From: a phage
Sequence record: OZ336095.1
Length of the DNA stretch: 64,000 nucleotides
Strand: one strand, 5' to 3'
Positions 1 through 64,000 of the stretch are shown here, piece by piece. The notes under the pieces are model-generated. The model ran no database searches, was not told the DNA's origin, and saw only the letters and a program-made list of their open reading frames with translations. A program made the position numbers and the translations under genes. Numbering within the stretch: position 1 is the stretch's first letter; the number at the start of each line of letters is the position of its first letter.

Positions 1-261
1 TTTACTGGCTTTAGCATACATTACATCATCTTTGCCAAAGTCTATGCCTAAGTATGGTACAGAATTTGTTAAGATGAGGTTTGCACGTTCTGGTAAAGGT
101 TTACTACCCAGAGTCTTAAAAGTCTCATTACCCATGACTACTAAGTTATTTTTAGTGAGTCTCTTAAACTCTTGCATGTCCTGTTTATGTCGAGGCCACG
201 GCATACCAGTCGGTGTACCAAATTCACCGTTTTCACCACTTGCAAAGATTAATTTAATCAT
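1..261 (-). CDS. frd: Dihydrofolate reductase, N-terminal part only (gene runs off the window start)
   Basis: Reverse-strand translation from ATG at 261..259 gives MIKLIFASGENGEFGTPTGMPW...VVMGNETFKTLGSKPLPERANLILT, matching DHFR N-terminal motifs; not in ORF track because it is truncated. Confidence 0.6.
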   Translation of the reverse strand, partial: MIKLIFASGENGEFGTPTGMPWPRHKQDMQEFKRLTKNNLVVMGNETFKTLGSKPLPERANLILTNSVPYLGIDFGKDDVMYAKASK

Positions 262-518
262 TTTGTAAATCCTTTCTTAATGAACCAGTTGATAACATTC
301 TTCACAGCTTTATTGCTATGGTAGATTAAGTGTGGTGCAGGTTGGTATGAACCATAAGCCCAGAAAGCAATGATTTCATTACACCCTGTACACCTTGTAC
401 TCTCTTCAGCGATATGACCGTTGACTATTTCACTTACCTCACCTTGCAAGTCTGTACATCCACAATGTGGACATCGGATAGGTGTTCCATCAGACTCATA
501 GCAGTGTTCAATTTTCAT
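258..518 (-). CDS. Cys-rich small protein (putative zinc-binding), 86 aa
   Basis: ORF track; CPHCGC...CTGC cysteine pairs; stop overlaps frd start. Confidence 0.4.
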   Translation of the reverse strand: MKIEHCYESDGTPIRCPHCGCTDLQGEVSEIVNGHIAEESTRCTGCNEIIAFWAYGSYQPAPHLIYHSNKAVKNVINWFIKKGFTK

Positions 519-1034
519 TTATTTAACCTCAAAAACTGGCTCAAGAACCAATATAAAGTCTACACAGTCATCTTCTTCATCCAGAATACCATCAAAGTTC
601 TTAGGAACGAAGTCGAAGAGGCTCATAACAAAACAGTCAGAAGTGACCCTGATAGTTCCTCCCATGTTCTCTACAGTTAACACTGTGCGACTTTCTTTTA
701 CCTCCCTCAGAAGATTACTCACAAAGTCATCTAAGAAGTACTTCATCAATGACTTAAAACCTTTAGGGTAGTCTGTACCAGAGTATGTTTCAATCTGAGG
801 GACAAGCTTAACATTTATGCTAGTCTTTGTTAAGAACGTACTAGAGAACATACTGTCAGGTAGTTTACAAACAATCTTTCCAGTACCTTCATGTTCAATC
901 TCAACAAAACCAGCTTCATCGCCACATGTAACTATTTTAAAAGATGCTTCATTCTCACCCTGTGAAGCCATAAACTTTTTAAGCATCTCTTTAAGGAAAT
1001 CTGCATGAGCATCTTGTAAGTAGACATCAATCAT
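519..1034 (-). CDS. Hypothetical protein, 171 aa
   Basis: ORF track; abuts neighbouring minus-strand genes; no recognisable motif. Confidence 0.5.
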   Translation of the reverse strand: MIDVYLQDAHADFLKEMLKKFMASQGENEASFKIVTCGDEAGFVEIEHEGTGKIVCKLPDSMFSSTFLTKTSINVKLVPQIETYSGTDYPKGFKSLMKYFLDDFVSNLLREVKESRTVLTVENMGGTIRVTSDCFVMSLFDFVPKNFDGILDEEDDCVDFILVLEPVFEVK

Positions 1035-1047
1035 AGTTAATCACCTA

Positions 1048-1407
1048 TTATGGGAACAGACACTTAATGTCATCGTTTTTGAAAACAAAACTTGTGTAGT
1101 TGTGACCATCAACATCCAACCAAACAGCCTGAACATCTACACCATCAAGATTCTGGTAAAGCTCTTTGATGAAGTGGTCTTTCACAATCTGACTGCTAGT
1201 TGTTTCCAGCTTAATGTTCGAGATTGCTGAACCTACAGCCATATAGCCCATGACACGTTTCTTCTCAGTATGCTTAATCTTACCATCTTTGTAAGCCATA
1301 ATGAGATTGGAGAGAATCTTCACACCATAATACTTTTCAAGGTGAGTGGGTACGCCATAAAAACCTAATGCGAAGTTTTCAGAGTGGATAATGTTTTCAC
1401 GTTTCAT
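1048..1407 (-). CDS. Hypothetical protein, 119 aa
   Basis: ORF track; tight spacing in minus-strand operon. Confidence 0.5.
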   Translation of the reverse strand: MKRENIIHSENFALGFYGVPTHLEKYYGVKILSNLIMAYKDGKIKHTEKKRVMGYMAVGSAISNIKLETTSSQIVKDHFIKELYQNLDGVDVQAVWLDVDGHNYTSFVFKNDDIKCLFP

Positions 1408-1408
1408 A

Positions 1409-1708
1409 TTAATCTGCCAACCTTAAATTAAAATTAACACCAAATTTTTCACATACTTCCAACATATACTCAAGGGAGACATTACCAGTGAGATGAATTA
1501 TGTTGGACACACGAGCCTGAGAGATACCACAAATTTTAGCAACTTGCTCTTGAGAAAGACCTCTGGATTTAATCTCTCTCTTAAAACGATGTGCAACGAA
1601 ATCTCTCATTTCGTATACATCCATTGGACAAATATAACTCTCCATTTCAGCCTCTCTATCAGCCTCCCAATCATCTTGTGGGGCATAAGGGTCAAAAACC
1701 TCATTCAT
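1409..1708 (-). CDS. Putative helix-turn-helix DNA-binding protein
   Basis: ORF 1409..1738 trimmed to internal Met with GGAAG RBS; segment LSQEQVAKICGISQARVSNI resembles an XRE-type HTH. Confidence 0.4.
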   Translation of the reverse strand: MNEVFDPYAPQDDWEADREAEMESYICPMDVYEMRDFVAHRFKREIKSRGLSQEQVAKICGISQARVSNIIHLTGNVSLEYMLEVCEKFGVNFNLRLAD

Positions 1709-1913
1709 CTTTCTTCTTCCGTTTGCGTGAAGTATCAATCAACGAATCTATGTTTGTAGCTCTAACCTTTTCACGTTCATCGTTAAGATAATCATCAAGA
1801 GCCTTTTCAATCTGTGAATCATCTTGACAGATGACTGTAAAGACTGTAAAGCCGTCTGTATCATCAATTATCTTACCATAACCGCTTCTGGGATGTAACT
1901 TTTTAAGAGCCAT
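1701..1913 (-). CDS. Hypothetical protein, 70 aa, lysine-rich C-terminus
   Basis: ORF track. Confidence 0.4.
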   Translation of the reverse strand: MALKKLHPRSGYGKIIDDTDGFTVFTVICQDDSQIEKALDDYLNDEREKVRATNIDSLIDTSRKRKKKDE

Positions 1914-1914
1914 A

Positions 1915-2298
1915 TCAAATACCTGTGCAGCTTCTGTTTTCTAAGAAATACTCAACACCATACATAGCTTTTTGCATCAAATCTTCTTTAAACTGGATAC
2001 GGTGGTTGAGCATCGCCTGTACATCAATATCATCATGGTGTTTCTCTTTAATGTTTGCAGATTGCAGGAAATACTCTGCAAGAACACGATATTGATAGTC
2101 AGTTACCTTATCAGTCATCTCTGTCAAAGACTCTTCAGAGATTGGTTTAAGTAACTCACCATTAGCTAGAGCAATACCTTTTACAATCTGGCAAGTGTCT
2201 TCTGGAACACCTGATAAGTCCACATTTGGAAGTTCTGTTGCATTGACTGGTAAATTCATTGCCATAACCATTGCAGCAGCTAATAAAATCTTTTTCAT
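1915..2298 (-). CDS. Putative secreted/periplasmic protein, 127 aa
   Basis: N-terminal signal-peptide-like MKKILLAAAMVMAMNLPVNA. Confidence 0.5.
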   Translation of the reverse strand: MKKILLAAAMVMAMNLPVNATELPNVDLSGVPEDTCQIVKGIALANGELLKPISEESLTEMTDKVTDYQYRVLAEYFLQSANIKEKHHDDIDVQAMLNHRIQFKEDLMQKAMYGVEYFLENRSCTGI

Positions 2299-2684
2299 AA
2301 TGACCTCAAAGTTATATTAAATTTTGTATTACGTTGAGTATAAAAATAAGCTATAACACCTGACTTGTCAACAGATTTTATAGCTTATTTGGCAGATTTT
2401 TTATAAGGCTACTGCCATCCTTCCATACCATACCACACCAAACCACACCATACCGAACCACACCCTACCAAACCCGACCAAACCCGACCGAGCATCACTT
2501 AAAAATCCTCTTAGAAGACTCTTAAGTGATGTAATCGAATTTTTATGTAGCTCCGATTAACTACCCGCACTTTACCAAACCTCACCCTACCCTACCAGAC
2601 CTTACCTAACCGCGCCGTACCTCATTAAAAGACCCTCTTAAAGACCTTTTAAAAAGGAGCCTCCGAAGAGGCTACCTAGTCAAC
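2299..2684. repeat. Structured intergenic element A: C-rich/G-poor ACC-type tracts plus conserved double-hairpin module
   Basis: Inverted repeat catcacttaa...ttaagtgatg followed by aatcgaattt...cgattaactaccc; shared with 3731..4090. Confidence 0.6.
2646..2673 (-). terminator. Rho-independent terminator for minus-strand gene pair
   Basis: Hairpin agcctc-cgaa-gaggct; T-run on minus strand (plus cttttaaaaa). Confidence 0.5.
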
Positions 2685-3125
2685 TTAGAAAGGTTTTCTA
2701 CGTTGCTTGTTAATGTTAGCTTTCATAGCAGCTAAATGGTTTTGCTGTTCAATCAGTCGTGAGCGTTCTTGATGGCTAAGTGCCATAGTGTTCACATTCT
2801 CAATCGCTTGAGTGGCTTGCTTTAAAGCACGACCAATCTTACCAGACATTTTACGTTTTGCAATAGTTGCTTGATGTTTAGGTTCAACCACACGATAGCC
2901 AACACCCATTGAAGCAACCAGATAAATCTTCTCTTCTTTAAGAAGCTTTTCAATAAACTTCTCAAGTCGGTTTAGTCGTGTAAGTGCATAAGCCTTCATT
3001 TCATCTTCGTACTTAACAATGTCACCTTGATAAGTTGGCTTCACAATACCTAAGAAGGTGTCCATCTCAGAATGTGATACAGTGTCACCGTAACTGAACT
3101 TTGCTGCTAATGCTTTTGTATTCAT
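2685..3125 (-). CDS. Hypothetical protein, 146 aa
   Basis: ORF track; first gene of a two-gene cassette flanked by repeated structured elements. Confidence 0.5.
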   Translation of the reverse strand: MNTKALAAKFSYGDTVSHSEMDTFLGIVKPTYQGDIVKYEDEMKAYALTRLNRLEKFIEKLLKEEKIYLVASMGVGYRVVEPKHQATIAKRKMSGKIGRALKQATQAIENVNTMALSHQERSRLIEQQNHLAAMKANINKQRRKPF

Positions 3126-3127
3126 AA

Positions 3128-4090
<963 letters not shown>

Positions 4091-4312
4091 AGTGATGCTG
4101 GTGAGTACCCGTTGGTTTATGCTGCTCAGTATACTCACCAAATTTTCTATGTCAACAACTTTTTATAAAAAAGTTCTGATAGCTATATGTGTCACGAAAC
4201 AAAAGATTGTAAACAAGACACCCATTGCAAAAGATGTGTCCAAAAGCTTACTTGCAACGTATGACAATACAAAGACAACCAGTATAAACAGAATGACTGT
4301 ACTGAACATAGT

Positions 4313-5413
4313 TTATTCATAATCCCTAATAACTATCCCTACAGGAAACTGTAAAGAACCCTTACGAGTCATCTTCTGGAACTGAACAGTTAAAGGTTTC
4401 CCGATAAACTCTTCAGGATGTTCAGCAAGATACTGTTTCTTCTCATGAGTAGTCTTCCATGAGACATCTACAAAGACATTAGGAAGAGTCTCTACAACGA
4501 ACTTGCCATGACCACGTTTATCGGTCTTTACACCAGTCACTTTAAACTCTTCAGTGTGCATCTTCTTGTGCTTAATCAAGAAGTATGAACGGTGACCACA
4601 CTCGTAGAAAGATTCTTCAGAGATTGAGCGGTACATTGCACCTTCAAACTTAGCTTCAACCCACTTATCATGAGCTTCATCAAACTCTTCCCAAGAATTT
4701 ACACGGATAGTCTGCACAGGAACAACTCTACAGGTATCCCCAAGCTCAACAATGGGTGAGTTATCAATAACTTCACGACGCTCAGGCCAAGATTTTGAAT
4801 TGTCACAGATATCATACCAGTAGAATTTAAGAAGGTGACGGTCTGGATTGTCAGCATTCTTAATCATAGATACAATATCTTCTAAGTCCCAACCATGAGC
4901 ATAAATCTCTCCATCAAAGTCTTCAACTTGCGGGTGTAATTTAAGCAACAAAAGCAAATCTGGGATTAGTTCTGCTGGAACGTTGTAAACAGTATTCTCA
5001 CGAGAATAAGCCGTGAAACTAACTGAATCATCATCTCTTGAAATTCTACAACGTACACCATCCAGTTTTGGTTGAGCATCAGCAGGGAACTTCAGATACT
5101 TTGCGTGACTAACCTTTGCAGCATCATGAGCAAGCTGTACGCCTACCTTCTCAGTATTCTGTGCAGACTCTTTTGTGTAAGCATAACCTTTACGGTCAAC
5201 TTGCTTTTTATACTTAGCAGCAACTTCAAAGAGAGCTTGCTGTTCAGCATTACGCTCATTCTTTTTACCGATGTTCTTAGGCTCTGCTGTGTACTCTTCA
5301 AACATCATCTTGCCATTTTCTTTACCATAGGTTGTGATAACTTTGTCACCTACAGCAACACATGACCAGACGTTGAAGGAACCATCTTTATTTTGTTTGT
5401 ACAGAATTGTCAT
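4313..5413 (-). CDS. ATP-dependent DNA ligase (nucleotidyltransferase superfamily)
   Basis: Motif I KLDGVR, DGEIY, EGAMYR, LIKHKK; start moved to Met 13 with GAGG RBS; about 115 aa N-terminal extension before motif I. Confidence 0.6.
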   Translation of the reverse strand: MTILYKQNKDGSFNVWSCVAVGDKVITTYGKENGKMMFEEYTAEPKNIGKKNERNAEQQALFEVAAKYKKQVDRKGYAYTKESAQNTEKVGVQLAHDAAKVSHAKYLKFPADAQPKLDGVRCRISRDDDSVSFTAYSRENTVYNVPAELIPDLLLLLKLHPQVEDFDGEIYAHGWDLEDIVSMIKNADNPDRHLLKFYWYDICDNSKSWPERREVIDNSPIVELGDTCRVVPVQTIRVNSWEEFDEAHDKWVEAKFEGAMYRSISEESFYECGHRSYFLIKHKKMHTEEFKVTGVKTDKRGHGKFVVETLPNVFVDVSWKTTHEKKQYLAEHPEEFIGKPLTVQFQKMTRKGSLQFPVGIVIRDYE

Positions 5414-5606
5414 TTTTAACCTCTGAGTGATACCAAGTGTTGCAAGCATTACATGCGTAAAGCTCTAAGTCGTTTTTATCTGGTTTATGGAAACAGTTTG
5501 ACCCACAACGACACCGGAATAACTTACCATCAACACGAAGAATGAATGTTTCAAGCTCACCATCTTCTGTAAGAACTGCGTTCTTAAATTTATTATCTTT
5601 ACCCAT
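5388..5606 (-). CDS. Small zinc-ribbon-like protein, 72 aa
   Basis: CRCGSNC...CNACN cysteine pairs. Confidence 0.4.
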   Translation of the reverse strand: MGKDNKFKNAVLTEDGELETFILRVDGKLFRCRCGSNCFHKPDKNDLELYACNACNTWYHSEVKNDNSVQTK

Positions 5607-5762
5607 TTGTACTCTCGCCTGTGTCAGATTTTATATAAGACCTCTCACTACGTCTTTTAATGAAATGTACAACGCATTTTGGTGTATTTTTTACATCTTT
5701 AATGTGCAACCTTTCGAAACTGTGTACTGTGAAGATTGCATCTGTCATTGTTTGCTTAGATT

Positions 5763-5969
5763 TCATTTTCTCTTACCACCAATTTCCACGTCGATAACTT
5801 GAACATCACCAGCAACATCAAACTTATGAATGATGCTTTCCACAGTGTAAGTCCAACCATCAATGCGAACAAGCTCACCTTCTCGTGGAACTATTGGATT
5901 GCGTTGAGCTACAGTTGTAGTGGAGTGAACAACATCATAACGATAGATATAGTTTACTAATACTTCCAT
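5763..5969 (-). CDS. Hypothetical small protein
   Basis: ORF 5763..6068 trimmed to internal Met (MEVLVNY) with GAGG RBS so it no longer overlaps the lipoprotein gene. Confidence 0.35.
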   Translation of the reverse strand: MEVLVNYIYRYDVVHSTTTVAQRNPIVPREGELVRIDGWTYTVESIIHKFDVAGDVQVIDVEIGGKRK

Positions 5970-5979
5970 CGTAAAAACC

Positions 5980-6237
5980 TCACTCAATAACCGTGGTATG
6001 TGATTGACCATTTTTGCCATAGCTATAAGATGTTGTTGTTTGAGAGTTTGGGCATCTGACAACAACAATATCTCTGCTTATAGCATCACCATTGAGTTTG
6101 TAGATTTTGCAGTCTTGCATCTCTGGAGGGAGGCTGTAAGAAGCATCTTTGTTTTCATAAGATGGGTTGCAGCCAGCCAGAAAAATTACTCCAAGTGCAA
6201 CCATTGCTTTCACACAACTCTTAACCTTATTGTTCAC
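5980..6237 (-). CDS. Putative lipoprotein, 85 aa
   Basis: Signal peptide with lipobox-like LAGC. Confidence 0.5.
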   Translation of the reverse strand: MNNKVKSCVKAMVALGVIFLAGCNPSYENKDASYSLPPEMQDCKIYKLNGDAISRDIVVVRCPNSQTTTSYSYGKNGQSHTTVIE

Positions 6238-6369
6238 GATAGTCTACCTCTCTGTATGTTTTTAAATAGTGAGTGATGAGTTCTGGTAATTCACTACGTT
6301 TAACGTTTGAACGAAGAAGTGTCCAGTCAAAACCTTTACCAACCCTTCCCCAGAGACTGTACATCTTCT

Positions 6370-6603
6370 TCATAGCAACTCCAGAATATCAATACGTTCA
6401 CCTTTGAGTACTCCAGTACGGTCTTTTGCAATCTTACCGTCAACGATAAGGATGTGTGTAGACCTTAAAGCGTCGTTGTTAAAGGTTTTTACGAACTTGC
6501 TAGGCATGACTACAATGGACATCTCCTGAATTAACTCTGGAGTGTAGCAGTTATCATGAAGTTGCTGAATAACGTCTGCAAGTGTCATTTTTGATGTCTC
6601 CAA
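6370..6603 (-). CDS. Hypothetical protein, 77 aa
   Basis: ORF track. Confidence 0.4.
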   Translation of the reverse strand: METSKMTLADVIQQLHDNCYTPELIQEMSIVVMPSKFVKTFNNDALRSTHILIVDGKIAKDRTGVLKGERIDILELL

Positions 6604-6800
6604 TATTCAATGTCAATAAGCTCTTGTGCAATGCTTTTCAGATTACCTTTCAAGAAAACCTTCTCAGAACCTGAAAGAGATGAATTATCAATTAGCCTGT
6701 TCATTCTCTCAAACAACTTCTGCTTACGATTCTTGATGGTTTCCTTTGAAGCACCTTTCATCATTGCTGCATGGGTTCTTCCACGGTGGCTCATAATCAC
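6585..6800 (-). CDS. Hypothetical protein, 71 aa
   Basis: ORF track. Confidence 0.4.
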   Translation of the reverse strand: MIMSHRGRTHAAMMKGASKETIKNRKQKLFERMNRLIDNSSLSGSEKVFLKGNLKSIAQELIDIEYWRHQK

Positions 6801-6855
6801 TCCTATATAAGATATAGTATAAGGTACTCTTCCATGAGCACCTTGTCAATACTAA

Positions 6856-9555
6856 TTAGTGAACCTCAAGCCAGCTTTTACCAACCTTACCAGTACCTAT
6901 AACAAGTGTTTCTTTCTTAAGACCTAAGTTTTTAGAAGCTTGTCCATAATACCAGTCAGTAACTGCTTTCACTTCTGCCGTCATACTTTCTGGACATTCC
7001 CAACTTGTTTCATCGTGATATGCGCAGAGCAAACGAGCACCAATAGCTGGTTGACGACCATTCAACTTCATCAAACCTTCGTCAATCATACGACGACAAG
7101 CAAGGTTAATTGCCTCATTTTGAATCTGAGCCTCTGAACCCATCAAAAGATAGTTCAACAGTTTGTGTGGAGATTTACACCACAACCAAGCTCCAGCAAC
7201 CTTTACAAAACCCCCTTTAGAGATTGCAGCAGTCTTACCAAACACCTCTTCAAGTGCCTTCTTAGTTGCTTTGTAGTCAGCTTCCAAGTTATCTAGCAAC
7301 TTCTTAATTTTAGGCAAACGCACAAAGTAAGTCTGTTTAGTTAATGCACCTTCCTGAGTAGTGGCTGCCTTAATAGTTTTAGCAAACTTTTCATCACCTG
7401 CACCGAACAGTAGTGCATAGATACCATTCTTAGCTTTCTTACGACCTTTGCTAATCTCATGAAGAAGATTCTCATCCTGAGTAGCTCGACAAGTCAAGAT
7501 ATCCTGCTCATCATTCAAGCTAAAGTAAATACTGTTCAGTGTATGTGCATCAGTCCCTGAATAGACAACGTACAGGTCATTCTCAGAGTCATAGCGAAGG
7601 TACTTATCAATCTCTGGGTTTAGGTACTCATCAAAATGTTTGCAGTAATAGCGTCCATCTTCTTGACGAATAAACTCAATCTCTTCTTTACCTTGCGTTA
7701 CCGCTTTGGTGAAGTCTTTGTCACCCATAAAGTTACAAAGGAGAACTAGCTGAGCTGAGTTCATGTCTACAGAGACAACATTAGTACCTTCTTCACAAAT
7801 CCACACTGCCCTCATTGGTTCCCCATAGACGGCAGCACCAGACGGTACGTTTACAATACCATATTGTGTCATACGTCCAGTTGAAGTACCAAATACCATT
7901 GCACCAGCACTAAGGCGACCATCAGGACGAATCTGGTTCAACCAACCTTTTTCATCATCCTTTGAGTTCTCAATAGTTCTGCGTCTGTGCATCAAAGTGT
8001 AGTACTTAGCAATCTTCTGTCCAAGCTCACCTTCAATCGTATCATAAGATGATTCAGTAAGTTTTGGTGAAGTACGGATTAAGCAAGGCTCAAGCAAATC
8101 TGTGTATTTCTTCACAGACCAGTTATGCTCAATGTACTGTACACCTTCATGCTCAACATAGCTCAAACCACACCGCTCAATCATTTCCTGCCACTTAGGA
8201 TGTTTTGTAATCATCTTTTTATTGTCTTTGAAACGACAAACTTTGACAGGGCGACCATCTGAGTCTTTCTTGTAGTTCCAGTCATCTGGAATCCAACCAA
8301 CTGATTTCAAGTAGTCTTTAACAACTGCTACCTGAGTCATACGAGAAACTTCAAACTCAATTGGTGTATATGGTGCATCAATCAAACCTGTGTAGCGACT
8401 TGACTCAAGTTCAAAGTGGTTAACAACGTGACTGTTATAGTACTTCACAGTTTTGACTGTTTTTACTGGCTTCCAGTCTTTGCATTTCTTGCCAATCTTT
8501 GCATTCAACTCATTGCAAATTGCACGAGCATCCTTCATTGCTACAAAACCTTCCTTGTACTCTTCACCAGTTACAGAGTTGGTTGGTGTATAGCAATTTC
8601 TCTTTTCAATGTTGAAAATCTTTGTAGTTGGCTTACCAAATGGCTTGATTTCATATGTCTGCATCTCACCGTTACGTACCTGCTGACGATACTTTGTCTT
8701 AGGGTACTTGGTAATTCTCTTCAGTCCATCTGCATGACCGAATGTTTCAACATACTCATTCCAAGCTTTTGCAAACTCTTCTCCAGTGACTTTACCTTTG
8801 GTCTTAATAGTTGGAGGTAGATGTGGTTCAACCTCTGAAGCAAGTTCATTAGTCAATTTGTCAAGCTCCTTTACATGGAACTCCATAAGCTCCTTATCAG
8901 CTTTCCAACCATTGATAGCTTGTTGGCTCATCCAGAAAGATGTCTCTTTAGCTCGCATGTAAGTTTCATAAGTGTCTATACCACACTTCTTAAGCTTGAG
9001 ATACTCGTTATCAAGTGCCCGTTTAGTTTTGGCGTTAATACGGATATCTTCTACAACACGAGTGAAGATTTCTGCATTCCATACACCCCAATGCTCAATC
9101 TCTGGTTTACGAACACCAACACGAGCACCCCATGCAGCCAAACCATGAGCACCTTTATAACCCTTTGGAGTTGGTCTATCCATCCACTGAACACGAGACT
9201 GAATAAGAGAATCCTGAAAGAAATTACTCCACGGCTTACATTTTGGATTATCAAAGTTCCATAAATCCGGTGCAATGTGATTGAAGACCCACCAGTCATA
9301 ACCGAGGCCGTTATGGATACAAAGTCGTTTTGCCTTTAACGCAAACTCAACACCTTCACGTAAACCACCCTTAATGTACTTAGTGTACTTGTGACCGAGG
9401 ATAGGCTCATCTGTAAAGACCCATACAGGTGGCTCTTCATCGTCAGATTTATAGTCTGCAAAGGCCATTACGTGAACTTTAGTGAACTCAAGGAGTAAAC
9501 CATCAGTTTCTGTATCACCAACCAAATGTAAGTTTTTAAAATCTACGTTTTCCAT
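6856..9555 (-). CDS. DNA polymerase, family A (Pol I-like) with 3'-5' exonuclease domain
   Basis: Exo motif DTETDGL; motif A-like VSVDMNSAQLVLL; motif B-like RKKAKNGIYALLFGAG; motif C YHDE; start set at Met 11 with GGGAG RBS. Confidence 0.85.
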   Translation of the reverse strand: MENVDFKNLHLVGDTETDGLLLEFTKVHVMAFADYKSDDEEPPVWVFTDEPILGHKYTKYIKGGLREGVEFALKAKRLCIHNGLGYDWWVFNHIAPDLWNFDNPKCKPWSNFFQDSLIQSRVQWMDRPTPKGYKGAHGLAAWGARVGVRKPEIEHWGVWNAEIFTRVVEDIRINAKTKRALDNEYLKLKKCGIDTYETYMRAKETSFWMSQQAINGWKADKELMEFHVKELDKLTNELASEVEPHLPPTIKTKGKVTGEEFAKAWNEYVETFGHADGLKRITKYPKTKYRQQVRNGEMQTYEIKPFGKPTTKIFNIEKRNCYTPTNSVTGEEYKEGFVAMKDARAICNELNAKIGKKCKDWKPVKTVKTVKYYNSHVVNHFELESSRYTGLIDAPYTPIEFEVSRMTQVAVVKDYLKSVGWIPDDWNYKKDSDGRPVKVCRFKDNKKMITKHPKWQEMIERCGLSYVEHEGVQYIEHNWSVKKYTDLLEPCLIRTSPKLTESSYDTIEGELGQKIAKYYTLMHRRRTIENSKDDEKGWLNQIRPDGRLSAGAMVFGTSTGRMTQYGIVNVPSGAAVYGEPMRAVWICEEGTNVVSVDMNSAQLVLLCNFMGDKDFTKAVTQGKEEIEFIRQEDGRYYCKHFDEYLNPEIDKYLRYDSENDLYVVYSGTDAHTLNSIYFSLNDEQDILTCRATQDENLLHEISKGRKKAKNGIYALLFGAGDEKFAKTIKAATTQEGALTKQTYFVRLPKIKKLLDNLEADYKATKKALEEVFGKTAAISKGGFVKVAGAWLWCKSPHKLLNYLLMGSEAQIQNEAINLACRRMIDEGLMKLNGRQPAIGARLLCAYHDETSWECPESMTAEVKAVTDWYYGQASKNLGLKKETLVIGTGKVGKSWLEVH

Positions 9556-9615
9556 TTTTACTCCCTCTAAAATCATTAACCCCATACATTACTGCAAAAA
9601 ATTATAAAAAGCAAG

Positions 9616-9645
9616 TTGACAATACACTTGACAAGGTGTTAATCT
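9616..9645 (+). promoter_or_regulatory. Sigma70-like promoter candidate
   Basis: TTGACA, about 18 nt spacer, TAATCT; contains recurring CTTGACAAGGTG motif. Confidence 0.4.
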
Positions 9646-9812
9646 TTGCGAAGTGGGTTTTTACTTAAAAGGTTACTTAACAGTTTAACTATACAGATAC
9701 TTTAAAACTCTTAAAAGATTATTTAATAGCTTTTAAAAAGCTTTAAAGTATAACGTATAGAATACGTTAAGATAAAAGATTAAAACTTAATAGTTACTTA
9801 AAAGAGGCTTAC

Positions 9813-10235
9813 ATGCAGAAAATGTTTGTTCACCCAGACATAGCTGACTTTGTTAGAGCTTTGCAGAAGTTGGAAGAACTTGACATTGCTGCTCAACGGG
9901 AATATGCTCACCATCACAGGAGAATGGTTGATATACAACATGAAATAGAGTTGTCTGAAAACTATGAAGATGACTTAAAATGCTCTGTATTTGAGCATAT
10001 GAAAGATGTTGCTACAGCGAGACGTAAAGCTAAAGACACAGTTGCTTTACTAGATTCTCTTAAAAAGATGTTGCAAAGTGGTACAGACCTGTGTAATCTA
10101 GCGTCACTGATTAACGATGTTGAAACTTCTTGGGATAGGCACTATTATCCACGTTCTGAAAAGACACTTGACTTTTCTTCATCTGAAAACTTAAAATGTT
10201 CTAGAAAGAAACTTAACCAACTGAGAGAGAAATAA
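9813..10235 (+). CDS. Hypothetical protein, 140 aa
   Basis: ORF track; first plus-strand gene after divergent intergenic region. Confidence 0.5.
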   Translation: MQKMFVHPDIADFVRALQKLEELDIAAQREYAHHHRRMVDIQHEIELSENYEDDLKCSVFEHMKDVATARRKAKDTVALLDSLKKMLQSGTDLCNLASLINDVETSWDRHYYPRSEKTLDFSSSENLKCSRKKLNQLREK

Positions 10236-10236
10236 T

Positions 10237-11037
10237 ATGAATATCGATGTAGAAAAGATGCTTGAAGAAAAAGGTATTGACGAAGCATTTTTAATCAATG
10301 CCGTAGAAAGCATGGCTATGATTCTTCGTGGGAACAACTACACAGAACAGTTTATGCCTGCAAGCTATAACTTGCCTGAAGACAAGTCTGATAACGGTGC
10401 TTTTGCAGAACAGGTTAACATGATGCTTTGCGACAAAACACTCGCTCTGGCATCTATTGCGGTTGGTGTTGATGCTCTTGCAGAGTTTATTTTTTATGAG
10501 ATGCAGAGAAATGACTATATCAGGATGTCAGACGAAGATAAGGAACTGTTGCTGACTAAGGACACTGATTTCATTATTGATACACTTATCTCATCAACAA
10601 GTGCTGTTATGGCTGTTCTTGAGAAGCGTATGGAAGAGAAACTTTCACGATATGAAAAACTTGATTGGGGCGTAGAAGAATTAAGCCCACGAATCAAAGA
10701 GATTATCCAGCAAACTAAAGAGTCTTTGGAAGAAGCTGTTGAAAATGACTCTGTAGCTGATATAGAACCACTTCAGGTGAAAGTTGCACTGATGATTCCA
10801 GCTATCTCTACGATGATGAATATCGTTGCACTAATCCAACTTTCACAGATGATGGGTGTGAGTATTGAGTTCATTGAAGAGATGACTGGTGGCGTCAGTA
10901 TGCAAGCAATCAATGATGTTTTGGTGAACATTGGTGCTTCCATCATTGAAGAGAAACTACGCATTAACTTCGGTGATGATTTTGTGAAGCAACTCTCAGC
11001 TATGGCTGAAAAAGAGTCTGCTGAGCAACTTCACTAA
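10237..11037 (+). CDS. Hypothetical acidic protein, 266 aa
   Basis: ORF track. Confidence 0.5.
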   Translation: MNIDVEKMLEEKGIDEAFLINAVESMAMILRGNNYTEQFMPASYNLPEDKSDNGAFAEQVNMMLCDKTLALASIAVGVDALAEFIFYEMQRNDYIRMSDEDKELLLTKDTDFIIDTLISSTSAVMAVLEKRMEEKLSRYEKLDWGVEELSPRIKEIIQQTKESLEEAVENDSVADIEPLQVKVALMIPAISTMMNIVALIQLSQMMGVSIEFIEEMTGGVSMQAINDVLVNIGASIIEEKLRINFGDDFVKQLSAMAEKESAEQLH

Positions 11038-11055
11038 GTCTTTATAAATCTTACA

Positions 11056-11079
11056 AGCCTCCTTAGTTGGGGGCTTTTT
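11056..11079 (+). terminator. Rho-independent terminator candidate
   Basis: Imperfect hairpin aagcctcc...gggggctt followed by TTTTT. Confidence 0.4.
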
Positions 11080-11098
11080 AGTAATTAATGGAGATAAA

Positions 11099-11842
11099 AT
11101 GAGTAATATTATAGCATTTACTGGAAAGGCACGTTCTGGAAAAGACACCTCATGTTCTATTGTGAAGAACATCTTAGAGGATGAGCACGGCTACAATGTT
11201 GAAGTAATGGCCTTTGCAGACAACCTTAAACTATCTGCATCAAAGATATTTGACTTGACTTGGAATGACCTGTACGGTGAAACTAAAGAGACTCCACAGG
11301 TTTTTGACTTATCATATCCTGAACTGATGTTCAAAGTTACGGAAGCTATGGAGTTCACCTTCAGAGATGAACGTTACCATATGGACTACAAGCTTATGTC
11401 AGAGTTAACCGGACGATTAATCATGGAGCTTAAGAAGGTTGCTAAACCGACTCTATTGACACGTCTGGGGTTTAGCAAAAAGTATAAATTCTCATCAAGA
11501 CAAATTCAACAGATTTGGGGTACTGAAGTTATCCGTAAAGTTATGGGCGACAAGTTCTGGTCTAAAGACCTTGAAAAAAGAATGGTTAGATTCTATGAAA
11601 TGTGCTCACTTAGAAATCAATATGGTTTTGTCTTAATCAGTGATTTAAGATTTGACTCTGAAGCTGAATGGCTGAGTAGATTTGCACACCAAACTATTGA
11701 AGTAAAAAGAGACAATGTGGACAAAGTTTCATCACATGTTTCAGAAAATGGGATTTCTACAAAATATGAGCGTGACATTATTCATAATAATGGTACTCTT
11801 GCAGACCTTGAGAACAAGCTAAGAGCCATCATTAAAGTTTAA
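11099..11842 (+). CDS. Deoxynucleoside monophosphate kinase-like P-loop kinase
   Basis: N-terminal IIAFTGKARSGKDT P-loop closely resembling T4 gp1 dNMP kinase; 247 aa; GGAG RBS. Confidence 0.55.
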   Translation: MSNIIAFTGKARSGKDTSCSIVKNILEDEHGYNVEVMAFADNLKLSASKIFDLTWNDLYGETKETPQVFDLSYPELMFKVTEAMEFTFRDERYHMDYKLMSELTGRLIMELKKVAKPTLLTRLGFSKKYKFSSRQIQQIWGTEVIRKVMGDKFWSKDLEKRMVRFYEMCSLRNQYGFVLISDLRFDSEAEWLSRFAHQTIEVKRDNVDKVSSHVSENGISTKYERDIIHNNGTLADLENKLRAIIKV

Positions 11843-11850
11843 AAGAGAGA

Positions 11851-12051
11851 ATGAAGATGAGAGTAAAAGACAATTTTAAAGTTATTGACCACCGTTTAGT
11901 GGAACTCTCATCTCTTTCCAATGAGGTAATGATTGAACGTCTTAAGAGAGTTGAATCACGAAGGAAAGAGATTGCAGATGAAATTCATGAACTGGACAAG
12001 ATTGAAAATGGATTGAAGGCAGAACTACAACGAAGAGGTGCTAATGTCTAA
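11851..12051 (+). CDS. Hypothetical small protein, 66 aa
   Basis: ORF track; charged, helical-looking. Confidence 0.4.
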   Translation: MKMRVKDNFKVIDHRLVELSSLSNEVMIERLKRVESRRKEIADEIHELDKIENGLKAELQRRGANV

Positions 12052-14029
12052 AGGTCGTAAATTGAAAGAGGCTGGTCAGTTTGTTGGTCATTGTGCATGT
12101 CCACGTTGTGGTTCATCAGATGCTGGTTCAATCTATCATCATGACGATGATTCTTATTCAATGACTTGCTTTAGTTGTAACAAAGGTTTCCCAGAGTGGG
12201 ATTTTGATAAAGGACAAATCGTGAGCACTTATTCTACTGGTTCAGACAATAAAAACCGTACTTTCCGTGGAATGGACTTAGAAGATGTAAAAGAAAACCT
12301 AGAAGCAATGGACTTGAAAGACAGGAAGATTCCTGCAAAAGTCCTTGAACGCTTAGGTATCAAGGTTGACATTGACAGTGACGGTGAAATTGATGCGCAC
12401 TTCTATCCAACTTACAAACGTAATGAAGATGGTAAGCTAGAACACGTTGGTTACCGTGTACGTCACCGTTACCCAGAAGACCATCCAAAAGAGCACCTAC
12501 GTGGTAAGCTAAAAGACTTTTCTGGTGGTGTTGGAGACATTAAAGGTGAACTAGCAATGTTCGGTTCATGGATTGCTCCAGAAGGTGGTAACCGTCTATT
12601 CATCTGGGAAGGTGAGATGGAATGTGCGACAGCAATCTATATGACTTCTCTTGCGATTAAGGACAAATCTCGTCGTAAGAATTACTGTCACGTATCTGTT
12701 CCGTCAGGTGCAAACATTAAGTCTATCAAAGATAACTATCAGTACATTACATCATTTGATGAGATTTACTTGTGCTTTGATAATGATGAAGCAGGTGCTA
12801 AAGCTACCAAAGAGGCTGCTGGCATTCTCCCTATCGAGAAGGTTCGTTTATTTCAGTATCCAGAGGGTGTAAAAGACCTTAACGAATGGTGGACAAAGTT
12901 CTATAAAGAGAAAGACACAGTTCTTGAAGGGTTTAAGCAGCGTATCTACAATGCACCCCGTTACTGCCCTGCTGGTATCAAGAACTTCGCAGATGGTTTT
13001 GAGGCAATGAAGAATCGTGGTCAGATTCCATTGATTCCTTTCCCAGAATCTTTCGGAGATTTGAACAGGCTGACTTATGGCGGTTACGGTTTAGGTGAGA
13101 TTACAACTCTGGCAGCACCATCTTCAGTGGGTAAATCTGCATACACTCGTGAAATGATTTATACTGCTTGGAAGGATACCGATTACAATATTGGTGTAAT
13201 TCCTGTAGAAGATACCTATGAAGAGTTGATGGAGATGCTTTGTGCAATCCACCTCAGCAAGCAGATTTCTGAGATTCCTTATGACGAACGTGATTGGGAT
13301 GAATTGAAGGAAGCACATGCAGAGCTATCTAAAGGTCGTCGTATCCACATCGTAGACCATCAAGGTGCAATTGACCAAGATAACCTGCTGGAATTTGTTG
13401 ACTATCTTGTTAACAGTTTAGACTGTAAGATTATTATTCTTGACCCTATTACGTTGGCTCTGTCACGTTCAGATACGGATGAAGAGGAAGTTTTGTCTGA
13501 ACTATTGCGCCGTTGCAAACGCTACCAGTATGCACAGGTGAACGTCTGTCACGTTCGTAAGAGCGCAGGTGGTCAGAAAGCTAACTCTGAAGGTGGAGAC
13601 ATCTCTGAAGAGGATATTAAAGGTTCAGGTGCGTATTTCCAGATTTCTATGAACAACATTCTGTTAATGCGTAACAAGGTTGACCCAGACCCTGTTAAGA
13701 AAAACTTGACAAAAATCAAGTTAACTAAATGTCGTCGTCACGGTAAGTCAACAGGTATTGCTGGTCATACTTGGTACAACCCAGATACAGGACGCCTCAT
13801 CAAAGCATCTGGTTGTGGAGTTGACATTGATGGTGCAGCAGAAAATATTCGCCAACAGTTTGGTATTGGTGAAGCTGAAGACCATTACGATGACTCTTTG
13901 CCACATTATGAGGATGAAGTGTTTGACCGTGAAACTGGTGAAGTTTATACTGAAGAACAACGTCAAAGTTCAACAATTCCACCTGTATTAAGTGAGGATG
14001 CAGATGACTGCCCATTCGAAACTGAGTGA
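12044..14029 (+). CDS. Bifunctional DNA primase-helicase (T7 gp4-like)
   Basis: N-terminal Cys4 zinc finger (CPRCGSSD...CFSCNKG); Walker A GEITTLAAPSSVGKSAY; ATG at 12044 with GAAGAGG RBS (track start 12038 is GTG). Confidence 0.8.
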   Translation: MSKGRKLKEAGQFVGHCACPRCGSSDAGSIYHHDDDSYSMTCFSCNKGFPEWDFDKGQIVSTYSTGSDNKNRTFRGMDLEDVKENLEAMDLKDRKIPAKVLERLGIKVDIDSDGEIDAHFYPTYKRNEDGKLEHVGYRVRHRYPEDHPKEHLRGKLKDFSGGVGDIKGELAMFGSWIAPEGGNRLFIWEGEMECATAIYMTSLAIKDKSRRKNYCHVSVPSGANIKSIKDNYQYITSFDEIYLCFDNDEAGAKATKEAAGILPIEKVRLFQYPEGVKDLNEWWTKFYKEKDTVLEGFKQRIYNAPRYCPAGIKNFADGFEAMKNRGQIPLIPFPESFGDLNRLTYGGYGLGEITTLAAPSSVGKSAYTREMIYTAWKDTDYNIGVIPVEDTYEELMEMLCAIHLSKQISEIPYDERDWDELKEAHAELSKGRRIHIVDHQGAIDQDNLLEFVDYLVNSLDCKIIILDPITLALSRSDTDEEEVLSELLRRCKRYQYAQVNVCHVRKSAGGQKANSEGGDISEEDIKGSGAYFQISMNNILLMRNKVDPDPVKKNLTKIKLTKCRRHGKSTGIAGHTWYNPDTGRLIKASGCGVDIDGAAENIRQQFGIGEAEDHYDDSLPHYEDEVFDRETGEVYTEEQRQSSTIPPVLSEDADDCPFETE

Positions 14030-14281
14030 TAGTTATAAAAGAGAGGGGTTCACACCCTTCTTTGAAGAAAAAAGTTTAAATAAATTTCAGGAAGAGTGTT
14101 TGACAAAGGTTGATAGGTTCTATAGAATGCTCTACATGAAATGTGATGGAGGTGTTGAGGTAGAAGAAAAGTTCCACCACAGTATTATCACAGTCACTAT
14201 TACTATACCTCAGCATAATATTGGTTGGCTGTTTATAATGAAAGAAAATGTGTTTGAATATCAAGTATATCGGAGAATATC

Positions 14282-14431
14282 ATGAAACACTCTAAAGCAT
14301 TTGAAAAAGTTTTTGGGGATTCCTTAAAAGCCACTGCTGGAAAACCAGCAAAATACTATGAAGAAAAACGTGTAAGAACTGGAAAAACTGCACGTAAAGC
14401 AGCTTCTAAAGATAAGCACAACTTCCAGTAA
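14282..14431 (+). CDS. Small basic protein, 49 aa (below ORF-track size cutoff)
   Basis: ATG with GGAG RBS; MKHSKAFEKVFGDSLKATAGKPAKYYEEKRVRTGKTARKAASKDKHNFQ. Confidence 0.3.
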   Translation: MKHSKAFEKVFGDSLKATAGKPAKYYEEKRVRTGKTARKAASKDKHNFQ

Positions 14432-14445
14432 TTAGTAATTAGTAT

Positions 14446-14474
14446 TTGACAATAGAGTATCAACAAACTAGAAT
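14446..14474 (+). promoter_or_regulatory. Sigma70-like promoter
   Basis: TTGACA, 17 nt spacer, TAGAAT, about 35 nt upstream of the SSB gene. Confidence 0.55.
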
Positions 14475-14510
14475 TAGTACTCTTCATAAATTGAGATAGA
14501 GGTTTAAATA

Positions 14511-15368
14511 ATGTCTAAAGTTGTTAAAATGAAAGCTCCGGTAGAGAAGTACAACGGTACTGAACGCCAAACTCTGCGTTACCTGCTGAAAGATGTCTGG
14601 TTTTATTACCTGAACACTTCACCACGTCCGGGAAAAGGTAAATCTATTGATAAGAAATTCCCAGGAAAAGACTGTAACTACAGCGTATCAATTCTGGCAG
14701 AAGACGGTAACAAACTGTTTAAAGAGTTTACTAAGTCTAAGAAAAATCCAGAAGGCTGGGATAAAGTCACTACTGAAGCAGTTGATGCAGACGACTTCGA
14801 AGAGAAGTTTGGTTGTAAACCACCTTTTGAAGCAGACACTTACTACATCTTGAAAGTAAGTCGTGCAGCAGCTTATAAAGATGGTGCTGTATGGACAGCT
14901 AAACAGTCATTCCCTGTTATGCTTATTGAAGAAGTAAATGGTAAGCGTGTAGCTGTTAAACAGCCGATGAAGAAAATCAAAGCTCAAGCATCTGATAAAC
15001 ATGAAGATGATAAGAACTATGATGTAATTCATCCAGATATTGCAGTTGGTAACGGTTCTTTTGGTAGTGTGATTCTTTCTACTCACTTCTACACTTTTGA
15101 GAATAATGTTCTGACAAAACCTATTCAGGAACAGTTTATCATTGATACTCTTGTACCTTACACTGGTGGTAACGGTGCTAACGGCGAACCTGAACTGGAT
15201 GAAGACGAACTGGCTATGCTTGGTCTTGATGGTGTCGAAGATAACGGTGAAATCACTGAAGAAGACGCAACAGACCACAAACCTTCGAATGATTCTGATG
15301 ATGGTGACGATGAAGACTTGCCAGACCCAGATGACGAAGAAGATGAAGACTTCGATACAGAAGACTAA
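14511..15368 (+). CDS. Putative ssDNA-binding protein with acidic C-terminal tail (gp2.5-like)
   Basis: 285 aa; extreme acidic tail DDGDDEDLPDPDDEEDEDFDTED; position after primase-helicase. Confidence 0.45.
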   Translation: MSKVVKMKAPVEKYNGTERQTLRYLLKDVWFYYLNTSPRPGKGKSIDKKFPGKDCNYSVSILAEDGNKLFKEFTKSKKNPEGWDKVTTEAVDADDFEEKFGCKPPFEADTYYILKVSRAAAYKDGAVWTAKQSFPVMLIEEVNGKRVAVKQPMKKIKAQASDKHEDDKNYDVIHPDIAVGNGSFGSVILSTHFYTFENNVLTKPIQEQFIIDTLVPYTGGNGANGEPELDEDELAMLGLDGVEDNGEITEEDATDHKPSNDSDDGDDEDLPDPDDEEDEDFDTED

Positions 15369-15387
15369 TCTCTAAAAGTTACTTTAA

Positions 15388-15415
15388 AGCCCTGTACTTA
15401 GTATGGGGCTTTTTC
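15388..15415 (+). terminator. Rho-independent terminator
   Basis: Hairpin agccc...ggggct followed by TTTTT. Confidence 0.55.
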
Positions 15416-15430
15416 ATATGGAGAGTCACA

Positions 15431-16471
15431 ATGGAGAAGTACACATTAAAAAAACTTCCCGATTCAGTTACACATGTCTTTATTGACTCTGACAGTATTG
15501 CCTATAAAGGTGCTTGTGTAGTTGAGAAAGCAAAATATAAATATGTCAATAAACTCACAGCAGAAGAATCTGAATCATTTGATAATGCAAAAGATGCTGC
15601 AAGATGGTTAGCAGACCAGAGAATCCTTGTGGAAGAGCTTGGCCTGACATTTGATGAAGATGAATGGGAAAGACAGACTTGGAAAGAAGCTAAGAGTGAG
15701 AAAGAAGCTATCATGGCTACTCAACAGGTTCTTCAGGAATGGCTTAAGGTGGTTGGTAAAGAGAGAACTTGGGTAGGTTATTTAACAGAGAAAGGTGTGC
15801 ATAAACATAAAGACATTAAAGGTCTTGAGCACCAATATCAAGGGAACCGTAAAGATGCTGTCACACCAACACACTTAGTTGCTTGTCGTGAGTATCTTCT
15901 GTCAAGACCAGAGTTCAAACTCTTAAAGGGAGGATTCGAAGCCGATTCAATCGTAATTGCTAAAGCTGAAAAGATGGGTAAGAAGGCTGCTCTTATGAGT
16001 ATTGACAAAGACCTTCGACAAGCTGAAGGAACTTATTGTATTGATATGACTTATGAAAAATCACCACTAATCTTTATTGCTGATAATAATGTTGGCGATA
16101 TCTGGGATTGTCCTATCAAATCAAAACCAAAAGCTGCAAAAACAGTTGGTGTAGGTTTTAAGTTCTTGTGCTATCAGGCTGTTGCTGGAGATAATGCAGA
16201 CAACTACTTCGGACTTAAAGGTGCTGGTAAAGTAGCTGTGATGAATGCTTTAGATGGTAAAGAGACCTACAAAGAGTGTCTTGATGCTATCTATGAACTC
16301 TATGCTAAAAAAGACTCTTACACCTATGTATCATGGGATGGACAGACTGTTACAAAGACACCGTTAGAGCTAATGGAACAGCATTTCTGGATAGCTTATC
16401 AAGAAAGAAATCCAAAAGATAATTTCTCTTTTAAGAAATATAATTGGGAGCCGTGTATGAATGAAGATTAA
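15431..16471 (+). CDS. 5'-3' exonuclease / flap endonuclease (RNase H-like)
   Basis: VFIDSDSIAYKGA N-terminal motif and EADSIVIAKA (EADD-type) motif of the FEN / 5' nuclease family. Confidence 0.6.
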   Translation: MEKYTLKKLPDSVTHVFIDSDSIAYKGACVVEKAKYKYVNKLTAEESESFDNAKDAARWLADQRILVEELGLTFDEDEWERQTWKEAKSEKEAIMATQQVLQEWLKVVGKERTWVGYLTEKGVHKHKDIKGLEHQYQGNRKDAVTPTHLVACREYLLSRPEFKLLKGGFEADSIVIAKAEKMGKKAALMSIDKDLRQAEGTYCIDMTYEKSPLIFIADNNVGDIWDCPIKSKPKAAKTVGVGFKFLCYQAVAGDNADNYFGLKGAGKVAVMNALDGKETYKECLDAIYELYAKKDSYTYVSWDGQTVTKTPLELMEQHFWIAYQERNPKDNFSFKKYNWEPCMNED

Positions 16472-16958
16472 AAGATTTGGCAATTGCCCCACCTATGGTC
16501 ATTGGGTATCTTTATGTGGGGAAGTTGACCCCACTAAACATTTTGGTTTTGTCTATTTAGTACACTGTAAGAAGACTGGACAATATTATATCGGAAAGAA
16601 ACAGCTTAATAGTGTGACCAAAAGAAAAGTTGCTGGCAAGACTCGGAAGAAGGTAGTCACTAAGGAGAGTGATTGGATGACTTACGAGACTTCTTCTGAG
16701 TATATTAAAAAAGATATTGAGAGCTTTGGAAAAGAATTTTTTGACTTTTACATTATCCAAACCTACTACACGAAAGGTGGTCTAGTTTATGGCGAAGCAA
16801 ACCTTCAACATAAATTCGATGTAATGACAAAAAGGATTGACTCTAAGCTCAGACTCTTCTACAATGCCAATATTGCAGCAATTAAGTTTATCACTAAAGA
16901 AACTTATGAAGATGCTGAAAAAAGAATCCATAAGGTAATGAAAGCAAATTGTGCTTGA
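16461..16958 (+). CDS. GIY-YIG-like domain protein (possible endonuclease)
   Basis: FGFVYLVHCKKTGQYYIGKK resembles the GIY...YIG motif spacing. Confidence 0.35.
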   Translation: MKIKRFGNCPTYGHWVSLCGEVDPTKHFGFVYLVHCKKTGQYYIGKKQLNSVTKRKVAGKTRKKVVTKESDWMTYETSSEYIKKDIESFGKEFFDFYIIQTYYTKGGLVYGEANLQHKFDVMTKRIDSKLRLFYNANIAAIKFITKETYEDAEKRIHKVMKANCA

Positions 16959-16979
16959 TAACTATTGAGAGAGAATAAA

Positions 16980-17210
16980 ATGTTTAACAAAAGTAAAGCT
17001 GTGAGTCATGTAGCAAAGGTTGACAGCAAGATTGAAGAACTTGAGCGCATTCTTGCAAATGCCAGAGAGTCAATAATTAAAGAAGTTGAAGCTGTTGAAT
17101 CTCAAATGCAGCACCTAATGCTTAAACGTCAAGAGTTACGTGAGCATCTGGAATATATTGAAACACGAGAGCTAAAAGTTAACAGATTTTTAAGGAGTCC
17201 GAATGTTTAA
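16980..17210 (+). CDS. Hypothetical small protein
   Basis: ATG at 16980 after GAGAGAG (track start 16965 is TTG). Confidence 0.4.
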   Translation: MFNKSKAVSHVAKVDSKIEELERILANARESIIKEVEAVESQMQHLMLKRQELREHLEYIETRELKVNRFLRSPNV

Positions 17211-17958
17211 CTCAAGAGAATCAGTAAAAAACTGGAATCTTCGTTGTGGAAACACCCAAAAGCAACCTTACAGCAATGAGTATTGGGAATCTTTGAAATC
17301 TCAATCTCTGTGTATGCTTGAGGAAGCAAAAGAGCTTGTAAAAGCAATTGAAGAGAAAGACCCCATTGAGACACTGGATGCTCAGGCAGATTTGCAATAT
17401 GTTCTTGATGGTTTGATTTACCTGTCACAACATGACCATAACGGTGCTATGAAAGCTGTTTGTCATAATAATGACCTGAAGTACACAGATGACTATGAAG
17501 AAGCTTTAAAACGTCTTGCAGATATTGAGAAGCGTACTGGTCAAGAGTGTATCATCAGAATGTCAGTAGTTGATGGTAAAGAGTGGTATGCGATTGTTCG
17601 TGCAGCCGATGGTAAGATTATGAAGCAGTCTAATCTTCCTAAAGTGCAGCTTGGTGAATACATTGTAGAACTTGAAAGCCAAGAACTTTTTGTGGTAGTA
17701 TCTGAGACATGCGTTATCTGCAAAAGTATTGTAGGTAGCTTAAAGGATTTGGGTGTAGATGGTTTTGTAGAAGTTAATCCAATTACCTCTAAAGCAGATA
17801 AAGATTTCTGTAAAGAGAACGGACTATGGATTGCAGATATTGTCTACTATGATGGTGAGCAGTTCCATGTAACCTCATACCCGAAACTGAATTATGATGC
17901 TAATAACCTGAAGTGCTGGTTAAAAGGGGTTGGTTATAATGGATTCACAGAACATTAA
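17203..17958 (+). CDS. Hypothetical protein; N-terminal MazG-like NTP pyrophosphohydrolase-like region and C-terminal CxxC thioredoxin-fold-like region
   Basis: EEAKELVKAIEEKD...DAQADLQYVLDG acidic helix pattern; C-terminal VVVSETCVICKS. Confidence 0.3.
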   Translation: MFNSRESVKNWNLRCGNTQKQPYSNEYWESLKSQSLCMLEEAKELVKAIEEKDPIETLDAQADLQYVLDGLIYLSQHDHNGAMKAVCHNNDLKYTDDYEEALKRLADIEKRTGQECIIRMSVVDGKEWYAIVRAADGKIMKQSNLPKVQLGEYIVELESQELFVVVSETCVICKSIVGSLKDLGVDGFVEVNPITSKADKDFCKENGLWIADIVYYDGEQFHVTSYPKLNYDANNLKCWLKGVGYNGFTEH

Positions 17959-18262
17959 TAAAGAGGGTGTGGCTCAGAAGAGCCACTTCTCAAACTACAA
18001 TATTTCTATGACGGTGTTTATGAATGACCCGTTACTAGAAAAATATGGTGAGACTCCAGATACACTTCTGGACAATGAACAAGTTTTAAAAGCAGTCCTG
18101 TACAAATACGGGATTGATATTGAGAAAGAATATTCTTTTGAAATCTGCCAACACAGAAATACTTTTGGTAAAGTTGTGATGGCTCCGCTCTTTATGGGTG
18201 TAGAAAGAACTGACTATGGTTGGTTGTATCTAAAAAGAAACTTGGAGAAATACCGTGTCTAA
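17930..18262 (+). CDS. Hypothetical protein, 110 aa
   Basis: ORF track. Confidence 0.4.
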   Translation: MVIMDSQNINKEGVAQKSHFSNYNISMTVFMNDPLLEKYGETPDTLLDNEQVLKAVLYKYGIDIEKEYSFEICQHRNTFGKVVMAPLFMGVERTDYGWLYLKRNLEKYRV

Positions 18263-18587
18263 AACAAAAAAGCTATCTTATGATGACATTATCTCAGGTG
18301 CTAAGTTAGGTGTTGATAGTATAGGACAAGACGTTAAGCACGGAGACACAGTTATGTACTGTGATGACCGAAAAGGCAGAAGTGCAATCTTGTTTGGAAG
18401 AGTTGTTTGCAAGATACGAGGTAATTATGTTGTTGAAGACATGAATGTTGATGTCACAAAACAGCTTGAAATTATTATGAGTAATAATATATCATGGTTC
18501 ATCAATTGTATGCACACTTCTTCAGTCACAAAAGTAAGTGATAAGTTTTACGACATGTGGCAGAATGAGCAAATTTTCAAGATTTAA
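18255..18587 (+). CDS. Hypothetical protein, 110 aa
   Basis: ORF track. Confidence 0.4.
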   Translation: MSKTKKLSYDDIISGAKLGVDSIGQDVKHGDTVMYCDDRKGRSAILFGRVVCKIRGNYVVEDMNVDVTKQLEIIMSNNISWFINCMHTSSVTKVSDKFYDMWQNEQIFKI

Positions 18588-18593
18588 ACTAGG

Positions 18594-18616
18594 GAGCCTC
18601 TTCGGAGGCTCTTTTC
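18594..18616 (+). terminator. Rho-independent terminator
   Basis: gagcctc-ttcg-gaggctc hairpin followed by TTTTC. Confidence 0.6.
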
Positions 18617-18632
18617 ATCTGTAGGATTCAAA

Positions 18633-20867
18633 ATGATTAAGACAATTAAAAAATCAAACGGTACAGTAGTAAGCTTTGACCCAGAAAGACTGAATAAATG
18701 GGCATCATGGGCAGATAAGCGTGGAATTATCTGGTCAGAAGTCACTATGGAAGCCATGAAACGTGTCTATGAAGGCTGCACTACAAAAGAGATGCACCAA
18801 GCCATGATTGATGTTTGTGTTGATAAACAAACTCAAGAGTACTCAGACATGGCTGGACGGCTACTTCTGGGTATTATCTACAAAGAAGCCTTTGGAGGCT
18901 TTACTAAGGTTCCTACTCTGGTTACCTTCGTTAAAAATATGGAGAGAGCAGGACTTTGGGAGAAGATGGATTATTCACAGGAAGAGCTTGAATACCTGCA
19001 AGGTTACATCGTGCACTCAAAAGATATCTCTTACGGCTATGCAGTCTTGAAACAGTTCAGAGACAAGTATGGTATCCGTGATATTAAAACTGGAAGACTT
19101 TTTGAGTCACCTCAATTTATGTTTATGGGTATGGCTATGAAAGCCTTTGAGAAGCAACCAAAGCACCGTAGACTGCAAGATGTTATCAAGCTGTACACTT
19201 ACCTATCTGACCTGAAGATTAACGCTCCTACTCCTTATTTAAACGGTTTAAGAGCAACTAAATCAGGCTATGCGTCATGCTGTTTGATTAAGGCAAATGA
19301 TACTGCTGAATCACTTGGTATTGCTGCAAAGGTTGCTTATGATATGACTACAAAGCAAGCTGGTATCGGTATGCTGATGGAGACTCGCACTATTGGTGAT
19401 GGTATCCGTCAAAACACCATTGAGCACATGGGTAAGCTACCTTATTATAAGCTTGTACGTTCATCTGTAGAGGCAAATAAACAGAAGAGTCGTGGTGGCT
19501 CAGCTAATAACTTCTACACTGCTCTAGACCCGCAGATTGAAGATTTACTGCGTTTGAAGCACCCTACAACGGTTCCTTCTAAACGTATTAATGAGATGGA
19601 CTACTCATTCGGCACAAACGATTATTTCTGGCAGTGTGTTCAGTATGATACAGATTGGTTGCTATTCTCTTACAAAGATGCACCAAAACTCTATGACATG
19701 TTCTACACAGCATCTGCTGATGAGTTTGCTATGGCAGTTGGTCATGCAGTACATTCAGGTGTTAAGCACAGACGGGTAAAGGCTCGTGAAATTGCTAAGC
19801 TGTTTATCCAGCAGCGTTATGCAACAGGTCGTGTGTATCCTTTCTTCACCAACAATGCAAACACACACACGCCATTTAAAGAACCATTGAAGATGTCAAA
19901 TCTTTGTATGGAAATTGTGTTGCCAGTGTACGGATTTGAGAAAGAGACAGACCTTTACAGAGATGATGCTGTGAAAGAGGATGGTGAGGTGGCTCTTTGC
20001 TTCCTAGCTAGTTTGGTTGCAGGGAGAATTTCAGAAGATGAATACGCTGACGTTGCTTATTATGCTCTTGCAATGGTTGACTCCGTTATTGACCTTATGG
20101 ATTATCCGTATCCGTCGATGCGTAACCATGTTCAGAAGCGTCGTTCTGTTGGGATTGGCCTTACAAATGTGGCTCATTACCTTGCGAAGAACTACGTGAA
20201 CTACTCTTCACGAGCAGGTAAAACGAAACTCCATGAACTGGCAGAGATGCACTCTTACTATCTGCATGAAGCCTCTCTGAGACTTGCTAAAGAGCGTGGC
20301 GTTCCAGAGTACATGAAGTTCACTAAGTATCCTGAAGGTTGGGTTCCTCCAAAGACAGCTAACAAGAAGATTGATGAAAAGCATGATGCAAAACTACGAT
20401 ATGATTGGGATGACTTAGCACAACGTATCAAAGAAAATGGTGGAATCCGAAACTCTGTATTAGAAGCTTACATGCCTAATGAGAGTTCTTCACTAGCAAC
20501 TAATACGACAAATGGCTTGTACCCAATTCGTGACTTTATTTTAACTAAAAAGTCTGCAACTGGTAACGTGCTGTTTATTGTTCCAGATTATGAAGAGTTA
20601 AAGTATGTATATGAAATTGCTTGGGGTATTGACACCTTTGACCTGATTGATTGTTATGCAATTGTTCAAAAGTTCACTGGTCAAGCTATCTCTTCAGATT
20701 TCTATGTTGACTACGCAAAAGCTAAGAAGGTATCATTGGCTCAAGCTTTGAAGTACATGATTTATGCCAACTCGGTAGGTATGAAAACCATGTACTACCT
20801 TAACAGTCGCATTGGTGTAGGTAAATCTGCACTGCAAGATGCTTATTGCGAGGGTTGTGGTGTTTAG
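18633..20867 (+). CDS. nrdA: Ribonucleotide reductase class Ia large subunit
   Basis: 744 aa; N-terminal ATP-cone-like region; active-site SNLCMEI; paired with downstream nrdB. Confidence 0.9.
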   Translation: MIKTIKKSNGTVVSFDPERLNKWASWADKRGIIWSEVTMEAMKRVYEGCTTKEMHQAMIDVCVDKQTQEYSDMAGRLLLGIIYKEAFGGFTKVPTLVTFVKNMERAGLWEKMDYSQEELEYLQGYIVHSKDISYGYAVLKQFRDKYGIRDIKTGRLFESPQFMFMGMAMKAFEKQPKHRRLQDVIKLYTYLSDLKINAPTPYLNGLRATKSGYASCCLIKANDTAESLGIAAKVAYDMTTKQAGIGMLMETRTIGDGIRQNTIEHMGKLPYYKLVRSSVEANKQKSRGGSANNFYTALDPQIEDLLRLKHPTTVPSKRINEMDYSFGTNDYFWQCVQYDTDWLLFSYKDAPKLYDMFYTASADEFAMAVGHAVHSGVKHRRVKAREIAKLFIQQRYATGRVYPFFTNNANTHTPFKEPLKMSNLCMEIVLPVYGFEKETDLYRDDAVKEDGEVALCFLASLVAGRISEDEYADVAYYALAMVDSVIDLMDYPYPSMRNHVQKRRSVGIGLTNVAHYLAKNYVNYSSRAGKTKLHELAEMHSYYLHEASLRLAKERGVPEYMKFTKYPEGWVPPKTANKKIDEKHDAKLRYDWDDLAQRIKENGGIRNSVLEAYMPNESSSLATNTTNGLYPIRDFILTKKSATGNVLFIVPDYEELKYVYEIAWGIDTFDLIDCYAIVQKFTGQAISSDFYVDYAKAKKVSLAQALKYMIYANSVGMKTMYYLNSRIGVGKSALQDAYCEGCGV

Positions 20868-20922
20868 TTTTAACAACTATGAGGGTCGTAAAAGACCCTC
20901 TAAAAATAACTTTGGAGAGACC

Positions 20923-21180
20923 ATGAAAGATTTAATAGAAAAACATGAGCGGCCTATATACTTGCTCCACAAGCCTCGGAAAACGATGTACTATGTGAGT
21001 AGCACAGATATGATGATAAAACAAAAGGATGACTCATGGGTTGCTGGTATCTCTTACATCTCTATAGCAGATGGTAAAATCTACGCAAGACCTTATGAGA
21101 TGTTTAACAAAGAAAATTGGGAAGTTTTAGACAGAAAACAAGCCTTAGAAATGATAAAGAAAGGAGAAATCACGCTATGA
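20923..21180 (+). CDS. Hypothetical small protein
   Basis: ORF 20839..21180 trimmed to Met with GGAGAG RBS; stop overlaps nrdB start (ATGA). Confidence 0.4.
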   Translation: MKDLIEKHERPIYLLHKPRKTMYYVSSTDMMIKQKDDSWVAGISYISIADGKIYARPYEMFNKENWEVLDRKQALEMIKKGEITL

Positions 21181-22250
21181 TTAACCAGCACCCAATCTTT
21201 TTAGGTGGTGAGAGAAAAACTTTTGACTCACTTAATAAACACTACCCAAAAATCTTTGAACTTTATAAACAACAAAAAGCACAAGATTGGTCAGAAGATG
21301 AGTTCCCTTTTGAACAATCACGTCTTGATTTTGAGAGTGTACCAGCATCAATGTCAGGTGTAATGCTTGAGATTCTTAAGTGGCAGTGGGAAGCAGATAC
21401 TCAAGTTGCTAAGAGCTTGGCATTTGCCTTTGCACCATTTATCTCTGATGACATCTATGCAACTGCAATTATGAAGCAGTCTGAGATTGAAAACCTACAT
21501 GCTCTTACTTACTCAGAGATTGTAAGGCAATGTATTAAAAACCCTGAAACAATCTTAGATGAGATTAACCAGAATGTTGCTGTACAAGACCGATTAAAAA
21601 CTGTGAATCGTGTTCTTGAAGAATTACTGGATGAAGGTATAAACTATCGTCTGAGTTATGTGCGTGATTCACTTCTGGACAAAGACCCTTTACACTTCCA
21701 TAAAGTGATTCTGAAAGGGCTATTTGCAGTGACTGCACTTGAAGGTATATCTTTTATGGCATCCTTTGCATGTACCTTTGCACTTGATGCTCAAGATAAA
21801 TTTCAGGGTATTGCTCAAGCTGTCCAGAAAATTATGCTTGATGAAATCCTTCACACTAAAATTGATATTGAAGTTTTAAAAGAAACTTTAAGAGATGATG
21901 AGTGGCAGAAAGCTTTTCAACAAATTCTTCCAGAGATTAAAGTAATCTTAGATGAAGTAGTTGAAAGTGAAGAGAAATGGTCGTATTATATCTTCTCCGA
22001 AGGACGTGCTGTAGTTGGCTTAAATACAAAGCTTCTTCATGAGTGGGTTTACTATAATGCTGCCCCACTGTATGATATGTTTGGCATTCCCAGAGATTTT
22101 GTAGCTCCTAAAGAACCACCTTTGAAGTACATGATTAAGAAGATGGAAATTGATAAAGAGCAGAATGCTAATCAGGAGCAACAGAATGGTGCGTACCTAT
22201 TGAATACTGTTGTAGATGATTTGAATAGTGGATTTTTAGAGGTTCCTTAA
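21177..22250 (+). CDS. nrdB: Ribonucleotide reductase class Ia small subunit
   Basis: Start at MINQHPIF with AAGGAG RBS; ferritin-like diiron protein size and position after nrdA. Confidence 0.85.
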   Translation: MINQHPIFLGGERKTFDSLNKHYPKIFELYKQQKAQDWSEDEFPFEQSRLDFESVPASMSGVMLEILKWQWEADTQVAKSLAFAFAPFISDDIYATAIMKQSEIENLHALTYSEIVRQCIKNPETILDEINQNVAVQDRLKTVNRVLEELLDEGINYRLSYVRDSLLDKDPLHFHKVILKGLFAVTALEGISFMASFACTFALDAQDKFQGIAQAVQKIMLDEILHTKIDIEVLKETLRDDEWQKAFQQILPEIKVILDEVVESEEKWSYYIFSEGRAVVGLNTKLLHEWVYYNAAPLYDMFGIPRDFVAPKEPPLKYMIKKMEIDKEQNANQEQQNGAYLLNTVVDDLNSGFLEVP

Positions 22251-22492
22251 TGACTTATGTAATTTACTCCAAAACTGGATGCCCTCAATGTGAGACTGCA
22301 AAGAATTTTGCAAAAGCTCGTGGTATTGAACATGTTGTGAGAATGTTAGGGCAGGATTATGAGCTATCAGACCTGATGGATATTGCACAGATGCCAGTTC
22401 GTCAGATGCCATTCATCATGAAAACTGATGGGCAAAACCTAAAGCCTGTTGGAACGCTACAGAATTTTATGGCAGAGGTGAATAATGCTTAA
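22250..22492 (+). CDS. Glutaredoxin / NrdH-like redoxin
   Basis: 80 aa; CPQC active site near N-terminus; between RNR genes. Confidence 0.7.
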   Translation: MTYVIYSKTGCPQCETAKNFAKARGIEHVVRMLGQDYELSDLMDIAQMPVRQMPFIMKTDGQNLKPVGTLQNFMAEVNNA

Positions 22493-22691
22493 ACGCCTTT
22501 GGGAAGGTTTGGTTGTTGATGCACCAGCTATTGTGATTGGTATGCTTATTGTTAACCTATTTACTGACTTTGAACAAGGTTCATTGTTTGGAGCTATGTT
22601 ACTATGGGTTATCTTCGAAATATTAGAGATACAGTTAGGTATCACTGAAAAACTAAGAGAACTCTTTTCGAAGTTTTCTAAAAAGATTTAA
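22485..22691 (+). CDS. Small hydrophobic protein, 68 aa
   Basis: ORF track; predicted transmembrane segments. Confidence 0.4.
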   Translation: MLKRLWEGLVVDAPAIVIGMLIVNLFTDFEQGSLFGAMLLWVIFEILEIQLGITEKLRELFSKFSKKI

Positions 22692-22698
22692 AATGAAA

Positions 22699-22720
22699 GG
22701 GTCTCTTCGGAGACCTTTTT
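22699..22720 (+). terminator. Rho-independent terminator
   Basis: gggtctc-ttcg-gagacc hairpin followed by TTTTT. Confidence 0.6.
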
Positions 22721-22739
22721 AGCATGTAAAGGGGCAATA

Positions 22740-24884
22740 ATGAACAAAGTACAGATTATTAAAAAGAACGGCTCACTTGAAGAACCTGATATCAAAAAAG
22801 TTTTAGCAGCAGTCACAAAGTCAGCTAACAGAGTTGGTTATAAAGAGCTTCCACCAGATGTTACTCAAGCTCTTGAGTCAGCATTTATGAGGATTCTGGT
22901 AAAGTCCACTAAGCAGAATAATTTGCTAATTTCTGTAAATGATATTCACAGTATTGTTGAGGGTGCTTTGGCAGAAGTCAATCACGAGATTTATGAGTCT
23001 TACTCAACATATAGAAATTACCGTAAAGAAGTTGCTCAAAATTGGGATGAGCTTTACCAGAAGACCAAAGATACACTCTTCTTAGGTGACCGAGAAAACG
23101 CTAATTTTGACAGCAGTTTAATTTCTACAAAAGGTTCAATTATTCGTGGTTATCTGACTAAAGAAATCTTTAAACAGTACCACTTAACACCAGAGGAACT
23201 TGAAGCCATTGAAAAAGGGTTTATCTATATCCATGATTTAAGAGACCTAATTTTTGGTGGTATCAACTGTTGCCTGTTTGACATTGGTAAAGTCCTGAAA
23301 GGTGGCTTTGAAATGTCTGGCATCGAATATTGTGAACCGAAGTCTGTACTGTCAGCCTTACAGGTTATTGGTGATGTAGTTCTTTCAGCAACTGCACAGC
23401 AATTTGGTGGTTTTACTTTAGCAGAGATTGATAAGGTACTTGTACCGTATGCTAAGAAGTCTCTACGCTATCATGCTGAGAAAGCATCATCTTATGGTAT
23501 TCCTAAAGAGCATTACCACAATTATGTAATGGAGCAGTTACAAATTGAACTGACTCAAGGTTTTCAGTCACTTGAGATGAAACTAAATACCGTGCCTTGT
23601 AGCCGTGGTGATTTTGCATTCACAACTTTGACATTCGGGTTACTTGAATCAGATATGTCCAATGAAGATAACCGACTGCAATATATGATTGCAAGTACTC
23701 TCCTAGATGTTCGTATGAATGGTCAAGGTAAGAGCAAGAAACCTGTTGTATTCCCTAAACTGGTTTATATTTATGACCAGAAGAGACATAATGAGAATAT
23801 CTGCCAAGGCCACCTGTACAGTAAAGCTATAGAGTGTTGCTCTAAAGCGATGTATCCAGATTTCTTAAGTGTGTCTGGTCATGGTGCTGTAGCAGAAGCT
23901 TTTGAGCGTTCTGGCAAGGTAATTTCGCCGATGGGTTGTAGAGCCTTCTTATCTCCATATCTTAATGAGGATGGGGAAGAGTTCTACGTTGGTCGTGCTA
24001 ACATTGGTGCTGTATCTTTGAACTTACCGATGATTTATCAGTACGCCAAAGAGAATGGTTTAGATTTCTGGAAAGAGCTTGATAAGTACCTAGAGATGAT
24101 TCGCAGCTTCCACAAGAAACGCTACGAAATGATTGCTAATATGCCAGCAAGTTCTAACCCTCTCGCATTCACACAGGGTGGTCTATACAAAGGGAATAAG
24201 AAACCTACTGATAAGGTTGGCTGGGATATCGTGAAGTCCTTCACAGCTTCTTTTGGGGTTACTGCGCTTGATGAATTATCTGTTCTTGCTGAAGGTAAAC
24301 GACTTCATGAAGTTGGAAGTTGCAGTTTTGCATACGATGTTCTGGAATACATCAACATGAAAACTGAAGAGTTTAAAAATGAAGATGGTTTCTTATATGC
24401 AGTCTATGGCACTCCAGCAGAATCACTTTGTGGAACTCAGCTAAAACAGTTCAGAGATATGTTTGGAGTTATCAAAGGTGTTTCTGATAAGGAATACTTT
24501 ACAAACAGCTTCCATATGAATGTTGCAGCAGACATCACACCATTTGAGAAGCAGGACTTAGAAGAACCTTTCTTCCATATCTGTAGAGGTGGCAGAATCC
24601 AGTATGTAAGGGTAGCTAATCCAGAAAACTTATCAGCACTTAAGAGTTGTATTACAAGAGGGATGTTGAAAGGTTTCTATCAGGGACTTAACTTTGACTT
24701 AGCAATCTGTGAACATTGTGGTAACAGACCAAAGGCTGATGTTGAAGAGTGTGAGGTTTGCCATTCACATGATATCTCTGTGATTAACAGGGTGTGTGGG
24801 TATCTTGGATGGACTAAGATTAAAGGTGAATCCCGAATGAACGATGCAAAAATCGCTGAGATTCGTGATAGAGTCTCTATGTAA
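22740..24884 (+). CDS. nrdD: Anaerobic ribonucleoside-triphosphate reductase
   Basis: 714 aa; C-terminal Cys cluster and glycyl-radical motif RVCGYLG. Confidence 0.9.
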   Translation: MNKVQIIKKNGSLEEPDIKKVLAAVTKSANRVGYKELPPDVTQALESAFMRILVKSTKQNNLLISVNDIHSIVEGALAEVNHEIYESYSTYRNYRKEVAQNWDELYQKTKDTLFLGDRENANFDSSLISTKGSIIRGYLTKEIFKQYHLTPEELEAIEKGFIYIHDLRDLIFGGINCCLFDIGKVLKGGFEMSGIEYCEPKSVLSALQVIGDVVLSATAQQFGGFTLAEIDKVLVPYAKKSLRYHAEKASSYGIPKEHYHNYVMEQLQIELTQGFQSLEMKLNTVPCSRGDFAFTTLTFGLLESDMSNEDNRLQYMIASTLLDVRMNGQGKSKKPVVFPKLVYIYDQKRHNENICQGHLYSKAIECCSKAMYPDFLSVSGHGAVAEAFERSGKVISPMGCRAFLSPYLNEDGEEFYVGRANIGAVSLNLPMIYQYAKENGLDFWKELDKYLEMIRSFHKKRYEMIANMPASSNPLAFTQGGLYKGNKKPTDKVGWDIVKSFTASFGVTALDELSVLAEGKRLHEVGSCSFAYDVLEYINMKTEEFKNEDGFLYAVYGTPAESLCGTQLKQFRDMFGVIKGVSDKEYFTNSFHMNVAADITPFEKQDLEEPFFHICRGGRIQYVRVANPENLSALKSCITRGMLKGFYQGLNFDLAICEHCGNRPKADVEECEVCHSHDISVINRVCGYLGWTKIKGESRMNDAKIAEIRDRVSM

Positions 24885-24888
24885 AAAC

Positions 24889-24933
24889 TTGACAAGGTGA
24901 TGTAGGTCTTGATAGGCTTACATCACCTTTTTT
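24889..24933 (+). promoter_or_regulatory. Composite element: TTGACAAGGTG promoter-like motif overlapping a terminator hairpin
   Basis: TTGACA...TAGGCT with about 18 nt spacer; hairpin ggtgatgta...tacatcacc followed by TTTTTT. Confidence 0.45.
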
Positions 24934-25039
24934 ATTGGATGTTAGATATGGCAGAGAGTATTATTGGGTTGTTCATAGGTTCTGTCTTACTAGGGTTCTT
25001 TTTAGGACTTTCTTATTGTGAATTGAAAGGTAAGTTAAA

Positions 25040-25240
25040 ATGTTTAAGATATCAAAAGCGTTGATATACATACTCCATATTCTAGTCTTCTTCTTTGGGG
25101 TTAGTGTTATGGTATGGGGTTTTTCAGACCCACAATGGAGTTTCTCATATCATGGTCAGATGGATTTATGGTCATGCTTCAAACCATTTTTAGGGTTAGT
25201 CATAGCATTCAGTGCATTACCAACTAAGGTGAAATTATGA
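25040..25240 (+). CDS. Small membrane protein, 66 aa
   Basis: ORF track; hydrophobic. Confidence 0.35.
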   Translation: MFKISKALIYILHILVFFFGVSVMVWGFSDPQWSFSYHGQMDLWSCFKPFLGLVIAFSALPTKVKL

Positions 25241-25632
25241 TTAAGTTGAACAAAAAACAGTTTGAGTGGATTAAAGATTATGCCTCAGAGTGTGGCTCTT
25301 GTGAAAAGAATCACGTAAGGTACTCAACATTCCATACAGCCTTTACATTATATCTCAGCGAAAACGTTCTAGCTGATTCTGTAGAAGATGGTGTGTCATT
25401 ACCTAATGAGTTACTTGATAAATTAGCTGTAGTTACTGGAACTTGGTCTGAAGAAGATGGTCATGAGTTATCTGATGATGTTGTCTTCTACAGTCTTGAA
25501 AACATTATGAATCCAGAGTATATTGCACTAATGACCTGTGCACAAGACTGTGTAATCTTGCAGGATTTCATCAAGAAACACTGCGAAGAGTTTATTACTA
25601 AACAGGTTCCTTGTCAGGTGGTGTTTGAATGA
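25237..25632 (+). CDS. Hypothetical protein, 131 aa
   Basis: ORF track; overlapping start/stop with neighbours. Confidence 0.45.
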   Translation: MIKLNKKQFEWIKDYASECGSCEKNHVRYSTFHTAFTLYLSENVLADSVEDGVSLPNELLDKLAVVTGTWSEEDGHELSDDVVFYSLENIMNPEYIALMTCAQDCVILQDFIKKHCEEFITKQVPCQVVFE

Positions 25633-25928
25633 GTAAAACAATTCGAAGAAAAGGTTTAAAGAACGTTCATGGACTCTACGAGTGGAGAAATGAGGTACGT
25701 AACAGAGAAAATGCTTCAGATGTCTACTTCCATTCTGATATGATGTCCAGAAAAGGTGGCTCTTACGACTTCACAAGCCAGCCTTGTAGAGAGATTAAGA
25801 AGGCCACTAAACGTCTTACAAGAACACAAATAAGGCAGCTTTCTAAGACATCCTTCTTAGATGAAGATTTTGATATTGATAGCAAGTCTCCAAAGAAAGC
25901 CGCTAAGAACACTTATATGTATTGGTGA
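25629..25928 (+). CDS. Hypothetical basic protein, 99 aa
   Basis: ORF track. Confidence 0.45.
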   Translation: MSKTIRRKGLKNVHGLYEWRNEVRNRENASDVYFHSDMMSRKGGSYDFTSQPCREIKKATKRLTRTQIRQLSKTSFLDEDFDIDSKSPKKAAKNTYMYW

Positions 25929-25937
25929 GGTAACTAG

Positions 25938-26423
25938 ATGAATTACATGGAGATTCGACCATTTGACACAGCTAATGGTGAAGGGGTTCGTGTAAGCCTC
26001 TTCGTAGCTGGTTGTAAGCACCACTGTGAAGGTTGCTTTAATAAGGAATCTTGGAAGTTTAATGCTGGTAAAGAGTTCACTTATGCAAACCTTTATGGCA
26101 TCATTAAGTTAATGGATGATAATGCCATCAGTGGGCTGTCAATACTTGGTGGAGAACCTCTGGATGATAGAAACATTCAAGAGGTTACCAACATATGCAA
26201 ACGTATTAAAACCGTTTACCCAGAAAAATCTATCTGGCTCTGGACAGGTTTTCAGTTACATGAAAAAATTCACCTTGATGTGATGAAATATGTTGACGTG
26301 GTGATTGATGGTAAGTATGATTCATCTAAACCAACAGTTAAACCATATCGTGGTTCTGATAACCAAAACCTCTGGAGAAAAGAGTATGGGTGGCAAGGTG
26401 ATTGTCAGTGGAGAGCAGAGTGA
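25938..26423 (+). CDS. nrdG: Anaerobic RNR activating enzyme (radical SAM)
   Basis: 161 aa; CKHHCEGCFN Cys cluster; size and position typical of phage NrdG. Confidence 0.75.
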   Translation: MNYMEIRPFDTANGEGVRVSLFVAGCKHHCEGCFNKESWKFNAGKEFTYANLYGIIKLMDDNAISGLSILGGEPLDDRNIQEVTNICKRIKTVYPEKSIWLWTGFQLHEKIHLDVMKYVDVVIDGKYDSSKPTVKPYRGSDNQNLWRKEYGWQGDCQWRAE

Positions 26424-26504
26424 TTATTCTGGCAAATGGACTAAGGTATAACTCCAATTGGTATCACTGAAGAAGAACTTCATAAGTTCTGTATTAAACT
26501 TTAA

Positions 26505-26530
26505 TGAGAGAGAGAGAGAGAGAGAGAGAC
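26505..26530. repeat. (GA)13 dinucleotide microsatellite
   Basis: gagagagagagagagagagagagaga immediately upstream of ATG at 26536. Confidence 0.9.
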
Positions 26531-26535
26531 TAAAA

Positions 26536-26802
26536 ATGGGAATTTTAGGTAATATGAAAGCTGGATTCTTGAAGGCACTGGCAAAAGCAGCAGCAATTGT
26601 TTCTATGACTGGAAAGCAGGTCGGTGTAGATGCTTCAGCGGTTGCACAGGTTCTTACAAGCCAAATTGAACAGCAGCCTTACATCTATGTAGGTCGTGGC
26701 AAAGGTGGTAAGAAACAAGCCCACCGTCCGTCTGGTGCAGCAGCTATTAAACGAGCAGCTAAGAAAGCTCGTAACCGTAAACGTAATAAGAAGGCTAAAT
26801 AA
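26536..26802 (+). CDS. Hypothetical protein with basic C-terminal tail, 88 aa
   Basis: ORF 26458..26802 trimmed to Met 27 so the (GA)n tract is not translated. Confidence 0.4.
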   Translation: MGILGNMKAGFLKALAKAAAIVSMTGKQVGVDASAVAQVLTSQIEQQPYIYVGRGKGGKKQAHRPSGAAAIKRAAKKARNRKRNKKAK

Positions 26803-26804
26803 TC

Positions 26805-27125
26805 ATGAGCAAAGTTTATAACACTCGTAAATTACAGATTTTCTTACTGTGCCAGTTTATGGCTAGAGAGCATAACTCCTACTATTGTGGTACAGGATTC
26901 ATTAGTGATAATGATGGCTCATATCTCCCATTCAAAGAGGCTGTAAAACTCTTCAATGAAGAGAAAAGCTCTGAGAAAGATATTGAAAAGGTTAAATTAA
27001 CCTATAGTAAGAAAGATAAGAAGATTATCTGCCTAGATAACTTTGTGAAAGTTACCAAAGAAACTAAAGAGTTAATGGAAGAAAGTGAAATTCCATTCAC
27101 AAGAATCTTGAAAGTAGCTCAGTAA
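26805..27125 (+). CDS. Hypothetical protein, 106 aa
   Basis: ORF track. Confidence 0.45.
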   Translation: MSKVYNTRKLQIFLLCQFMAREHNSYYCGTGFISDNDGSYLPFKEAVKLFNEEKSSEKDIEKVKLTYSKKDKKIICLDNFVKVTKETKELMEESEIPFTRILKVAQ

Positions 27126-27138
27126 GCAGATACTATAA

Positions 27139-27165
27139 GGGAACTGTAAAGGTTCCCTTTTTATT
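27139..27165 (+). terminator. Rho-independent terminator
   Basis: gggaac...gttccc hairpin followed by TTTTT. Confidence 0.6.
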
Positions 27166-27176
27166 TTGGAGATAAT

Positions 27177-27692
27177 ATGTATCTGTCAAATCTGAAACGT
27201 TCTGCTGCAATGTCAGTGTTAAGACTCAGTTTTGAGGAACGTCAAGAGTTCATTGACTCCCACCAATACGACCCTTCCAACTCCAATCACATGATTCTCT
27301 GGAATCGTGAGAGTACTCGTGAAAGAGCATTATTTCGATATTACCCACACTATACCATAGACAACCTATATGAATGCTTTGTTGTGAAGAACACCATTAC
27401 AGTACTCAATAAACTTTGCAGATACACAGGCAGTCAATCCTTCACATTAGGTCACCACAAACCTGTTACAAAAGGTGGTGAACATCACTGTGCAAACTGG
27501 TTTATCCAGACTAAACTTGATAACCAGAAGCAAGGGGATAGTCTTTTAAGTACCCCTAAGATGACCTACGAAGAGCAAGAGAAATATATCAAAAACAATA
27601 TGCCAGATGTGCTTGACAACAACTATACAGATTTGGCAATATCTCTCCTGTTGAAGTTCGAGACAGTTTATAGGGCAACTTATAATGGCTAA
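27177..27692 (+). CDS. HNH endonuclease
   Basis: LGHHKPVTKGGEHHCANW HNH-type motif. Confidence 0.55.
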   Translation: MYLSNLKRSAAMSVLRLSFEERQEFIDSHQYDPSNSNHMILWNRESTRERALFRYYPHYTIDNLYECFVVKNTITVLNKLCRYTGSQSFTLGHHKPVTKGGEHHCANWFIQTKLDNQKQGDSLLSTPKMTYEEQEKYIKNNMPDVLDNNYTDLAISLLLKFETVYRATYNG

Positions 27693-27963
27693 AGAGAAGT
27701 GGGAGATTTTACCATTAGTCAGTGAAGGTGGTAATGGTTGTGAGATGTACATGATACGTGGTCATGTTCCAGAACCAATTGCACTTGAGATGGTAAACAA
27801 CTTTACAGATGGCTCTTACAAAGACTTAGGAGAGCCAACTATAAAGCAGCAATGGGTAAAGCCTGTACCAGACAGCACAGGTAACTGTAGTGTACTTTAT
27901 CACGTTGTAGACCCTGCAAAATGCAAATCTGCAATGGCAGTAACAAACGTAACTTTTGATTGA
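27685..27963 (+). CDS. Hypothetical protein, 92 aa
   Basis: ORF track. Confidence 0.4.
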   Translation: MAKEKWEILPLVSEGGNGCEMYMIRGHVPEPIALEMVNNFTDGSYKDLGEPTIKQQWVKPVPDSTGNCSVLYHVVDPAKCKSAMAVTNVTFD

Positions 27964-27974
27964 GAGAGAAAACT

Positions 27975-28856
27975 ATGAAAACATCTATCCGTGTTACAGT
28001 TCATTCACCAACTAAAGGGACTCATGAAGAAGAGTTTAACATCGTCCAATTCCCTTCTGGTGAGATTGGTGGACACTTTTCGCCAGAGTTTGTTGATTTT
28101 ACTGCTTATGCAGCATCATCTATCAACAATGTGATTATGATTGTAAAAGGTTATGATAAGGACACATTGTTTGCTGTGGCACTTGCTAAAGAAGCAATTG
28201 ATGATTTAGTACCTCATAAGTTTGCTATGAAGACTGCTATCTTTTACTATTTGCCAAATGCACGTTACGACCGTCACATGTTTAAAGGTGATGCAGCAGC
28301 TTTGAAAGTGTTTGCACAACAGGTTAATGCAATGGGTTTTGATGCAGTCTGTGCAGTTGACCCTCACAGCTATGTACCAGATAACCTGTTTAACTGCTTC
28401 CAGAGTATTCCTCAAAAGGAAATTGCAGTCCACTATGCAAATGACCCACTGATTGATTACTTAGTAGCCCCAGATGCAGGTGCTGCTAAGAAGATTGCAG
28501 AGACTGCTAAAGAGGTGGATAAACCATACATCACAATGTCTAAAGTGCGTAACCTTAAGACTGGTGAAATTACTGGTATGCGAATCCTTGATGATGTTGA
28601 TTTGACAGATAAAACCGTCATGATTCTGGATGATATCTGTGATGGTGGTCGAACCTTCATAGAAGCAGCGAAGCATCTTCGTGAAGCAGGTGCAAAACGT
28701 GTGGAACTTTATGTAACACATGGTATCTTCTCTAAAGATGTTGAAAACCTTCTTGACAATGGTATCGACCATATTTACACTACAAACTCTTTAGGCGAAG
28801 CTAAAGACCGTGGCTTAACACATTACAGTCAAGTTACTGTAGCAAACCTTGATTGA
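27975..28856 (+). CDS. Ribose-phosphate pyrophosphokinase (Prs) homolog; candidate ADPR-PP synthetase of NARP1
   Basis: Prs-like motifs FPSGEIGG, YYLPNARYDR, VDPHS, VMILDDICDGGRTF (PRPP-binding loop), GAKRVELYVTHGIFS; ATG at 27975 (track start is TTG); immediately upstream of NAMPT-like gene. Confidence 0.65.
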   Translation: MKTSIRVTVHSPTKGTHEEEFNIVQFPSGEIGGHFSPEFVDFTAYAASSINNVIMIVKGYDKDTLFAVALAKEAIDDLVPHKFAMKTAIFYYLPNARYDRHMFKGDAAALKVFAQQVNAMGFDAVCAVDPHSYVPDNLFNCFQSIPQKEIAVHYANDPLIDYLVAPDAGAAKKIAETAKEVDKPYITMSKVRNLKTGEITGMRILDDVDLTDKTVMILDDICDGGRTFIEAAKHLREAGAKRVELYVTHGIFSKDVENLLDNGIDHIYTTNSLGEAKDRGLTHYSQVTVANLD

Positions 28857-28865
28857 AAGTTTATA

Positions 28866-28887
28866 GGGGCTTAAAAGCCCCATTTTG
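28866..28887 (+). terminator. Rho-independent terminator (weak T-run)
   Basis: ggggctt-aaa-agcccc hairpin followed by ATTTTG. Confidence 0.45.
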
Positions 28888-28901
28888 AGAGAGATTAAAA
28901 G

Positions 28902-30683
28902 ATGACTAAATCACTTTATGCAGTACCAGCAGGTTTAAACGCAGATGCTTACAAATCTGGTCATGTTTACCAGTACCCTAGTGCAACAGAATACTTGATG
29001 TTCAACCTGACACCACGTAGTGACAAATGGTTTAACAGCCCATTAGCAATTGATGGTGTAGTAGCTTTTGGTATTCAACGTTTCGTTAAAGATTACTTGA
29101 TAGACCACTGGAACGCCACTTTCTTTGAACGTGATAAAAAAGAAGCCATTGATGAAATATTAGAAGTCATGAATGGTGTTCTGGGTAAAGATGCTATCGG
29201 TCGAGAGCATTGGGAAGCACTTCACGACTTAGGTTATCTACCAGTTGAAGTATACGCTGTAGAAGAAGGTACAGTTGTCCCTATGCGTGTCCCAATGATT
29301 GTCTTCCAGAACACTGTTTCAGGTTTCCATTGGGTAGCGGGGTATCTGGAAGATGCTTTCTCTGCTGAGATTTGGAAGGCTTGTACCATTGCAACTATTG
29401 CATTGCATTATAAACGCATCTGTAAGAAGTGGGCTGACCTTACTTGCGACAACGACTTACATTTACCTTATCAGTGCCATGACTTTGCTATGCGTGGTAT
29501 GTCCGGCTTTACTGATGACGCATTTAACGCTGTAGGCCACTTAACCAGCTTTAAAGGAACTGATAGCTTCCCTGCTGTGTATACGGCTAAACGAATCTAT
29601 GGACAGTCTTACCCAATCTCTGATATTGGTAGCTCTGTACCAGCCACTGAGCACTCTGTAATGTGTGCAAACATTGCTTGGGAAGGTGGTAATGAGTTGA
29701 TTGAAGAAGAAAGACGCTTTAAAGGTGAGTTACAAACCTTCCGTCGTTTCTTAACAGAAACTTACCCAACTGGTATTGCAAGTATTGTTTCAGATACTTA
29801 TAACTTCTGGAGAACTGTGTCAGAAATCTTACCAGCACTCCGTAAAGAAATTATGGAACGTGATGGTAAACTGGTAATTCGCCCTGACTCTGGAGACCCT
29901 GTACATATTGTCACAGGTTATAAAGCAATCCACTTAGAGTGTGCTAAAAAGGCTTATTACGAGCACCTAAGCAAGCTTGAAGCCAGCGACACAATGTTGA
30001 ATGCTGTTCTGAACATGAAGCTTGAAAACATCAACTATGGTATTGCTGGATGGCTACTGTCAGAAGGCTACGAAATGGTTGTTGACAGAGAAGACTTTGA
30101 AGTTGCTGATACAGTGCTGTTGAAAAACGCTTATATGGTTGGTTCTGCAAACGTTGTAACACGTCCTGTAGCGGAGATTGATGGAGCTATCAAGACACTG
30201 TATAACATCTTTGGGGGAACTATTAACTCTAAAGGGTTTAAGGTACTGGATGAGCACATCGGCCTTATCTATGGTGACTCTATCACGCTGGAACGTGCAA
30301 ACGAAATCATGAAGCGTCTGTATGAAATGGGTTTTGCAAGCTCTAACGTAGTATTTGGTGTAGGCTCTTACACTTACCAGTACATGACTCGTGACACCTT
30401 TGCATTTGCTGTCAAAGCAACTCTTGCAAGCATTGGTGGTAAAGAGATTATGCTTGCAAAAGACCCTAAAACAGATAGTGGTGTTAAGAAATCTGCCTTT
30501 GGTGGTGTAGCACCTATGTGGGATGGTGAAAATCTGAAAGCTGTAGATGGCTATGGGTTCCAGAGCTTTGCAGATGCACTTGAACACCCAGCTTGTGCTT
30601 TACGTCTAGTCTTTAGTGACTCTGAGCAGTTCGGCTACACAACTCTTGGTGATATTCGAAATAATATTGACAAGCAGCTTTAA
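28902..30683 (+). CDS. Nicotinamide phosphoribosyltransferase (NAMPT/NadV) homolog; candidate nicotinamide ADPR transferase of NARP1
   Basis: 593 aa; N-terminal NADAYKSGHVYQYP resembles the NAMPT DSYKVTHYKQYP signature. Confidence 0.7.
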   Translation: MTKSLYAVPAGLNADAYKSGHVYQYPSATEYLMFNLTPRSDKWFNSPLAIDGVVAFGIQRFVKDYLIDHWNATFFERDKKEAIDEILEVMNGVLGKDAIGREHWEALHDLGYLPVEVYAVEEGTVVPMRVPMIVFQNTVSGFHWVAGYLEDAFSAEIWKACTIATIALHYKRICKKWADLTCDNDLHLPYQCHDFAMRGMSGFTDDAFNAVGHLTSFKGTDSFPAVYTAKRIYGQSYPISDIGSSVPATEHSVMCANIAWEGGNELIEEERRFKGELQTFRRFLTETYPTGIASIVSDTYNFWRTVSEILPALRKEIMERDGKLVIRPDSGDPVHIVTGYKAIHLECAKKAYYEHLSKLEASDTMLNAVLNMKLENINYGIAGWLLSEGYEMVVDREDFEVADTVLLKNAYMVGSANVVTRPVAEIDGAIKTLYNIFGGTINSKGFKVLDEHIGLIYGDSITLERANEIMKRLYEMGFASSNVVFGVGSYTYQYMTRDTFAFAVKATLASIGGKEIMLAKDPKTDSGVKKSAFGGVAPMWDGENLKAVDGYGFQSFADALEHPACALRLVFSDSEQFGYTTLGDIRNNIDKQL

Positions 30684-30698
30684 AAGTATATGATAAGA

Positions 30699-30719
30699 GG
30701 CTCCTACGGGAGCCTTTTT
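30699..30719 (+). terminator. Rho-independent terminator
   Basis: ggctcc-tacg-ggagcc hairpin followed by TTTTT. Confidence 0.6.
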
Positions 30720-30733
30720 AATTTCTGGAGAAG

Positions 30734-31081
30734 ATGATGGATAGCCTTTCTATATGGTTTAACAAGAAACCTGTGCAACCAAAATACTTACAAGTTGCCT
30801 ATACAGACATCCTTGAAGTTCTCGGTAAAGAAAAGTTTGAAAAGTTTTGTGAAGGTATCTACAATCACCACTGCCAATTTGCTACAAAAGAAGGTATGTT
30901 TGTCATAGAACAATTCTTTGGCAGAGACCCAGATGACTACGAAGAGATTAGCTTTGTAATGAAATACATGATAGAGTATATTGAAAATCGTGGATTCGAA
31001 GTTAATCCTGAATTTTATGAACATGAGGGTGTACCTTTAGCAAAAGGTTTCGATGGCATACTCGTTAACTGGACTTGGTGA
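30734..31081 (+). CDS. Hypothetical protein, 115 aa
   Basis: ORF track. Confidence 0.45.
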   Translation: MMDSLSIWFNKKPVQPKYLQVAYTDILEVLGKEKFEKFCEGIYNHHCQFATKEGMFVIEQFFGRDPDDYEEISFVMKYMIEYIENRGFEVNPEFYEHEGVPLAKGFDGILVNWTW

Positions 31082-31086
31082 AAACT

Positions 31087-31452
31087 ATGAAAATCAAAGA
31101 GATGAACATCAACATTGTCTTAGAAGAACGTTGGGAGAACATCAATAAGCCTGAAGATGGCCATAAGTTTCTTAACAAAATTTTAGTAGCAGCTAAAGAA
31201 GAACTGACTGGCAAGGTCGCAGCAGCAATTACAATAAAGGTCTGCGTAAAAGGTCTTCCAGACAATCACCAATTTGCACTTGACGAGTTTAAAGGAAGCT
31301 TCTACAATCCAAACAAACAGATGCTTGAAAGTAACTTTGCAGTGTCTACAAGTATCGTTCATGACAGAAGCTTTATCCTTTACAAGAATATGAGAGGTGA
31401 GTCATGCAAGCATGCAAGCATATTGGATAGAAATTTTACTGTCACTCGGTAG
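31087..31452 (+). CDS. Hypothetical protein
   Basis: ATG at 31087 (MKIKEM; track start 31075 is TTG). Confidence 0.45.
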   Translation: MKIKEMNINIVLEERWENINKPEDGHKFLNKILVAAKEELTGKVAAAITIKVCVKGLPDNHQFALDEFKGSFYNPNKQMLESNFAVSTSIVHDRSFILYKNMRGESCKHASILDRNFTVTR

Positions 31453-31588
31453 TGTAGCAGTCCTTGTTTATCTTCTTTGTAAGTACTTTGCAGAACATAA
31501 GAAGTGTGACTACTGTAACGGAGAAGGGTATACAAGAGCAGGTTGTTGCCCTATGTGTGGTGGTTCTGGTAAAATGTTTAATAAGTAA
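31412..31588 (+). CDS. Small membrane protein with C-terminal Cys-rich zinc-ribbon-like motif
   Basis: Hydrophobic segment then CDYCNGEGYTRAGCCPMCGGSG. Confidence 0.35.
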   Translation: MQAYWIEILLSLGSVAVLVYLLCKYFAEHKKCDYCNGEGYTRAGCCPMCGGSGKMFNK

Positions 31589-31616
31589 TTTAACAGTAAA
31601 CTAAGAGGAAAGTATT

Positions 31617-33983
31617 ATGCGCATGGTAAATGACCACGCAGAAGTGATTAAGAGTTCAACTTCTTTAGAGACGTCTCAAGCACAGATTACAATGACACCT
31701 GAGATGTTCAGCCTTTTGAGTTCTGGTGTATATACCTTTAAAGAAAGGGCAGTGATTCGTGAACTGTCATGTAACGCAGTAGATGCTCAGAAAGAAGCTG
31801 GAAAAGAGAACATCCCATTCCATGTGCATTTACCTACTCGTTTTGAGCCTTACTTCGAAGTTCGTGATTTTGGAACTGGATTGACTCATGATAAAGTTAT
31901 GAGTTTGTACCTAAACTATGGAGCTTCTACGAAGAATGACTCTAATGACTACATTGGTGCAATGGGTATCGGCTCAAAGTCACCATTTGCAATTGCTCAG
32001 TCATTCACAGTATCTAGTTATGTTGACGGTGTTGTTAATAAGTACTCTGTTTATCTTGAGAATGGTATCCCTCAAGTAACTAAGCTGACAACTAACCAAA
32101 CAAAAGAACCTAATGGTTTAGCTGTACGTGTGGCAGTTGCTGACCACCGTATCTCAAAGTTCTTTGAAGAAGCTGGGAATGTGTACTCATACTTCACTGT
32201 AAAACCAGAAAGTAATATTGAGTACGACGATGTATTAGCAGATATGAACGTAATTGCCCGTGAAGAAGGTGTTTATGATGCCATGATTCATAAGCACAGC
32301 TGGCGTTCTAGTGATAACAGGACAGAGTTTAATGTGGTGATGGGTAACATTGCCTACCCTGTTAATATGGAAGCATTACTTGGCGATGATTTCTTCAAAG
32401 TATTGCCAGAATTTTTCCGTAGGAGCGTAGACCTTGTAAACATCTACATGCCTATTGGTTCAGTTGCTATTGCAGCTTCTCGTGAAGCATTGCAGATGAA
32501 TGACACGACAAAAAATGTTATCATTGAGGCTACTAAAAAGATAACTGAAGCCATTACAAAGGATGTTATCAAAAAGATTAACAATCAGCCCACACTCATG
32601 GATGCTGCACAGGCTTATGCTGAGTTGCGTTTGAACTCACGAGAAATGTTTAATGCTGTGTGTCCAAAGCTAGAGTGGGGAGGCGTTAAGCTTGATTCTC
32701 TGGAAGAAGAGTTGCTAAACATTCGTCGCGGGATTATCTACGCAGAAGACGGCTCAGTCATTTATGAACGTGACGGTAAAGGTAATATTAAGGTTGATAG
32801 GAACGGGAACAATATCCCTAAAGTAGATTATCTTTATAACCCAGTTGCTTATGTCAAGTTCAACTCTTTAGAGAGTAAGATTCGTGCAACAGCACTTTCC
32901 TACACTCAAGAGGCAAGTATGTTCAATATCTTTGGTGCAATGCGTAAAAGCCAAATTGAACAGTTTTTGTTCGTGATTAATGACCGTCGCAATAAAAATG
33001 GTACTGAGAAGACTGTAGGCCGCAATCAGATTCTGCGTGGTGCATGTCGAGACTACGCCAGTGAGTCAAGTCTGTTTCACAGATACAATGGTATTGTGTT
33101 TGTATTCTCGACTGAAAAAGAGTTAGACGACCTAATCAATCTACACAAACTTGATAAAAGCTTGTTAAAGATTGTGAAGATGTCTGATAAGGAGCACCAT
33201 TATCAGCGTAAAGAAGCTGTAAGAGGTGTTGTAAAACTCTGGAAAGCTGTTCCAGCAGAAGGTGTAGCTTCCTATAAAGAGGTTTCAGAGGACTTTGATA
33301 CAATTGAAGAACCTCAGCTTTACATTAAGGCAATTGGTGACACAGTTGATGGCGAATGTTTTTGCTCATCTCCAGAAGATGTAGCCAAGTCAGTTGCTAA
33401 TGTTACAGGGAAGACAGTCTATGTTTTCCGAAAAGCAAATTGGAAAAAGATACCAGAAGACTGGATTGAAGTAGATGAGAAACTCTTGAACGACAGCTTA
33501 ACTGATGTTCATTGGATTAATCATAACAGGTATATGACACGTATCTATATGAATGGTGTCCTTGACCTTACAAGCAGTTGGATTATTGCCAGAAACTTTA
33601 CGTTCAATAACAGGAAGATTTCTCGTGGCTATTGCTATTCACGGGATACAAACAAAACTATCTTCCTAGAAGGAAATGAAGATGCTGTAGAGGCAATGTT
33701 CGGTAAAATCCAATACGTTGCTGCACCATTTGCATACACTTATACTATTAGTGTATTGAAAACTTTGAAAGACTGTCTTGACAATGATACAAAGCTTTAC
33801 AAGAAAATTAAGAAAGCTGGTGACCGTATGGTCATTAAGGTGACAAACTACCTTTCAAAAAGAAAACAAGAAAACTTCTTGCTTTCTCATTTAGATTGGA
33901 ATAAAGTGTCACCCATCGAAGTGAGTAAGTTCTTAGGCTTTGATGTAAAATGTGTTCCAGAAGGGACTACAATTTATGATTAA
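31617..33983 (+). CDS. rIIA: rIIA protein (GHKL-ATPase-like N-terminus)
   Basis: FSLLSSGVYTFKERAVIRELSCNAVDAQ, FEVRDFGTGL, NDYIGAMGIGSKSPFA match T4 rIIA N-terminal blocks; 788 aa. Confidence 0.8.
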   Translation: MRMVNDHAEVIKSSTSLETSQAQITMTPEMFSLLSSGVYTFKERAVIRELSCNAVDAQKEAGKENIPFHVHLPTRFEPYFEVRDFGTGLTHDKVMSLYLNYGASTKNDSNDYIGAMGIGSKSPFAIAQSFTVSSYVDGVVNKYSVYLENGIPQVTKLTTNQTKEPNGLAVRVAVADHRISKFFEEAGNVYSYFTVKPESNIEYDDVLADMNVIAREEGVYDAMIHKHSWRSSDNRTEFNVVMGNIAYPVNMEALLGDDFFKVLPEFFRRSVDLVNIYMPIGSVAIAASREALQMNDTTKNVIIEATKKITEAITKDVIKKINNQPTLMDAAQAYAELRLNSREMFNAVCPKLEWGGVKLDSLEEELLNIRRGIIYAEDGSVIYERDGKGNIKVDRNGNNIPKVDYLYNPVAYVKFNSLESKIRATALSYTQEASMFNIFGAMRKSQIEQFLFVINDRRNKNGTEKTVGRNQILRGACRDYASESSLFHRYNGIVFVFSTEKELDDLINLHKLDKSLLKIVKMSDKEHHYQRKEAVRGVVKLWKAVPAEGVASYKEVSEDFDTIEEPQLYIKAIGDTVDGECFCSSPEDVAKSVANVTGKTVYVFRKANWKKIPEDWIEVDEKLLNDSLTDVHWINHNRYMTRIYMNGVLDLTSSWIIARNFTFNNRKISRGYCYSRDTNKTIFLEGNEDAVEAMFGKIQYVAAPFAYTYTISVLKTLKDCLDNDTKLYKKIKKAGDRMVIKVTNYLSKRKQENFLLSHLDWNKVSPIEVSKFLGFDVKCVPEGTTIYD

Positions 33984-34062
33984 AGTGTTTGACAAGGGGC
34001 TTCAAAGCCCCTTAAAATAGCATCACAAAATGATTTATTAACTAACAAGAGAGAGTAATAAG

Positions 34063-35172
34063 ATGACTACTAAAACTAAAGCACAGATTGACGCAGAAAT
34101 TTACAAACTGGTTAAAGAGGGCAAGCTGACTAAAACCGCTATTGCACAGAAATTTAACACCTCAACCCGTTCAGTCGGTCGTGCTGTAGAGCGTCATGAA
34201 GCAACCTTAAAAGGGAATAAGAAGGTGACTTCTACACCAGCTACGAAGACTTTGAAGCAAGTTGCTAAGACCTTTAAAAAGAAAGCTGACAAACCAGTTG
34301 AAAAGGTTGTTAAAGAGTCTGTACAGAAAGCTCCAGTAAATAAACTACATGAAGCTATGCAGAAAGATGACAAGATTGAGTACATGATTACTGGTGACTC
34401 TGTAATTATGACTTATGGTTCAGAGTCTGAAATTGTTGAGTCTACTCATCCGAACTATCAAGAGATTGTAGTTCATGTTGTGAAAGGTGAGTTTAAGAAA
34501 GCCTTTGAACTGATGAACATTCGTAAGTCTATCGAAAACTTCACTCAGGGTGCTATCACAATCAAAGGTGATAAGTTATTCTACGGTGCTGTTGAGATGC
34601 GTTCTACTCTGGTTGACCGTATTCTTCACATGATGAAGACTGGAGATAAAGGCTTTGAACGCCTTGTGATGTTCTTCGAAAAACTGATGGAAAACCCATC
34701 TAAAGATTCCGTAGAACAACTTTGGGGCTTCGTATCTCACCTTGATGTTGAAATTGATGAAGAAGGCTACATCATTGGTTGGAAGAAAGTCTCTACTCGT
34801 GAAGGCAAGCTGGTTGACTCCCACACCTACAGAGTACCTAATGATTTGGGTAACATTGTAGAAATGCCACGTTGGATGGTTGATAATAACCGTAACGTGA
34901 CTTGCTCTCAAGGTCTTCACGTTGGTGCTTGGGATTATGTTCGCTGCTTCTCAGGTGATACAATTCTTAAGGTTCGTGTTCATCCACGAGACGTTGTATC
35001 CGTACCAACTGATTACAACGATATGAAGATGCGTTCATCACGTTATGAAGTTGCAGCAATCGTTGATAATCAACGTAAAGTACTGAAAGCATGGGATGGT
35101 AAGACTGAAGCTTTACATGTCATCGTTGGTACTGCTGGTGAACTTATCTCTCAGCGTAAACGTGAAAGCTAA
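34063..35172 (+). CDS. rIIB: rIIB protein
   Basis: LFYGAVEMRSTLVDRIL, ENPSKDSVEQLWGFV, VHPRDVVSVPTDYNDMKMRSSRYEV match T4 rIIB blocks; directly downstream of rIIA. Confidence 0.75.
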   Translation: MTTKTKAQIDAEIYKLVKEGKLTKTAIAQKFNTSTRSVGRAVERHEATLKGNKKVTSTPATKTLKQVAKTFKKKADKPVEKVVKESVQKAPVNKLHEAMQKDDKIEYMITGDSVIMTYGSESEIVESTHPNYQEIVVHVVKGEFKKAFELMNIRKSIENFTQGAITIKGDKLFYGAVEMRSTLVDRILHMMKTGDKGFERLVMFFEKLMENPSKDSVEQLWGFVSHLDVEIDEEGYIIGWKKVSTREGKLVDSHTYRVPNDLGNIVEMPRWMVDNNRNVTCSQGLHVGAWDYVRCFSGDTILKVRVHPRDVVSVPTDYNDMKMRSSRYEVAAIVDNQRKVLKAWDGKTEALHVIVGTAGELISQRKRES

Positions 35173-35189
35173 TAAGTAATTTCTTAAAA

Positions 35190-35211
35190 GGCTGCTTCGG
35201 CGGCCTTTTTT
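35190..35211 (+). terminator. Rho-independent terminator
   Basis: GC-rich hairpin around ttcg loop followed by TTTTTT. Confidence 0.55.
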
Positions 35212-35272
35212 ATTTGTATTTTGTGCAGAGTGCTGTATAATTGTTGTCACGATAAACTAAACAGGAGAACCA

Positions 35273-35821
35273 ATGAAGAAATTGATTCTAGGTTTGTGCT
35301 TAATGTTTACAGCACACTTATCTTATGCAGTTGACTGCCCAGAGCTATCAATTAGCCAAAAAGTAAACATGTTAAAAGCTTACCAGTATGGTGAGAATAA
35401 CATGGGTAAAGGTTGGGGTATAACTCTAGCTGCTATAGCCTTACAAGAGTCAGAGTTAGGTCTGAAGGTAGAGAATAAAAAGACACATGATTATGGTATT
35501 TTCCAGAATCACTTGAAGACTGTTGTAAAGCGTAACAAAATTAGCCCTAATGTGGCTAAAAAGAAACTCTTAAAAGATTTTGACTATGCTGCGAAGGAAA
35601 CGCACAAAGAACTTGAGTTTTGGACAAAGGTGCATGGTCAGCCAAAGTCAAAGAAGACTTTACAAAAAGTTTTAGCATCATATAATGCTGGGTATTCGTA
35701 CAGAATCCCTAAAGCTAAGAAGTATTCTCAAGATGTCTATAACAACATGAAAGTTATTGCTCAATGTGAATTTGCAACAAACATTTCTAAGGTAAATCAT
35801 GAAAAAATTAAGAAAGTCTGA
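35273..35821 (+). CDS. Secreted lytic transglycosylase-like (SLT domain) protein
   Basis: Signal peptide MKKLILGLCLMFTAHLSYA; AIALQESELG, DYGIFQ, YNAGYSY resemble SLT ES...GLMQ...AYNAG motifs. Confidence 0.5.
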   Translation: MKKLILGLCLMFTAHLSYAVDCPELSISQKVNMLKAYQYGENNMGKGWGITLAAIALQESELGLKVENKKTHDYGIFQNHLKTVVKRNKISPNVAKKKLLKDFDYAAKETHKELEFWTKVHGQPKSKKTLQKVLASYNAGYSYRIPKAKKYSQDVYNNMKVIAQCEFATNISKVNHEKIKKV

Positions 35822-36494
35822 TGAAGTACTGTGTCATGCTTATGACTTACATCCTCATGAGTTAGGTCTTGATTCCTGTGTATGGACTCCAGAACAGTGT
35901 AGGGATTTTGAAGACACCGCAAGAGAGGTTGTATGTTCACTCGAAGAGTTCCACACATCAGAGCCAATTGTTAATGTTGTAGATAAAGAGACTGGACAAG
36001 CTATAGGTGTAAGTCGTGATAGTTTAGTCATAGTCAATAAAGACCTTGTAGAAAAAGGGAATCTCATCTTAGCAGATATTGATGGTGTTCTTACAAATTT
36101 TAATCACGAAGATTGTTCAACGGAATTGACTGACGGTTCATTCTCGCAGTATACCAATCTTCTTGATTCTGTAAGAGCAAAGCCGACGTATGTTTTCAAT
36201 ATCATTGATGCAATTGCTAATCATGCTGCTGTTGGACTCTTGACAGCGAGAGGTGAATCTCAGAGAATACCTACTGAGATGTTTTTAAGGCATAACACAG
36301 AGCATGATTACATGCTTTTTATGCGTGGTTTTGGGACTAACTCTATAAGTGCAGAAAGTTTGAAAGTAAGGATGATTCAGTCTTGCATTCTTCCTTACTT
36401 TAATATAGTATGCTTTATAGAAGACACAGAGAAGAATGTTCAGAAGGTAAACAGAATACTTCCACACATCAAAACCATGTTAGTTAAACATTGA
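35799..36494 (+). CDS. Hypothetical protein, 231 aa
   Basis: ORF track. Confidence 0.45.
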   Translation: MKKLRKSDEVLCHAYDLHPHELGLDSCVWTPEQCRDFEDTAREVVCSLEEFHTSEPIVNVVDKETGQAIGVSRDSLVIVNKDLVEKGNLILADIDGVLTNFNHEDCSTELTDGSFSQYTNLLDSVRAKPTYVFNIIDAIANHAAVGLLTARGESQRIPTEMFLRHNTEHDYMLFMRGFGTNSISAESLKVRMIQSCILPYFNIVCFIEDTEKNVQKVNRILPHIKTMLVKH

Positions 36495-36504
36495 GAGAAA
36501 ACTT

Positions 36505-36969
36505 ATGAACAATATCATTACGGTAGCACTGGACGTTACGGCAAACAAATCTGAAGTAGTTCGTAAAATGATTCAAGGTAACTTTGAAGGTAAAATTTTC
36601 CGTGCTGTTAATGTAAAAGCTGATGGTAGCATTCGTGAATATCGTGCATTGTTGAACGTTAAGAAGCACGTAAAAGGTGTTGGTTCAACGACTGCACACA
36701 AAGAAAACCTGATGACTATCTATGATATGGGTAAGGCTTCAGAGTTAGGTGCTGAAGGTATCGTTAAAGAAGGTGCTCCGTATCGCTCTTTCAATCTGGA
36801 AACTACTCTTATGCTTTCCTTTACAAGTGGTTCTAAAACAATCACTTATCTCTTTACTGATGCTGCAACGGTATCTGCTATTAAGGATAGCACTGTCAAA
36901 GCTGGCGTAGTTGCTGCTGCAAAAGCTTCTTCGATGGCTGCGAATATCCTTGCTAAAGTCCTCGGTTAA
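36505..36969 (+). CDS. Hypothetical protein, 154 aa
   Basis: ORF track; followed by strong terminator. Confidence 0.5.
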   Translation: MNNIITVALDVTANKSEVVRKMIQGNFEGKIFRAVNVKADGSIREYRALLNVKKHVKGVGSTTAHKENLMTIYDMGKASELGAEGIVKEGAPYRSFNLETTLMLSFTSGSKTITYLFTDAATVSAIKDSTVKAGVVAAAKASSMAANILAKVLG

Positions 36970-36981
36970 GGTTAAGATACA

Positions 36982-37002
36982 GGCTCCTTCGGGAGCCTTT
37001 TT
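36982..37002 (+). terminator. Rho-independent terminator
   Basis: ggctcc-ttcg-ggagcc hairpin followed by TTTTT. Confidence 0.65.
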
Positions 37003-37021
37003 CATTTCAGGAGATTGTTAA

Positions 37022-37369
37022 ATGACATTTAAAGAGTTTTGTCAAGCTACTTTCATAATTGTTTTCTTAGTTGGGGCAGGTGTCTGGGGAGGATACTCTT
37101 ACAGAGACTACCAAGTTGCTGAAACTGAGCTAAATAATGAGAAACTAATAAGTGTTGCCAAAGATGCTTATCAGGAAGGTTTAGCCACACTCAGCACCAA
37201 TTACAAAAATGATTTGAAAGATGTGCTTGCTAAGAATAAGCACACAAAAGAGGTACTAACATATGAAAAAACTAAGCCAGAGTTTTATAATGTTTGTGTT
37301 ACTGATAATTATGTCAGGGTGTTCAACGAACAAAGTGAACAGTACATTCAAAAACTCCCAAGTAAGTGA
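37022..37369 (+). CDS. Candidate i-spanin (N-terminal transmembrane protein)
   Basis: 115 aa; N-terminal TM FIIVFLVGAGVWGG; overlaps a lipoprotein gene in another frame. Confidence 0.4.
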   Translation: MTFKEFCQATFIIVFLVGAGVWGGYSYRDYQVAETELNNEKLISVAKDAYQEGLATLSTNYKNDLKDVLAKNKHTKEVLTYEKTKPEFYNVCVTDNYVRVFNEQSEQYIQKLPSK

Positions 37370-37532
37370 GAGTGATAAGTACACTCAAGAAGATTCAAGA
37401 TTCACTATCAAAGGTAATACTGGTAGTGATGTGGCAGCAGCCCTTGAGTTCTATCGTGATGGATTTTACCAGTGCACAATCAAAGCTAATAACCTTATTG
37501 ATATGATTTTATTAGGAAATAAACAGCAATGA
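37263..37532 (+). CDS. Candidate o-spanin (lipoprotein), overlapped with upstream gene
   Basis: 89 aa; signal peptide with lipobox-like IIMSGC; GAGG RBS; start embedded in 3' end of 37022..37369. Confidence 0.4.
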   Translation: MKKLSQSFIMFVLLIIMSGCSTNKVNSTFKNSQVSESDKYTQEDSRFTIKGNTGSDVAAALEFYRDGFYQCTIKANNLIDMILLGNKQQ

Positions 37533-37798
37533 CAGAGAATGAAGATACTTTTTACGTAGAAGGGTACTTACTGTTACCGCGACCAAAAGAAACTTATATG
37601 CGAATTGACTTCATACCAACCATTATGGATAATGTGATGTGTCATATCTTTATGCAGGGTGTCACAGCACAGCTTAAGCATGTTGGTAAAGACTGCAAAA
37701 TAAAGGTTGACACTCATCCAGAAATCAAAGAGAATCACTACACATGGTTCTTACCAGACTCTAAAGAAATCTTAGCAGTTCTCAAAACGAGGAAGTAA
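37529..37798 (+). CDS. Hypothetical protein, 89 aa
   Basis: ORF track. Confidence 0.45.
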   Translation: MTENEDTFYVEGYLLLPRPKETYMRIDFIPTIMDNVMCHIFMQGVTAQLKHVGKDCKIKVDTHPEIKENHYTWFLPDSKEILAVLKTRK

Positions 37799-37800
37799 CT

Positions 37801-38127
37801 ATGCAGATTAATGGAAGAGACTTTGTAGCCGTTTACTACGAGAAAGGTAAAGAGGTTGGTGTAGCACAAGTATCTTATGGCAATGGTAAGTGGCTATATG
37901 GGACAATCGCAGTAGTAGGAACAAGAAGTGATACAAAAACTTTTAAAGATTGTGTTGACCTTCTTGAAGAATCCATACACAATCATTGGTGTCTGATATG
38001 GATGACTGACAACGAAGTGATAGAACGCTTCAAAAAGATTGGTATCAACATTGATAGCATTGAACATGTTGATTTATATGAGCTAACTGAGAAGGTAAAC
38101 TATGAAAGTAATACTAGCCAGAGATAA
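37801..38127 (+). CDS. Hypothetical protein, 108 aa
   Basis: ORF track. Confidence 0.45.
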   Translation: MQINGRDFVAVYYEKGKEVGVAQVSYGNGKWLYGTIAVVGTRSDTKTFKDCVDLLEESIHNHWCLIWMTDNEVIERFKKIGINIDSIEHVDLYELTEKVNYESNTSQR

Positions 38128-38329
38128 AAAGACACGGAAACTTATCAGGTCAGCGGTGTTCATTGGACGAAATAAGGTCATACCATTTGCAGCAAATGAT
38201 GTGATAGCTTACCGGAAGAACTTAGTATTCACTGACTGTTTACGTGGCTTCATCTCTGAACCATTAGAACACTTTAAAAGTCGTTGTGGTAAAGGCATCA
38301 TCATTCAAGAGGTAATTATTCATGGCTGA
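38102..38329 (+). CDS. Hypothetical protein, 75 aa
   Basis: ORF track. Confidence 0.4.
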   Translation: MKVILARDKKTRKLIRSAVFIGRNKVIPFAANDVIAYRKNLVFTDCLRGFISEPLEHFKSRCGKGIIIQEVIIHG

Positions 38330-38522
38330 TTTCTGCAAAGACTGTGCTATCGAAATGTTTGGACGTGATACAGGTGATTTAAAAGGTCTTATCACTGAAG
38401 ATGACTTTAAAGCTGGCTATGCAATGCCAGTAATCTGTGAAGGTTGTGGGTGCATCTGGGTAGACCACGAAGGGCAACGTGTAAAACCTTCAGAAGATAA
38501 AGAATCTTGGGAGAGATGTTAA
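38322..38522 (+). CDS. Small Cys-containing protein, 66 aa
   Basis: ORF track; CKDC...CEGCGC. Confidence 0.4.
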   Translation: MADFCKDCAIEMFGRDTGDLKGLITEDDFKAGYAMPVICEGCGCIWVDHEGQRVKPSEDKESWERC

Positions 38523-39308
38523 ATGGGTATTGTAAAAATCATCAAAGGTGATATCTTTGACGCATTTGATAAAGGTAAGTTTGACATCATTGGTCACGGT
38601 TGCAACTGTATGAACTTCATGGGTGCAGGTATTGCAGCAACTATTTCCAAGCGTTATCCAAAAGTGTATGATACTGACACAGAAGTTTACCTGTTTGCAG
38701 GTGGCATTCGTCACAAACCCTGTGAAAATTTACTAGGTAATTTCTCTGTAGCACGTTTAAAACAAGGCCGTATAGCTAACCTTTACACCCAACTTCATAC
38801 TGGTAAAGATGCCCGATACAGTGCTTTAGAGTCATCTTTGAAACAGCTTAACAGATACTGTGAAGTTAACCAGTTGAAGAAAGTTGGTCTACCTATGATT
38901 GGTGCAGGTATCGGTGGGCTTGACCCTCAAGCTGTCACAGTTATCATTAATCAGGTGATGAAGAGTGTAGATGTTTATCTGTATGTCTATGAAGCAAAAA
39001 TGTATAATGAGTTACACTCAGGTTGGAAAAACTACTGTGAACCAGAATACTTTGCAGGTGTAGTTGTGTTCACAGATAACGAAGTTACCCTCTTCAGACG
39101 AAGAAAAGGTAAGATACATCAAAGTAACCCTCCGGTTGAAAAGATGTCTCTGAGTAACGCTCTAGTTACCCACCTGTCGAAGAGCAATCACAGGATTGCA
39201 GTAACATTTGGCAGTGATGCAGATACTTATATCTATGCAAGAACTGATGAGGATATCGAGACAGTTTTCTCTTCACCAGAAGTTACCTTCTTAGACGCAA
39301 AGAACTAA
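38523..39308 (+). CDS. Macro domain protein (ADP-ribose binding/processing) with C-terminal extension
   Basis: IKGDIFDAFDKGKFDIIGHGCNCMNFMGAGIAATI and GLPMIGAGIGGL resemble macro-domain Gly-rich diphosphate-binding loops. Confidence 0.55.
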   Translation: MGIVKIIKGDIFDAFDKGKFDIIGHGCNCMNFMGAGIAATISKRYPKVYDTDTEVYLFAGGIRHKPCENLLGNFSVARLKQGRIANLYTQLHTGKDARYSALESSLKQLNRYCEVNQLKKVGLPMIGAGIGGLDPQAVTVIINQVMKSVDVYLYVYEAKMYNELHSGWKNYCEPEYFAGVVVFTDNEVTLFRRRKGKIHQSNPPVEKMSLSNALVTHLSKSNHRIAVTFGSDADTYIYARTDEDIETVFSSPEVTFLDAKN

Positions 39309-39374
39309 GAAACTCTGTAGAATATTCACAATAGACCAAGCCTTTCTTATCTGGTAAATTTTTCAGGTAAGGAG

Positions 39375-39560
39375 GGCTTTTTCATTTCAGAATTGTGCAG
39401 GTAGATTTCTATAGAGAAACCTGTAGAGAAAATATTGAACTCCAAAGAGAAAATTCATTTTCAAACTGTGCAGATAATCTCCAAAGAGCTTTTTCATTTT
39501 CAAAACGTGCAGACCCCGCTCAGGTCGGGCAAGGAAAATCATTTTAGATTTGTGCAGGTA
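39375..39560. repeat. Degenerate tandem repeats (four units with core cattttcaaa.ygtgcag) followed by a polypyrimidine tract
   Basis: Units at about 39378, 39451, 39488, 39535; ccctctccccctcttactccccctctcccc at 39585..39615. Confidence 0.6.
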
Positions 39561-39737
39561 GGTTTTTATAGAGAGCCAGACCAACCCCTCTCCCCCTCTT
39601 ACTCCCCCTCTCCCCAAAAGTCAAGAGAAAAATTTGTAGCGGATTGAAAAATAATTCTTGATTTGTGTTCTGTTTTGTGGTAGTCGTGTGCGCCCGTTTC
39701 ATTACAGTTTTGCCAAAAATATTTTTAAAATTTTTTC

Positions 39738-39766
39738 TTGACTCTTTGAACGTGGTTATCTAGTAT
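39738..39766 (+). promoter_or_regulatory. Strong sigma70-like promoter at entry to small-ORF region
   Basis: TTGACT, 17 nt spacer, TAGTAT. Confidence 0.6.
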
Positions 39767-39774
39767 TTGCATCA

Positions 39775-39829
39775 ACGGGGAGGGAATGACCTTCCCCACT
39801 AAATAAAGTCCTAAACTGGAGATTCAAAA
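39775..39829 (+). repeat. Cassette type 1 (hairpin ggggagggaatgaccttcccc + actaaataaagtcctaaactggagattc + ATG)
   Basis: One of six near-identical copies preceding small ORFs. Confidence 0.7.
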
Positions 39830-40213
39830 ATGGCATATCGTGCACCTAAATTCATCAACAAAGACAACTTTCGCAACGCACTGGAGAAGTCACTTGATGA
39901 GAATTTTAAAGGTAACATTATCGTTGTTCACGCATTCAATTTTAAGTATGATGTAAACGGGAATAGAATCAACCATTACACGGCAACCATGTTAGATGGT
40001 ACACTTTCAAGTGAAAAAGCCGTACTAAATGCACTGGCAGGACGTGGAAAGGTATTAGTAAGATGTGATAAGAGACGTTATCAGGGCGGCGCATATGGTT
40101 ATGATGATGCTGTTTACCATCTTGAAAATATGGGCTATCAAGTAGAAAAAGCTGGAGCATCACAAATCATCGGCAGCGATGGTTATGTAACTATCTTCAA
40201 AATTAACAAATAA
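39830..40213 (+). CDS. Hypothetical small protein (cassette ORF), 127 aa
   Basis: ATG directly after cassette RBS GGAG; ends KINK inside next cassette. Confidence 0.5.
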   Translation: MAYRAPKFINKDNFRNALEKSLDENFKGNIIVVHAFNFKYDVNGNRINHYTATMLDGTLSSEKAVLNALAGRGKVLVRCDKRRYQGGAYGYDDAVYHLENMGYQVEKAGASQIIGSDGYVTIFKINK

Positions 40214-40299
40214 AGTACTTTACAAGGGGCTTATAGTTCGATAAAGTAAGCCCCAGATAAAGAGCTTTACCACTAAATCCTAAATTGGAGAACTTAAAA
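40214..40299 (+). repeat. Cassette type 2 (agtactttaca + hairpin ggggcttat...ataagcccc + agataaagagctttaccac.aatcctaaa.tggaga + ATG)
   Basis: One of seven copies; hairpin arms covary between copies. Confidence 0.7.
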
Positions 40300-40593
40300 A
40301 TGGCTATTATCAAAAACGTTGTAATTACTGCAAAGACTCGTGATGACGCTCGCGTTATGGCTAAAAAGTTATGCGGGAAAGTGGTTGACAATGGAAAACA
40401 ATCCGCTGTAAGGTGGGGCGTGAAGGTTGATAAACAGTTGAAGTTAAAAAATTCACCGATAAACCTTTTTACATGTGTAAACACTATCGGGAAGACAAAT
40501 GTATACACGAAAAAGGCATACATTAGGCGCGTAGCATTAACATCCCCCATTCGTACAATGAGAAGTTATGCAAAGCTGAAAATTAACAAATAA
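40300..40593 (+). CDS. Hypothetical small basic protein (cassette ORF), 97 aa
   Basis: ATG at 40300 after cassette (track start 40285 lies in cassette). Confidence 0.45.
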   Translation: MAIIKNVVITAKTRDDARVMAKKLCGKVVDNGKQSAVRWGVKVDKQLKLKNSPINLFTCVNTIGKTNVYTKKAYIRRVALTSPIRTMRSYAKLKINK

Positions 40594-40678
40594 AGTACTT
40601 TACAGGGGGCTTAAAAGTTGATATCTTAAGCCCCAGATAAAGAGCTTTACCACTCAATCCTAAACTGGAGATTCTAAA
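40594..40678 (+). repeat. Cassette type 2 copy
   Basis: Hairpin variant gggggcttaa...ttaagcccc. Confidence 0.7.
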
Positions 40679-41191
40679 ATGAAAACTGTAGACGCTACCT
40701 TTGAAGTTGTAAAAGAAAAATTTTCCATCATCTACGAAGCGGTAAATTGCTACGAAGCAAGCCATAATCTCGATAATTGGGAGTTTACAAACGACCATCA
40801 AGGCGGTGTGACTGTTAAAAATCCTAACTGTCAGCATAATGATTTTAAATATGCAATCCCTTTGCATTACAGCCTTAAACAGCTTTCAAGTGACTATGCA
40901 AAACAAGGCCGGGAAAATCCATCAAAAGAGGCTTACGCAAGCTTACAAAAAGAACTAGAAAGAGATTTAGAGGCTTCAGAGTACAGCCTTGCCGCGAAAG
41001 TTGTGGATGCAAACGGTAACACGGTTTTAGAAAGTTTTTATCTTGGTTATGCTTTCGATTGGTGCTATCGTGACGGCGATGATTTAGAGGATAGACTAAA
41101 AGAAGAGGTGAACAATTCAGACGCAGAAACTGAAGTATTAGAACGTTTGGAATCGTTGAAAGATTCAGTGATGAATATCTTTAAGAACTAA
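40679..41191 (+). CDS. Hypothetical protein (cassette ORF), 170 aa
   Basis: ORF track; cassette upstream. Confidence 0.5.
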   Translation: MKTVDATFEVVKEKFSIIYEAVNCYEASHNLDNWEFTNDHQGGVTVKNPNCQHNDFKYAIPLHYSLKQLSSDYAKQGRENPSKEAYASLQKELERDLEASEYSLAAKVVDANGNTVLESFYLGYAFDWCYRDGDDLEDRLKEEVNNSDAETEVLERLESLKDSVMNIFKN

Positions 41192-41283
41192 ATAGATTTC
41201 TTTACACGGGGTTATCAAGCTGGTAGGATAGCCCCAGATAAAGAGATTTATCAAATAAAGCCCTTAAACTAGGAGATTCTAAA
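41192..41283 (+). repeat. Cassette type 2, diverged copy
   Basis: Hairpin ggggttatc...gatagcccc with compensatory changes. Confidence 0.6.
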
Positions 41284-41580
41284 ATGAAATTATCAAATCA
41301 AGTGCGTGAAAATCTGAGCAAATTACTCAACAAAATTGATTTCATTGAAACATCAAGGAATAGCCATGATGTTATGGAATGGTTACACGGCAAAATAAAA
41401 GGTCGTCGTGTAGTGATTTGCTTATGGAACAGTTGCAGGGAGTATAAAAAACCTGTATTACAAGTCAATATCTATGATGATACTTTTAAAAGTCCAGTAA
41501 AGTCTAAAAGCGATTTATTAGAATCTTATGAGATATCTGTAAATGGCAAAGTATCACGTAATGAGGTAACACCATGTTAA
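41284..41580 (+). CDS. Hypothetical protein (cassette ORF), 98 aa
   Basis: ORF track. Confidence 0.5.
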   Translation: MKLSNQVRENLSKLLNKIDFIETSRNSHDVMEWLHGKIKGRRVVICLWNSCREYKKPVLQVNIYDDTFKSPVKSKSDLLESYEISVNGKVSRNEVTPC

Positions 41581-41906
41581 TGACTGGTATCACTGCAATC
41601 ATTGCCATTTTCGCGCTATATAAGGCATATAAAGCCTATAATCTAGCAAATAAGGCAATCACACAGCAGGTTAGTAATAACCTTGTAGAAAGCTTTCTAG
41701 GGCGCCTCAGTGATGAGCAAATAAAGCGGCTAGAGATGAGCTTCAGATATAAAGCGAAAACCTATCAGATAAGTGACATCTTTAAAGATGATTTTCAGTT
41801 AGTTGATGATTATAATTCTCTGATAAATGCTTTAAACGTCAGTGACTTGAAAGACTATCACGCTGTAATTGTTCAAGAATTGAGCAAACGAAAACAAAAC
41901 TGTTGA
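41574..41906 (+). CDS. Hypothetical protein with N-terminal transmembrane helix, 110 aa
   Basis: MLMTGITAIIAIFALYKAY; start overlaps previous stop. Confidence 0.45.
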   Translation: MLMTGITAIIAIFALYKAYKAYNLANKAITQQVSNNLVESFLGRLSDEQIKRLEMSFRYKAKTYQISDIFKDDFQLVDDYNSLINALNVSDLKDYHAVIVQELSKRKQNC

Positions 41907-41935
41907 CACTGGTTTTCAGATAGATTAAATTACAC
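41907..41935 (+). promoter_or_regulatory. Sigma70-like promoter candidate
   Basis: TTGACA, 17 nt spacer, TAAATT; near-identical copy at 43521. Confidence 0.45.
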
Positions 41936-41939
41936 ACCA

Positions 41940-41994
41940 ACGGGGAGGGAATGACCTTCCCCACTAAATAAAGTCCTAAACTGGAGATTCAAAA
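41940..41994 (+). repeat. Cassette type 1 copy
   Basis: Same hairpin and leader as 39775..39829. Confidence 0.7.
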
Positions 41995-42153
41995 ATGTTT
42001 TTTGCAGGTGATAAAGTTGTCTGGAATGATATAGATGACGGTTTATGTACGAAAGTTGTTGTTATCTTAGAAATTGATTATATCACTGGTGTTGCAACTG
42101 TAGCAGATAATGATATAATCTTTGATGTCTTAATTAGTGAACTGTCAAAATAA
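41995..42153 (+). CDS. Hypothetical small protein, 52 aa (below ORF-track cutoff)
   Basis: ATG directly after cassette; MFFAGDKVVWNDIDDG...VADNDIIFDVLISELSK. Confidence 0.35.
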   Translation: MFFAGDKVVWNDIDDGLCTKVVVILEIDYITGVATVADNDIIFDVLISELSK

Positions 42154-42178
42154 AATCCTTAAACTAGGAGCTTTTAAA

Positions 42179-42451
42179 ATGTACACTACTAACAACGGTC
42201 GCACTTTAAACGTAACCCTTCGTCACTATGTGAACGGTGTAATGCACTTCGAGGATTTACAAGCCGAACAACATATCTTAGATTGGCAACTAGCAGGACT
42301 CCAAAAAACTGCTACCGGATACGGCAAAAAGATTCCAACTAGCTGGAAAGTACACTATGAAGGACGTTTGCGCAGAATTTACCAAGATGTATGCAGCAAT
42401 AGCGCATCTAGTTACATCATAGTAAAAGGTAAAAAGCTGCATTTAGTATAA
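42179..42451 (+). CDS. Hypothetical small protein, copy 1 (90 aa)
   Basis: ATG after AGGAG RBS (track start 42137 is GTG); MYTTNNGRTLNVTLRHYVNG... Confidence 0.45.
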   Translation: MYTTNNGRTLNVTLRHYVNGVMHFEDLQAEQHILDWQLAGLQKTATGYGKKIPTSWKVHYEGRLRRIYQDVCSNSASSYIIVKGKKLHLV

Positions 42452-42536
42452 AGTACTTTACAGGGGGCTTATAAGTCTGTACAGTAAGCTCCCGATAAAG
42501 AATTTTATCACTCAATCCTAAATTGGAGACTCTAAA
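42452..42536 (+). repeat. Cassette type 2 copy
   Basis: Identical to copy at 43027..43111. Confidence 0.7.
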
Positions 42537-42692
42537 ATGGCTATTAATAATCGTGAACTGGCTGTATTAAAAGCACGTTTGACCGTCAACCGCATCAACG
42601 TTATTACATCAGCAGCACCGGACGAAACATTACACACTGTAGCAGATAATGATATAATCTTTGATGTCTTAATTAGTGAACTGTCAAAATAA
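42537..42692 (+). CDS. Chimeric small ORF created at duplication junction (51 aa)
   Basis: N-terminus equals start of 43112 ORF (MAINNRELAVLKARL...), C-terminus equals end of 41995 ORF (...VADNDIIFDVLISELSK); in frame across junction at 42635/42636. Confidence 0.3.
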   Translation: MAINNRELAVLKARLTVNRINVITSAAPDETLHTVADNDIIFDVLISELSK

Positions 42693-42717
42693 AATCCTTA
42701 AACTAGGAGCTTTTAAA

Positions 42718-43026
42718 ATGTACACTACTAACAACGGTCGCACTTTAAACGTAACCCTTCGTCACTATGTGAACGGCACTTTAAACGTAACCCTTCGTCA
42801 CTATGTGAACGGTGTAATGCACTTCGAGGATTTACAAGCCGAACAACATATCTTAGATTGGCAACTAGCAGGACTCCAAAAAACTGCTACCGGATACGGC
42901 AAAAAGATTCCAACTAGCTGGAAAGTACACTATGAAGGACGTTTGCGCAGAATTTACCAAGATGTATGCAGCAATAGCGCATCTAGTTACATCATAGTAA
43001 AAGGTAAAAAGCTGCATTTAGTATAA
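42718..43026 (+). CDS. Hypothetical small protein, copy 2 with 12-aa internal duplication (102 aa)
   Basis: Same as 42179..42451 plus duplicated TLNVTLRHYVNG. Confidence 0.45.
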   Translation: MYTTNNGRTLNVTLRHYVNGTLNVTLRHYVNGVMHFEDLQAEQHILDWQLAGLQKTATGYGKKIPTSWKVHYEGRLRRIYQDVCSNSASSYIIVKGKKLHLV

Positions 43027-43111
43027 AGTACTTTACAGGGGGCTTATAAGTCTGTACAGTAAGCTCCCGATAAAGAATTTTATCACTCAATCCTAAATTG
43101 GAGACTCTAAA
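43027..43111 (+). repeat. Cassette type 2 copy
   Basis: As above. Confidence 0.7.
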
Positions 43112-43516
43112 ATGGCTATTAATAATCGTGAACTGGCTGTATTAAAAGCACGTTTGACCGTCAACCGCATCAACGTTATTACATCAGCAGCACCGGACGA
43201 AACATTACACAACATTATCGGGAAGATTCAAGGCGTTATCTTAGACGTTGAAAATGTAAAAAACTCATTAGCCGACGTTGCAGCAGGTATCACACTAGAT
43301 GGCGCACAATATGAAATGTCCGACATGTTAGGTAAATCAAAGGTAATGAATAAAGAGATTGATTTAAAAATGTTTAGATTTGCCGTGAAAGTGTGGCTAT
43401 CTGTTGAGTATGACGCTAATTTTGCAATCGCTGATTTCTTTGCCACATGGTTGCAACGTAATTTGGCGAGTCATGACTTCCGTGACATCTGCGATGCAAT
43501 TTACGCAGAACTCTAA
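43112..43516 (+). CDS. Hypothetical protein (cassette ORF), 134 aa
   Basis: ORF track. Confidence 0.5.
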   Translation: MAINNRELAVLKARLTVNRINVITSAAPDETLHNIIGKIQGVILDVENVKNSLADVAAGITLDGAQYEMSDMLGKSKVMNKEIDLKMFRFAVKVWLSVEYDANFAIADFFATWLQRNLASHDFRDICDAIYAEL

Positions 43517-43520
43517 AAAT

Positions 43521-43549
43521 TTTATTGACACTGATTTTTAGATAGATTA
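43521..43549 (+). promoter_or_regulatory. Sigma70-like promoter candidate
   Basis: TTGACA, 17 nt spacer, TAAATT. Confidence 0.45.
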
Positions 43550-43561
43550 AATTACTCATCA

Positions 43562-43617
43562 ACGGGGAGGGAATAACCTTCCCACTAAGTAAAGTCCTTA
43601 AACTAGGAGATTCAAAA
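43562..43617 (+). repeat. Cassette type 1 copy
   Basis: Slightly diverged hairpin. Confidence 0.65.
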
Positions 43618-43866
43618 ATGATGAATTTTTTAAATATCCCTGATACTTGCCGACTGTTGACGCAACCAGAAAATTTAGGCAAACCTTTCCTGTACCATAT
43701 GCCAGACAATACACCAAAAACATATAGCTACACGGTTAACCGCTTTACGGGTTACGCTGCAAAAAACGGTTACAAGGTTACTACTCAAAAAGTAACACTA
43801 TTTACAAATATCGAAGAGCTTCCAACAATCGCTGTAAAACTAATATTTACGAAGAAGACGCAATAA
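43618..43866 (+). CDS. Hypothetical protein (cassette ORF), 82 aa
   Basis: ORF track. Confidence 0.45.
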   Translation: MMNFLNIPDTCRLLTQPENLGKPFLYHMPDNTPKTYSYTVNRFTGYAAKNGYKVTTQKVTLFTNIEELPTIAVKLIFTKKTQ

Positions 43867-43951
43867 AGTACTTTACAGGGGGCTTAAAAGTTGATATCTT
43901 AAGCCCCAGATAAAGAGCTTTACCACTAAATCCTAAACTGGAGATTCTAAA
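43867..43951 (+). repeat. Cassette type 2 copy
   Basis: As above. Confidence 0.7.
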
Positions 43952-44155
43952 ATGACTATTATTAACGGCGTATCTATCGAGACTGTACATATCAAAGACA
44001 TTAAAGTTGGTGATGTAGTCCTTTCCCACGGCGTAGAGAAAACTGTCACTGCAAAGGATATCAAAGATGATTCTTTCATGGGTAGAACTCTCTTCGGTGA
44101 TTCTTATTGCTTAGGTTATCTTGCAGTTTTAAAAGTTGTAAAAAATAACAAATAA
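43952..44155 (+). CDS. Hypothetical protein (cassette ORF), 67 aa
   Basis: ORF track. Confidence 0.45.
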   Translation: MTIINGVSIETVHIKDIKVGDVVLSHGVEKTVTAKDIKDDSFMGRTLFGDSYCLGYLAVLKVVKNNK

Positions 44156-44240
44156 AGTACTTTACAAGGGGCTTATAGTTCGATAAAGTAAGCCCCAGAT
44201 AAAGAGCTTTACCAATCAATCCTAAACTGGAGATTCTAAA
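44156..44240 (+). repeat. Cassette type 2 copy
   Basis: As above. Confidence 0.7.
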
Positions 44241-44783
44241 ATGAAATGTTTTCACGGTACTACTCAAGAAAATTTCCTCAACCTGATTAATAACGGTAAC
44301 AAGCCATCAGGTGCATGGAATTGTTCGGATATGGACGGCAATTTTTACGTGTATCCAGAAAATAAAATCTATGGCGACGATGAGGAAGAGATAACATCGG
44401 AGGGCATTCAGCAAGCTCTAGGCAATGCCACTATCACCGCAGCTTTTCAGATGAAGACTCAAAATATTGTTATCTTAGAACTCGATATTCCAGAGGATGA
44501 GCTAAATGATGATTATTCTTGTGATAATATGTCTGGCGTAGCAAGTTTTACAGAATACTTCGATTTAAATTGGATTAAAAAGGTTTACGTAACCGAGTTT
44601 AATGCGATGTTTTCACCTTTTTGTCTTCCTTCACTGGATAACCCAAATATGAACTATCTTGATGAGACATTAGAACTACTTGCTAAAAGTGTTCAACAAT
44701 CGGACAGTATTCAGGTTTTTTGTGACATCATGGATACACTGACAGAAAACATCGCAGAAGAGGATTTAAAGAGCTTTTTCTAA
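44241..44783 (+). CDS. Hypothetical acidic protein (cassette ORF), 180 aa
   Basis: ORF track. Confidence 0.5.
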   Translation: MKCFHGTTQENFLNLINNGNKPSGAWNCSDMDGNFYVYPENKIYGDDEEEITSEGIQQALGNATITAAFQMKTQNIVILELDIPEDELNDDYSCDNMSGVASFTEYFDLNWIKKVYVTEFNAMFSPFCLPSLDNPNMNYLDETLELLAKSVQQSDSIQVFCDIMDTLTENIAEEDLKSFF

Positions 44784-44848
44784 AACCTATACAATCACCT
44801 TATAAACACTGATTAGCCCCTCACAGGGGCTTTTAGAGGGCTTAAATC

Positions 44849-45082
44849 ATGCTTACAACCGTTTATCTCATCCTTTCTATTTGTAATGGCCATTCATGTG
44901 ACTTTAAAGGGCTTGAGGAGTTTACAGGGAGTAAAGAAAATGCTGTTCAAGTGTGCCAGATAGCAAGGCAAGACTACCCCGCCAGTGATGATATACAATG
45001 TTACTTTAAGACAGAAGATGAAGACGGTATCTATTTTGACAGCGTAGATGGTCAGTATGAAATTATCATTGAAAAAGACTAG
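44849..45082 (+). CDS. Hypothetical protein, 77 aa
   Basis: ORF track. Confidence 0.45.
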   Translation: MLTTVYLILSICNGHSCDFKGLEEFTGSKENAVQVCQIARQDYPASDDIQCYFKTEDEDGIYFDSVDGQYEIIIEKD

Positions 45083-45116
45083 ACAAGCCTGATAAAAATC
45101 TGTAAATTGTCAATAA

Positions 45117-45172
45117 ACGGGGAGGGAATGACCTTCCCCACTAAATAAAGTCCTAAACTGGAGATTCTAAAA
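45117..45172 (+). repeat. Cassette type 1 copy
   Basis: As above. Confidence 0.7.
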
Positions 45173-45514
45173 ATGGCTTATGTAACTGTAATTACCAATA
45201 AAGAAAATTCATCTTGGTCAACTCAAGTCAGTGATAAGATGTCACCTATGCAGTGCCTAAAATACTTTGAGCAGTGGAACAAAGGCGAGGGTGTCAGCCC
45301 CTTTCAAGTGATGCAAATCATCCATACGGATAACGAAGGGAACAAAACGACACTTAATAGCGAATATTACGCAAATCGTTTTGAGAGTCGAGTTGAAACG
45401 ATGAAGGGGCTACGTGAGGCCGGATATGGGCACATTGCCGCCCTGTTATGGGATAACCTACTAAAAAACCAACGTATCAGCTATGTAAAACCTGAAAAAA
45501 TATTCATCAGTTAA
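45173..45514 (+). CDS. Hypothetical protein (cassette ORF), 113 aa
   Basis: ORF track. Confidence 0.5.
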   Translation: MAYVTVITNKENSSWSTQVSDKMSPMQCLKYFEQWNKGEGVSPFQVMQIIHTDNEGNKTTLNSEYYANRFESRVETMKGLREAGYGHIAALLWDNLLKNQRISYVKPEKIFIS

Positions 45515-45711
45515 TCAATAACTTACAAAAAACTTTTAAAAAAGTGTTGACAATACCCATTGACATTGGTAACTTTGTTCGAGGGGGTTATCTAAAAGGG
45601 ATTCACTTAACAGATTCTTTATATATAAACTTAAAAATTGCTTGCAATCACTTTCTAAAAGCCCTATAGTATCTATCAAGCAAAACAACTTCCTAAACTG
45701 GAGAAATCAAG

Positions 45712-46239
45712 ATGAATAAGTTCACAGCAATCAATACTATTCGCTCAAAAGACGTAATGAAAAAGCCTGTCAAGGATACTTTCGAATTTACCCTGAAAGA
45801 TAAAACTTTTGCAGTTATCACGAAAGGGGAAGATAAGAAATATTACATACATCGCCCAAATCAGCAAATGATAACAGCTAACAGCTTTATGAAGGCCGTA
45901 GCGGTTATCCTGCCGGATTATATGGCTATCGTCGCAGAAATTCACGAAATGGCTATCAAGGCGACTAAAAACGAGCTAAACCAATACAAAATGGCTTATG
46001 AACGCTCTATAAAGTCTCATAACCTTTTTATTGCAATTTTCTACACTGGCGTGTCTGCTACTGGTACAGGCAATCAACAACACCCAATCTATGAAGTTGA
46101 AAAACTGTTTACAAGTGAATACAAAACAGATATTTTTAAAGTAACGTTAGGCAAGGCATTAACAGACTTAATCAAGCTTTACGAAAAATCTTTAAAAAAT
46201 TTAGAAAATGCACTTGACGAAACGTTATCAAATCTTTAA
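45712..46239 (+). CDS. Hypothetical protein, 175 aa
   Basis: ORF track; GGAG RBS. Confidence 0.5.
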   Translation: MNKFTAINTIRSKDVMKKPVKDTFEFTLKDKTFAVITKGEDKKYYIHRPNQQMITANSFMKAVAVILPDYMAIVAEIHEMAIKATKNELNQYKMAYERSIKSHNLFIAIFYTGVSATGTGNQQHPIYEVEKLFTSEYKTDIFKVTLGKALTDLIKLYEKSLKNLENALDETLSNL

Positions 46240-46250
46240 AGTATCTATCA

Positions 46251-46305
46251 AGGGGAAGAAATCACTTCCCCACTAAATAAAGTCCTTAAACTAGGGGTTA
46301 TCAAG
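46251..46305 (+). repeat. Cassette type 1 copy (diverged)
   Basis: ggggaagaaatcacttcccc hairpin plus conserved leader. Confidence 0.6.
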
Positions 46306-46569
46306 ATGGAAAACGTAGAATTAACCACACTATTGCAGATTGCAACTGACAAAGAAGATGTAGCACTGTTTCACCGTATCGAAAGCGATTTATTCAATGG
46401 TGAAATCATCAAAGAATCTTACGAAGTTGTCGGATTCAAAGATGGTAAAGCATTTGGATTCTTTGACCTCGACAAAGGCAACGCTGTTACAAAGTACGAT
46501 GTTTTGTCTTGTGAGATTCTTACAAAATACAACGAAAAAAGGCTTGCAACATACGCCAATATGCAGTAA
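46306..46569 (+). CDS. Hypothetical protein (cassette ORF), 87 aa
   Basis: ORF track. Confidence 0.45.
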   Translation: MENVELTTLLQIATDKEDVALFHRIESDLFNGEIIKESYEVVGFKDGKAFGFFDLDKGNAVTKYDVLSCEILTKYNEKRLATYANMQ

Positions 46570-46580
46570 ATTACTAATTA

Positions 46581-46633
46581 ACGGGGGATGACCTCCCCCA
46601 CTAAGTAAAGTCCTAAACTGGAGAATCTAAATT
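46581..46633 (+). repeat. Cassette type 1 copy (diverged)
   Basis: gggggatgacctccccc hairpin plus conserved leader. Confidence 0.6.
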
Positions 46634-46882
46634 ATGTCAACTATCCGCGTAACTGTTAATGCTTATGGCTGCCACGAACTTGATGCAAAATTCGATATCG
46701 GTGGAACAAATAACACCTTTGACCTTATCAAAATGCTGATTCAGCAGGTGCTACCAGATTATAACCCTACCGATGACTTTTGGAAGGACGCTGTAAAAGA
46801 AGCCATAAACGAGGAATATCACTACCACTACTGGGGAGAAAAAATTGTCTCCCTGTACTACAACAAGCAAGATTATAACTAA
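46634..46882 (+). CDS. Hypothetical protein (cassette ORF), 82 aa
   Basis: ORF track; last plus-strand gene before the repeat region. Confidence 0.45.
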   Translation: MSTIRVTVNAYGCHELDAKFDIGGTNNTFDLIKMLIQQVLPDYNPTDDFWKDAVKEAINEEYHYHYWGEKIVSLYYNKQDYN

Positions 46883-46920
46883 TCGACGCAGCGGGGCTAT
46901 TTAGCCCCAGATACCTTGAC

Positions 46921-46946
46921 AGCCCCTATTTAAAGGGGCTTTTTTA
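46921..46946 (+). terminator. Rho-independent terminator
   Basis: agcccct...aggggct hairpin followed by TTTTTT; second hairpin ggggctatttagcccc just upstream. Confidence 0.6.
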
Positions 46947-46950
46947 CGTC

Positions 46951-48504
46951 TATCCAATCCTTATACAATCCCTTTCCTTTCCTTTCCAGAATCTTACTAG
47001 ACCTTAAAAGCAATAACTCTATAGTCTACTCTATAACCTCTTATCAAATCAACTTAAATAAAAGCCAATAACCCCAGAAAGGGGATGGCCCATTTAAACG
47101 CTCTATAAAGCTCTATAACATCCTTATCAACCTAACTTAAGGGATTGCATTAACTCACCCTAAAAAGCCCTTTATAAAGCTTCCTAGAGACTTAAAAGAA
47201 TCTTATAAGGGTGTAAGCTTTATCGTCTCGTTAGTATTCTTGTGAATAACTAAACAACCCCTTGATAGTCACTAAAAAGTATGTTATAGGGGCTATAAAG
47301 TAGCTTAAAAGTTGCTTAAAAGTTACGTAAATGCTAGCCCCCTTAACATTTTCTTAACAATTTCTTAACAATCCCTACATAGTTATGCTTGTTAGAGACT
47401 TGTTAGCCCCTTGTTAAATCTCTGTTAAGACCACGTAAAAACCTTGTAAGAGTCTTTGACATAGCCTTAAAAGCTCCTGTAAAGCCCTATAAAGAGCTAT
47501 CCATACAGTTGAGGGGTAGATACTAGGAAGAGGCTTAAAAGAACTTATAAGGGGCTATAGAGAGCTTTTAAGAGGCATGTTTAGAGAATCACTAAGAGAG
47601 AAAGGGAACGATAAGAAAAGAGATAGTGACCATGTTAATAGCTTGTTAAAAAGATTAAACACTTGTTAGGAACTTGTTAATTATCCCTACAAAATAACTC
47701 TTTAAAATTAACTTGTTAGCTCTTGTTAGTCATCTGTTAAGATTCTGTAAAGTCTATGTATCAACTGTTAAGAAACTGTTACATCCCTGTTAGTTCTGTT
47801 AAGAGTCTATTAAGACCTTTGAAGAGTTGTTAAGAGCTTGAGAGAGTTGTTAAGAGATTGTTAAGGATATTTTAAAATTTTGCAAAGTACTTGTAAGGGA
47901 GTTGTTAAGGGTTACCAAGCAGATATACATCCTCAACAGATATTTTTGAGTTCCTTCAAAGACCCTAAAAAATGACTTGATAGCCCTATTTTATAAAAAT
48001 TTTAAAATTCTGAATAATTACCTAGACAGTCTTTTAAAAATACAGGCATAAACAGGCTTATAAGATACCTTGTTAGTACCGTGTTAGACCTTGTGAGATA
48101 AGGTCTGTAAAGATATTCCTGTTAAGTTTGTTAAAACAGTCTATATAGAGGCTTAGTAGCTCCTAGTGAACACCTATAGAGGGTATCATAGCTGACATAG
48201 AGATTAAGAGGTGTATAGGAGCTTCTAAGAGGGTGTAGAGAGATGGTTAAGGTGATTGTATAGGTTGTTAAGAAGGCTTGTTAGAGGGCTTGTTAGAAGG
48301 GTTATACAGAGGGGCTATTAAGACCACTAGATAGTTACTAAGACACTATATAGTACTATATAACTATATAGAGAGTAAGATTAAGAAGGTTGTTAAGAAG
48401 GATAGATATTTTATTCACATATGATGGTGACCCAGAGGTTGGGACAACCGATAAAATTTTATAAAAATTAAAAAGCCCCCGATTAAGGAGGCTCTTAAGA
48501 TATT
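46951..48504. repeat. 1.6 kb ORF-free region dense in short repeats
   Basis: No ORF of 60 aa or more on either strand; more than 25 copies of YTGTTAAG/YTGTTAG (some as CTTAACAA) and many CTTAAAAG/CTATAAAG/CTTATAAG units. Confidence 0.85.
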
Positions 48505-49098
48505 TTAAATCAGTGTTTCCAGAACTGTTTTCAGGGATGACTTAGTTGTCTGATAAAAATGAGTGAATCCGTTGTTGTTATCGAATATCTGCATCATAAT
48601 ATCATCTCCCTTGATTGGATACACTCGGATATCATAGTGAAACCCGTTAAAGACAGCAGAACCATTACAGAACACACTAAAATCGTCCACTGAGATATAC
48701 TCTTCATGTCCTGTGATTTTTATACAGACGCCTTTGCTCGGTCTCTTAGGGTTGATATCTTCCATCACAGACATACTCTGTCCACCAAGAGATACCATAG
48801 TGACCACTTTACGGTTCTTCTGTCTAAAGTACATTTTAACTTTCTGTAAAGTGTCTTCATAGAACGGATAAGACTTCTCTACAAAGATTCCTTCAAGTGG
48901 CTCTTTACCATTTTCAACTTCTCTGGTATGTCGTACTGCAAAGATAATTTGTTGGAACCAGTCAAGATTTTCTTCGGAGAGTGCTTCACGAACATCACTC
49001 CAGTCAAGGACTAGGTAGTTGCCTTCAACTTCTTTTAAGTTATCTTTTTCCATACCTATCACACCGTTATCGTAAAACTTGGTAAGCTGGTACTGCAA
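48505..49098 (-). CDS. Hypothetical protein, 197 aa
   Basis: ORF track; first gene of minus-strand block. Confidence 0.5.
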   Translation of the reverse strand: MQYQLTKFYDNGVIGMEKDNLKEVEGNYLVLDWSDVREALSEENLDWFQQIIFAVRHTREVENGKEPLEGIFVEKSYPFYEDTLQKVKMYFRQKNRKVVTMVSLGGQSMSVMEDINPKRPSKGVCIKITGHEEYISVDDFSVFCNGSAVFNGFHYDIRVYPIKGDDIMMQIFDNNNGFTHFYQTTKSSLKTVLETLI

Positions 49099-49531
49099 AC
49101 TCGTTGCTACTGTTTCTAATAAGGTCTTCTTCTGTTACTAAGAATGTAATCCCACATAAGTGCGTATAGTGGCTGTCATACTCGAATACTTTAAGTAAGT
49201 ATTTACCATCATGATAAACAGATTCTACTACACCTTTTGCAACAATCTTTCCAGTCTTGAAGTCTTTAAGAGGGTATGTATTACCAACTTTAGGGACTGT
49301 TTTCACTTCAGGTTCTTTTAGCTTCTCACTAGCTTCTACATCACCTAGTAAGTTAGAACTTTCAAAAGCTCTGAATCTCATATAAGCTTCTGAACATTCC
49401 CAGATAAAACAATGTACAAGAACCTTAGCAGCATGTCTTGAGCAATTCAACTCATCACAGATTTCTTTGTACATTTCATCTTTAGTTGAATTGGTAAGTA
49501 TTGCTTTTCGAACTGTTTCTTTAATTTTCAT
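49067..49531 (-). CDS. Hypothetical protein, 154 aa
   Basis: ORF track. Confidence 0.45.
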   Translation of the reverse strand: MKIKETVRKAILTNSTKDEMYKEICDELNCSRHAAKVLVHCFIWECSEAYMRFRAFESSNLLGDVEASEKLKEPEVKTVPKVGNTYPLKDFKTGKIVAKGVVESVYHDGKYLLKVFEYDSHYTHLCGITFLVTEEDLIRNSSNEFAVPAYQVLR

Positions 49532-49949
49532 AAGTTCTCCGAATAACCCTATTAAGCATCTCTAAAGTCAGCTTTCCAGATTCTAAATGTGGCACAATAA
49601 GTTTTAAAGCTTTTTCAACATCATGCACAACATCTATTATACCTTCTGCATAGGCTTCTACAAGGATATCTTTTACATTTTGTGATTTACCTTTTTGTGG
49701 TATCACTAGACGCATATCAAACTCATTTGCTTGAGGATGGTTCTTACCTTGCCAATAACCATCTTTGTTAAAGCTGATGTAGTCACCGTGGTAAAAGTGT
49801 ACACCATTAGCTTTAAACTTCTCCAGCACAAGGCATTGAATTGGGTATTCAGTATTCCACTCCCTGACTCCTATAACCTTCACTGTTGCGATGTACTCCT
49901 GTGTTTTTGCATCTATGATGTCAAGTTCTTGACCAGCTATGATTTGCAT
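49521..49949 (-). CDS. Hypothetical protein, 142 aa
   Basis: ORF track. Confidence 0.45.
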   Translation of the reverse strand: MQIIAGQELDIIDAKTQEYIATVKVIGVREWNTEYPIQCLVLEKFKANGVHFYHGDYISFNKDGYWQGKNHPQANEFDMRLVIPQKGKSQNVKDILVEAYAEGIIDVVHDVEKALKLIVPHLESGKLTLEMLNRVIRRTYEN

Positions 49950-50002
49950 ATTCGCTACCTTCTAAGTTTCTACAAAGGGGCTATCAAGTAACCCCTAAGT
50001 TA

Positions 50003-50227
50003 TTACTCAGACTTTTCAGTCTTCTTATCGGATTTCTTACTAGTCTTCTTCTCAGCTTTCTGCTCAGGTTCCTTCTCAGAAGTTGCCTTAATAACCATAT
50101 CAAGAAGCTCTGATAGGTCACTCTTCAGCAAAGTAACAGGCTGCTCATTGTAGAAGTTTTTGTCAAGATAAACTTTGAACTCTTCTATAGAAGGAAATCC
50201 AAAGATTGGTACAGGTGTCTTAATCAT
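50003..50227 (-). CDS. Hypothetical small protein, 74 aa
   Basis: ORF track; lysine/serine-rich C-terminus. Confidence 0.4.
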   Translation of the reverse strand: MIKTPVPIFGFPSIEEFKVYLDKNFYNEQPVTLLKSDLSELLDMVIKATSEKEPEQKAEKKTSKKSDKKTEKSE

Positions 50228-50303
50228 TACTTAGTCTCTCCATAGGCATCTTTCAAGATTGCCTTGTTAATCATTTCAGCGATTGCAAAACGAACACATA
50301 CAG

Positions 50304-50807
50304 CTATAATTGTAGGTTGCATTCTTTACTTACCTCTTCAAGTTTAATCTCCGAGTCCTTAAGTCGTTTCTTATGAACTCTGAATCTTAGTAGTGAGATA
50401 ATGATACCAGCTAAAGGAACAGCATACAAGTACCATGCATCATATACCTTTGCAGTAATCTGTGTGATAGTTAAATCTTGAGCTATGTAACTGATTGCTG
50501 ATACGGCTAGTAATGTTGCTAAGAAGAAAACCAGTATCATAGCAATATTCAGACAACCTCTGGCATGGTATTCATGCTTAATGCACTTATTCTTCTCTTC
50601 AACAACCCTGTTGTAGTCATTTGTAAAGTCTCTGTAGAAAGCTTTCAAGTATTCTTGAGTGTAGCCTTCAAAGCAACCTGTACCGTACCAATAGTCACCA
50701 CCAAAGTGTGCTATGATACCGGTATCCCCATTTGGTTTGGTTACTCTCAAAGAGGTGTGATGACGAGTATCCTGATAATCTATCTTGTATCTTTCTTCGT
50801 AAATCAT
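50304..50807 (-). CDS. Putative membrane protein, 167 aa
   Basis: Hydrophobic segments (ILVFFLATLLAVSAISYI, AVPLAGIIISLL). Confidence 0.45.
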   Translation of the reverse strand: MIYEERYKIDYQDTRHHTSLRVTKPNGDTGIIAHFGGDYWYGTGCFEGYTQEYLKAFYRDFTNDYNRVVEEKNKCIKHEYHARGCLNIAMILVFFLATLLAVSAISYIAQDLTITQITAKVYDAWYLYAVPLAGIIISLLRFRVHKKRLKDSEIKLEEVSKECNLQL

Positions 50808-51022
50808 TTTCCAATCCCTCTCAATCGTTTATTCCACTCAAGGTCAACAAGTCTTTGCAGGACTTTCCCTCTAGGTGTTACACCTTTTAAATCTGCATCG
50901 TAGCAACGGTAAAAGTCACCTTCAGCGTGTTTACCATAGCACTTTCTTATATTCTGACTTCTACGATATTGCTCTAACAGGGACAGTTTGTAGTAATCTT
51001 CAACTGTAGTTAGCTTTTTCAT
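50804..51022 (-). CDS. Hypothetical small protein, 72 aa
   Basis: ORF track. Confidence 0.4.
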   Translation of the reverse strand: MKKLTTVEDYYKLSLLEQYRRSQNIRKCYGKHAEGDFYRCYDADLKGVTPRGKVLQRLVDLEWNKRLRGIGK

Positions 51023-51105
51023 TCTTTTACCATGCCTCTTATCTAGAAACTAAAAAGGGAACTACCTCTCGATAGCTCCCATCATAATCAGTGTTGTATA
51101 CTCGG

Positions 51106-51687
51106 TCAAGAGTATTTTTTAGGCAGCAATGCACTGCGCTTGTTACTCTCTTCACTCAATAGTGCAATGAAATCATCACTTTTACCTTTCCACGGGCTGA
51201 ATGAAGGGATATGTTCGCGGATAGCCTCAATCACTGTTTTAAGTGCTGTGTTCTTCATCCACCAATCAGAATCTGCTGATGCTACCACGTAGTATCCACC
51301 GTCATCAGTTAAAATTGGCTCTGAAATACATGGTGAAATCAAAGTGGTGATGATTGAACCGTTGTTCATGTAGTATGTGCGCTTCATAACCTTTTCAAGA
51401 AGCTTGTGAAGGTCACCAAACAGTGTTACAAGTTCTTTGTGGTCAATATCTTTTTCGAGGTTTGCTCGATACTTCAATAGTGCAGCATCAACCTCTCTGT
51501 CATTGAACTTGAAATATTGAACCTCTTCAACAAGGCAAACACTGATATTGTTGACATTCATAGTCAACTTGCAAACTTTTACAGGAGAGTTGATATTTGG
51601 TTGAAAAAGTGCAATACAACCTTCAATATTTCCAAAATGTTGTACCAGTGTTACTTGTGGAGTGATATTCTGTTGCTCTTCGGACAT
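51106..51687 (-). CDS. Hypothetical protein, 193 aa
   Basis: ORF track. Confidence 0.45.
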   Translation of the reverse strand: MSEEQQNITPQVTLVQHFGNIEGCIALFQPNINSPVKVCKLTMNVNNISVCLVEEVQYFKFNDREVDAALLKYRANLEKDIDHKELVTLFGDLHKLLEKVMKRTYYMNNGSIITTLISPCISEPILTDDGGYYVVASADSDWWMKNTALKTVIEAIREHIPSFSPWKGKSDDFIALLSEESNKRSALLPKKYS

Positions 51688-52031
51688 TACAGTTTCCTCA
51701 TTAAATACTTTTTAAGTTGGGTGTTAGGTTTCTCAAAAACTTCTATAGAAGATATCTTGACAGATTCACCACGCATACCAGTATGTTTGAATATGTAATA
51801 CTCTAACATCCCTATGTACTTTGCTGGTAAGTCATATTTGACATACACCGTTACAGAATCTTCAAACTCAACAACCTTTGTACCATCTTTGTAGTTAAAC
51901 TCTTTAGGATGGTTGTAGTTGTCTATATCGTACATTAAGAAGAGTCTTTTACGTTGTAAGTCAAGCTTATTTGTTAAAGACTCTTTAATATCTGAGAAGT
52001 TTTTGTAAACTGTGACATGGAGCTTACTCAT
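51687..52031 (-). CDS. Hypothetical protein, 114 aa
   Basis: ORF track. Confidence 0.45.
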   Translation of the reverse strand: MSKLHVTVYKNFSDIKESLTNKLDLQRKRLFLMYDIDNYNHPKEFNYKDGTKVVEFEDSVTVYVKYDLPAKYIGMLEYYIFKHTGMRGESVKISSIEVFEKPNTQLKKYLMRKL

Positions 52032-52317
52032 CGTTAAACTCTCTGACGAAGAAATAGTTGACTTTATTATTACCTACCATAAGGTCAAAGCAGGTGTTCT
52101 CAAAAGGCTTGTTGTAGGCATCATATGAAGTGTACGTATCAGCTACTTGCTTAGTAGTGAGCTTTTTACTTGATGGATTTAAGAGGCCACCATACAGTTT
52201 CTTGATAGCCTCTTCTACAACAGACCAGATGATTTCGTCAGTAATTTCTTCGTACAGGTCAAGTTCACGCTCTAGTGAGAAGTCACAAATAGGGAAAATA
52301 ACCTGTACTTTACTCAT
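52024..52317 (-). CDS. Hypothetical protein, 97 aa
   Basis: ORF track. Confidence 0.45.
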   Translation of the reverse strand: MSKVQVIFPICDFSLERELDLYEEITDEIIWSVVEEAIKKLYGGLLNPSSKKLTTKQVADTYTSYDAYNKPFENTCFDLMVGNNKVNYFFVREFNDE

Positions 52318-52712
52318 TAGCGAATGACCTGTGTTACCTGAATAGCTTCAGTTACTGACAAATCACCAACCGTTTCTTCTTTGACGAAGGTGAAGGTAAG
52401 TTCAACAGGCTCTTGTTCTTCCTGCTCAACCGGAATACCGTTAAGCTCATCAAAGATTGATTGAGTTGTCCAGTCTTCTCCACCATCTGGGTAGTGGATT
52501 GCGTAAAGAGGGAACTCTAAATTATACCAAGCAAATACAGGACAACCATCTTCATCATCTCGACATCTGTGGAGATATGTGTTTGTACCTTCAAAATGCA
52601 AATGGAGATTACCATTCTTCTCAAATAGAAGAGCATCTTGCAGGTCTAGTTCCTCATTTTCGCTATAACGGCTGACATCAACCTTAACATGGATATGACT
52701 GTTATTATTCAT
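52317..52712 (-). CDS. Hypothetical protein, 131 aa
   Basis: ORF track. Confidence 0.45.
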   Translation of the reverse strand: MNNNSHIHVKVDVSRYSENEELDLQDALLFEKNGNLHLHFEGTNTYLHRCRDDEDGCPVFAWYNLEFPLYAIHYPDGGEDWTTQSIFDELNGIPVEQEEQEPVELTFTFVKEETVGDLSVTEAIQVTQVIR

Positions 52713-53103
52713 AAAAACCTCTCTCTGCTTGTTCGATTTTTGCTCTTAAAATTTCGCAATGTTGTAAATGGTAGTTAGCTTCTTGTTCATGTGTTGCTAA
52801 CTGCCTTTCAAGAACAGTTTTATAATAACCTGCAAGTTGCTCTTTTGTCAACGGGTGTTCTGAAATAATATCAAGTCCACTTTCGCCAAGAGGGTTGAAT
52901 TGTCCATGCTCATTGACATTGTAAGTCTCAAACTTGAACAGACCATTGTTCACAGACTCAATAGGCGACAGCTCAACAAGCTCTACAGTAAACCGTGTAT
53001 ATACCTTGTCACCTCTTGAAACCACATTGTTTCCGACAATGCGTACAAGCGAGCCATTACGAGTGTACTTAAAAGTTCCAAAGTCACTAGCCCAAAGTTT
53101 CAT
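52705..53103 (-). CDS. Hypothetical protein, 132 aa
   Basis: ORF track. Confidence 0.45.
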   Translation of the reverse strand: MKLWASDFGTFKYTRNGSLVRIVGNNVVSRGDKVYTRFTVELVELSPIESVNNGLFKFETYNVNEHGQFNPLGESGLDIISEHPLTKEQLAGYYKTVLERQLATHEQEANYHLQHCEILRAKIEQAERGFYE

Positions 53104-53121
53104 AGTTTTCTCCTTAGAAAA

Positions 53122-53143
53122 TAAAAAGGCTCCCGAAGGAGCC
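53122..53143 (-). terminator. Rho-independent terminator (minus strand) downstream of lysozyme gene
   Basis: ggctcc-cgaa-ggagcc hairpin with T-run on minus strand. Confidence 0.55.
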
Positions 53144-53153
53144 TATGAAGATA

Positions 53154-53618
53154 TTACTTTGGATATACACTGTCAAGATAAATGTCAGCTTCCATTCTAC
53201 GTCTGTTTTTCAGGCCGTTTGAAGTGACCTTCTTACCTTTTACTGTAACCTTGTTCCACCACTGCATAGCTTCTGCACAACCGACCTTATTACCAGCATT
53301 GTGGCGCTTGATAAATGTAGAGTCCTGCATAGCTGTGATACCAATGTTGTATGTTTCACTTACAAGTGCATCAAACTCATTCTGAGAAGTTGGAACCTTG
53401 ATGGCTTTGTTCACTGCTGTAACGAACTTTTCAACATCTGCAAGAAGATACTGTTCAGCTTGTTCAGCGGTAATCTTCATACCCATCTTAACAGGCTTCC
53501 CACCAATACGAATTGTCCCATACCCAATTGTGGGGATTCCAGCAGAATCTTCGTAAGACTCAAGCTTAAGACCTTCAAAGAACTTAATAGCTTCTAAACC
53601 TTTTCTTGAGAGTTGCAT
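53154..53618 (-). CDS. Lysozyme (GH24, T4 e / lambda R-like endolysin)
   Basis: N-terminal LEAIKFFEGLKLESYEDSAGIPTIGYGT matches the E...D...TIGYG catalytic region; GGGGAGG RBS; 154 aa. Confidence 0.75.
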   Translation of the reverse strand: MQLSRKGLEAIKFFEGLKLESYEDSAGIPTIGYGTIRIGGKPVKMGMKITAEQAEQYLLADVEKFVTAVNKAIKVPTSQNEFDALVSETYNIGITAMQDSTFIKRHNAGNKVGCAEAMQWWNKVTVKGKKVTSNGLKNRRRMEADIYLDSVYPK

Positions 53619-54751
53619 TATGCCTCCCCTGCTGTGTTAACAGTAACTGTTGCTGCATTAGATGTTACAGAGCCACCTGCACCAGTAACTACACAGGTGT
53701 AGCTTCCTGCATCAGCAGCGGTTGCACCTTCTTTGGTGTAAGTTGCAGCAGTTGCGTCTGGGATGACTTCCTCACCTTTCTTCCACTGATAACCTGTTGC
53801 ACCAGTAGCCACAACATTCAGCGTTAAGGTCTCACCTTCAGTGATTTCTTGATTGGTTGGCTGTTGAGTAATTACTGGAAGTGCGTTCACAGTTACTACA
53901 GCAGCATTAGATGTCACTGCACCACCCGCACCTGTTACAACGCAAGTATATGAGCCTGCATCTGCTGGCAGAGCACCAGACTTGCTATAGGTAGCATTTG
54001 TAGCTGAAGGAATGTCAGAGCCATCTTTCTTCCACTGGTAACCTGTCGCACCTGTTGCAGTCACTTCCAAGTTAATGCTTCCACCCTCATTGACAGTCTG
54101 ACCAGAAGGCTGCTGTGTAATCACAGGCAGTGCATTAACAGCAACTGTTGCCGCATCTGAGGTAACACTTGTTCCAGCCTCTCCAGATACAACACAAGTG
54201 TATGAGCCAGCATCAGAAGGTACTACGGACTGTTTTGTATAAGTTGCAGAGGTGGCACTAGGAATATCCTCTCCATCCTTTTTCCATTGATATCCAGTGG
54301 CATTCGTTGCAATAACACTTAGGGTAAGCGTACCACCTTCATTTACTGTTTGATTGGTTGGTTGCTGAGTGATTGCTGGTGGCTTGATAGCATCCTTCAA
54401 CTTAGCATTCAACATTGAGAATGGTTTAACTCTTGCCAGCCATTCACAATAAATTGTGTCAACGTCTTTACCATTGATAATTGCATATTGTAAGTCCATG
54501 AAGAAGTCAGAAGTTCTCATTTGAGCACCAATGCTGTAAAGCAACTCATCACTAAATGGAACTTTGTAGTCTGGTTTGTAGTCAAACTCATCGACTTCTG
54601 CAATATCAGCTTCAGGCCAATACGAACTGTAGGTAAGCGGTAAAATAGCCTCTTGATATGTTCTAAAATCATATCTCTTACCAGCCTTTACGTTTGCAAT
54701 GAAGCCCTTCACAAACTCTTTGAAGTCTGGGTAAGTCTTTGCTTTAATCAT
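53618..54751 (-). CDS. Protein with N-terminal unknown domain and three tandem Ig-like domains
   Basis: Three roughly 85-aa repeats each with YQWKK...SATYT...AGSYTCVV.G; N-terminal 125 aa paralogous to 54748..55119. Confidence 0.6.
   Translation of the reverse strand: MIKAKTYPDFKEFVKGFIANVKAGKRYDFRTYQEAILPLTYSSYWPEADIAEVDEFDYKPDYKVPFSDELLYSIGAQMRTSDFFMDLQYAIINGKDVDTIYCEWLARVKPFSMLNAKLKDAIKPPAITQQPTNQTVNEGGTLTLSVIATNATGYQWKKDGEDIPSATSATYTKQSVVPSDAGSYTCVVSGEAGTSVTSDAATVAVNALPVITQQPSGQTVNEGGSINLEVTATGATGYQWKKDGSDIPSATNATYSKSGALPADAGSYTCVVTGAGGAVTSNAAVVTVNALPVITQQPTNQEITEGETLTLNVVATGATGYQWKKGEEVIPDATAATYTKEGATAADAGSYTCVVTGAGGSVTSNAATVTVNTAGEA
53621..54379. repeat. Three tandem coding repeats of about 250 bp (Ig-like domains)
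   Basis: Direct repeats visible at protein level within 53618..54751. Confidence 0.7.
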
Positions 54752-55119
54752 TTCTTTTTAGCCTCTAAATGTGCGTTTAGTCTAAAATAACCTTTGTGAT
54801 GCGGAGATACGTCACCAACAACAATACCTTTAACCTTATAACCTTTACCAATTACATACTGGATATCCATAAGGAATCTTCCAAGACCAACAATATGGAA
54901 CATTGGATATAATAGATTCTCAGAGTCTGGAATATTGATTTCGGGTTTGTAGGTACGATGTTCGATTGTTGGTGTAATATCTTCTTCAGGCCATTTGCTG
55001 AGTCTCCATGTCAAAGGTGTTGGGATAACATCATTAAGGCTGTACCTTTCACCATTTTGCACGGAATTGACATAGGATTGTAGGAAGCAATAAAAGTCTT
55101 TTGCACTCTTAGCTTTCAT
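54748..55119 (-). CDS. Paralog of the N-terminal domain of the Ig-like protein (no Ig domains)
   Basis: Shared blocks ...GKRY...WPE.DI...YKP...SE.LLY...FMD.QY.I..G with the adjacent gene. Confidence 0.5.
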   Translation of the reverse strand: MKAKSAKDFYCFLQSYVNSVQNGERYSLNDVIPTPLTWRLSKWPEEDITPTIEHRTYKPEINIPDSENLLYPMFHIVGLGRFLMDIQYVIGKGYKVKGIVVGDVSPHHKGYFRLNAHLEAKKK

Positions 55120-55130
55120 TAAATATCCTT

Positions 55131-55158
55131 ATAAATAGTTAAAGGGGCATCAGCCCCT
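55131..55158 (-). terminator. Rho-independent terminator (minus strand)
   Basis: aggggc-atca-gcccct hairpin with T-rich tail on minus strand. Confidence 0.45.
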
Positions 55159-55166
55159 ATTCACAC

Positions 55167-55757
55167 TTAAGCTTTGGTCTTAAGTAGGTTCTTAAGTTTT
55201 TTAAGATTCATACTCTCATCAAACTTAAAACCAAATCCATTGACATAATCAATGAACTCGGATTTCTTACTAAGTGACAATGCGTAACTCATATCGAAGT
55301 TCTTACTTGTTTCTGCGTCTGGACTAGAGTTCACATCAAATGAAATTTCTGTAGGTTCTTGCTTACTTTTTCTCATATTATCAACCAACAAACATGTATA
55401 GTTTGCTGGATAGAAGTTTACACTGCCATCAACGTAGCTGTACTTATTATTATGGATAAGGTTGGAAAATACCTTAAGAAATGTTTCTGAGTCGTGGCAA
55501 ACAAGTTTGAATTGGCTGCTCTCTCCAAGCGCAACTAATGAGTACGGACTTTCACTATCAAAGTCATAATTTGGATTCGATGGCGTCACTGTTACACGCA
55601 TCAAGTTATTAGCAATAGTCTTCTGTTTAAAAGAATTTTGAACATAGTGAAGACCTCTATCAGACTGATTGACTAGCTCTTTAAGTAGGTCATTTGCATA
55701 TGGTGAATTAATTGATACAGAGCCATCACTATTGTAATTAAAACTTACTGTTAACAT
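55167..55757 (-). CDS. Hypothetical protein, 196 aa
   Basis: ORF track. Confidence 0.5.
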   Translation of the reverse strand: MLTVSFNYNSDGSVSINSPYANDLLKELVNQSDRGLHYVQNSFKQKTIANNLMRVTVTPSNPNYDFDSESPYSLVALGESSQFKLVCHDSETFLKVFSNLIHNNKYSYVDGSVNFYPANYTCLLVDNMRKSKQEPTEISFDVNSSPDAETSKNFDMSYALSLSKKSEFIDYVNGFGFKFDESMNLKKLKNLLKTKA

Positions 55758-55984
55758 TTTTCAGTTCTCCTGCGGTTTATAATTTTGCTGCAATAGAGAA
55801 ACGAAGTAAACTCACTGGAAGAAACCATTAAGTGTTGTTCACTAGATTGAGCCATTGCCCTGAAATACATTCCAGTCAAAGCATCATAGTGACTATTCTT
55901 TCCAATTGAGGTTATATAGCCATGACTCTTTGCAGTTTGATATAAATCTATAATATCTGCGATTTCTAATTGGGAACTACACAT
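55751..55984 (-). CDS. Hypothetical protein, 77 aa
   Basis: ORF track. Confidence 0.4.
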   Translation of the reverse strand: MCSSQLEIADIIDLYQTAKSHGYITSIGKNSHYDALTGMYFRAMAQSSEQHLMVSSSEFTSFLYCSKIINRRRTEKC

Positions 55985-56148
55985 AGATAATCCTCTTGTC
56001 TTCTGTAATTTTGAAAGAACAGGTACAGACCAATTTCAGAGGACGAATAGTAGATTAATTCTACCCTTTTTGATTCCTTACAGTGATTGGTATTCTTACC
56101 TTTCTTCGGTTTATTTGATTTTCTCATTAAGTCTCCTTTGTAGAACAA
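55966..56148 (-). CDS. Hypothetical small basic protein, 60 aa
   Basis: ORF track; weak. Confidence 0.3.
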   Translation of the reverse strand: MFYKGDLMRKSNKPKKGKNTNHCKESKRVELIYYSSSEIGLYLFFQNYRRQEDYLCVVPN

Positions 56149-56225
56149 GGCAGACCTACAGCTTAAGTAAGATGGTACAGTAATCCATACAACAAGTCAA
56201 GAACTATTGCAAGTTAAAAAAGTTG

Positions 56226-56254
56226 TTGACAAAGTACTTGACAAGGTGTAGGCT
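56226..56254 (+). promoter_or_regulatory. Sigma70-like promoter candidate
   Basis: TTGACA, 17 nt spacer, TAGGCT; contains CTTGACAAGGTG motif. Confidence 0.45.
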
Positions 56255-56375
56255 TATAAATACTTAGAAGATAACTTAAAAGGTTCCTCTAAAAAGGCTA
56301 TTTAAACAGATATCTTTCTGGATATCTATCTTTTATCTTAAAAGCCTTTTAAGAGGTCTTATAAGAGGCATACCA

Positions 56376-56747
56376 ATGAAAAACAGAACAAACAAAGGCC
56401 AGTTTAAAAAAGGCCAGTCTGGAAACCCATCTGGAAGACCAAAAGGCTCTCGTAACAAAAGCTCACTTGTAAAAGCTCAACTGACCATTGATAATTCTGC
56501 TGAGTTTGCTGCAAAGTTGTTTGAGGCGGTTGTTACAAGGGATGCTGCTAAGCTTGCAGAGTTCGGTTTGACGACTGACGATGTAAACCTGAAGTCGATG
56601 ATGGAGGCTGGTAAAACCATCATGACTCACTCAGCAGGTGAGATGAAAGCGATTGCAGCAGACACTAAGAAGACCCCTGATAATGGTGGTCAGTCTCAGA
56701 CAGATAACAAACCAACGTTCTCTGCTGTAGCGACTCTCAAAAAATAA
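56376..56747 (+). CDS. Hypothetical protein with N-terminal Gly/Pro-rich basic motif
   Basis: KGQFKKGQSGNPSGRPKGSRNK motif. Confidence 0.45.
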   Translation: MKNRTNKGQFKKGQSGNPSGRPKGSRNKSSLVKAQLTIDNSAEFAAKLFEAVVTRDAAKLAEFGLTTDDVNLKSMMEAGKTIMTHSAGEMKAIAADTKKTPDNGGQSQTDNKPTFSAVATLKK

Positions 56748-56828
56748 TTTTAAAAGGTGTTGACAGACTCTACAAAGTTGCTCTAAAGTCTGTCACATCA
56801 ACAAACAAATGAGAGAAGAGAGTAAAAT

Positions 56829-58244
56829 ATGAGCGAATTATTTAAACATGCGCACCTTCATGCAGGTCGAACTGAAAATGGTGCTGTAAACCATACTTCA
56901 TCAATGTCTGCTCTTGTAGACTTTTACAAAGCTGCTGGTTCAAGCCGTAGCAACGTAGAAATCTTACCAGACCTGTTCTACAAAGCTTTGCGTGAGGATG
57001 TTGATGTTGCAGTTCGTATTTTGCTTCATATGCGAGATGTACGAGAAGGCATGGGTGAGCGTAAAGCCTTCAGAACTGTTTTACTTCAAGCGATTGAAGA
57101 TAAGGTTTTAGAACCTACACAGGTTCTTCGCATTATGGATAAGATTGCAGAGCTTGGTCGTTTTGATGACTTCAAAATCTTCGTAGGTACTCGTTTCGAG
57201 ACAGATGCCTTCAAACATTTAGAAGCAGCATTACTAGACCCTGCAACAGCAGGTTTGGCAGCCAAGTGGCTACCACGAGTCAAACCACGTCATAAGCAGT
57301 TTGTAAAACGTTTCTGCAAGTTTGCCAACTTGAGTGAGAAAGAGTACCGCACACTGTTGTCTGCACTATCTGATACAGTTGAGCAAAAAATCTCTGCTAA
57401 TGAGTTTGGTAAGATTGACTACAGTAAGATTCCTTCACTTGCTGCTGCACGTTACCAAAACCTGTTTAACCGTAAAGATGGAGAGCGTTACAAAGCTTAC
57501 ATCGAGTCCTTATCAAAAGGTGAGACTAAGATTAACGCTGGTGCTGTTTACCCATACGATGTGATTAAATCTATTAAGTATGGTAATGCAGATGTTGCTA
57601 ATGAGCAGTGGAAAGCACTACCAAACTGGATGGCAGAAGGTGAAAACATCTTGTGCATGACTGATGTCTCAAGCTCAATGTCTTGGGTGAATCTTGGTTC
57701 AATCACTGCTCTTGATATTGGTGTATCACTTGCATTGTATGTTGCAGAACGTAATACAGGTTGCTTTAAGAATGAGTTGATGGTTTATTCAACAAACCCT
57801 CACTTCATCGAACTGAGTGGTGATTTACGAAACCGTCATCGTCAGGTGATGCGACACGTTGAATATGGCTCAACTAACTTACAAGCAGCTTTTGACCGTA
57901 TTCTTGAGACAGGTAAAAGAAACAACTTGACTCAGAAAGATATGCCAAGTAAGCTTATCATTTTCTCCGATATGGAGTTTAATCAGGTTGATGGTGCTAA
58001 TGGCCGTACAAACTTCGAAGCAATTCGAGATAAGTACGAAAAAGCTGGATATGAGATGCCACAACTGGTATTCTGGTACTTAGCAAACCGTAATGGTACT
58101 TGCGAAGTGTCTGTTAAGGATAACGGTGTAGCAATGGTATCAGGCTTCTCTCCAGCTACTTTAAAAGCTCTGCTTGGTGGTGAGAAGTTTGACCCAATCA
58201 GCGTAATGCTCAAAGCAGTAATGATTGACCGTTATATCTGGTAA
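56829..58244 (+). CDS. von Willebrand factor A (vWA) domain protein with helical N-terminal region; possibly TROVE/Ro60-like
   Basis: MIDAS-like DVSSSMS motif after a roughly 270-aa helical region; C-terminal LIIFSDMEFN; gene ends about 170 bp before the tRNA cluster. Confidence 0.45.
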   Translation: MSELFKHAHLHAGRTENGAVNHTSSMSALVDFYKAAGSSRSNVEILPDLFYKALREDVDVAVRILLHMRDVREGMGERKAFRTVLLQAIEDKVLEPTQVLRIMDKIAELGRFDDFKIFVGTRFETDAFKHLEAALLDPATAGLAAKWLPRVKPRHKQFVKRFCKFANLSEKEYRTLLSALSDTVEQKISANEFGKIDYSKIPSLAAARYQNLFNRKDGERYKAYIESLSKGETKINAGAVYPYDVIKSIKYGNADVANEQWKALPNWMAEGENILCMTDVSSSMSWVNLGSITALDIGVSLALYVAERNTGCFKNELMVYSTNPHFIELSGDLRNRHRQVMRHVEYGSTNLQAAFDRILETGKRNNLTQKDMPSKLIIFSDMEFNQVDGANGRTNFEAIRDKYEKAGYEMPQLVFWYLANRNGTCEVSVKDNGVAMVSGFSPATLKALLGGEKFDPISVMLKAVMIDRYIW

Positions 58245-58263
58245 AAAAGTTTTAAAAAGGGTA

Positions 58264-64000: not shown

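Follow-up and report, generated by a model that had tools for sequence, protein, structure and literature searches.

Phage Macro Proteins and NAD+ Reconstitution

Two characterised phage proteins define the background against which the macro gene described here has to be read. T4 Tk.4, or AdfM (anti-DarT factor Macrodomain), was described in the HIDEN-SEQ preprint (bioRxiv 10.1101/2025.11.20.689424), in which a transposon screen and a clean deletion established that T4 needs tk.4 against DarTG2 (bioRxiv 10.1101/2025.11.20.689424). Adpp of Vibrio phage Gary (KNV71_gp137) is a macro protein encoded inside the NARP1 operon (bioRxiv 10.64898/2026.01.28.702374), and it converts ADPR-1''-phosphate, the product of the RES-domain defence aRES, to ADPR, so that NARP1 rebuilds NAD+ (bioRxiv 10.64898/2026.01.28.702374). 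NARP1 itself was first defined in the Felixounavirus Bas63 (genes 79-80). A further phage macro protein that has been named AdfM, PhiKZ gp104, strips DarT2-made ADP-ribose from DNA in vitro, and phage annotations take their label “phosphatase” from the yeast enzyme Poa1p, an ADP-ribose-1''-phosphate phosphatase.

A Macro Gene Core to Felixounavirus

The window (the whole stretch of 64,000 nucleotides that was analysed) belongs to a Felixounavirus that is FelixO1/VpaE1-like. Around the macro gene, a 6-kb segment shares 96.8% identity with Escherichia phage vB_EcoM_ULIM3, and a macro protein of the same sequence (100% identity) is encoded by Escherichia phage VpaE1_ev78. At least 80% of the protein was covered in 259 phage records. 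These contain the full two-domain protein, which is usually annotated in GenBank as “phosphatase” or “hypothetical protein”; PHROG 335 (“phosphatase”) also matches it (E=5.7e-115). The database label “phosphatase” goes back to the clean-up of Appr-1''-p from RNA repair. The macro gene is core to the genus Felixounavirus, and the PhageMaP preprint on essentiality in Bas63 makes no mention of it. Among coliphages and Salmonella phages, Felixounaviruses are common candidates for therapy, and they served as the model in which NARP1 was discovered.

The first-pass annotation had reported a 261-aa protein at 38523-39308; this open reading frame is present exactly as described, on the plus strand. 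Both Gly-rich motifs that it had quoted were found, GHGCNCMNFMGAGIAATI in residues 24-41 and GLPMIGAGIGGL in residues 122-133. The features at this locus are as follows.

38322-38522, plus strand: 66-aa Cys-rich ORF (CxxC...CxxCxC), directly 5' of the macro gene
38509-38515, plus strand: Shine-Dalgarno sequence GGGAGAG, 7 nt before the ATG, read directly from the sequence
38523-39308, plus strand: coding sequence of the macro protein (261 aa, ATG start, stop codon included), from the ORF listing and translation
38523-38993, plus strand: macro domain, residues 1-157, from Pfam, PADLOC, NCBIfam, family alignments and fold matches
38994-39305, plus strand: C-terminal extension, residues 158-261 (104 aa), modelled as one helix, six beta-strands and a short helix
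39338-39379, plus strand: intrinsic-terminator-like hairpin (17-bp stem, then a T-run), 30 nt past the stop codon, from a consensus scan

The TAA of the upstream ORF (38520-38522) abuts the ATG of the macro gene, and the two genes thus appear to be arranged for translational coupling; the upstream Cys-rich protein had no Pfam match. The macro gene closes a compact plus-strand unit (i-spanin, o-spanin, four small ORFs and the macro gene) that is bounded, on pattern evidence, by terminator-like hairpins at 36981-36998 and 39338-39379, the second of which probably ends the transcription unit starting after the first. An Rfam scan of 36-48 kb gave a sub-threshold mir-329 match alone, which was taken as chance.

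Macro-Domain Assignment and Active Site

Pfam PF01661 (Macro) matched residues 25-141 with 30 bits (gathering score 22, E=5.3e-7). In PADLOC, DarG was the sole family matched (E=5.7e-15, profile positions 5-146 of 329), and the NCBIfam DarG model NF048014 was matched at E=9e-15 over profile positions 2-152 of 338 only, with 54.7 bits against a cutoff of 250. The family profile, searched against the PDB, matched TARG1 at E=1e-15. An AlphaFold2 model of the protein (28 homologs; pLDDT 90.6, pTM 0.88) contains the three-layer alpha/beta/alpha macro fold, and Foldseek placed it closest to TARG1 (4J5S, TM 0.87), followed by DarG from T. aquaticus (0.84) and Mtb (0.79) and by Poa1p (0.77), with a probability of 1.00 to TARG1, DarG, Poa1p and the nsP3/Nsp3 macrodomains. 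Structure prediction and fold comparison (TM 0.77-0.87) thus bear out the macro domain proposed in the first-pass annotation, which had named the lack of a macro fold as the outcome that would speak against it; a macro fold is what was found.

The signature motifs are H25-G-C-N28-C, M33-G-A-G-I-A, N86-L-Y-T-Q90 and P124-x-I-G-A-G-I-G-G. The diphosphate-binding loops (M33-G-A-G-I-A and I126-G-A-G-I-G-G) align with those of TARG1 and DarG, and G36, G127 and G129 are invariant in the family alignments. The macro fold and the intact ADP-ribose-binding loops are established, and by profile matches and model alike the assignment lies far beyond chance.

The catalytic lysine of DarG and TARG1 is needed for cleavage of thymidine-ADPr. 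Gln90 of the window protein aligns with this residue, i.e., with TARG1 K84 (in “YLITK”) and with K80 of the Mtb and T. aquaticus DarG proteins (in “NFPTK”; sequences taken from PDB entries 5M3I for Mtb and 5M31/5M3E for T. aquaticus), whether the alignment is pairwise, profile-based or multiple, and the counterpart of TARG1 D125 is Gly131. The Lys column is Gln in the window protein and in the T4 Tk.4 and Adpp sequences examined (“NLYTQ” or “N[LV]YGQ”), the exception being one IMG/VR relative with Glu (L081); PhiKZ gp104 retains the Lys (“MFPTKDNW”). H25, N28 and Q90 are invariant in the 28-sequence alignment (A2), and position 25 is Gln in three IMG/VR relatives. His25 corresponds to H23 of Poa1p, and H-x-C-N-C is kept across the subfamily. 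The replacement of Lys by Gln was absent from the first-pass annotation. The proven activity of the Lys-less macro type is hydrolysis of ADPR-1''-P (bioRxiv 10.64898/2026.01.28.702374). Reversal of DarT2 damage by this type has T4 genetics as its only backing and is unexplained, a matter that is wider than this window.

Relationship to Tk.4/AdfM and Adpp

The window protein is 35% identical to T4 Tk.4 (E=5e-24) and 28% identical to Gary Adpp (E=6e-15), which in turn share 35% identity with each other (E=2e-23); its identity to PhiKZ gp104, a true DarG-type macro, is 25% (E=2e-5). Tk.4, Adpp and the window protein therefore form one subfamily, and the window macro domain is a new, uncharacterised member of this known phage subfamily (Tk.4/AdfM-Adpp).

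In a neighbour-joining tree, the window protein and T4 Tk.4 fell into a clade with the motifs H-G-[CA]-N-C and N-x-Y-T-Q (the T-Q clade; bootstrap 49/100), within which G-x-G-I is common to the window and T4-like proteins and G-x-G-L occurs in another subclade. The Gary-type Adpp group (H-Q-x-N-C, N-x-Y-G-Q, G-x-G-L) branches outside the T-Q clade; the NARP1-adjacent macros of Acinetobacter phage phiAbaA1 and of one IMG/VR locus (L066) lie inside it. In 95 of the 100 bootstrap replicates, the window protein lay closer to T4 Tk.4 than it did to Gary Adpp; its homology to Tk.4 is established, and by its motifs it belongs to the Tk.4 signature subclade. HMMs of the clades gave 104.5 bits (Gary type), 100.0 bits (T4-like) and 163.1 bits (general T-Q clade), scores that do not discriminate AdfM from Adpp. 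The sequence thus gives no choice between a Tk.4-like and an Adpp-like role, with motifs and distances leaning to Tk.4. When plasmids were searched for a DarG by tblastn with the macro domain, the top matches were generic macro or SLOG proteins.

The C-Terminal Extension

The C-terminal extension of about 100 aa noticed in the first-pass annotation is real and comprises residues 158-261. The full-length model (pTM 0.88) folds it with confidence and packs it onto the macro domain, with pLDDT values of 81-94 per 10-residue block (the last residue aside) and of 80 when folded alone. Searched against 1.84 billion representative proteins, a profile of the extension found its own family only (P0002 and two fragments), plus one spurious protein (P0030, a surface protein of 2374 aa with low-complexity YDG repeats, in which the profile “matched” 10 times). 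P0029 and P0031 are fragments of the same family and do not represent stand-alone domains. A BFVD fold search with the extension returned the SUSP2 homolog alone, and kinship to the DarT-binding C-terminal domain of DarG was rejected, since matches to the DarG HMMs do not reach beyond the macro half. In these searches, the extension is an orphan domain that resembles nothing known, a character absent from the first-pass annotation. The pI of this domain varies between 4.6 and 8.9 across homologs and its net charge is not kept, which makes it unlikely that a basic surface for binding nucleic acids has been conserved. That the extension serves in targeting or in protein binding is speculation.

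Relatives were compared across 79 IMG/VR loci, each taken with flanks of 10 kb, on which the NARP1 genes were also mapped. The macro-plus-extension layout of the window type (259-264 aa; L003-L027) came from Ounavirinae-like contigs in all cases; two other long relatives (L043 and L054, 245 and 249 aa) are unrelated long proteins with other layouts. No similarity to the window extension was detectable in the extensions, also of about 100 aa, of the Pectobacterium-phage type and of the L026/L027 type.

A divergent allele comes from a Felixounavirus contig (L025; protein P0009), whose extension is homologous to that of the window (26% identity, E=3e-9). The Adps and Namat proteins of this contig are 97-98% identical to those of the window and the flanks show about 94% nucleotide identity; between 38664 and 39494 there is no alignment, and the macro protein, with the same two-domain layout, is 39% identical. 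Here a cassette the size of one gene has been replaced, a pattern frequent at counter-defence loci, and orphan domain and allele swapping together make an arms-race locus likely.

Distance from the NARP1 Genes

The window carries both NARP1 genes.

27960-28856, plus strand: Adps-like gene (PRPP-synthetase fold; Pfam Pribosyltran and Pribosyl_synth)
28902-30683, plus strand: Namat-like gene (NAPRTase/NAMPT fold; Pfam NAPRTase, E=9.5e-35)

The Namat-like gene is 95-99% identical across Felixounavirus records. The NARP1 genes end 7.8 kb upstream of the macro gene, with 12 ORFs (including rIIA, rIIB and a RegB-like gene) and two terminator-like sites between them. The macro gene had been described in the first-pass annotation as near the NAD+ genes, which holds loosely, and these genes as adjacent to it, which 12 intervening genes and 7.8 kb contradict. 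The NARP1 genes and the macro gene are not operonic, and a functional link of the Adps-like gene to the macro gene is hypothetical. NARP1-associated macros have been defined as those within two genes of Adps or Namat (bioRxiv 10.64898/2026.01.28.702374), a distance that the window macro gene exceeds, and Table S1 of the same preprint (bioRxiv 10.64898/2026.01.28.702374) contains no Escherichia or Salmonella phage.

In the window-type IMG/VR contigs, Adps and Namat were located 7.5-7.8 kb upstream wherever the flank was long enough. Among the other 56 relatives (54 short proteins of 146-195 aa, plus L043 and L054), L066 alone had an Adps or Namat gene inside the 10-kb flanks, namely an Adps homolog. 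Escherichia phage records in GenBank with a macro homolog number 994, versus 192 with a Namat/NadV homolog; across GenBank phages, the macro and Namat/NadV gene families are weakly coupled.

Possible Functions of the Macro Protein

Our leading, though tentative, reading is that the gene encodes a counter-defence ADP-ribose hydrolase with a role like that of T4 Tk.4/AdfM, acting on DarT2 damage. Macros of the Tk.4/Adpp “Gln-type”, which are Poa1p-like, would remove whatever sits on C1'' of the distal ribose of ADP-ribose. The macro domain would bind ADP-ribosylated thymidine made by host DarT2 on phage ssDNA and then free ADP-ribose, by which replication would be restored in DarTG2 hosts, and the lineage-specific C-terminal domain would be an accessory module (substrate targeting, or partner or toxin binding) outside the catalytic core. 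The substrate, the host system that is opposed and any part played by the C-terminal domain are inferred. The following observations support this reading. T4 Tk.4, whose knock-out sensitises T4 to DarTG2, is the nearest characterised relative; DarG is the only PADLOC family matched, with fold TM values of 0.84 to DarG and 0.87 to TARG1; and the gene lies outside the NARP1 operon in a macro family that is mostly independent of NARP. The allele swap and the non-homologous extensions in sister lineages are in line with a gene that is in an arms race and engages macromolecules. Against a Tk.4-like role stand the replacement of the catalytic Lys and of TARG1 D125 (by Gln90 and Gly131, respectively), the retention of the Lys in PhiKZ gp104, which is biochemically proven against DarT2 and only 25% identical, and the nature of the T4 Tk.4 evidence, which is genetic only and from one preprint. 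The undiscriminating clade HMMs, the 49% bootstrap of the T-Q clade and the presence of NARP1-adjacent macros inside that clade also weigh against it. The literature searched contained no DarTG2 trial of any Felixounavirus. The suggestion of the first-pass annotation that the protein could undo ADP-ribosylation by DarT-like toxins has an experimental precedent in the homolog T4 Tk.4/AdfM (35% identity) and may apply to the window protein; its other suggestion, that the protein might feed ADPR to adjacent NAD+ enzymes, has one in the homolog Gary Adpp (28% identity) and may likewise apply, with “adjacent” saying too much.

The second of these suggestions leads to a somewhat less probable but possible alternative, namely that the protein is an unlinked Adpp, an ADPR-1''-phosphate phosphatase that turns the product of aRES (RES-type NAD+ phosphorolysis) into ADPR, from which the phage's own Adps and Namat would rebuild NAD+; Felixounaviruses would then in effect possess “NARP1-AP” with its third gene 7.8 kb away. 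Such a role is not mutually exclusive with a Tk.4-like one. Gary Adpp, which is biochemically validated, and the window protein are members of one subfamily (28% identity, E=6e-15; the Gary-type HMM scores the window protein at 104.5 bits). They have the His, Asn and Gln constellation in common (the window protein shares His and Asn also with Poa1p), and NARP1 is present in the genome of the window phage and was defined in the Felixounavirus Bas63. aRES occurs in E. coli, Klebsiella and Enterobacter and defeats plain NARP1 (bioRxiv 10.64898/2026.01.28.702374), and Lys-less macros are proven ADPR-1''-P phosphatases (bioRxiv 10.64898/2026.01.28.702374). The relative position of macro and NARP1 genes is kept across Ounavirinae despite a macro identity of only 39-65%, although such synteny is expected anyway for two core genes of a collinear genus. 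The distance of more than two genes from NARP1, the lack of any Escherichia or Salmonella phage in Table S1 and the terminator-like sites that part the macro unit from the NARP1 unit speak against an Adpp role, as do the motifs, which follow T4 Tk.4 (H-G, Y-T-Q, G-x-G-I) and not Gary (H-Q, Y-G-Q, G-x-G-L); moreover, a metabolite phosphatase has no obvious need for a variable C-terminal domain or for allele swapping. We consider it unlikely that the substrate is another conjugate, such as ADPr-RNA (e.g., from mRNA ADP-ribosyltransferases of the CmdTAC type), ADPr-proteins, O-acetyl-ADPR or ADPR-derived immune signals, or that the protein cleans up Appr-1''-p: many C1''/2'' adducts are substrates of macro domains with this class of fold (as reviewed), TARG1 is the best fold match and the early region with its RegB-like and HAD/polynucleotide-kinase-like genes recalls the tk.4-vs-regB cluster of T4, but such substrates have been shown for no homolog of the subfamily, no Tpt1/KptA-type producer of Appr-1''-p was among the neighbours scanned, and the two characterised relatives (Tk.4 and Adpp) point elsewhere. 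Very improbable is a non-catalytic binder, in which the macro domain would sequester ADP-ribose derivatives or shield modified sites and the C-terminal domain would hold the real activity or interaction. Its basis is that the catalytic Lys and Asp of DarG/TARG1 are missing and that phage “sponge” proteins for nucleotide signals exist; Poa1p, likewise Lys-less, is nevertheless catalytically active, and the conservation of H25, N28 and Q90 fits conserved chemistry. The same Lys-less active site is, besides, catalytic in Gary Adpp (bioRxiv 10.64898/2026.01.28.702374). Tree, bootstrap, HMM and coupling results therefore lead us to rank the Tk.4-like role before the unlinked Adpp, this before other substrates, and these before the binder.

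A rather doubtful proposal concerns the extension: it might be a second, non-enzymatic counter-defence module that, for example, binds and blocks a host toxin (such as DarT2 or aRES) or tethers the enzyme to ssDNA or the replisome, a two-pronged logic like that of DarG with an unrelated fold, and the same enzyme might even serve both DarTG2 evasion and NARP1 feeding. This reading is compatible with a domain that has no known relatives, is confidently folded, is swapped or replaced between sister lineages and does not conserve its charge.

A macro gene in a large myovirus is in itself little surprise; new are the fused orphan domain and the unlinked but syntenic relation to NARP1. The published share of NARP1 phages that carry the phosphatase is 15% (bioRxiv 10.64898/2026.01.28.702374). 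If the protein is an unlinked Adpp, this figure would be too low, and resistance to aRES would be expected of Felixounaviruses; if it is an AdfM of the Tk.4 type, anti-DarTG2 activity extends to another major phage group. Either reading sharpens a puzzle, since either the ADP-ribosylation of thymidine is reversed without the lysine of DarG/TARG1 or the T4 phenotype arises otherwise.

Comparison with Known Systems

Among the systems compared, Poa1p (6LFQ) resembles the window protein in fold (TM 0.77), in H-x-C-N-C (with H23 corresponding to H25) and in being without the lysine, but it is a eukaryotic housekeeping enzyme of tRNA splicing with a single domain and about 23% structure-based identity. 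DarG, PhiKZ gp104 and TARG1 have the same diphosphate-binding loops and include the best fold matches (TM 0.79-0.87), and the DarG HMMs match at about E=1e-14; they differ in the catalytic Lys (K80/K84) and in TARG1 D125, which are Gln90 and Gly131 in the window protein. The window protein also lacks the DarT-binding C-terminal half of DarG, and no DarT is encoded beside it: the neighbours are small phage ORFs and spanins with no Pfam match above the gathering score and no match to an ART family.

With Gary Adpp, the window protein has the Gln-type macro subfamily in common, and both phages encode Adps and Namat. Adpp, however, is encoded in or next to the NARP1 operon, whereas the window macro gene is 12 genes away, and Adpp has H-Q-C-N-C, N-V-Y-G-Q and G-C-G-L and is without a C-terminal domain. 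T4 is, to our knowledge, not known to encode NARP1, and the window phage does carry it. The function of Tk.4 comes from genetics alone, and Tk.4 is a single-domain protein of 155 aa, whereas the window protein has the additional C-terminal domain of 104 aa. H-G-C-N-C, N-L-Y-T-Q and G-x-G-I of Tk.4 are identical in the window protein (35% identity over the macro domain), and both are orphan genes without a toxin partner in the early region of E. coli phages.

Organization of the macro locus

Genes and sequence elements around the macro gene (38523-39308, + strand), by window position:
35273-35821, RegB-like gene, a few kb from the macro gene
35799-36494, HAD/polynucleotide-kinase-like gene, a few kb from the macro gene
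38322-38522, + strand, 66-aa Cys-rich ORF, zinc-ribbon-like (CxxC...CxxCxC pattern)
39338-39379, strong terminator-like hairpin, the first element within the downstream gap
39382-39417 and 39539-39574, first direct-repeat pair, in the gap past the hairpin
39440-39474 and 39479-39513, second direct-repeat pair, likewise past the hairpin

The stop codon of the Cys-rich ORF, in which a Pfam search found no match, touches the ATG of the macro gene (TAAATG), which suggests from the reading of the junction that the two genes are translationally coupled. Directly after the macro gene lies a 520-bp stretch poor in ORFs (39309-39829), across which an Rfam search gave no match.

Further downstream (39777-46636), at least nine small + strand genes are each preceded by the same intergenic cassette, a hairpin (GGGGAGGGAATGACCTTCCCC) followed by ACTAAATAAAGTCCTAAACTGGAGATTC(A/T)AAAATG, the latter part supplying their SD and ATG; a 120-nt repeat family has six copies at 40199-44260. 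Both the cassette and the repeat family probably represent terminator/RBS modules, or else early-promoter modules, present in multiple copies. Two exact duplicates were also found, one of 300 nt (42201-42500 and 42776-43075) and one of 141 nt (42097-42237 and 42636-42776), and the 100% identity of the copies implies a very recent tandem duplication, within 42097-43075, of a unit of about 540-575 bp with a small gene. GenBank record GU169904, titled "Staphylococcus phage SA1", is 93% identical over 6 kb to window segment 36000-42000; this record is probably chimeric or contaminated, because a Staphylococcus host label is implausible for a Felixounavirus segment.

Exchange of alleles and probable replacement of C-terminal modules

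A Felixounavirus contig from IMG/VR (L025) carries, at 10001-10777 against window 38664-39494, a different macro allele with 39% protein identity, surrounded by flanks of about 94% nucleotide identity, and its NARP1 genes are 97-98% identical to those of the window. The two-domain layout is kept, and the difference, as judged by sequence comparison, is a cassette-like swap. In other Ounavirinae-like phages (L026, L027 and P0010-P0012; carriers include Pectobacterium phages Arno162 and Wc4-1), macro proteins have C-terminal extensions similar in length to that of the window protein, to which the extensions of L026, L027 and P0010-P0012 showed no detectable similarity. The C-terminal module seems to be replaceable.

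Comparison with T4 and PhiKZ

In T4 (60.9-62.7 kb), vs, vs.1 and regB adjoin tk.4, and in both T4 and the window the macro gene lies in the neighbourhood of regB or a RegB-like gene; this proximity may be the remnant of an early-gene neighbourhood common to T4 and the Felixounavirus. The name AdfM has been given to two distinct macro types, PhiKZ gp104 and T4 Tk.4 (L002:5926-6390; bioRxiv 10.1101/2025.11.20.689424). The former is DarG-type and keeps the catalytic Lys ("MFPTKDNW"), whereas Tk.4 is Poa1p/Adpp-type, with Gln replacing the catalytic Lys ("NLYTQ"), and is equally near the ADPR-1''-P phosphatase Adpp (35%) and the window protein.

Follow-up and report, generated by a model that had tools for sequence, protein, structure and literature searches.

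In T4-type phages, PeSL cassettes comprise an upstream stop codon in AT-rich DNA, -35 and -10 boxes, a GGGG...CCCC stem-loop between or over these boxes, an SD sequence, and an ATG (PMC2839356). Recombination between PeSL-like cassettes has been demonstrated experimentally in these phages, their stem-loops lowered read-through in reporter assays, and the authors speculated on a cassette-recognising protein (PMC2839356). For the Ounavirinae, a 2010 Felix O1 paper gave the repeats analyzed here as direct repeats only, and no mention of a likeness to PeSLs was found in the literature on this phage group. Felix O1 RT-PCR placed ORFs 16, 20, 21, and 22 at 5 min and ORFs 14, 17, 19, and 23 at 25 min; a literature search for transcription start, termination, or processing data returned none for any Ounavirinae phage.

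Here we describe two families of composite expression cassettes in a Felix O1-like phage. We consider it likely that these families are analogous to PeSLs, partition the early accessory array, and allow modular gene exchange.

Results and discussion

Block limits and gene content

The window (the whole 64-kb stretch of DNA that was analyzed) is that of a Felix O1-like myovirus (Felixounavirus, Ounavirinae), and the block at 39.34-46.94 kb is its early accessory-gene array. The left edge is an intrinsic terminator at 39338..39389 (17-bp stem and T run), which ends the upstream operon and corresponds to Felix O1 't13', listed with identical sequence in PMC3185647; the right edge, recovered in a terminator scan, is an intrinsic terminator at 46921..46946 corresponding to 't23' (PMC3185647, Table 2). 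Between the two, 18 ORFs of 51-180 aa were called (39830 to 46882), all on the plus strand, as is every feature described below, and no Pfam domain was found in any of them. The initial annotation had counted about 18 small domain-free ORFs of 49-180 aa, which stands apart from the lower size limit, and its description of the block holds with small corrections. One of these is that a cassette lies upstream of only 13 of the 18 ORFs, not of each; in these 13 it spans the entire gap from stop codon to ATG, and the block is split by cassettes into units of one or two genes.

The array begins with ORF A (39830..40213, 127 aa, PHROG 4495) and ORF B (40300..40593, 97 aa), both functionally unassigned, followed by ORF C (40679..41191, 170 aa), which is Felix O1 ORF16 and peaks at 5 min, ORF D (41284-41580, 98 aa), and ORF E (41574-41906, 110 aa), which has a hydrophobic N-terminus and overlaps D by 7 nt. 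ORF F52 (41995-42153, 52 aa) and ORF G90 (42179-42451, 90 aa) are separated by only a 25-nt leader. Next are a chimeric ORF (42537-42692, 51 aa) and a second G copy (42718-43026, 102 aa), both made by a tandem duplication, then ORF F134 (43112..43516, 134 aa; Felix O1 ORF20, peak at 5 min), ORF H (43618..43866, 82 aa), ORF G67 (43952..44155, 67 aa), and ORF I (44241..44783, 180 aa), a homologue of Bas63 gp107 with a conserved FHGT at its N-terminus. The remainder are ORFs J (44849..45082, 77 aa), K (45173-45514, 113 aa), L (45712-46239, 175 aa), which carries a divergent allele in its middle section, M (46306..46569, 87 aa), found in 7 of 12 genomes, and N (46634..46882, 82 aa). ORFs without a cassette are E, both G copies (each behind a 25-nt leader), J, and L: J is preceded by a terminator-like hairpin (AGCCCCTCACAGGGGCT followed by TTTT, 44815..44834) in the I-J gap, and L by a 197-nt gap (between 45514 and 45712) that bears its own TTGACA and TTGCAA-17-TATAGT promoters and, of the cassette, the leader only.

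In phage Bas63, homologues of the block ORFs are mostly dispensable and one is conditionally important; the homologue of ORF E, gp103, has an essential-like score. Together with a weak ADP-ribosyltransferase-like fold in ORF I, the dispensability and the conditionally important gene may hint at host takeover or anti-defence roles.

Type 1 cassettes

Type 1 cassettes consist of a predicted sigma70 promoter (-35, 17 bp, and usually TAAATT), 10 nt, a 6-8-bp G/C hairpin, and an SD leader. The initial annotation had reported six copies, all of which were recovered, and the entry promoter TTGACT-17-TAGTAT, which is present at 39738-39766; it had overlooked that a -35, 17-bp spacer, and -10 occur in 6/6 copies. 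The entry cassette (39738..39832) has TTGACT at 39738, TAGTAT at 39761-39766, a hairpin at 39777-39797, and the leader before the ATG of ORF A at 39830. The cassette at 41903..41997 (TTGACA at 41903, TAAATT at 41926-41931 after 17 bp, hairpin 41942-41962) leads to ORF F52 (ATG 41995), that at 43525..43620 (TTGACA at 43525, 17 bp, TAAATT; hairpin 43564-43583) to ORF H (ATG 43618), and that at 45080..45175 (TAGACA at 45080, 17 bp, TAAATT; hairpin 45119-45139) to ORF K (ATG 45173). Two variants have their -10 over the preceding stop codon: at 46214..46308, TTGACG (46214, within L) lies 17 bp from TAAAGT over the L stop codon, with a hairpin at 46252-46271 and the ATG of ORF M at 46306, and at 46544..46636, TTGCAA (46544) lies 17 bp from TAAATT over the M stop codon, with a hairpin at 46583-46599 and the ATG of ORF N at 46634. 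Exact hairpins are found at 39777, 41942, and 45119 and a near-exact one at 43564; those at 46252 and 46583 have diverged but remain hairpin-forming. Across relatives, the 17-bp spacer is kept in 58/58 distinct copies on six -35/spacer backgrounds, the distance from -10 to hairpin is 10 nt in 56/58, and 25/25 distinct hairpins fold.

Type 2 cassettes and the shared leader

The type 2 layout is a stop codon, TTTACA, a hairpin enclosing the promoter spacer and -10 (TAnnnT), and the same leader as in type 1. As initially annotated, there are seven copies starting from the previous stop; they begin exactly at TAA 40211, 40591, 41189, 42449, 43024, 43864, and 44153. In the first (40211..40302), TTTACA at 40219-40224 is followed by a hairpin at 40226-40254 enclosing -10 TAAAGT, TAAAGAGCTTTA at 40258-40269, the leader, and the ATG of ORF B at 40300. 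Of the arm pairs quoted in the initial annotation, the first, given as ggggcttat/ataagcccc, reads GGGGCTTA(T)/(G)TAAGCCCC. The copy at 40591..40681 (TTTACA 40599, hairpin 40606-40634, -10 TATCTT, leader) precedes ORF C (ATG 40679), and a variant class at 41189..41286 (TTTACA 41201, hairpin GGGGTTATC...GATAGCCCC at 41208-41235, -10 TAGGAT, 13-bp outer stem, leader) precedes ORF D (ATG 41284). At 42449..42539 the hairpin (42464-42492; GGGGCTTA.../...TAAGCTCC, with one G·U pair and -10 TACAGT) precedes the ATG at 42537, and an identical duplicate at 43024..43114 precedes ORF F134 (ATG 43112). The remaining copies, at 43864..43954 (hairpin 43879-43907) and 44153..44243 (hairpin 44168-44196), lead to ORF G67 (ATG 43952) and ORF I (ATG 44241). 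Two of the seven copies, and two or three ORFs, are not independent because they lie within an exact 539/575-bp tandem duplication.

The promoter-like TTTACA-17-TAnnnT within type 2 had been overlooked in the initial annotation. TTTACA-16/18-TAnnnT is retained in 100/100 distinct copies, among which 13 different hexamers occupy the -10. No variation is seen in CTTTACA or in the first two -10 positions (TA), whereas the remaining loop is variable. The type 2 promoter matches consensus at only 9/12 positions, and conservation of the last -10 T is confounded because the same T is part of the stem. The conserved leader (TCCTAAACTGGAGA, ~30 nt, with GGAG 7-9 nt 5' of the ATG) has 11 matches with up to 2 mismatches in the 64-kb window, compared with 0.85 expected by chance, all on the plus strand within 39.8-46.6 kb. 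Both cassette families are restricted to this block of the window.

Stem covariation and the role of the hairpins

The hairpin arm covariation proposed earlier proved real when checked statistically, with 0/500 shuffles reaching the observed level. Among 22 distinct arm pairs from relatives, 98% of type 2 stem cells are paired, with compensatory changes in 5/9 stem pairs (slid controls, at most 58% paired); among 81 variants, 98.6% are paired (shuffle maximum, 91.4%). This larger set contains 53 G·U cells and zero A·C cells, and the structure is therefore selected on the sense strand, at the RNA level. Fold z-scores of type 2 cassettes are -3.1 to -4.6, and the minimum-energy fold of every one (-24 to -27.5 kcal/mol) has an upper stem of 9 bp and, beyond a 3x3 internal loop, a lower stem of 11-13 bp in which TAAAGnnCTTTA pairs with TAAAGAGCTTTA; RNAalifold predicts both stems. 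The lower stem is 90.7% paired compared with a shuffle mean of 89.5%, with one variable pair that is broken in 9/56 copies. One lower-stem pair changes from G-C to U-A in 6-7 distinct copies, a co-variation for which the linkage between genes C and D can account. Erwinia phages (Kolesnikvirus) share the type 2 layout with GGTG...CACC stems, and both their flanks are AAAGAGCTTT, giving two central mismatches in the lower stem.

These folds bear on what the type 2 element does. Possibly, and we put this forward only tentatively, its main role is not that of a promoter but lies in processing or stabilising RNA, with long early mRNAs arising from type 1 promoters; at the intergenic bipartite hairpins of ~20-22 bp, RNase III would cleave or 3' exonucleases would be halted, leaving monocistronic mRNAs whose 3' end is shielded by a hairpin. 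The model is the T7 early region, whose early mRNAs undergo RNase III cleavage at intercistronic hairpins. The bipartite fold in every cassette, its recovery by RNAalifold, G·U without A·C pairs, the missing U tract 3' of the stem, and the lower-stem G-C to U-A change all favor processing, which is also compatible with the cassette explanation. A hairpin alone nevertheless leaves the invariant CTTTACA and loop TA, 16-18 bp apart in 100/100 copies, unexplained, and the near-shuffle pairing of the lower stem, its broken variable pair, and the mismatched Erwinia flanks count against it. An unlikely alternative is that the palindromes TAAAGTACTTTA and TAAAGAGCTTTA, which flank the type 2 hairpin at a distance of 47 bp from each other, form no RNA stem but are bound by a phage protein acting as a dimer, perhaps one that represses or activates early genes or assists recombination. 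AAAGnnCTTT palindromes do occur 10 times in the window, in cassettes only (0.27 expected), the half-sites are kept in Erwinia phages with a variable central dinucleotide, and such a protein was also speculated on for PeSLs (PMC2839356). However, no candidate DNA-binding protein was identified and the block ORFs offer no Pfam domain; conservation of the left palindrome has other causes because it overlaps the stop codon and -35, and the variant cassette at 41189 lacks it (TAGATTTCTTTA) but retains pairing with the right partner. Least probable of all, and very improbable in our estimate, is that the hairpins are rho-independent terminators closing each gene's transcript. PeSL stem-loops did lower read-through (PMC2839356) and the stems are G/C-rich, but a T run follows none of the cassette hairpins, and type 2 hairpins, being without a U tract, are not canonical terminators. 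Among block features, the terminator scan retrieved only the two boundary terminators (8 in total compared with 6.6 in shuffles, no excess), and a terminator at the type 1 hairpins, which lie 3' of their own promoter, would abort the gene's own mRNA.

Plasticity across relatives

An exact tandem duplication occupies 42097..43210 (42097-42635 and 42636-43210), the second copy carrying an extra in-frame 36-nt duplication at ~42776; it yields the chimeric 51-aa ORF, the second G copy, and a second type 2 cassette. The duplication is the window's one recent rearrangement, and its junction lies within coding sequence, with 1-nt microhomology and outside any cassette, and is absent from all 25 phage records matching the query. 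An allelic replacement inside L likewise lies away from cassettes.

The region is collinear in relatives yet variable, and not syntenic and invariant, the outcome that would have spoken against the initial annotation. The 12 genomes mapped differ from one another in single genes, with 8/17 gene families absent from at least two genomes and order collinear except for gene H, which is rare (7/38 loci) and occupies another slot in Shigella phage vB_SflM_004. The closest relative switches from one gene to the next, and at least 80% coverage of the block is found in 1/252 related records, compared with 197/282 for the replication block. Single genes are gained and lost among relatives. 'Fast-evolving' was an overstatement: the pool is small, with 25 families of leader-preceded ORFs in 38 genomes, 12 of them common.

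Deep coding sequence makes up 77% of the region, yet of 29 homology-breakpoint clusters, 22 fall in cassettes or at most 8 nt from a gene end (P about 2e-9). Homology between genomes mostly spans the shared cassette and ends 0-4 nt from an ATG or stop codon. Hairpin variants private to one genome recur in two or three slots each (SP2 h22, REP9 h20, Felix O1 h16, and VpaE1 h18), one being a compensatory double mutant, and the C-D junction of vB_SflM_004 has a chimeric cassette. Identical hairpins make up 32% of same-genome/different-slot pairs compared with 13% of different-genome/different-slot pairs, a modest homogenisation signal (permutation 95 of 2000). That the cassettes may act as recombination substrates is suggested indirectly by where homology breaks, by chimeric cassettes, and by the homogenisation of hairpins inside single genomes.

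We regard as rather doubtful the view that the cassettes serve gene expression like any other conserved signal and affect plasticity only incidentally, with general homologous and illegitimate recombination producing indels and mosaicism anywhere, and cassette endpoints left by selection against gene-breaking events. Breakpoints at gene borders are indeed equally expected from selection for intact genes, and the collinear order save for gene H, the small gene pool, the duplication junction in coding sequence, and the modest homogenisation favor this view and count against ours, as does, for the former, the replacement in L. It fits less well with homology that crosses a shared cassette and stops next to an ATG or stop codon, with private hairpin variants in several slots of one genome, with the chimeric cassette, and with the cassette recombination shown experimentally in T4-type phages (PMC2839356).

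A model of cassette function and comparison with PeSLs

In the cassette explanation that we prefer, the type 1 promoter would be served by host sigma70 RNA polymerase, and the type 1 hairpin, lying at most a few nt from where the mRNA is predicted to begin, would most likely be a transcript stabiliser. Read-through polymerase would copy the type 2 hairpin into the 3' terminus of the mRNA from upstream, where the hairpin is probably an attenuator, 3' stabiliser, or processing site, and the same DNA may restart transcription for the next gene from a weaker promoter (TTTACA, 16-18 bp, TAnnnT). With about ten repeats of 60-100 bp, all in one orientation, the cassettes offer homology patches exactly at gene borders, at which phage recombination may preferentially act. 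If so, whole genes could be lost, gained, relocated, or converted while the expression of their neighbours stays intact.

Type 2 was located at 1433 places in 288 records and type 1 at 1221 places in 251 records, all informative records being Ounavirinae; this corresponds to about five copies of each type per genome across some 250-290 Ounavirinae records. The comparison with T4-type cassettes made in the initial annotation holds: the type 2 layout corresponds feature by feature to that of the T4-type PeSL, and its stop-to-ATG architecture agrees with the PeSL definition (PMC2839356).

Genomic setting and gene content of the block

A terminator scan places intrinsic terminators with T runs at both edges of the small-ORF block, at 39338-39379 on the left and 46921-40 on the right. 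They correspond to the terminators named t13 and t23 in the paper on the Felix O1 genome (PMC3185647), and the block is therefore the counterpart of Felix O1 genes 14-23, measuring 7.6 kb in the window vs. 4.4 kb in Felix O1. When a 7.3-kb stretch of the block was used as query, 252 phage records matched, essentially all of them Felix O1-like (Felixounavirus and relatives); coverage reached at least 80% in a single record, and most displayed 45-60% coverage at 85-93% identity. The replication-gene block (window 1-24000) was covered to at least 80% in 197 of 282 records at approximately 95% identity.

Between t13 and the first cassette promoter lie approximately 360 non-coding nt (39380-39735; 94% identity to Felix O1) containing two 35-nt direct repeats (39440-39474 and 39479-39513, CTCCAAAGAG..CATTTTCAAA.GTGCAGA) and a C/T-rich tract (39586-39617). 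At the opposite end, directly after the stop codon of ORF N and just upstream of t23, a degenerate type-2-like hairpin (46890-46912, GGGGCTATTTAGCCCC), with AGATACC and TTGACA behind it, has the appearance of a leftover cassette closing the array. The adjoining 1.55 kb (46950-48500) hold no ORF of 36 aa or more and carry dense short repeats (YTTGTTAAGA / TCTTAACAA) in both orientations, frequently 10-12 nt apart; linear records of several GenBank relatives start or stop near this stretch, which may contain a genome terminus, a terminal repeat or an origin-like region. Rfam 15 covariance models gave no match at E <= 1 on either strand of 39300-47100.

Eighteen ORFs of 51-180 aa were called in the block, all on the plus strand. 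The initial annotation had placed each of about 18 small ORFs (49-180 aa) directly after a cassette. This placement holds for 13 of the 18: type 1 cassettes precede ORFs A, F52, H, K, M, and N, and type 2 cassettes precede B, C, D, the chimeric F51, F134, G67, and I. The other five lack a full cassette. ORF E overlaps D, each G copy is preceded by just a 25-nt leader, J is preceded by a terminator-like I-J hairpin with a T run at 44815, and L follows a 197-nt gap with predicted promoters of its own.

No Pfam domain was detected in any of the 16 distinct block ORFs, PHROGs assignments were restricted to 'unknown function', and a structure model of ORF L (pLDDT 75) matched only generic coiled coils. 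Homologues of the block ORFs in phage Bas63 are mostly dispensable; because gp107, to which ORF I is homologous, has conditional importance there, the cassette-borne genes are candidates for host-specific or counter-defence functions. The conserved gene immediately upstream of the block (38523-39308), annotated as 'phosphatase' in relatives, encodes a Macro (ADP-ribose-binding/hydrolase) domain (PF01661, E 5e-7), a notable pairing with a block that includes a possible ADP-ribosyltransferase-like ORF I. Further downstream, 26 tRNA genes are clustered on the plus strand at 58411-63556, just after a 471-aa ORF (56829-58244) that is probably the counterpart of Bas63 gp130, which is reportedly a counter-defence protein.

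Type 1 cassettes and the common leader

Type 1 cassettes (64-101 nt in the window) consist of a sigma70-like promoter, a G/C hairpin, and a Shine-Dalgarno (SD) leader, and all six copies proposed initially were recovered with their hairpins. Among 58 distinct copies collected from the window, 11 GenBank relatives, and IMG/VR contigs, the spacer is exactly 17 bp in every case, the -10 hexamer is TAAATT in 52, and the hairpin begins 10 nt past the -10 in 56, while the -35-like hexamers are TTGACA, TTGCAA, TAGACA, TTGATT, TTGACT or TTGACG. The -35 and spacer occur in at least six unrelated sequence backgrounds, and a fixed 17-bp spacing across these is the signature expected of real promoters. 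The promoter previously noted at the entry to the block, TTGACT-17-TAGTAT, was likewise picked by the promoter scan, at 39738-39766.

All 25 distinct type 1 hairpin sequences fold into 5-8-bp G/C stems, with stabilities of -11.8 kcal/mol for the sense vs. -9.8 kcal/mol for the antisense strand. Transcription is predicted to start approximately 7 nt past the -10, leaving some three unpaired nt ahead of the stem. This is the geometry of 5'-terminal stabilising hairpins, and the type 1 hairpin may be likened to the 5' UTR of ompA, in which a 5'-terminal stem-loop stabilises the mRNA.

Both cassette types end in one leader, TCCTAAACTGGAGA, which occurs 11 times in the 64-kb window (0.85 expected), always on the plus strand and always within the block; GGAG is found 7-9 nt ahead of the ATG in 13/13 cassettes. 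The leader exists in two forms, CC-TAAACT-GG(AG) and CCT-TAAACT-AGG(AG) (e.g. 39809-39822 and 43594-43608), and the extra T and extra A always occur together (143 copies vs. 0 mixed). Erwinia phages carry CCTT-AYA-AAGG at this position (e.g. at gene starts of phiEa104). Each form places an SD-complementary pyrimidine run 3-6 nt upstream of the SD, which suggests either a very small hairpin masking the SD or a site recognised by a protein. Two other assignments, TAAACT as a -10 and GAGCTTTA as a site resembling the T4 MotA box, were rejected since transcription would start on or past the SD and no MotA/AsiA-like gene is known in Felix O1-type phages (PMC3185647).

Type 2 cassettes: a predicted promoter overlapped by a covarying hairpin

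As proposed initially, the seven type 2 copies in the window all begin at the upstream stop codon, here TAA, and span 85-92 nt from TAA to ATG. The promoter scan picked TTTACA-17-TAnnnT in each of the seven, and the arrangement TTTACA-16/18-TAnnnT is kept in 100/100 distinct copies from relatives, which use 13 different -10 hexamers. An alignment of 56 type 2 sequences shows no variation in CTTTACA or in the TA of the -10; this TA sits in the loop of the hairpin, where other positions vary. [quoted passage not shown]

Since MAFFT alignment of full cassettes mis-registers the class with shorter loops, stems were counted on arm-anchored constructs. The 9-bp upper stem is paired in 98% of cells, and five of its nine pairs have changed on both sides (G-C to U-A, C-G to U-A, U-A to A-U, and A-U to U-A, with several types at the ninth pair). 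These values were reached in none of 500 shuffles, and slid registers were at most 58% paired. The covariation noticed initially thus withstands statistical examination, with one correction: the arm given as 'ataagcccc' reads GTAAGCCCC. Across 81 variants the upper stem contains G·U in 53 cells and A·C in none, a pattern that assigns the selected structure to the sense strand and hence to the transcript. The Kolesnikvirus (Erwinia phage) copies have the same layout, with stems GGTGTTTAT/ATAAGCACC and GGTGTTTAG/CTAAGCACC and -10 boxes TAGTAT and TAATCT in register. The most interesting possibility is that type 2 is read twice, as promoter DNA and as a selected RNA hairpin.

The flanks of the upper stem, TAAAGTACTTTA and TAAAGAGCTTTA, are also predicted to pair by RNAfold and RNAalifold, giving a bipartite helix in which two stems, totalling 20-22 bp, flank a 3x3 loop (-24 to -27.5 kcal/mol; folding z = -3.1 to -4.6). 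The predicted fold has the approximately two helical turns of mostly paired RNA, with an internal loop tolerated, that characterise RNase III sites. The outer stem is 90.7% paired vs. 89.5% in shuffles, and its sole variable pair is broken in 9 of the 56 copies. The cassette stems do not fit a rho-independent terminator, since they run into AGATAAAG or ACTAAATA with no U tract; T runs are confined to the two boundary terminators (39338 and 46921) and to the I-J hairpin (44815). The early genes of T7 are separated by irregular hairpins of approximately 20 bp with an internal loop, at which RNase III processes the transcript. The predicted type 2 helix resembles these in form and in setting, an early region transcribed by the host polymerase and composed of small non-essential genes. 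Unlike type 2, the T7 sites do not form families of repeated sequences and contain no promoter. That the long bipartite helix serves as a processing site is a further possibility of interest.

Plasticity of the block

Gene maps of 12 genomes are collinear and differ by single genes, with O, A, B, C, F52, H, M, I-J, and N each missing in one genome or another; synteny is thus retained, yet the region is not invariant. Gene H is found at 7 of 38 loci, following F134 in the window vs. G67 in vB_SflM_004, where it stands behind a different cassette type. The nearest relative differs between genes: A, C, and K are closest to SUT_S820, B, E, and I to finno, and F52 to KEP1 and MET-P1-301. I and L exist as deeply divergent alleles. 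Of 29 homology-breakpoint clusters, 22 coincide with a cassette or lie no more than 8 nt from the end of a gene (P ~2e-9, against a baseline in which deeper coding sequence makes up 77% of the region); four of the seven exceptions are the duplication junctions of the window and the allelic core of L.

Private hairpin variants occupy several slots of one genome: h22 three times in SP2, and h20 (a compensatory double mutant) in REP9, h16 in Felix O1, and h18 in VpaE1 twice each. Hairpins are identical in 32% of same-genome/different-slot pairs vs. 13% of different-genome/different-slot pairs (permutation test on mean hairpin identity, 95/2000). At the C-D junction of vB_SflM_004, a common left half and hairpin are joined to a D-type right half. 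Cassette-mediated deletion of C was rejected here, a divergent C being still present, and the cassette is converted or chimeric, not a deletion scar.

Taken together, these patterns fit recombination and gene conversion between cassettes as read from the compared sequences. Selection for intact genes, however, would also leave surviving breakpoints at gene borders, and the gene pool is modest, the 38 genomes yielding 25 families of ORFs preceded by the leader, both of which count against the cassette-recombination reading. A broader proposal, to which we attach a low probability, is that type 2 is a dual-coded promoter/RNA element and at the same time a conversion-homogenised, integrase-free gene-capture site of the Ounavirinae. 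Under this proposal, 30 nt of type 2 would be read both as DNA (spacer and -10) and as a selected RNA hairpin, possibly the upper half of an approximately 21-bp RNase III-type site, such that each gene would be re-started transcriptionally and cut loose post-transcriptionally at one spot. Gene conversion would keep the cassette family uniform and permit homology-based capture, much as in the attC array of an integron, with the Ounavirinae cassettes operating without an integrase.

Homology of type 2 extends approximately 12 nt into the 3' ends of the unrelated genes A, B, and G67 (40199-40213, 40579-40593, and 44141-44155), which explains the C-terminal residues (..NK* or ..INK*) common to their products; it is as if crossovers sometimes occurred just inside the coding sequence. 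The window also contains an exact tandem duplication of 539 bp (42097-42635 and 42636-43210), the second copy of which has an additional in-frame 36-nt duplication at approximately 42776. The duplication takes in two of the type 2 cassettes along with two or three ORFs and yields the chimeric 51-aa F51; its junction lies within coding sequence, shows 1-nt microhomology, and is spanned by none of the 25 phage records matching the junction query. Either a recent event or an artefact of assembly could account for it.

Distribution and significance

BLAST searches located type 2 at 1433 places in 288 phage records and type 1 at 1221 places in 251 records, approximately five of each per genome. Carriers are Felixounavirus and Mooglevirus-like Shigella and Citrobacter phages, together with Erwinia phages, which carry type 2 only. 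At the reach of these searches (~65-70% identity) nothing was found outside the Ounavirinae, a few records with unexpected organism names being set aside, and within the 64-kb window the cassettes are confined to the block.

Felix O1-type phages are widely used in typing, biocontrol, and therapy of Salmonella and E. coli. For these phages the cassettes provide a concrete map of approximately 13 predicted promoters and leaders for the accessory block, would account for its varying more than any other part of a genome that is otherwise 95% conserved, and mark natural, expression-ready insertion sites for engineering.

Comparison with known systems

Lambdoid morons are autonomous promoter-gene-terminator units; they are single insertions without a shared cassette family. 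The start-associated sequences of cluster K mycobacteriophages are conserved motifs repeated before many genes. They are short and translation-linked, and unlike the block cassettes they have neither a promoter nor a covarying hairpin.

The Felix O1 genome paper (Whichard et al. 2010, PMC3185647) lists direct repeats of 57 bp and 39 bp, two copies each, which correspond to the type 2 core and to the type 1 promoter up to the hairpin, respectively. It says nothing of a promoter, hairpin, RBS or recombination in connection with these repeats, and states that how transcription proceeds through the region is not known. Our literature searches found no later paper interpreting the repeats and nothing relevant on Felixounavirus transcriptomics or promoter mapping.

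The closest counterparts are the promoter-early stem-loop cassettes (PeSLs) of T4-type phages, described by Arbiol et al. 2010 (PMC2839356) and Comeau et al. 2014 (PMC4122927). In AT-rich DNA, PeSLs extend from the stop codon of the preceding gene, carry sigma70-like boxes, an SD, and the ATG, and have a stem-loop that frequently reads GGGG...CCCC and in most cases falls between the boxes or on the -10. They sit in hyperplastic regions of small ORFs and border indels of close relatives; promoter and terminator activity as well as recombination into mini-circles have been shown (PMC2839356, PMC4122927).

Every one of the sequence features of PeSLs (span to the ATG, boxes, stem-loop, SD, clustering, and indel borders) is found in the block cassettes, which supports the likeness drawn initially; the observation as a whole is confirmed and its interpretation supported. 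Both cassette types carry predicted sigma70-like boxes at proper spacing, with a G/C stem-loop that lies between the boxes and overlaps the -10 (type 2) or begins 10 nt past the -10 (type 1). Several sub-types occur per genome, the copies are clustered among small, mostly non-essential ORFs of unknown function with variable gene content, and indels between relatives end at cassettes, a likeness confounded by selection for intact genes. The differences are that the lineage is Ounavirinae, with genomes of approximately 87 kb, and not T4-like; that sequence homology to the T4-type cassettes is undetectable by BLAST (~65-70% identity); that there are just two well-defined types with one leader in common; and that the copies share one orientation and are gathered in one block of 5-8 kb, with gene order largely conserved. 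On sequence grounds, the finding is a PeSL-like cassette system in the Ounavirinae, and it extends the idea that regulatory cassettes also serve as linkers for recombination to another, unrelated group of virulent phages, the second so far; judged likewise, the block cassettes are analogues of PeSLs, or members of that class by architecture and not by descent.

Follow-up and report, generated by a model that had tools for sequence, protein, structure and literature searches.

A gene-free region between convergent transcription units

The window analysed here is the whole stretch of 64,000 nucleotides taken from a Felixounavirus (sequence record OZ336095.1). Its plus-strand genes stop at 46882, the end of the last ORF, and on the minus-strand side the first ORF ends at 48505. 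Between them lie 1.55 kb (46951-48504) in which the longest ORFs comprise 35, 30 and 31 aa, and the absence of ORFs described in the first-pass annotation is borne out, none being longer than 35 aa. The 35-aa ORF (47555-47662, minus strand) is interrupted by stops or frameshifts in relatives. A coding role for the region was rejected, given ORFs of 35 aa or less that are not conserved, and several GenBank records annotate short CDSs in this region that are probably spurious.

The region is also, as had been proposed, a convergent transcription boundary, with the plus- and minus-strand units each ending in a terminator that faces inward. On the left, a hairpin (46890-46909) followed by an intrinsic terminator (46921-46946), seen in the sequence and by terminator scan on the plus strand and kept in 9 genomes, closes the plus-strand unit, which in virion DNA is directed at the right genome end. 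On the right, the terminator scan placed an intrinsic terminator at 48471-48496 (minus strand); in virion DNA, the unit that it ends is read in the direction of the left end of the genome. The region matches 256 phage records, 198 of which cover at least 80% of it. Its nucleotide identity to Suspvirus and Mooglevirus is 76-78%, compared with 64-65% for both flanking genes.

Two families of short motifs

The TGTTAR core occurs 29 times in 46951-48504 (26 forward and 3 inverted), at a plus-strand density of 16.7 per kb inside the region against 0.74 per kb outside. The longer form YTGTTAR has 26 matches (24 plus, 2 minus) at 47354-48396, out of 92 across the 64-kb window. The earlier count of more than 25 copies of YTGTTAAG/YTGTTAG, several of them inverted, is upheld. 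TTGTTA is enriched 32-fold over the rest of the window and CTTGTTAG approximately 640-fold over its rate there.

A second family is formed by CT[ATG][ATG]WWAG frames, of which there are 41 copies (26 per kb vs 2.1 per kb), with members that include CTTAAAAG, CTATAAAG, CTTATAAG, CTGTAAAG and CTATATAG. Twenty-eight CT-N4-AG units are distinct from TGTTAR; the left flank and the centre have 10 each and the right flank has 8. The first-pass annotation had placed such units, several of them perfect palindromes, in the upstream half of the region. The palindromes are present (CTTATAAG three times, CTATATAG three times and CTTTATAAAG once), but CT-N4-AG units extend beyond the upstream half and occur in all three parts.

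The spacing of the motif units is regular. The modal gap is 11 bp (8/25) and the distances between pairs of units cluster at 10-11, 20-22, 31, 40-44, 50-53 and 60-62 bp, a signal reached by none of 3000 random placements, with a period of ~10-10.5 bp that is in phase with the DNA helix. Tandem Repeats Finder (TRF) reported, for the most part, micro-arrays of period 11. Moreover, TGTTAR positions are more often identical among relatives than the spacers between them (0.934 vs 0.855; permutation p ~4e-4). The binding-site array suggested previously fits this helical phasing, the greater conservation of motifs than of spacers and the greater conservation of the region than of its neighbouring genes, while binding itself is a prediction.

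A scan of IMG/VR for a fixed triple of TGTTAR at 11-bp spacing returned at least 120 loci. Dense arrays, among the matches listed, were found in Felix-O1-like or Kolesnikvirus-like contigs and in one further contig. The latter, 60 kb long and unrelated, has a low-complexity array of GTTAG close to its end. Searches of 5,426 E. coli genomes and of PLSDB plasmids for satellites or plasmids copying the junction gave no meaningful match.

A terminal repeat at the centre of the region

The option of a packaging or terminal-repeat region, one of several raised for this locus, is strongly supported: positions 47337-47916 (plus strand) are homologous to the direct terminal repeats (DTRs) of Felixounavirus, Mooglevirus and Kolesnikvirus phages. 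The window holds a single collapsed copy of this 580-bp segment, and the ends of the present phage are assigned by homology to relatives, whose physical ends were determined by experiment or from reads. Identity to other Felixounavirus records is 87-94% over the DTR. Two relatives show an exact repeat at both ends with 0 mismatches, annotated at 570 bp in HP1 (vB_CbrM_HP1) and 651 bp long in NBEco005, and in both the repeat starts at the homologue of 47337 and finishes at that of 47916. The records of HP1, H12, NBEco005, D4 and SeKF_63 all have the homologue of 47337 as their first nucleotide. Beyond HP1 and NBEco005, at least 7 records begin or end exactly at the DTR limits, with two copies per record. 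The DTR query (1-580) matched ZX4221, ECP2307, SPJ41 and NBSal004 at positions 1-59x (up to 694), in 2 places each, and over all matches the places outnumber the records by 27.

These observations agree with published determinations. The DTR of UAB_Phi87 was put at 608 bp by Bal31 digestion and run-off sequencing (PMC4837284); its record has 614 bp between the boundary motifs, 6 bp off that experimental value. For Pr103Blw, PhageTerm gave a DTR of 581 bp (PMC8303462), and PhageTerm also called the DTR class for H12 and D4 (PMC11737134). The TerL phylogeny is reported to be consistent with a DTR strategy (PMC4837284); TerL itself lies just outside the window, which ends at 64000, after a 66-aa ORF.

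Thus, an identical segment occurs at both ends of virion DNA in relatives, and in two places per record in Kolesnikviruses. The ends are fixed and sequence-specific, since records from separate laboratories share one start or end nucleotide. Relatives do not show the circularly permuted, redundant ends of headful pac packaging; their ends are unique, with a short repeat that is exact. By homology, 47337-47916 is the DTR of this phage group.

Our literature searches turned up no account of the motif arrays or of how they are phased, nor of the inverted boundary modules or the extension to Kolesnikvirus. The accessible portions of the reports on UAB_Phi87, Pr103Blw and HP1 give solely the existence and length of the repeat, and the Felix O1 genome paper (PMC3185647) does not discuss the region. 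Genes were the only targets of the Bas63 knockout library.

Motifs are arranged around two inverted boundaries

Within the DTR, TGTTAR occurs 18 times in forward and 3 times in inverted orientation, alongside 10 other CT-N4-AG units. Its left boundary module (47307-47376, plus strand; ...GTTACGTAAATGCTA / GCCCCCTTAACATTTTCTTAACAATTTCTTAACAA), located from record starts and alignment, is near-invariant across 9 genomes and still recognisable in Erwinia phage phiEa21-4. The left physical end begins at G47337. Directly inside it are three conserved inverted units (TTAACA, minus strand) at 11-bp spacing (47343-47371), the first TGTTAR of the region falling exactly at 47343. These are followed by four forward TGTTAR at exact 11-bp spacing (47388-47428, plus strand; motif scan), and the two groups form an imperfect inverted arrangement. 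In the motif scan the central segment (47440-47632) is without TGTTAR. It has a purine-rich stretch and the CT-N4-AG units CTTGTAAG, CTTAAAAG, CTGTAAAG, CTATAAAG, CTTATAAG and CTTTTAAG, and it is here that NBEco005 carries two insertions of ~70 bp in all. The right half of the DTR holds fourteen forward TGTTAR (47633-47908, plus strand; motif scan), phased at ~10-11 bp and multiples thereof.

The right boundary module (47877-47946, plus strand; ATTTTGCAAAG...TGTTAAGGGTTACC / AAGCAGATATACATCC) was located from record ends and alignment, and the right physical end is C47916. HP1 and NBEco005 finish in the terminal sequence ...TGTTAAGGGCTACC, and AAGCAGATATACA is invariant in 9 genomes and phiEa21-4. 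Read on the bottom strand, the right end begins GGTA(A/G)CCCTTAACA..., the inverted counterpart of the left end. Both boundaries therefore carry the same module in opposite orientation, reading TAGCCC..TTAACA-N5-TTAACA inward from either physical end, with a 4-nt difference between the two in the position of the predicted nick site relative to the TAGCCC motif. From the boundary motifs alone, a 439-bp DTR was predicted for phiEa21-4. The Kolesnikvirus records SPARTY, vEam_PM_21, vEam_W_28 and M7 show that segment at 1-439 or at both ends, and in one IMG contig (L043) the first nucleotide lies 3 nt away from where the end had been predicted.

The unique flanks differ from one another in content. 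The left flank (46951-47336), which would adjoin the right-hand DTR copy, has 10 CT-N4-AG units in the motif scan (CTTAAAAG, CTATAAAG, CTTATAAG, CTAAAAAG and others) and no TGTTAR over its 386 bp; period-11 TRF arrays lie at 47297-47331, and the homologous flank of phiEa21-4 has TTCTAAR units instead. The right flank (47917-48504; motif scan, alignment and TRF), which would adjoin the left-hand copy, has 8 forward TGTTAR (48071-48396), CTATATAG palindromes at 48141, 48346 and 48364, and conserved AT-rich blocks at ~47985-48010. Each flank has one perfect match to the DnaA-box consensus TTATTCACA. The match at 47241-47249 (minus strand) is partly conserved and lost in most relatives. The other, at 48411-48419 (plus strand; consensus scan and alignment), is in a conserved block and is kept in 6 aligned Felixounavirus sequences, being one base off in Suspvirus and Mooglevirus.

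The region as a probable packaging junction

Because its central 580 bp correspond to the DTR of the phage group, the region is very probably a concatemer junction, belonging to a Felix-O1-like myovirus whose packaging makes use of short, exact DTRs. The order of parts would be right-end flank (46951-47336), repeat (47337-47916) and left-end flank (47917-48504). By analogy with the T7 model, the repeat would be single in replicated concatemers and terminase would nick the top strand at 47336/47337 and the bottom strand at 47916/47917. Filling in of the resulting 580-nt 5′ overhangs would then give a full repeat at both ends of each packaged genome. Nicking and fill-in are both taken from T7. 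The 4-nt offset between the two boundary modules and the 6-bp discrepancy in UAB_Phi87 count against this model. The opposite orientations of the boundary module suggest that one recognition mechanism could serve both nicks.

The regularly spaced short motifs probably guide the cutting and packaging of the DNA. The TGTTAAG/CTTGTTAG units, nearly all of them in the same direction, would lie on one helix face, and their array may act as a loading platform for a putative oligomeric phage DNA-binding protein. Such a protein would be a functional stand-in for a small terminase, marking the junction and setting the polarity of packaging, with the CT-N4-AG units as a second family of candidate sites. 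The units are conserved from phages of Salmonella, E. coli and Citrobacter to those of Erwinia. In a more far-reaching version, which is possible if unlikely, the 29 phased TGTTAAG units, possibly joined by the 28 CT-N4-AG units, would be the platform for a new end-recognition factor that forms a symmetric complex at both ends, and would define a packaging-initiation or 'phage telomere' class that is not based on a TerS homologue. In T7, insertions are tolerated at most positions near the genome ends (bioRxiv 10.1101/2024.10.10.617714); it may follow that single units are not essential here and that the arrays have some other function.

No TerS is known for the Felix-O1 group from its genome paper (PMC3185647) or from PMC4837284. 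None is listed in the first 44 kb, including TerL, of the Pharokka-annotated H12 genome. Nine neighbouring or TerL-adjacent ORFs searched against PHROGs and Pfam gave unknown-function families only, and PDB sequence searches with three TerL-adjacent ORFs returned no match. Three proteins were considered as binders of the array and judged poor candidates: a 265-aa DUF7217 protein that is annotated as structural in relatives, the product of a 75-aa ORF that overlaps tRNA-Ser and tRNA-Cys genes, and a 66-aa protein that is acidic.

Alternative explanations

An unlikely alternative is that the arrays manage the genome ends, binding a protein of phage or host origin that guards them from RecBCD on entry, stages ejection or promotes recombination between repeats into concatemers. 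Such a role would suit the arrays' occupation of the first and last few hundred bp to enter or leave the capsid, and the same inverted module that begins both physical ends. The gene directly left of the region is the counterpart of Felix O1 gp23, a 9.7-kDa protein of purified virions (PMC3185647), and in T5 an untranslated repeat-dense region is tied to injection arrest (bioRxiv 10.1101/866236). However, the gp23-like protein is acidic (pI 4.7), unlike a DNA binder. Moreover, we know of no report of two-step injection in Felix-O1-like phages, and a role of this kind is compatible with packaging rather than exclusive of it.

A replication origin, perhaps in addition to a terminal-repeat role, is also unlikely. 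The phased repeats would then be iterons and the AT-rich blocks would unwind. The direct repeats are indeed dense and in phase, and conserved AT-rich blocks are present at ~47868-47890 as well as in the right flank. T7 ends have secondary origins. Two of the five perfect DnaA-box matches of the 64-kb window fall in the region (47241, minus; 48411, plus), and the untranslated repeat region in the terminal repeat of T5 likewise has DnaA boxes (bioRxiv 10.1101/866236). However, the match at 47241 is missing from most relatives, DnaA boxes show no window-wide enrichment, and for IHF there is a single consensus match in the region, again with no window-wide enrichment. The units measure 7-8 bp, compared with 17-22 bp for typical iterons, and the neighbouring genes encode small proteins of unknown function without a Pfam domain, with no initiator gene adjacent. 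GC skew, which the first-pass annotation had put forward as a check, does change sign at the region, but its sign flips wherever gene orientation flips (10 kb, ~42-48 kb and 56 kb) and therefore gives no specific origin signal. That the limits of the array coincide exactly with the physical ends is accounted for by packaging and not by an origin.

It is very unlikely that the region is a regulatory sink or part of a shared operator family, whose CT-N4-AG units would titrate or organise some regulator active at early promoters as well. CT-N4-AG does cluster (5 per 500 bp vs ~1) in the leaders at 9600-9812 and 56220-56375, behind double TTGACA promoters, and also in early-region repeats of 57 bp that contain terminators (PMC3185647). 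However, these motifs are short and AT-rich and some enrichment in AT-rich intergenic DNA is therefore expected, while TGTTAR, the dominant repeat, is at background level elsewhere in the window.

Finally, a gene for a non-coding RNA rich in stop codons, or else what is left of decaying genes, both floated previously, would account for the absent ORFs and, in the case of an RNA, for a few sigma-70-like matches within the region, but this is extremely improbable: the Rfam scan found no family at gathering score (one hit, E = 0.23, 24.8 bits vs 55, on the minus-strand terminator), promoter-like sites are not above chance (10 vs 6.5 +/- 2.1 expected), the terminators on both sides point inward, and the region is better conserved than the genes beside it, with constraint specific to the motifs, which is the reverse of decay and contradicts a remnant.

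Significance

Few phages are used as widely in diagnostics and biocontrol as Felix O1 and its relatives. Placing the packaging junction, with boundaries at the nucleotide level, makes it possible to open their genome records at the proper point and to annotate them correctly. The phased array of candidate sites offers a concrete bait for the missing recognition protein. For phage engineering, the map shows which 1.5 kb to keep intact and where inserts may be tolerated.

Comparison with known systems

Arrays of several short phased repeats next to a terminase cleavage site have counterparts in the cosB R-sites of lambda and the pacL/pacR boxes of SPP1, short phased small-terminase sites beside the cleavage site that are thought to wrap an oligomer. 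Those systems have 3-7 sites and cohesive or permuted ends, whereas ~30-57 units are present here; binding has been demonstrated there and is predicted here.

The injection-stop-signal (iss) region of T5 is likewise a large gene-free stretch, dense in direct repeats, inverted repeats and palindromes, tied to a terminal repeat, conserved and provided with DnaA-box-like sequences (bioRxiv 10.1101/866236). However, T5 has a terminal repeat of ~10 kb, eight ordered DnaA boxes and two-step injection, compared with a repeat of 0.58 kb and two partly conserved DnaA-box matches in the present phage. A T5-type injection stop does not fit the region, as the perfect DnaA-box matches number two and fall in the unique flanks rather than within the repeat.

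The closest architecture is found in T7. Dunn and Studier are said to have described its junction in 1983 as a 160-bp terminal repeat flanked by arrays of short repeats, SRL and SRR. In the T7 junction sequence, which we examined, the 160-bp repeat and both of its flanks carry CCTAAAG, with 13 copies in one orientation. Both junctions are non-coding, with a short exact DTR that is single per concatemer junction, fixed sequence-specific ends and many copies of one short unit (13 CCTAAAG there, 29 TGTTAR here). The occurrence of one unit in the same orientation in both flanks is reproduced in part, in that TGTTAR numbers 0 in the left flank and 8 in the right, while CT-N4-AG occurs in both flanks and the DTR. 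The repeat is 160 bp in T7 and 580 bp here, and the unit sequence differs. Units in T7 are spaced at 13 bp, out of helical phase, whereas those described here are at 10-11 bp and in phase; the analogy is therefore architectural only. The three inverted left-end units and the shared inverted boundary module are further differences, found here. T7 also has the phage-RNA-polymerase promoters phiOL and phiOR and the small terminase gp18, whereas the present junction is approached by transcription from both sides, in a group with no known small terminase. The terminal repeats of UAB_Phi87, Pr103Blw and HP1 are the same element by homology, with the same boundaries. The region is thus an ordinary kind of element rather than a new kind of genetic element.

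Genome ends and gene content

The genome ends of related phages map to positions 47337 and 47916, inside the gene-free, repeat-rich region 46951-48504. The records of H12, D4, NBEco005, SeKF_63 and HP1 start at the homologue of 47337. In Citrobacter phage vB_CbrM_HP1 a 570-bp repeat is annotated at each end. The two end copies are identical both in this phage and in NBEco005 (651 bp), starting with GCCCCCTTAACA (47337) and finishing with TGTTAAGGGCTACC (47916). When 47337-47916 was used as query, its positions 1-580 aligned to record positions 1 to 591-694 in ZX4221, ECP2307, SPJ41, NBSal004 and others, each of which carries the segment twice. The direct terminal repeat (DTR) of UAB_Phi87 is given as 608 bp from Bal31 digestion and run-off sequencing (PMC4837284), and its record holds 614 bp between the equivalent boundary motifs; PhageTerm gave 581-bp repeats for Pr103Blw (PMC8303462) and a DTR call for H12 and D4 (PMC11737134). 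Because relatives' ends fall here, the region is, by homology, a concatemer junction comprising a right-end flank (46951-47336), a 580-bp DTR (47337-47916) and a left-end flank (47917-48504), which bears out the terminal-repeat or packaging candidate of the first-pass annotation.

The junction matched 256 phage records (198 at coverage of at least 80%; identity 78-93%), all Felix-O1-like myoviruses (Felixounavirus, Suspvirus and Mooglevirus). DTRs are as short as 439 bp in Kolesnikvirus and reach about 694 bp in NBSal004. NBEco005 has about 70 bp extra in the DTR centre, as two insertions, and in Salmonella phage FO1a (record L003, 3397-3584) a 33/22-bp unit (AAGTTACTTCAAAGTAACGTAAAAGGGGCTTAA) has expanded in tandem to 5-8 copies, about 185 bp, immediately upstream of the left boundary of the DTR. 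A full Felix-O1-type DTR also occurs in GU169904.1, labelled Staphylococcus phage SA1 (147 kb), at 135884-136463 (89.6% identity), suggesting a chimeric or contaminated assembly.

Inward terminators lie at both borders, so transcription converges on the junction and stops. The last plus-strand ORF (46634-46882) is followed by a hairpin and canonical intrinsic terminator (46890-46946, plus strand), and the first minus-strand ORF (48505-49098) by a minus-strand terminator at 48496-48471. As first noted, this convergent boundary is free of substantial ORFs, the longest on either strand being 35 aa (47555-47662, minus strand). Some GenBank records annotate it as a CDS; stops or compensating frameshifts interrupt the frame in relatives. 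Many records (H12, L27, UAB_Phi87, HY02 and others) place 1-5 short 'hypothetical protein' CDSs in junction homologues, and the one tested, that of 35 aa, shows no conservation of its reading frame. The product of 46634-46882, adjoining the junction on the left, is an acidic 82-aa protein (pI 4.7) homologous to Felix O1 ORF51. The mass computed for it, 9685 Da, agrees with the 9679 Da given for Felix O1 gp23, a protein found in virions purified on CsCl (53% peptide coverage; PMC3185647). The extreme right genome end encodes a tiny virion protein, matched to gp23 by mass.

Repeat arrays and boundary modules

The repeats far exceed chance expectation. Unbiased k-mer counts, set against those of the remaining 62 kb of the window, revealed excesses of 13-fold for TGTTA, 32-fold for TTGTTA, 80-fold for CTTGTTA and about 640-fold for CTTGTTAG. 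The repeat unit can be summarised as (C)T-TGTTA-A/G-(G)(A). There are 26 forward and three inverted TGTTAR copies in 47343-48396, with a plus-strand density of 16.7/kb in the junction versus 0.74/kb elsewhere; 26 of 92 window-wide matches to the YTGTTAR pattern reported earlier fall in the junction. The first unit lies 6 bp inside the left DTR end, 18 forward and three inverted units occupy the DTR, and eight more extend across 480 bp of the left-end flank. The modal gap between successive units is 11 bp, pair distances up to 70 bp cluster at 10-11, 20-22, 31, 40-44, 50-53 and 60-62 bp, and periodicity power peaks at 10-10.5 bp (matched by 0/3000 random placements), indicating that the units occupy one face of the helix. 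Independently, Tandem Repeats Finder found micro-arrays mostly of period 11. A second family, the CT-N4-AG frame (CTTAAAAG, CTATAAAG, CTTATAAG, CTGTAAAG, CTATATAG and others), has 41 matches (26/kb versus 2.1/kb), 28 of which do not double as TGTTAR units. The 'upstream half' of CTTAAAAG-type units in the first-pass annotation corresponds largely to the right-end flank.

In an alignment of nine genomes from three genera, the junction retains 76-78% nucleotide identity with Suspvirus and Mooglevirus, whereas both flanking genes retain only 64-65% (about 50% at protein level). TGTTAR positions are more conserved than spacers (0.934 versus 0.855 overall, permutation p ~4e-4; 0.887 versus 0.750 in the distant genera), and copy number changes in whole 11-12-bp units; these phased, oriented arrays are selectively maintained. 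Invariance is greatest at the two DTR boundaries, GTTACGTAAATGCTA/GCCCCCTTAACATTTTCTTAACAA on the left and TGTTAAGGGCTACC/AAGCAGATATACA on the right (slash, physical end). Read inward, both ends open with the module TAGCCC..TTAACA-N5-TTAACA, an inverted arrangement in which the reported end differs by 4 nt in placement relative to TAGCCC between the two sides.

Erwinia phage phiEa21-4 (Kolesnikvirus) was absent from the megablast matches to the junction. An ORF-poor gap built on the same plan occupies its syntenic convergent boundary. The gap contains 18 forward and nine inverted TGTTAR units, in phase at 11 and 20 bp, two inverted copies at its left end, and the blocks TTA/GCCACTTTTACATTTCGTTAACAA and ACCACT/AAGCAGATATACA. 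Its left flank carries a different unit, TTCTAAR (11 copies). A 439-bp DTR was predicted at 17028-17466 from boundary motifs alone, before records were searched; exactly this segment was then found to occupy positions 1-439, or both ends, of records from the Kolesnikvirus phages SPARTY, vEam_PM_21, vEam_W_28, M7 and Hena2, and an IMG contig (L043) begins 3 nt from the predicted end. The boundary modules and TGTTAAG arrays are therefore conserved across the subfamily, in contrast to the diverged unit of the right-end flank.

Alternative roles

The arrays might instead serve end protection, ejection control or recombination, which fits the anatomy and has a precedent in the T5 iss region (bioRxiv 10.1101/866236), but we consider it unlikely. 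A replication origin, which could coexist with a terminal-repeat role, is slightly more doubtful still; GC skew and DnaA boxes are weak indicators here. Only five perfect matches to the DnaA-box consensus TTWTNCACA occur in the 64-kb window, two of them in the junction flanks in opposite orientations: 47241-47249 (minus, left flank), lost in most relatives, and 48411-48419 (plus, right flank), within a block conserved across genera. Improbable, too, is a regulator shared with early leader regions, to which the sole pointer is the clustering of CT-N4-AG units in two of them. Divergent promoter regions at 9600-9812 and 56220-56375 each have a double TTGACA (9616/9630; 56226/56239), the latter also a TATAAAT -10 box, and are followed by 150-200-nt leaders with about five CT-N4-AG units each (ACTTAAAAG, CTTAACAG, CTTATAAG, CTTTTAAG), the family common to the junction's left flank; these units may be the sign of a common regulator that binds DNA or RNA. 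Paired CTTTACAG ... CTTAAAAG/CTTATAAG units, 12 nt apart, lie in early-region intergenic spacers (40598-40610, 42456-42468, 43031-43043, 43871-43883) and resemble the Felix O1 57-bp direct repeats, which contain a GC-rich hairpin (PMC3185647). Of the earlier suggestions, a non-coding RNA gene is disfavoured by a promoter/terminator scan and an Rfam search, and a decaying remnant by conservation of the region above that of its flanking genes and of the motifs above that of the spacers.

Packaging and comparison with known systems

Terminal repeats of about 0.6 kb are already published for Felix-O1-like phages, and GenBank records annotate (HP1), carry or start at the repeat. There is no discussion of the region in the Felix O1 genome paper (PMC3185647), and our literature search found no description of the 1.55-kb gene desert as a DTR junction, of the two motif families and helical phasing, or of the inverted boundary module and its conservation into Kolesnikvirus. 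The junction is a well-resolved T7-like DTR junction, a known rather than new kind of element, of use to packaging specialists and for annotating and engineering Felix-O1-type phages. Through the arrays there is also a modest prospect of reaching a new end-recognition protein.

Felix-O1-like phages have no recognised small terminase (PMC3185647; PMC4837284), and the ORFs checked beside the large terminase gene and the junction yielded no candidate. A 75-aa ORF (63445-63672, plus strand; own PHROG family phrog_20550) is probably not a gene, because it overlaps tRNA-Ser (63384-63476) and tRNA-Cys (63481-63556), two of 26 tRNA genes in the window (58411-63556). An unrelated 60-kb viral contig (L099, IMGVR_UViG_3300046374_000002) has a dense (T)TGTTAG / GTTAGT array at 60-260, within 260 bp of its end, which may represent a second phage with terminal short-repeat arrays or low-complexity DNA.

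Under the T7 paradigm, the concatemer would hold one repeat per junction, terminase would nick at 47336/47337 (top strand) and 47916/47917 (bottom strand), and fill-in of the 5′ overhangs would duplicate the repeat. A single recognition mode could serve both nicks via the inverted module, and the arrays may be loading sites for an oligomeric DNA-binding protein, which would mark the junction and determine polarity. By analogy, the boundaries may outweigh any single repeat unit in importance, since T7 tolerates insertions at most positions near its genome ends (bioRxiv 10.1101/2024.10.10.617714). The T7 junction sequence has the same architecture, with a 160-bp repeat and 13 CCTAAAG units, all oriented alike, that lie within the repeat as well as in both flanks; however, those units are spaced at 13 bp, unlike the 11-bp modal gap of TGTTAR.

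Follow-up and report, generated by a model that had tools for sequence, protein, structure and literature searches.

Why should a phage keep, beside the gene for an Ig-bearing head decoration protein, a second gene that encodes only the domain by which such a protein binds the capsid? The question is raised by a locus in a stretch of 64,000 nucleotides (sequence record OZ336095.1; hereafter, the window), a Felixounavirus genome whose nucleotides are 98% identical to those of fjerdesal, Tribble, and wV8; judged by its sequence, the source is a Felix O1-like myophage. Three abutting genes lie on the minus strand, in the transcription order capsid-binding domain (CapBD)-only paralogue (123 aa, positions 54748 to 55119), Hex-Dec (377 aa, 53618 to 54751), and GH24-type endolysin (154 aa, 53154 to 53618). 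The stop codon of the paralogue overlaps the start codon of Hex-Dec in the sequence ATGA, an overlap present in 8 of the 10 genomes checked, and the Hex-Dec stop codon and the endolysin start codon have one base in common. The endolysin matched PF00959 (137.9 bits, with a gathering cut-off of 22.3; E = 2.8e−40) as well as phrog_7 endolysin, which bears out an earlier note on this DNA that had placed a GH24 lysozyme directly downstream of both other genes.

The three-gene unit is flanked on both sides by hairpins, annotated as terminators in wV8. Between a 196-aa gene and the paralogue lies a GC hairpin, GGGGCTGATGCCCC (55144 to 55157, minus strand), which is a rho-independent terminator according to wV8, is kept in REP9 and Sf14, and is followed by an AAGGA ribosome-binding site (55126 to 55130) ahead of the paralogue. 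With its weak T tract, it was missed by a consensus terminator scan. Directly 3′ of the endolysin gene, a terminator-like hairpin with a T run (53127 to 53144, minus strand) corresponds to an annotated terminator in wV8 and Tribble. The T4-type late promoter TATAAATA had 3 matches in the window versus 4 expected, and the minus strand close to the unit had none; a scan for sigma-70-like sites as promoter of the unit showed no enrichment. Neither scan led to the assignment of a promoter.

Identity of the 377-aa protein

The 377-aa protein was identified as Hex-Dec by phmmer searches of the PDB, by its match to phrog_3995 (E = 1e−207), and by synteny with annotated genomes. The PDB matches were 9ncf_S (E = 5.6e−294; residues 1 to 362 plus a repeat) and 9c2d_S (E = 5.2e−169; residues 1 to 371), which are the orthologues of Bas63 (Escherichia phage JohannRWettstein; bas63_0124, 93 to 98% identical) and of Shigella phage Sf14 (Mooglevirus; gp20, also 9C3A chain S, about 70 to 87% identical). 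Further equivalents are wV8 gp41 and Felix O1 ORF36 (NP_944848).

Cryo-EM and mass spectrometry (MS) of the orthologues describe a monomeric decoration of a T=9 head, with a CapBD that plugs the centres of the 60 pentamer-proximal hexamers. In the structures solved on the capsid, the N-terminal 118 to 122 residues form this domain, a pseudo-two-fold, two-lobed unit of ~120 aa, and the Ig string points outward (9NCF_S, 9C2D_S; PMC12609058, PMC11821841). In Sf14, Arg79 and Arg107 form salt bridges to Asp221 of the capsid protein, and gp20 is shut out of the true three-fold hexamers, where the geometry of Asp221 differs (PMC11821841). Both arginines are retained in the Hex-Dec of the window, according to its alignment to 9c2d_S and 9ncf_S, and they are invariant in all 7 Hex-Dec orthologues compared. 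The same alignment delimits the CapBD of the window to residues 1 to 122 (54386 to 54751, minus strand); residues 1 to 123 had no Pfam match. The CapBD has an omega of 0.03 to 0.05, and the lysin one of 0.03 to 0.12. Given its 93 to 98% identity to orthologues, the Hex-Dec of this phage probably occupies the centres of pentamer-proximal hexamers as well.

Orthologues were also detected in virions by MS, both Felix O1 gp36, the product of ORF36 (score 813, 14 peptides, coverage 44%), and Sf14 gp20 (PMC11821841). The earlier note had proposed a surface decoration or adhesion protein whose N-terminal domain has a function of its own, to be doubted if the protein were absent from virions and its Ig-like repeats unfolded. 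The orthologues are present in virions and on the capsid (9NCF, 9C2D), the repeats are modelled as folded, and the function of the domain, shown in the solved orthologues, is capsid binding; the decoration itself was already published in 2025. Hex-Dec is thus a known protein, solved twice in that year, to which the window adds just another three-Ig allele. We are confident of the overall assignment, in which the 377-aa protein is Hex-Dec, a Hoc-like head decoration, and its 123-aa neighbour a genuine, selected duplicate of the CapBD.

That the protein belongs instead to the tail is scarcely credible, even if dozens of records, from most Felixounavirus genomes, call it “tail protein” or “putative tail protein,” phrog_3995 carries the label tail, the 2010 Felix O1 paper names a “major tail protein,” and Ig-bearing major tail proteins such as phrog_158 occur among its secondary PHROG matches. 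Two independent cryo-EM studies found the orthologue in the hexamer centres of the capsid (PMC12609058, PMC11821841), one of them explicitly calling the tail annotation wrong, and the PHROG tail and Hoc matches other than phrog_3995 are confined to the Ig region (residues about 96 to 306). A tail identity had already been refuted by PDB entries 9NCF and 9C2D. The widespread label, which includes PHROG 3995 and UniRef names that have passed to the paralogue as well, is an error and ought to be replaced by “head decoration.”

Ig-like repeats and comparison with other decoration proteins

The CapBD is followed by three Ig-like (I-set) repeats of 83 aa, pairwise 71 to 72% identical in protein sequence, all on the minus strand: residues 124 to 206 (54134 to 54382), 207 to 289 (53885 to 54133), and 290 to 372 (53636 to 53884). 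Pfam matches to Ig_3 (E = 7.7e−33), Ig_2 (E = 2.1e−27), and I-set (E = 3e−26) fell in three stretches over residues about 124 to 371, with the best stretch of Ig_3 at residues 124 to 189, I-set at 209 to 285, and Ig_2 at 292 to 371. AlphaFold2 modelled the repeats as beta-sandwiches (pLDDT 95 to 97, and 96 to 97 in the first; mean of the whole protein, 90), and Foldseek matched them to the I-set strings of titin and Robo. The architecture first read from the sequence, an N-terminal domain plus three tandem Ig-like repeats, is thus confirmed. Tandem Repeats Finder called no array between 53500 and 55200, because the repeats are only ~65% identical in nucleotides; with such divergence in DNA, the claim of a repeat rests on protein evidence.

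A repeat number of 1 to 4 across the genus has already been described (PMC12609058). The Bas63 protein, encoded like that of the window between a 123-aa paralogue and the endolysin, is near-identical in CapBD and Ig repeats but has four of the latter (460 aa) where the window has three. Sf14 gp20, with the paralogue FDI99_gp021 upstream as in the window, also has three Ig domains (372 aa) and conserves Arg79 and Arg107, but it comes from a different genus and is 87% identical in the CapBD and 62% in Ig1.

The three I-set domains are predicted to form a flexible outward fibre, which, by analogy with proposals for T4 Hoc, may act in adhesion or aggregation or may sense the environment; the structural papers call the function of the fibre unknown or argue it from the analogy with Hoc (PMC12609058, PMC11821841). 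Like Hex-Dec, Hoc binds hexamer centres as a monomer, through a small capsid-binding domain, and projects an Ig-like string outward; it is dispensable, with a proposed role in adhesion or aggregation (PMC12609058, PMC11821841). Nevertheless, Hoc occupies all hexamers, whereas Hex-Dec occupies only the 60 pentamer-proximal ones, and the capsid-binding domain of Hoc is C-terminal, with a distinct topology and minimal sequence similarity, while that of Hex-Dec is N-terminal, in reversed domain order (PMC12609058). A Hoc-type C-terminal capsid-binding domain was not found in the 377-aa protein, whose “Hoc-like” matches (phrog_2973 and phrog_4069) cover residues 121 to 306 only. Hex-Dec and T4 Hoc do not belong to the same family. 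The Ig domain of T5 pb10 (5lxk_A) also matched Hex-Dec in sequence (E = 4e−12), over query residues 133 to 210 only; pb10 has one Ig domain, and no similarity of its capsid-binding domain to Hex-Dec was detected.

A selected copy of the capsid-binding domain

The 123-aa protein is 36% identical to Hex-Dec over 101 residues (BLASTP; E = 1e−16), and its residues 2 to 117 matched 9ncf_S (E = 1.9e−11) and 9c2d_S (E = 2.9e−11) in phmmer searches. The multiple alignment of the two families spans the whole 120-aa CapBD, with 29 columns invariant between them, in agreement with the earlier description of this gene as a paralog of the N-terminal domain only. The protein ends at residue 123, with no Ig-like domain and no Pfam match, and the 51 relatives that we found are all 88 to 124 aa long. 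Structure prediction, suggested in the same note for the shared domain, helped in part: Foldseek returned 9c2d_S and 9ncf_S as top matches, but the AlphaFold2 model of the paralogue was poor (pLDDT 56) and the TM value was about 0.46. Taken together, the alignments show true paralogy across the entire CapBD, the 123-aa protein being an old tandem duplicate of this domain alone.

The paralogue matched phrog_4463 (E = 7e−79), a family of function unknown, and its equivalents are wV8 gp42, Felix O1 ORF37 (NP_944851), Bas63 bas63_0125, Sf14 FDI99_gp021, and VpaE1 ORF40c. Word-index homologue searches returned close relatives only; an exhaustive profile search of 1.84 billion proteins yielded just 12 representatives, which shows how tiny the family is. 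Of 253 records, 234 have an intact frame of 122 to 124 aa, and the gene is kept in four lineages (Felixounavirus, Mooglevirus, Suspvirus, and one divergent metagenomic phage) down to 46% identity. The order paralogue, Hex-Dec, and lysozyme likewise recurs in Sf14, Moogle, SUSP2, and Bas63, as well as in a metagenomic contig of 87 kb, the paralogue of the last being only 46% identical. With a dN/dS of 0.09 to 0.26 at unsaturated dS, the coding sequence shows the signature of a real gene under purifying selection, with a rate of evolution about double that of the CapBD of Hex-Dec.

The paralogues differ from Hex-Dec at both positions of the known capsid contacts. Position 79 is an invariant glycine, part of a GLG motif, where Hex-Dec has Arg79, and position 107 is histidine (lysine in the metagenomic relative P0099), where Hex-Dec has Arg107. 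Other invariant residues, such as those of a KGY motif, are also specific to the paralogues. A contrast between a basic paralogue and an acidic CapBD, suggested by their pI in the window (9.1 versus 5.0), was dropped, as the pI of the paralogue ranges from 5.2 to 9.1 across lineages.

History of the duplication

The paralogue and Hex-Dec clades were each monophyletic in 100 of 100 bootstraps. Within one genome, the two proteins are 31 to 38% identical in every lineage, which argues that there was no recent gene conversion. Bootstrap values were 63% for Hex-Dec with Kolesnikvirus, 28% for the paralogue with Kolesnikvirus, and 9% for the paralogue with Hex-Dec. The Kolesnikvirus protein (gp038 of Erwinia phages phiEa21-4 and phiEa104, labelled “tail protein”) has a homologous CapBD (35 to 38% identity) and a gene that adjoins the endolysin, but is only about 205 aa long and carries a single Big_2-type Ig domain. 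A CapBD-only paralogue was not found in these genomes, which gave one match per record, and the upstream gene abuts gp038.

Every single-copy CapBD relative that we found has a C-terminal appendage, either a Big_2-type Ig domain, an I-set domain, or a disordered K/S-rich tail; therefore, truncation of a duplicate could account equally well for the 123-aa form without Ig domains. The earlier view that one copy had acquired Ig modules holds only loosely, since all single-copy relatives found carry an appendage, and the tree gives no strong support to any order of events. In one distant relative (P0105), the only CapBD gene encodes no Ig domain.

Candidate roles of the paralogue

RT-PCR of Felix O1 placed the peak of ORF36 and that of ORF37 at 60 min, showing that the paralogue is transcribed late, together with Hex-Dec. 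The protein is absent from the published list of Felix O1 virion proteins (17 proteins, with coverage of at least 25%) and, judging from the text of the VpaE1 paper, ORF40c is not flagged as structural in that virion proteome; proteins of 9.7 to 13.7 kDa were detected in the Felix O1 and VpaE1 analyses. Bas63 and Sf14 encode the paralogue, but neither cryo-EM paper mentions it in its main text (PMC12609058, PMC11821841), nor do the Sf14 supplements searched; the Sf14 MS table covers only proteins with assigned structural roles. No density was reported for Bas63 and Sf14 on hexamers other than the pentamer-proximal ones (PMC12609058), although symmetry averaging would smear out a monomer of 13 kDa at the hexamers on the icosahedral three-fold axes. 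Our literature search for the paralogue found nothing. In Bas63, Sf14, and Felix O1 alike, a copy of the CapBD that lacks a display module is thus conserved, under selection, and expressed late, and the structural papers are silent on it.

The paralogue is most likely an accessory protein, transient, low in copy number, or outside the virion. This non-stoichiometric reading follows from the loss of both anchoring arginines, the lack of any report of the protein in virion proteomes or cryo-EM maps, and its dispensability in one natural clade; the evidence against a stable virion protein is all negative, and since published descriptions name no contacts besides Arg79 and Arg107, others may be conserved in the paralogue. 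As a tentative proposal, which taken as a whole falls somewhat short of probable, the paralogue would still recognise the capsid or hexamer surface, but in few copies or in passing, with procapsids or sites left unfilled by Hex-Dec as possible targets. Alternatively, it might assist the attachment of Hex-Dec, again not as a stoichiometric component of the virion.

A stable second decoration of hexamer centres, an Ig-less plug that is either mixed with Hex-Dec or sits on hexamers without Hex-Dec, such as the 20 true three-fold ones, seems to us rather unlikely, but has several points in its favour. The whole two-lobed CapBD is kept, with its 29 invariant columns; the paralogue and Hex-Dec genes are expressed late, together, and the stop codon of the first overlaps the start codon of the second. 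Moreover, the Asp221 geometry bars Hex-Dec from three-fold hexamers, and the paralogue differs exactly at both Asp-binding positions, while P0105, with a CapBD and no Ig domain, suggests that a bare plug can be a functional form. However, neither cryo-EM paper reports density on other hexamers, though both phages encode the paralogue; the protein is missing from the Felix O1 virion proteome and, on the text of the paper, from that of VpaE1, despite the small proteins detected in both; and the gene was lost in one clade.

More doubtful is a role of the paralogue as a factor dedicated to the patterning or assembly of the head decoration, setting where and when the Hoc-like fibre attaches. It would then either compete with Hex-Dec or sit transiently at hexamer centres, for example those of procapsids or of the 20 three-fold hexamers. 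No regulatory role for a duplicate of a decoration protein was found in the literature searched.

We consider it improbable that the paralogue is a functionless leftover of the duplication, drifting to loss. The gene is indeed deleted in REP9, SP116, and fBSPA4, which have one decayed remnant in common (a clade of about 19 of 253 records), the CapBD evolves at only about half its rate, and the known contact arginines are gone. Against this stand the omega of 0.09 to 0.26 at unsaturated dS, the intact frame at a constant length in 234 records and in four lineages of down to 46% identity, the invariant residues peculiar to the paralogues (GLG and KGY), and the conserved overlap with the Hex-Dec start codon.

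Ig domains are often joined to phage structural proteins by a programmed −1 frameshift. Such a fusion of the paralogue with Hex-Dec, giving a Hex-Dec with two CapBDs, is extremely improbable here: the paralogue ends in GCT AAA AAG AAA TGA, with a dnaX-like AAA AAG and Hex-Dec in the −1 frame, but the heptamer T AAA AAG has the wrong first base, Hex-Dec has its own ATG, the modelled chains begin at its residue 1, and no paralogue peptides are reported in virions. We rejected it because the slippery-like AAA AAG is not conserved, being GAA AAG in wV8 and AAG AAA in Sf14 and Moogle, and SUSP2 differs in both overlap and frame.

Hex-Dec is a candidate display scaffold, and a competitor or gate at its binding site would matter for the engineering of phage display on Felix O1-like therapeutic phages. 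The SP116/REP9 clade represents a set of natural deletion mutants of the paralogue.

A capsid decoration gene and its paralogue next to the endolysin

Three minus-strand genes abut in the ORF listing: a 123-aa ORF (54748-55119, the paralogue), a 377-aa ORF (53618-54751, Hex-Dec) and a 154-aa lysozyme/endolysin ORF (53154-53618; PF00959 Phage_lysozyme, E 2.8e-40 in Pfam). The paralogue is preceded by a hairpin, annotated as a terminator in wV8, and then by an AAGGA ribosome-binding site; a terminator-like hairpin directly follows the lysin gene. The interval 53100-55800 matched 239 phage records by megablast, the best (98% identity) being Escherichia phages fjerdesal, Tribble, dune and wV8, and by its sequence the genome is a Felixounavirus, a Felix O1-like myophage. 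The equivalents of Hex-Dec are wV8 gp41, Felix O1 ORF36 (NP_944848), Bas63 bas63_0124, Sf14 gp20 and VpaE1 ORF39c, and those of the paralogue are wV8 gp42, Felix O1 ORF37 (NP_944851), Bas63 bas63_0125, Sf14 FDI99_gp021 and VpaE1 ORF40c.

Pfam identified three immunoglobulin stretches at residues ~124-371 of Hex-Dec (Ig_3, E 7.7e-33; I-set, E 3e-26), corresponding to three 83-aa repeats with 71-72% pairwise identity, and matched no family in residues 1-123 or in the paralogue. The latter is 36% identical to Hex-Dec over 101 residues (BLASTP, E 1e-16), and the similarity spans the full 120-aa domain, with 29 invariant columns in a 19-sequence alignment. The ORF, Pfam, repeat, BLASTP and alignment results therefore bear out in every particular the observation of the earlier note, namely a protein with three Ig-like repeats, a shorter copy of its N-terminal domain and a lysozyme downstream of both. 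The Ig domains are predicted to be folded (AlphaFold2 pLDDT 95-97; mean of 90 for the protein), and I-set strings of titin and Robo match the model.

The surface decoration role proposed in that note is supported by solved orthologues and was already published in 2025. A PDB search matched Hex-Dec from residue 1 to chain S of 9NCF, the Bas63 capsid reconstruction ("Immunoglobulin-like domain protein," E 5.6e-294), and to chain S of 9C2D/9C3A, the Sf14 capsid reconstruction ("Tail protein," E 5.2e-169). Hex-Dec itself is already known, with the gene carried by >230 sequenced phages and structures available for two close orthologues. It is a monomer whose capsid-binding domain (CapBD), the N-terminal 118-122 residues, forms two pseudo-two-fold lobes seated in hexamer centres, only at those 60 hexamers of the T=9 shell that are proximal to pentamers, and is followed by 1-4 Ig-like domains unresolved in the maps; the architecture resembles that of T4 Hoc, but the topology is distinct and the domain order reversed (PMC12609058, PMC11821841). 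Arg79 and Arg107 of Sf14 gp20 form salt bridges with Asp221 of the capsid protein (PMC11821841), and alignment to the PDB chains showed that both arginines are kept in the window. Orthologues were detected in virions by mass spectrometry in Felix O1 (gp36, 14 peptides, 44% coverage) and in Sf14 (PMC11821841). Together with the predicted Ig folds, this contradicts both outcomes that the earlier note named as refuting, a protein missing from virions and unfolded repeats. Very probably, the N-terminal plug would use Arg79 and Arg107 to enter pentamer-proximal hexamers at their acidic centre, leaving the three Ig domains as a flexible fibre outside the capsid. By analogy with Hoc, this fibre may act in adhesion or aggregation. 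The usual annotation of the 377-aa product as a tail protein is almost certainly wrong, and is called an error in the Bas63 paper (PMC12609058).

The two lobes may retain a faint sequence trace of internal duplication (54386-54751 and 54748-55119, minus strand): in a comparison of N-half and C-half profiles, 22 columns aligned (hhalign P = 0.0046, probability of only 7.6%), with motifs of helix, Gly and strand (DFxxF...G versus FLMDxQY...G).

Age and spread of the paralogue

Intact copies of the paralogue (tblastn identity of at least 60%) were found in 234 of 253 matching phage records, spanning Felixounavirus, Mooglevirus and Suspvirus. An 87-kb metagenomic contig keeps the gene order (195-aa gene, paralogue of 122 aa, Hex-Dec of 298 aa, lysozyme) with a paralogue of only 46% identity. 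The paralogue and Hex-Dec clades are both monophyletic (100/100 bootstraps each), and identity between the two within a genome is 31-38% everywhere, implying no recent gene conversion. These comparisons indicate that the paralogue is old and syntenic. Its family is tiny, with only 12 members among 1.84 billion representative proteins in a profile search. In Felix O1 the gene is transcribed late, ORF36 and ORF37 sharing an RT-PCR class that peaks at 60 min along with portal, baseplate and fibre genes. We found no discussion of the CapBD paralogy in the searchable literature; UniRef names the paralogue "Tail protein," so databases recognise the relationship implicitly.

The record GU169904.1 ("Staphylococcus phage SA1," 147 kb) carries Hex-Dec and, at 143190-143558, a paralogue copy 97.6% identical to that of the window. 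This looks like a Felixounavirus segment in a chimeric or contaminated assembly.

Possible roles of the paralogue

We tentatively favour a capsid- or hexamer-recognising accessory, produced alongside Hex-Dec, that would act only briefly, in few copies or away from the virion, and would be useful yet dispensable. That it is a stable plug without Ig domains on the three-fold hexamers seems rather unlikely. The evidence against such a plug is negative or indirect, and a monomer present in few copies on the icosahedral three-fold axes might be missed. Position 79 of the paralogue is an invariant Gly (GLG motif) and position 107 a His (Lys in the metagenomic P0099), where Hex-Dec orthologues have Arg. 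Moreover, cryo-EM shows no density on the remaining hexamers of Bas63 or Sf14 (PMC12609058, PMC11821841); both phages encode the paralogue, which is unmentioned in the main texts of these papers and in the accessible Sf14 supplements. Felix O1 gp37 is absent from the whole-virion shotgun list, although proteins of 9.7-13.7 kDa are listed. In the accessible part of the VpaE1 source, 19 of 22 virion proteins have counterparts in that list (the exceptions being gp54, gp58 and gp68), and ORF40c remains annotated "hypothetical."

The gene has also been lost in a viable clade of ~19 records. Of these, REP9, SP116 and fBSPA4, isolated in the USA, China and India, have in common one identical decayed remnant with a ~220-nt internal deletion, a lost ATG and frameshifts. 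This 192-bp intergenic remnant (2806-2997 in the REP9 locus; 1006-1197 in those of SP116 and fBSPA4) retains ~65 nt from the start of the gene and ~85 nt from its end. It is 97% identical among the three phages, which come from three continents, and this identity points to a single ancestral deletion. These phages are natural paralogue knockouts and ready-made controls for its function. The puzzle that is left is modest but could be tested cleanly with the maps and spectra already available and with such natural deletions.

That intact copies are a drifting remnant is improbable. Pairwise Nei-Gojobori dN/dS, where dS was unsaturated, was 0.09-0.26 for the paralogue, against 0.03-0.05 in the CapBD of Hex-Dec and 0.03-0.12 in the lysin gene, with a paralogue dN about twice that of the CapBD; by this measure the paralogue is a genuine gene on which selection acts. 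The paralogue stop codon and the start codon of Hex-Dec overlap, as ATGA in 8 of 10 genomes compared, and fusion of the two ORFs by frameshift is highly improbable, since AAA AAG, a slippery-like site, lacks conservation.

Distant relatives and gene neighbourhood

More distant relatives have one CapBD gene each, adjoining the lysozyme, with differing appendages: a Big_2-type Ig domain in Kolesnikvirus, P0102 and P0104, an I-set domain in P0103, and no Ig domain in P0105 (153 aa; 5001-5462 of metagenomic contig SRR33913825_5192), which ends in a ~30-residue disordered K/S/E-rich tail. The capsid plug has therefore stayed constant while the display module attached to it was repeatedly exchanged. 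The endolysin is always directly downstream of the head decoration gene in each lineage compared (53154-55119, minus strand, in the window; L005, L006 and the same contig), even where CapBD identity drops to 28-38%. In Bas63 the decoration gene lies >10 kb from the structural module (PMC12609058). A divergent DUF5681 and DUF2828 pair faces the unit of 62-aa, ~190-aa, CapBD and lysozyme genes, and is kept even in distant metagenomic relatives (that contig and L018). The 471-aa DUF2828 "RNA-binding protein" (wV8 gp47; 56829-58244, plus strand) adjoins a downstream array of 26 tRNA genes (58411-63556, plus strand).
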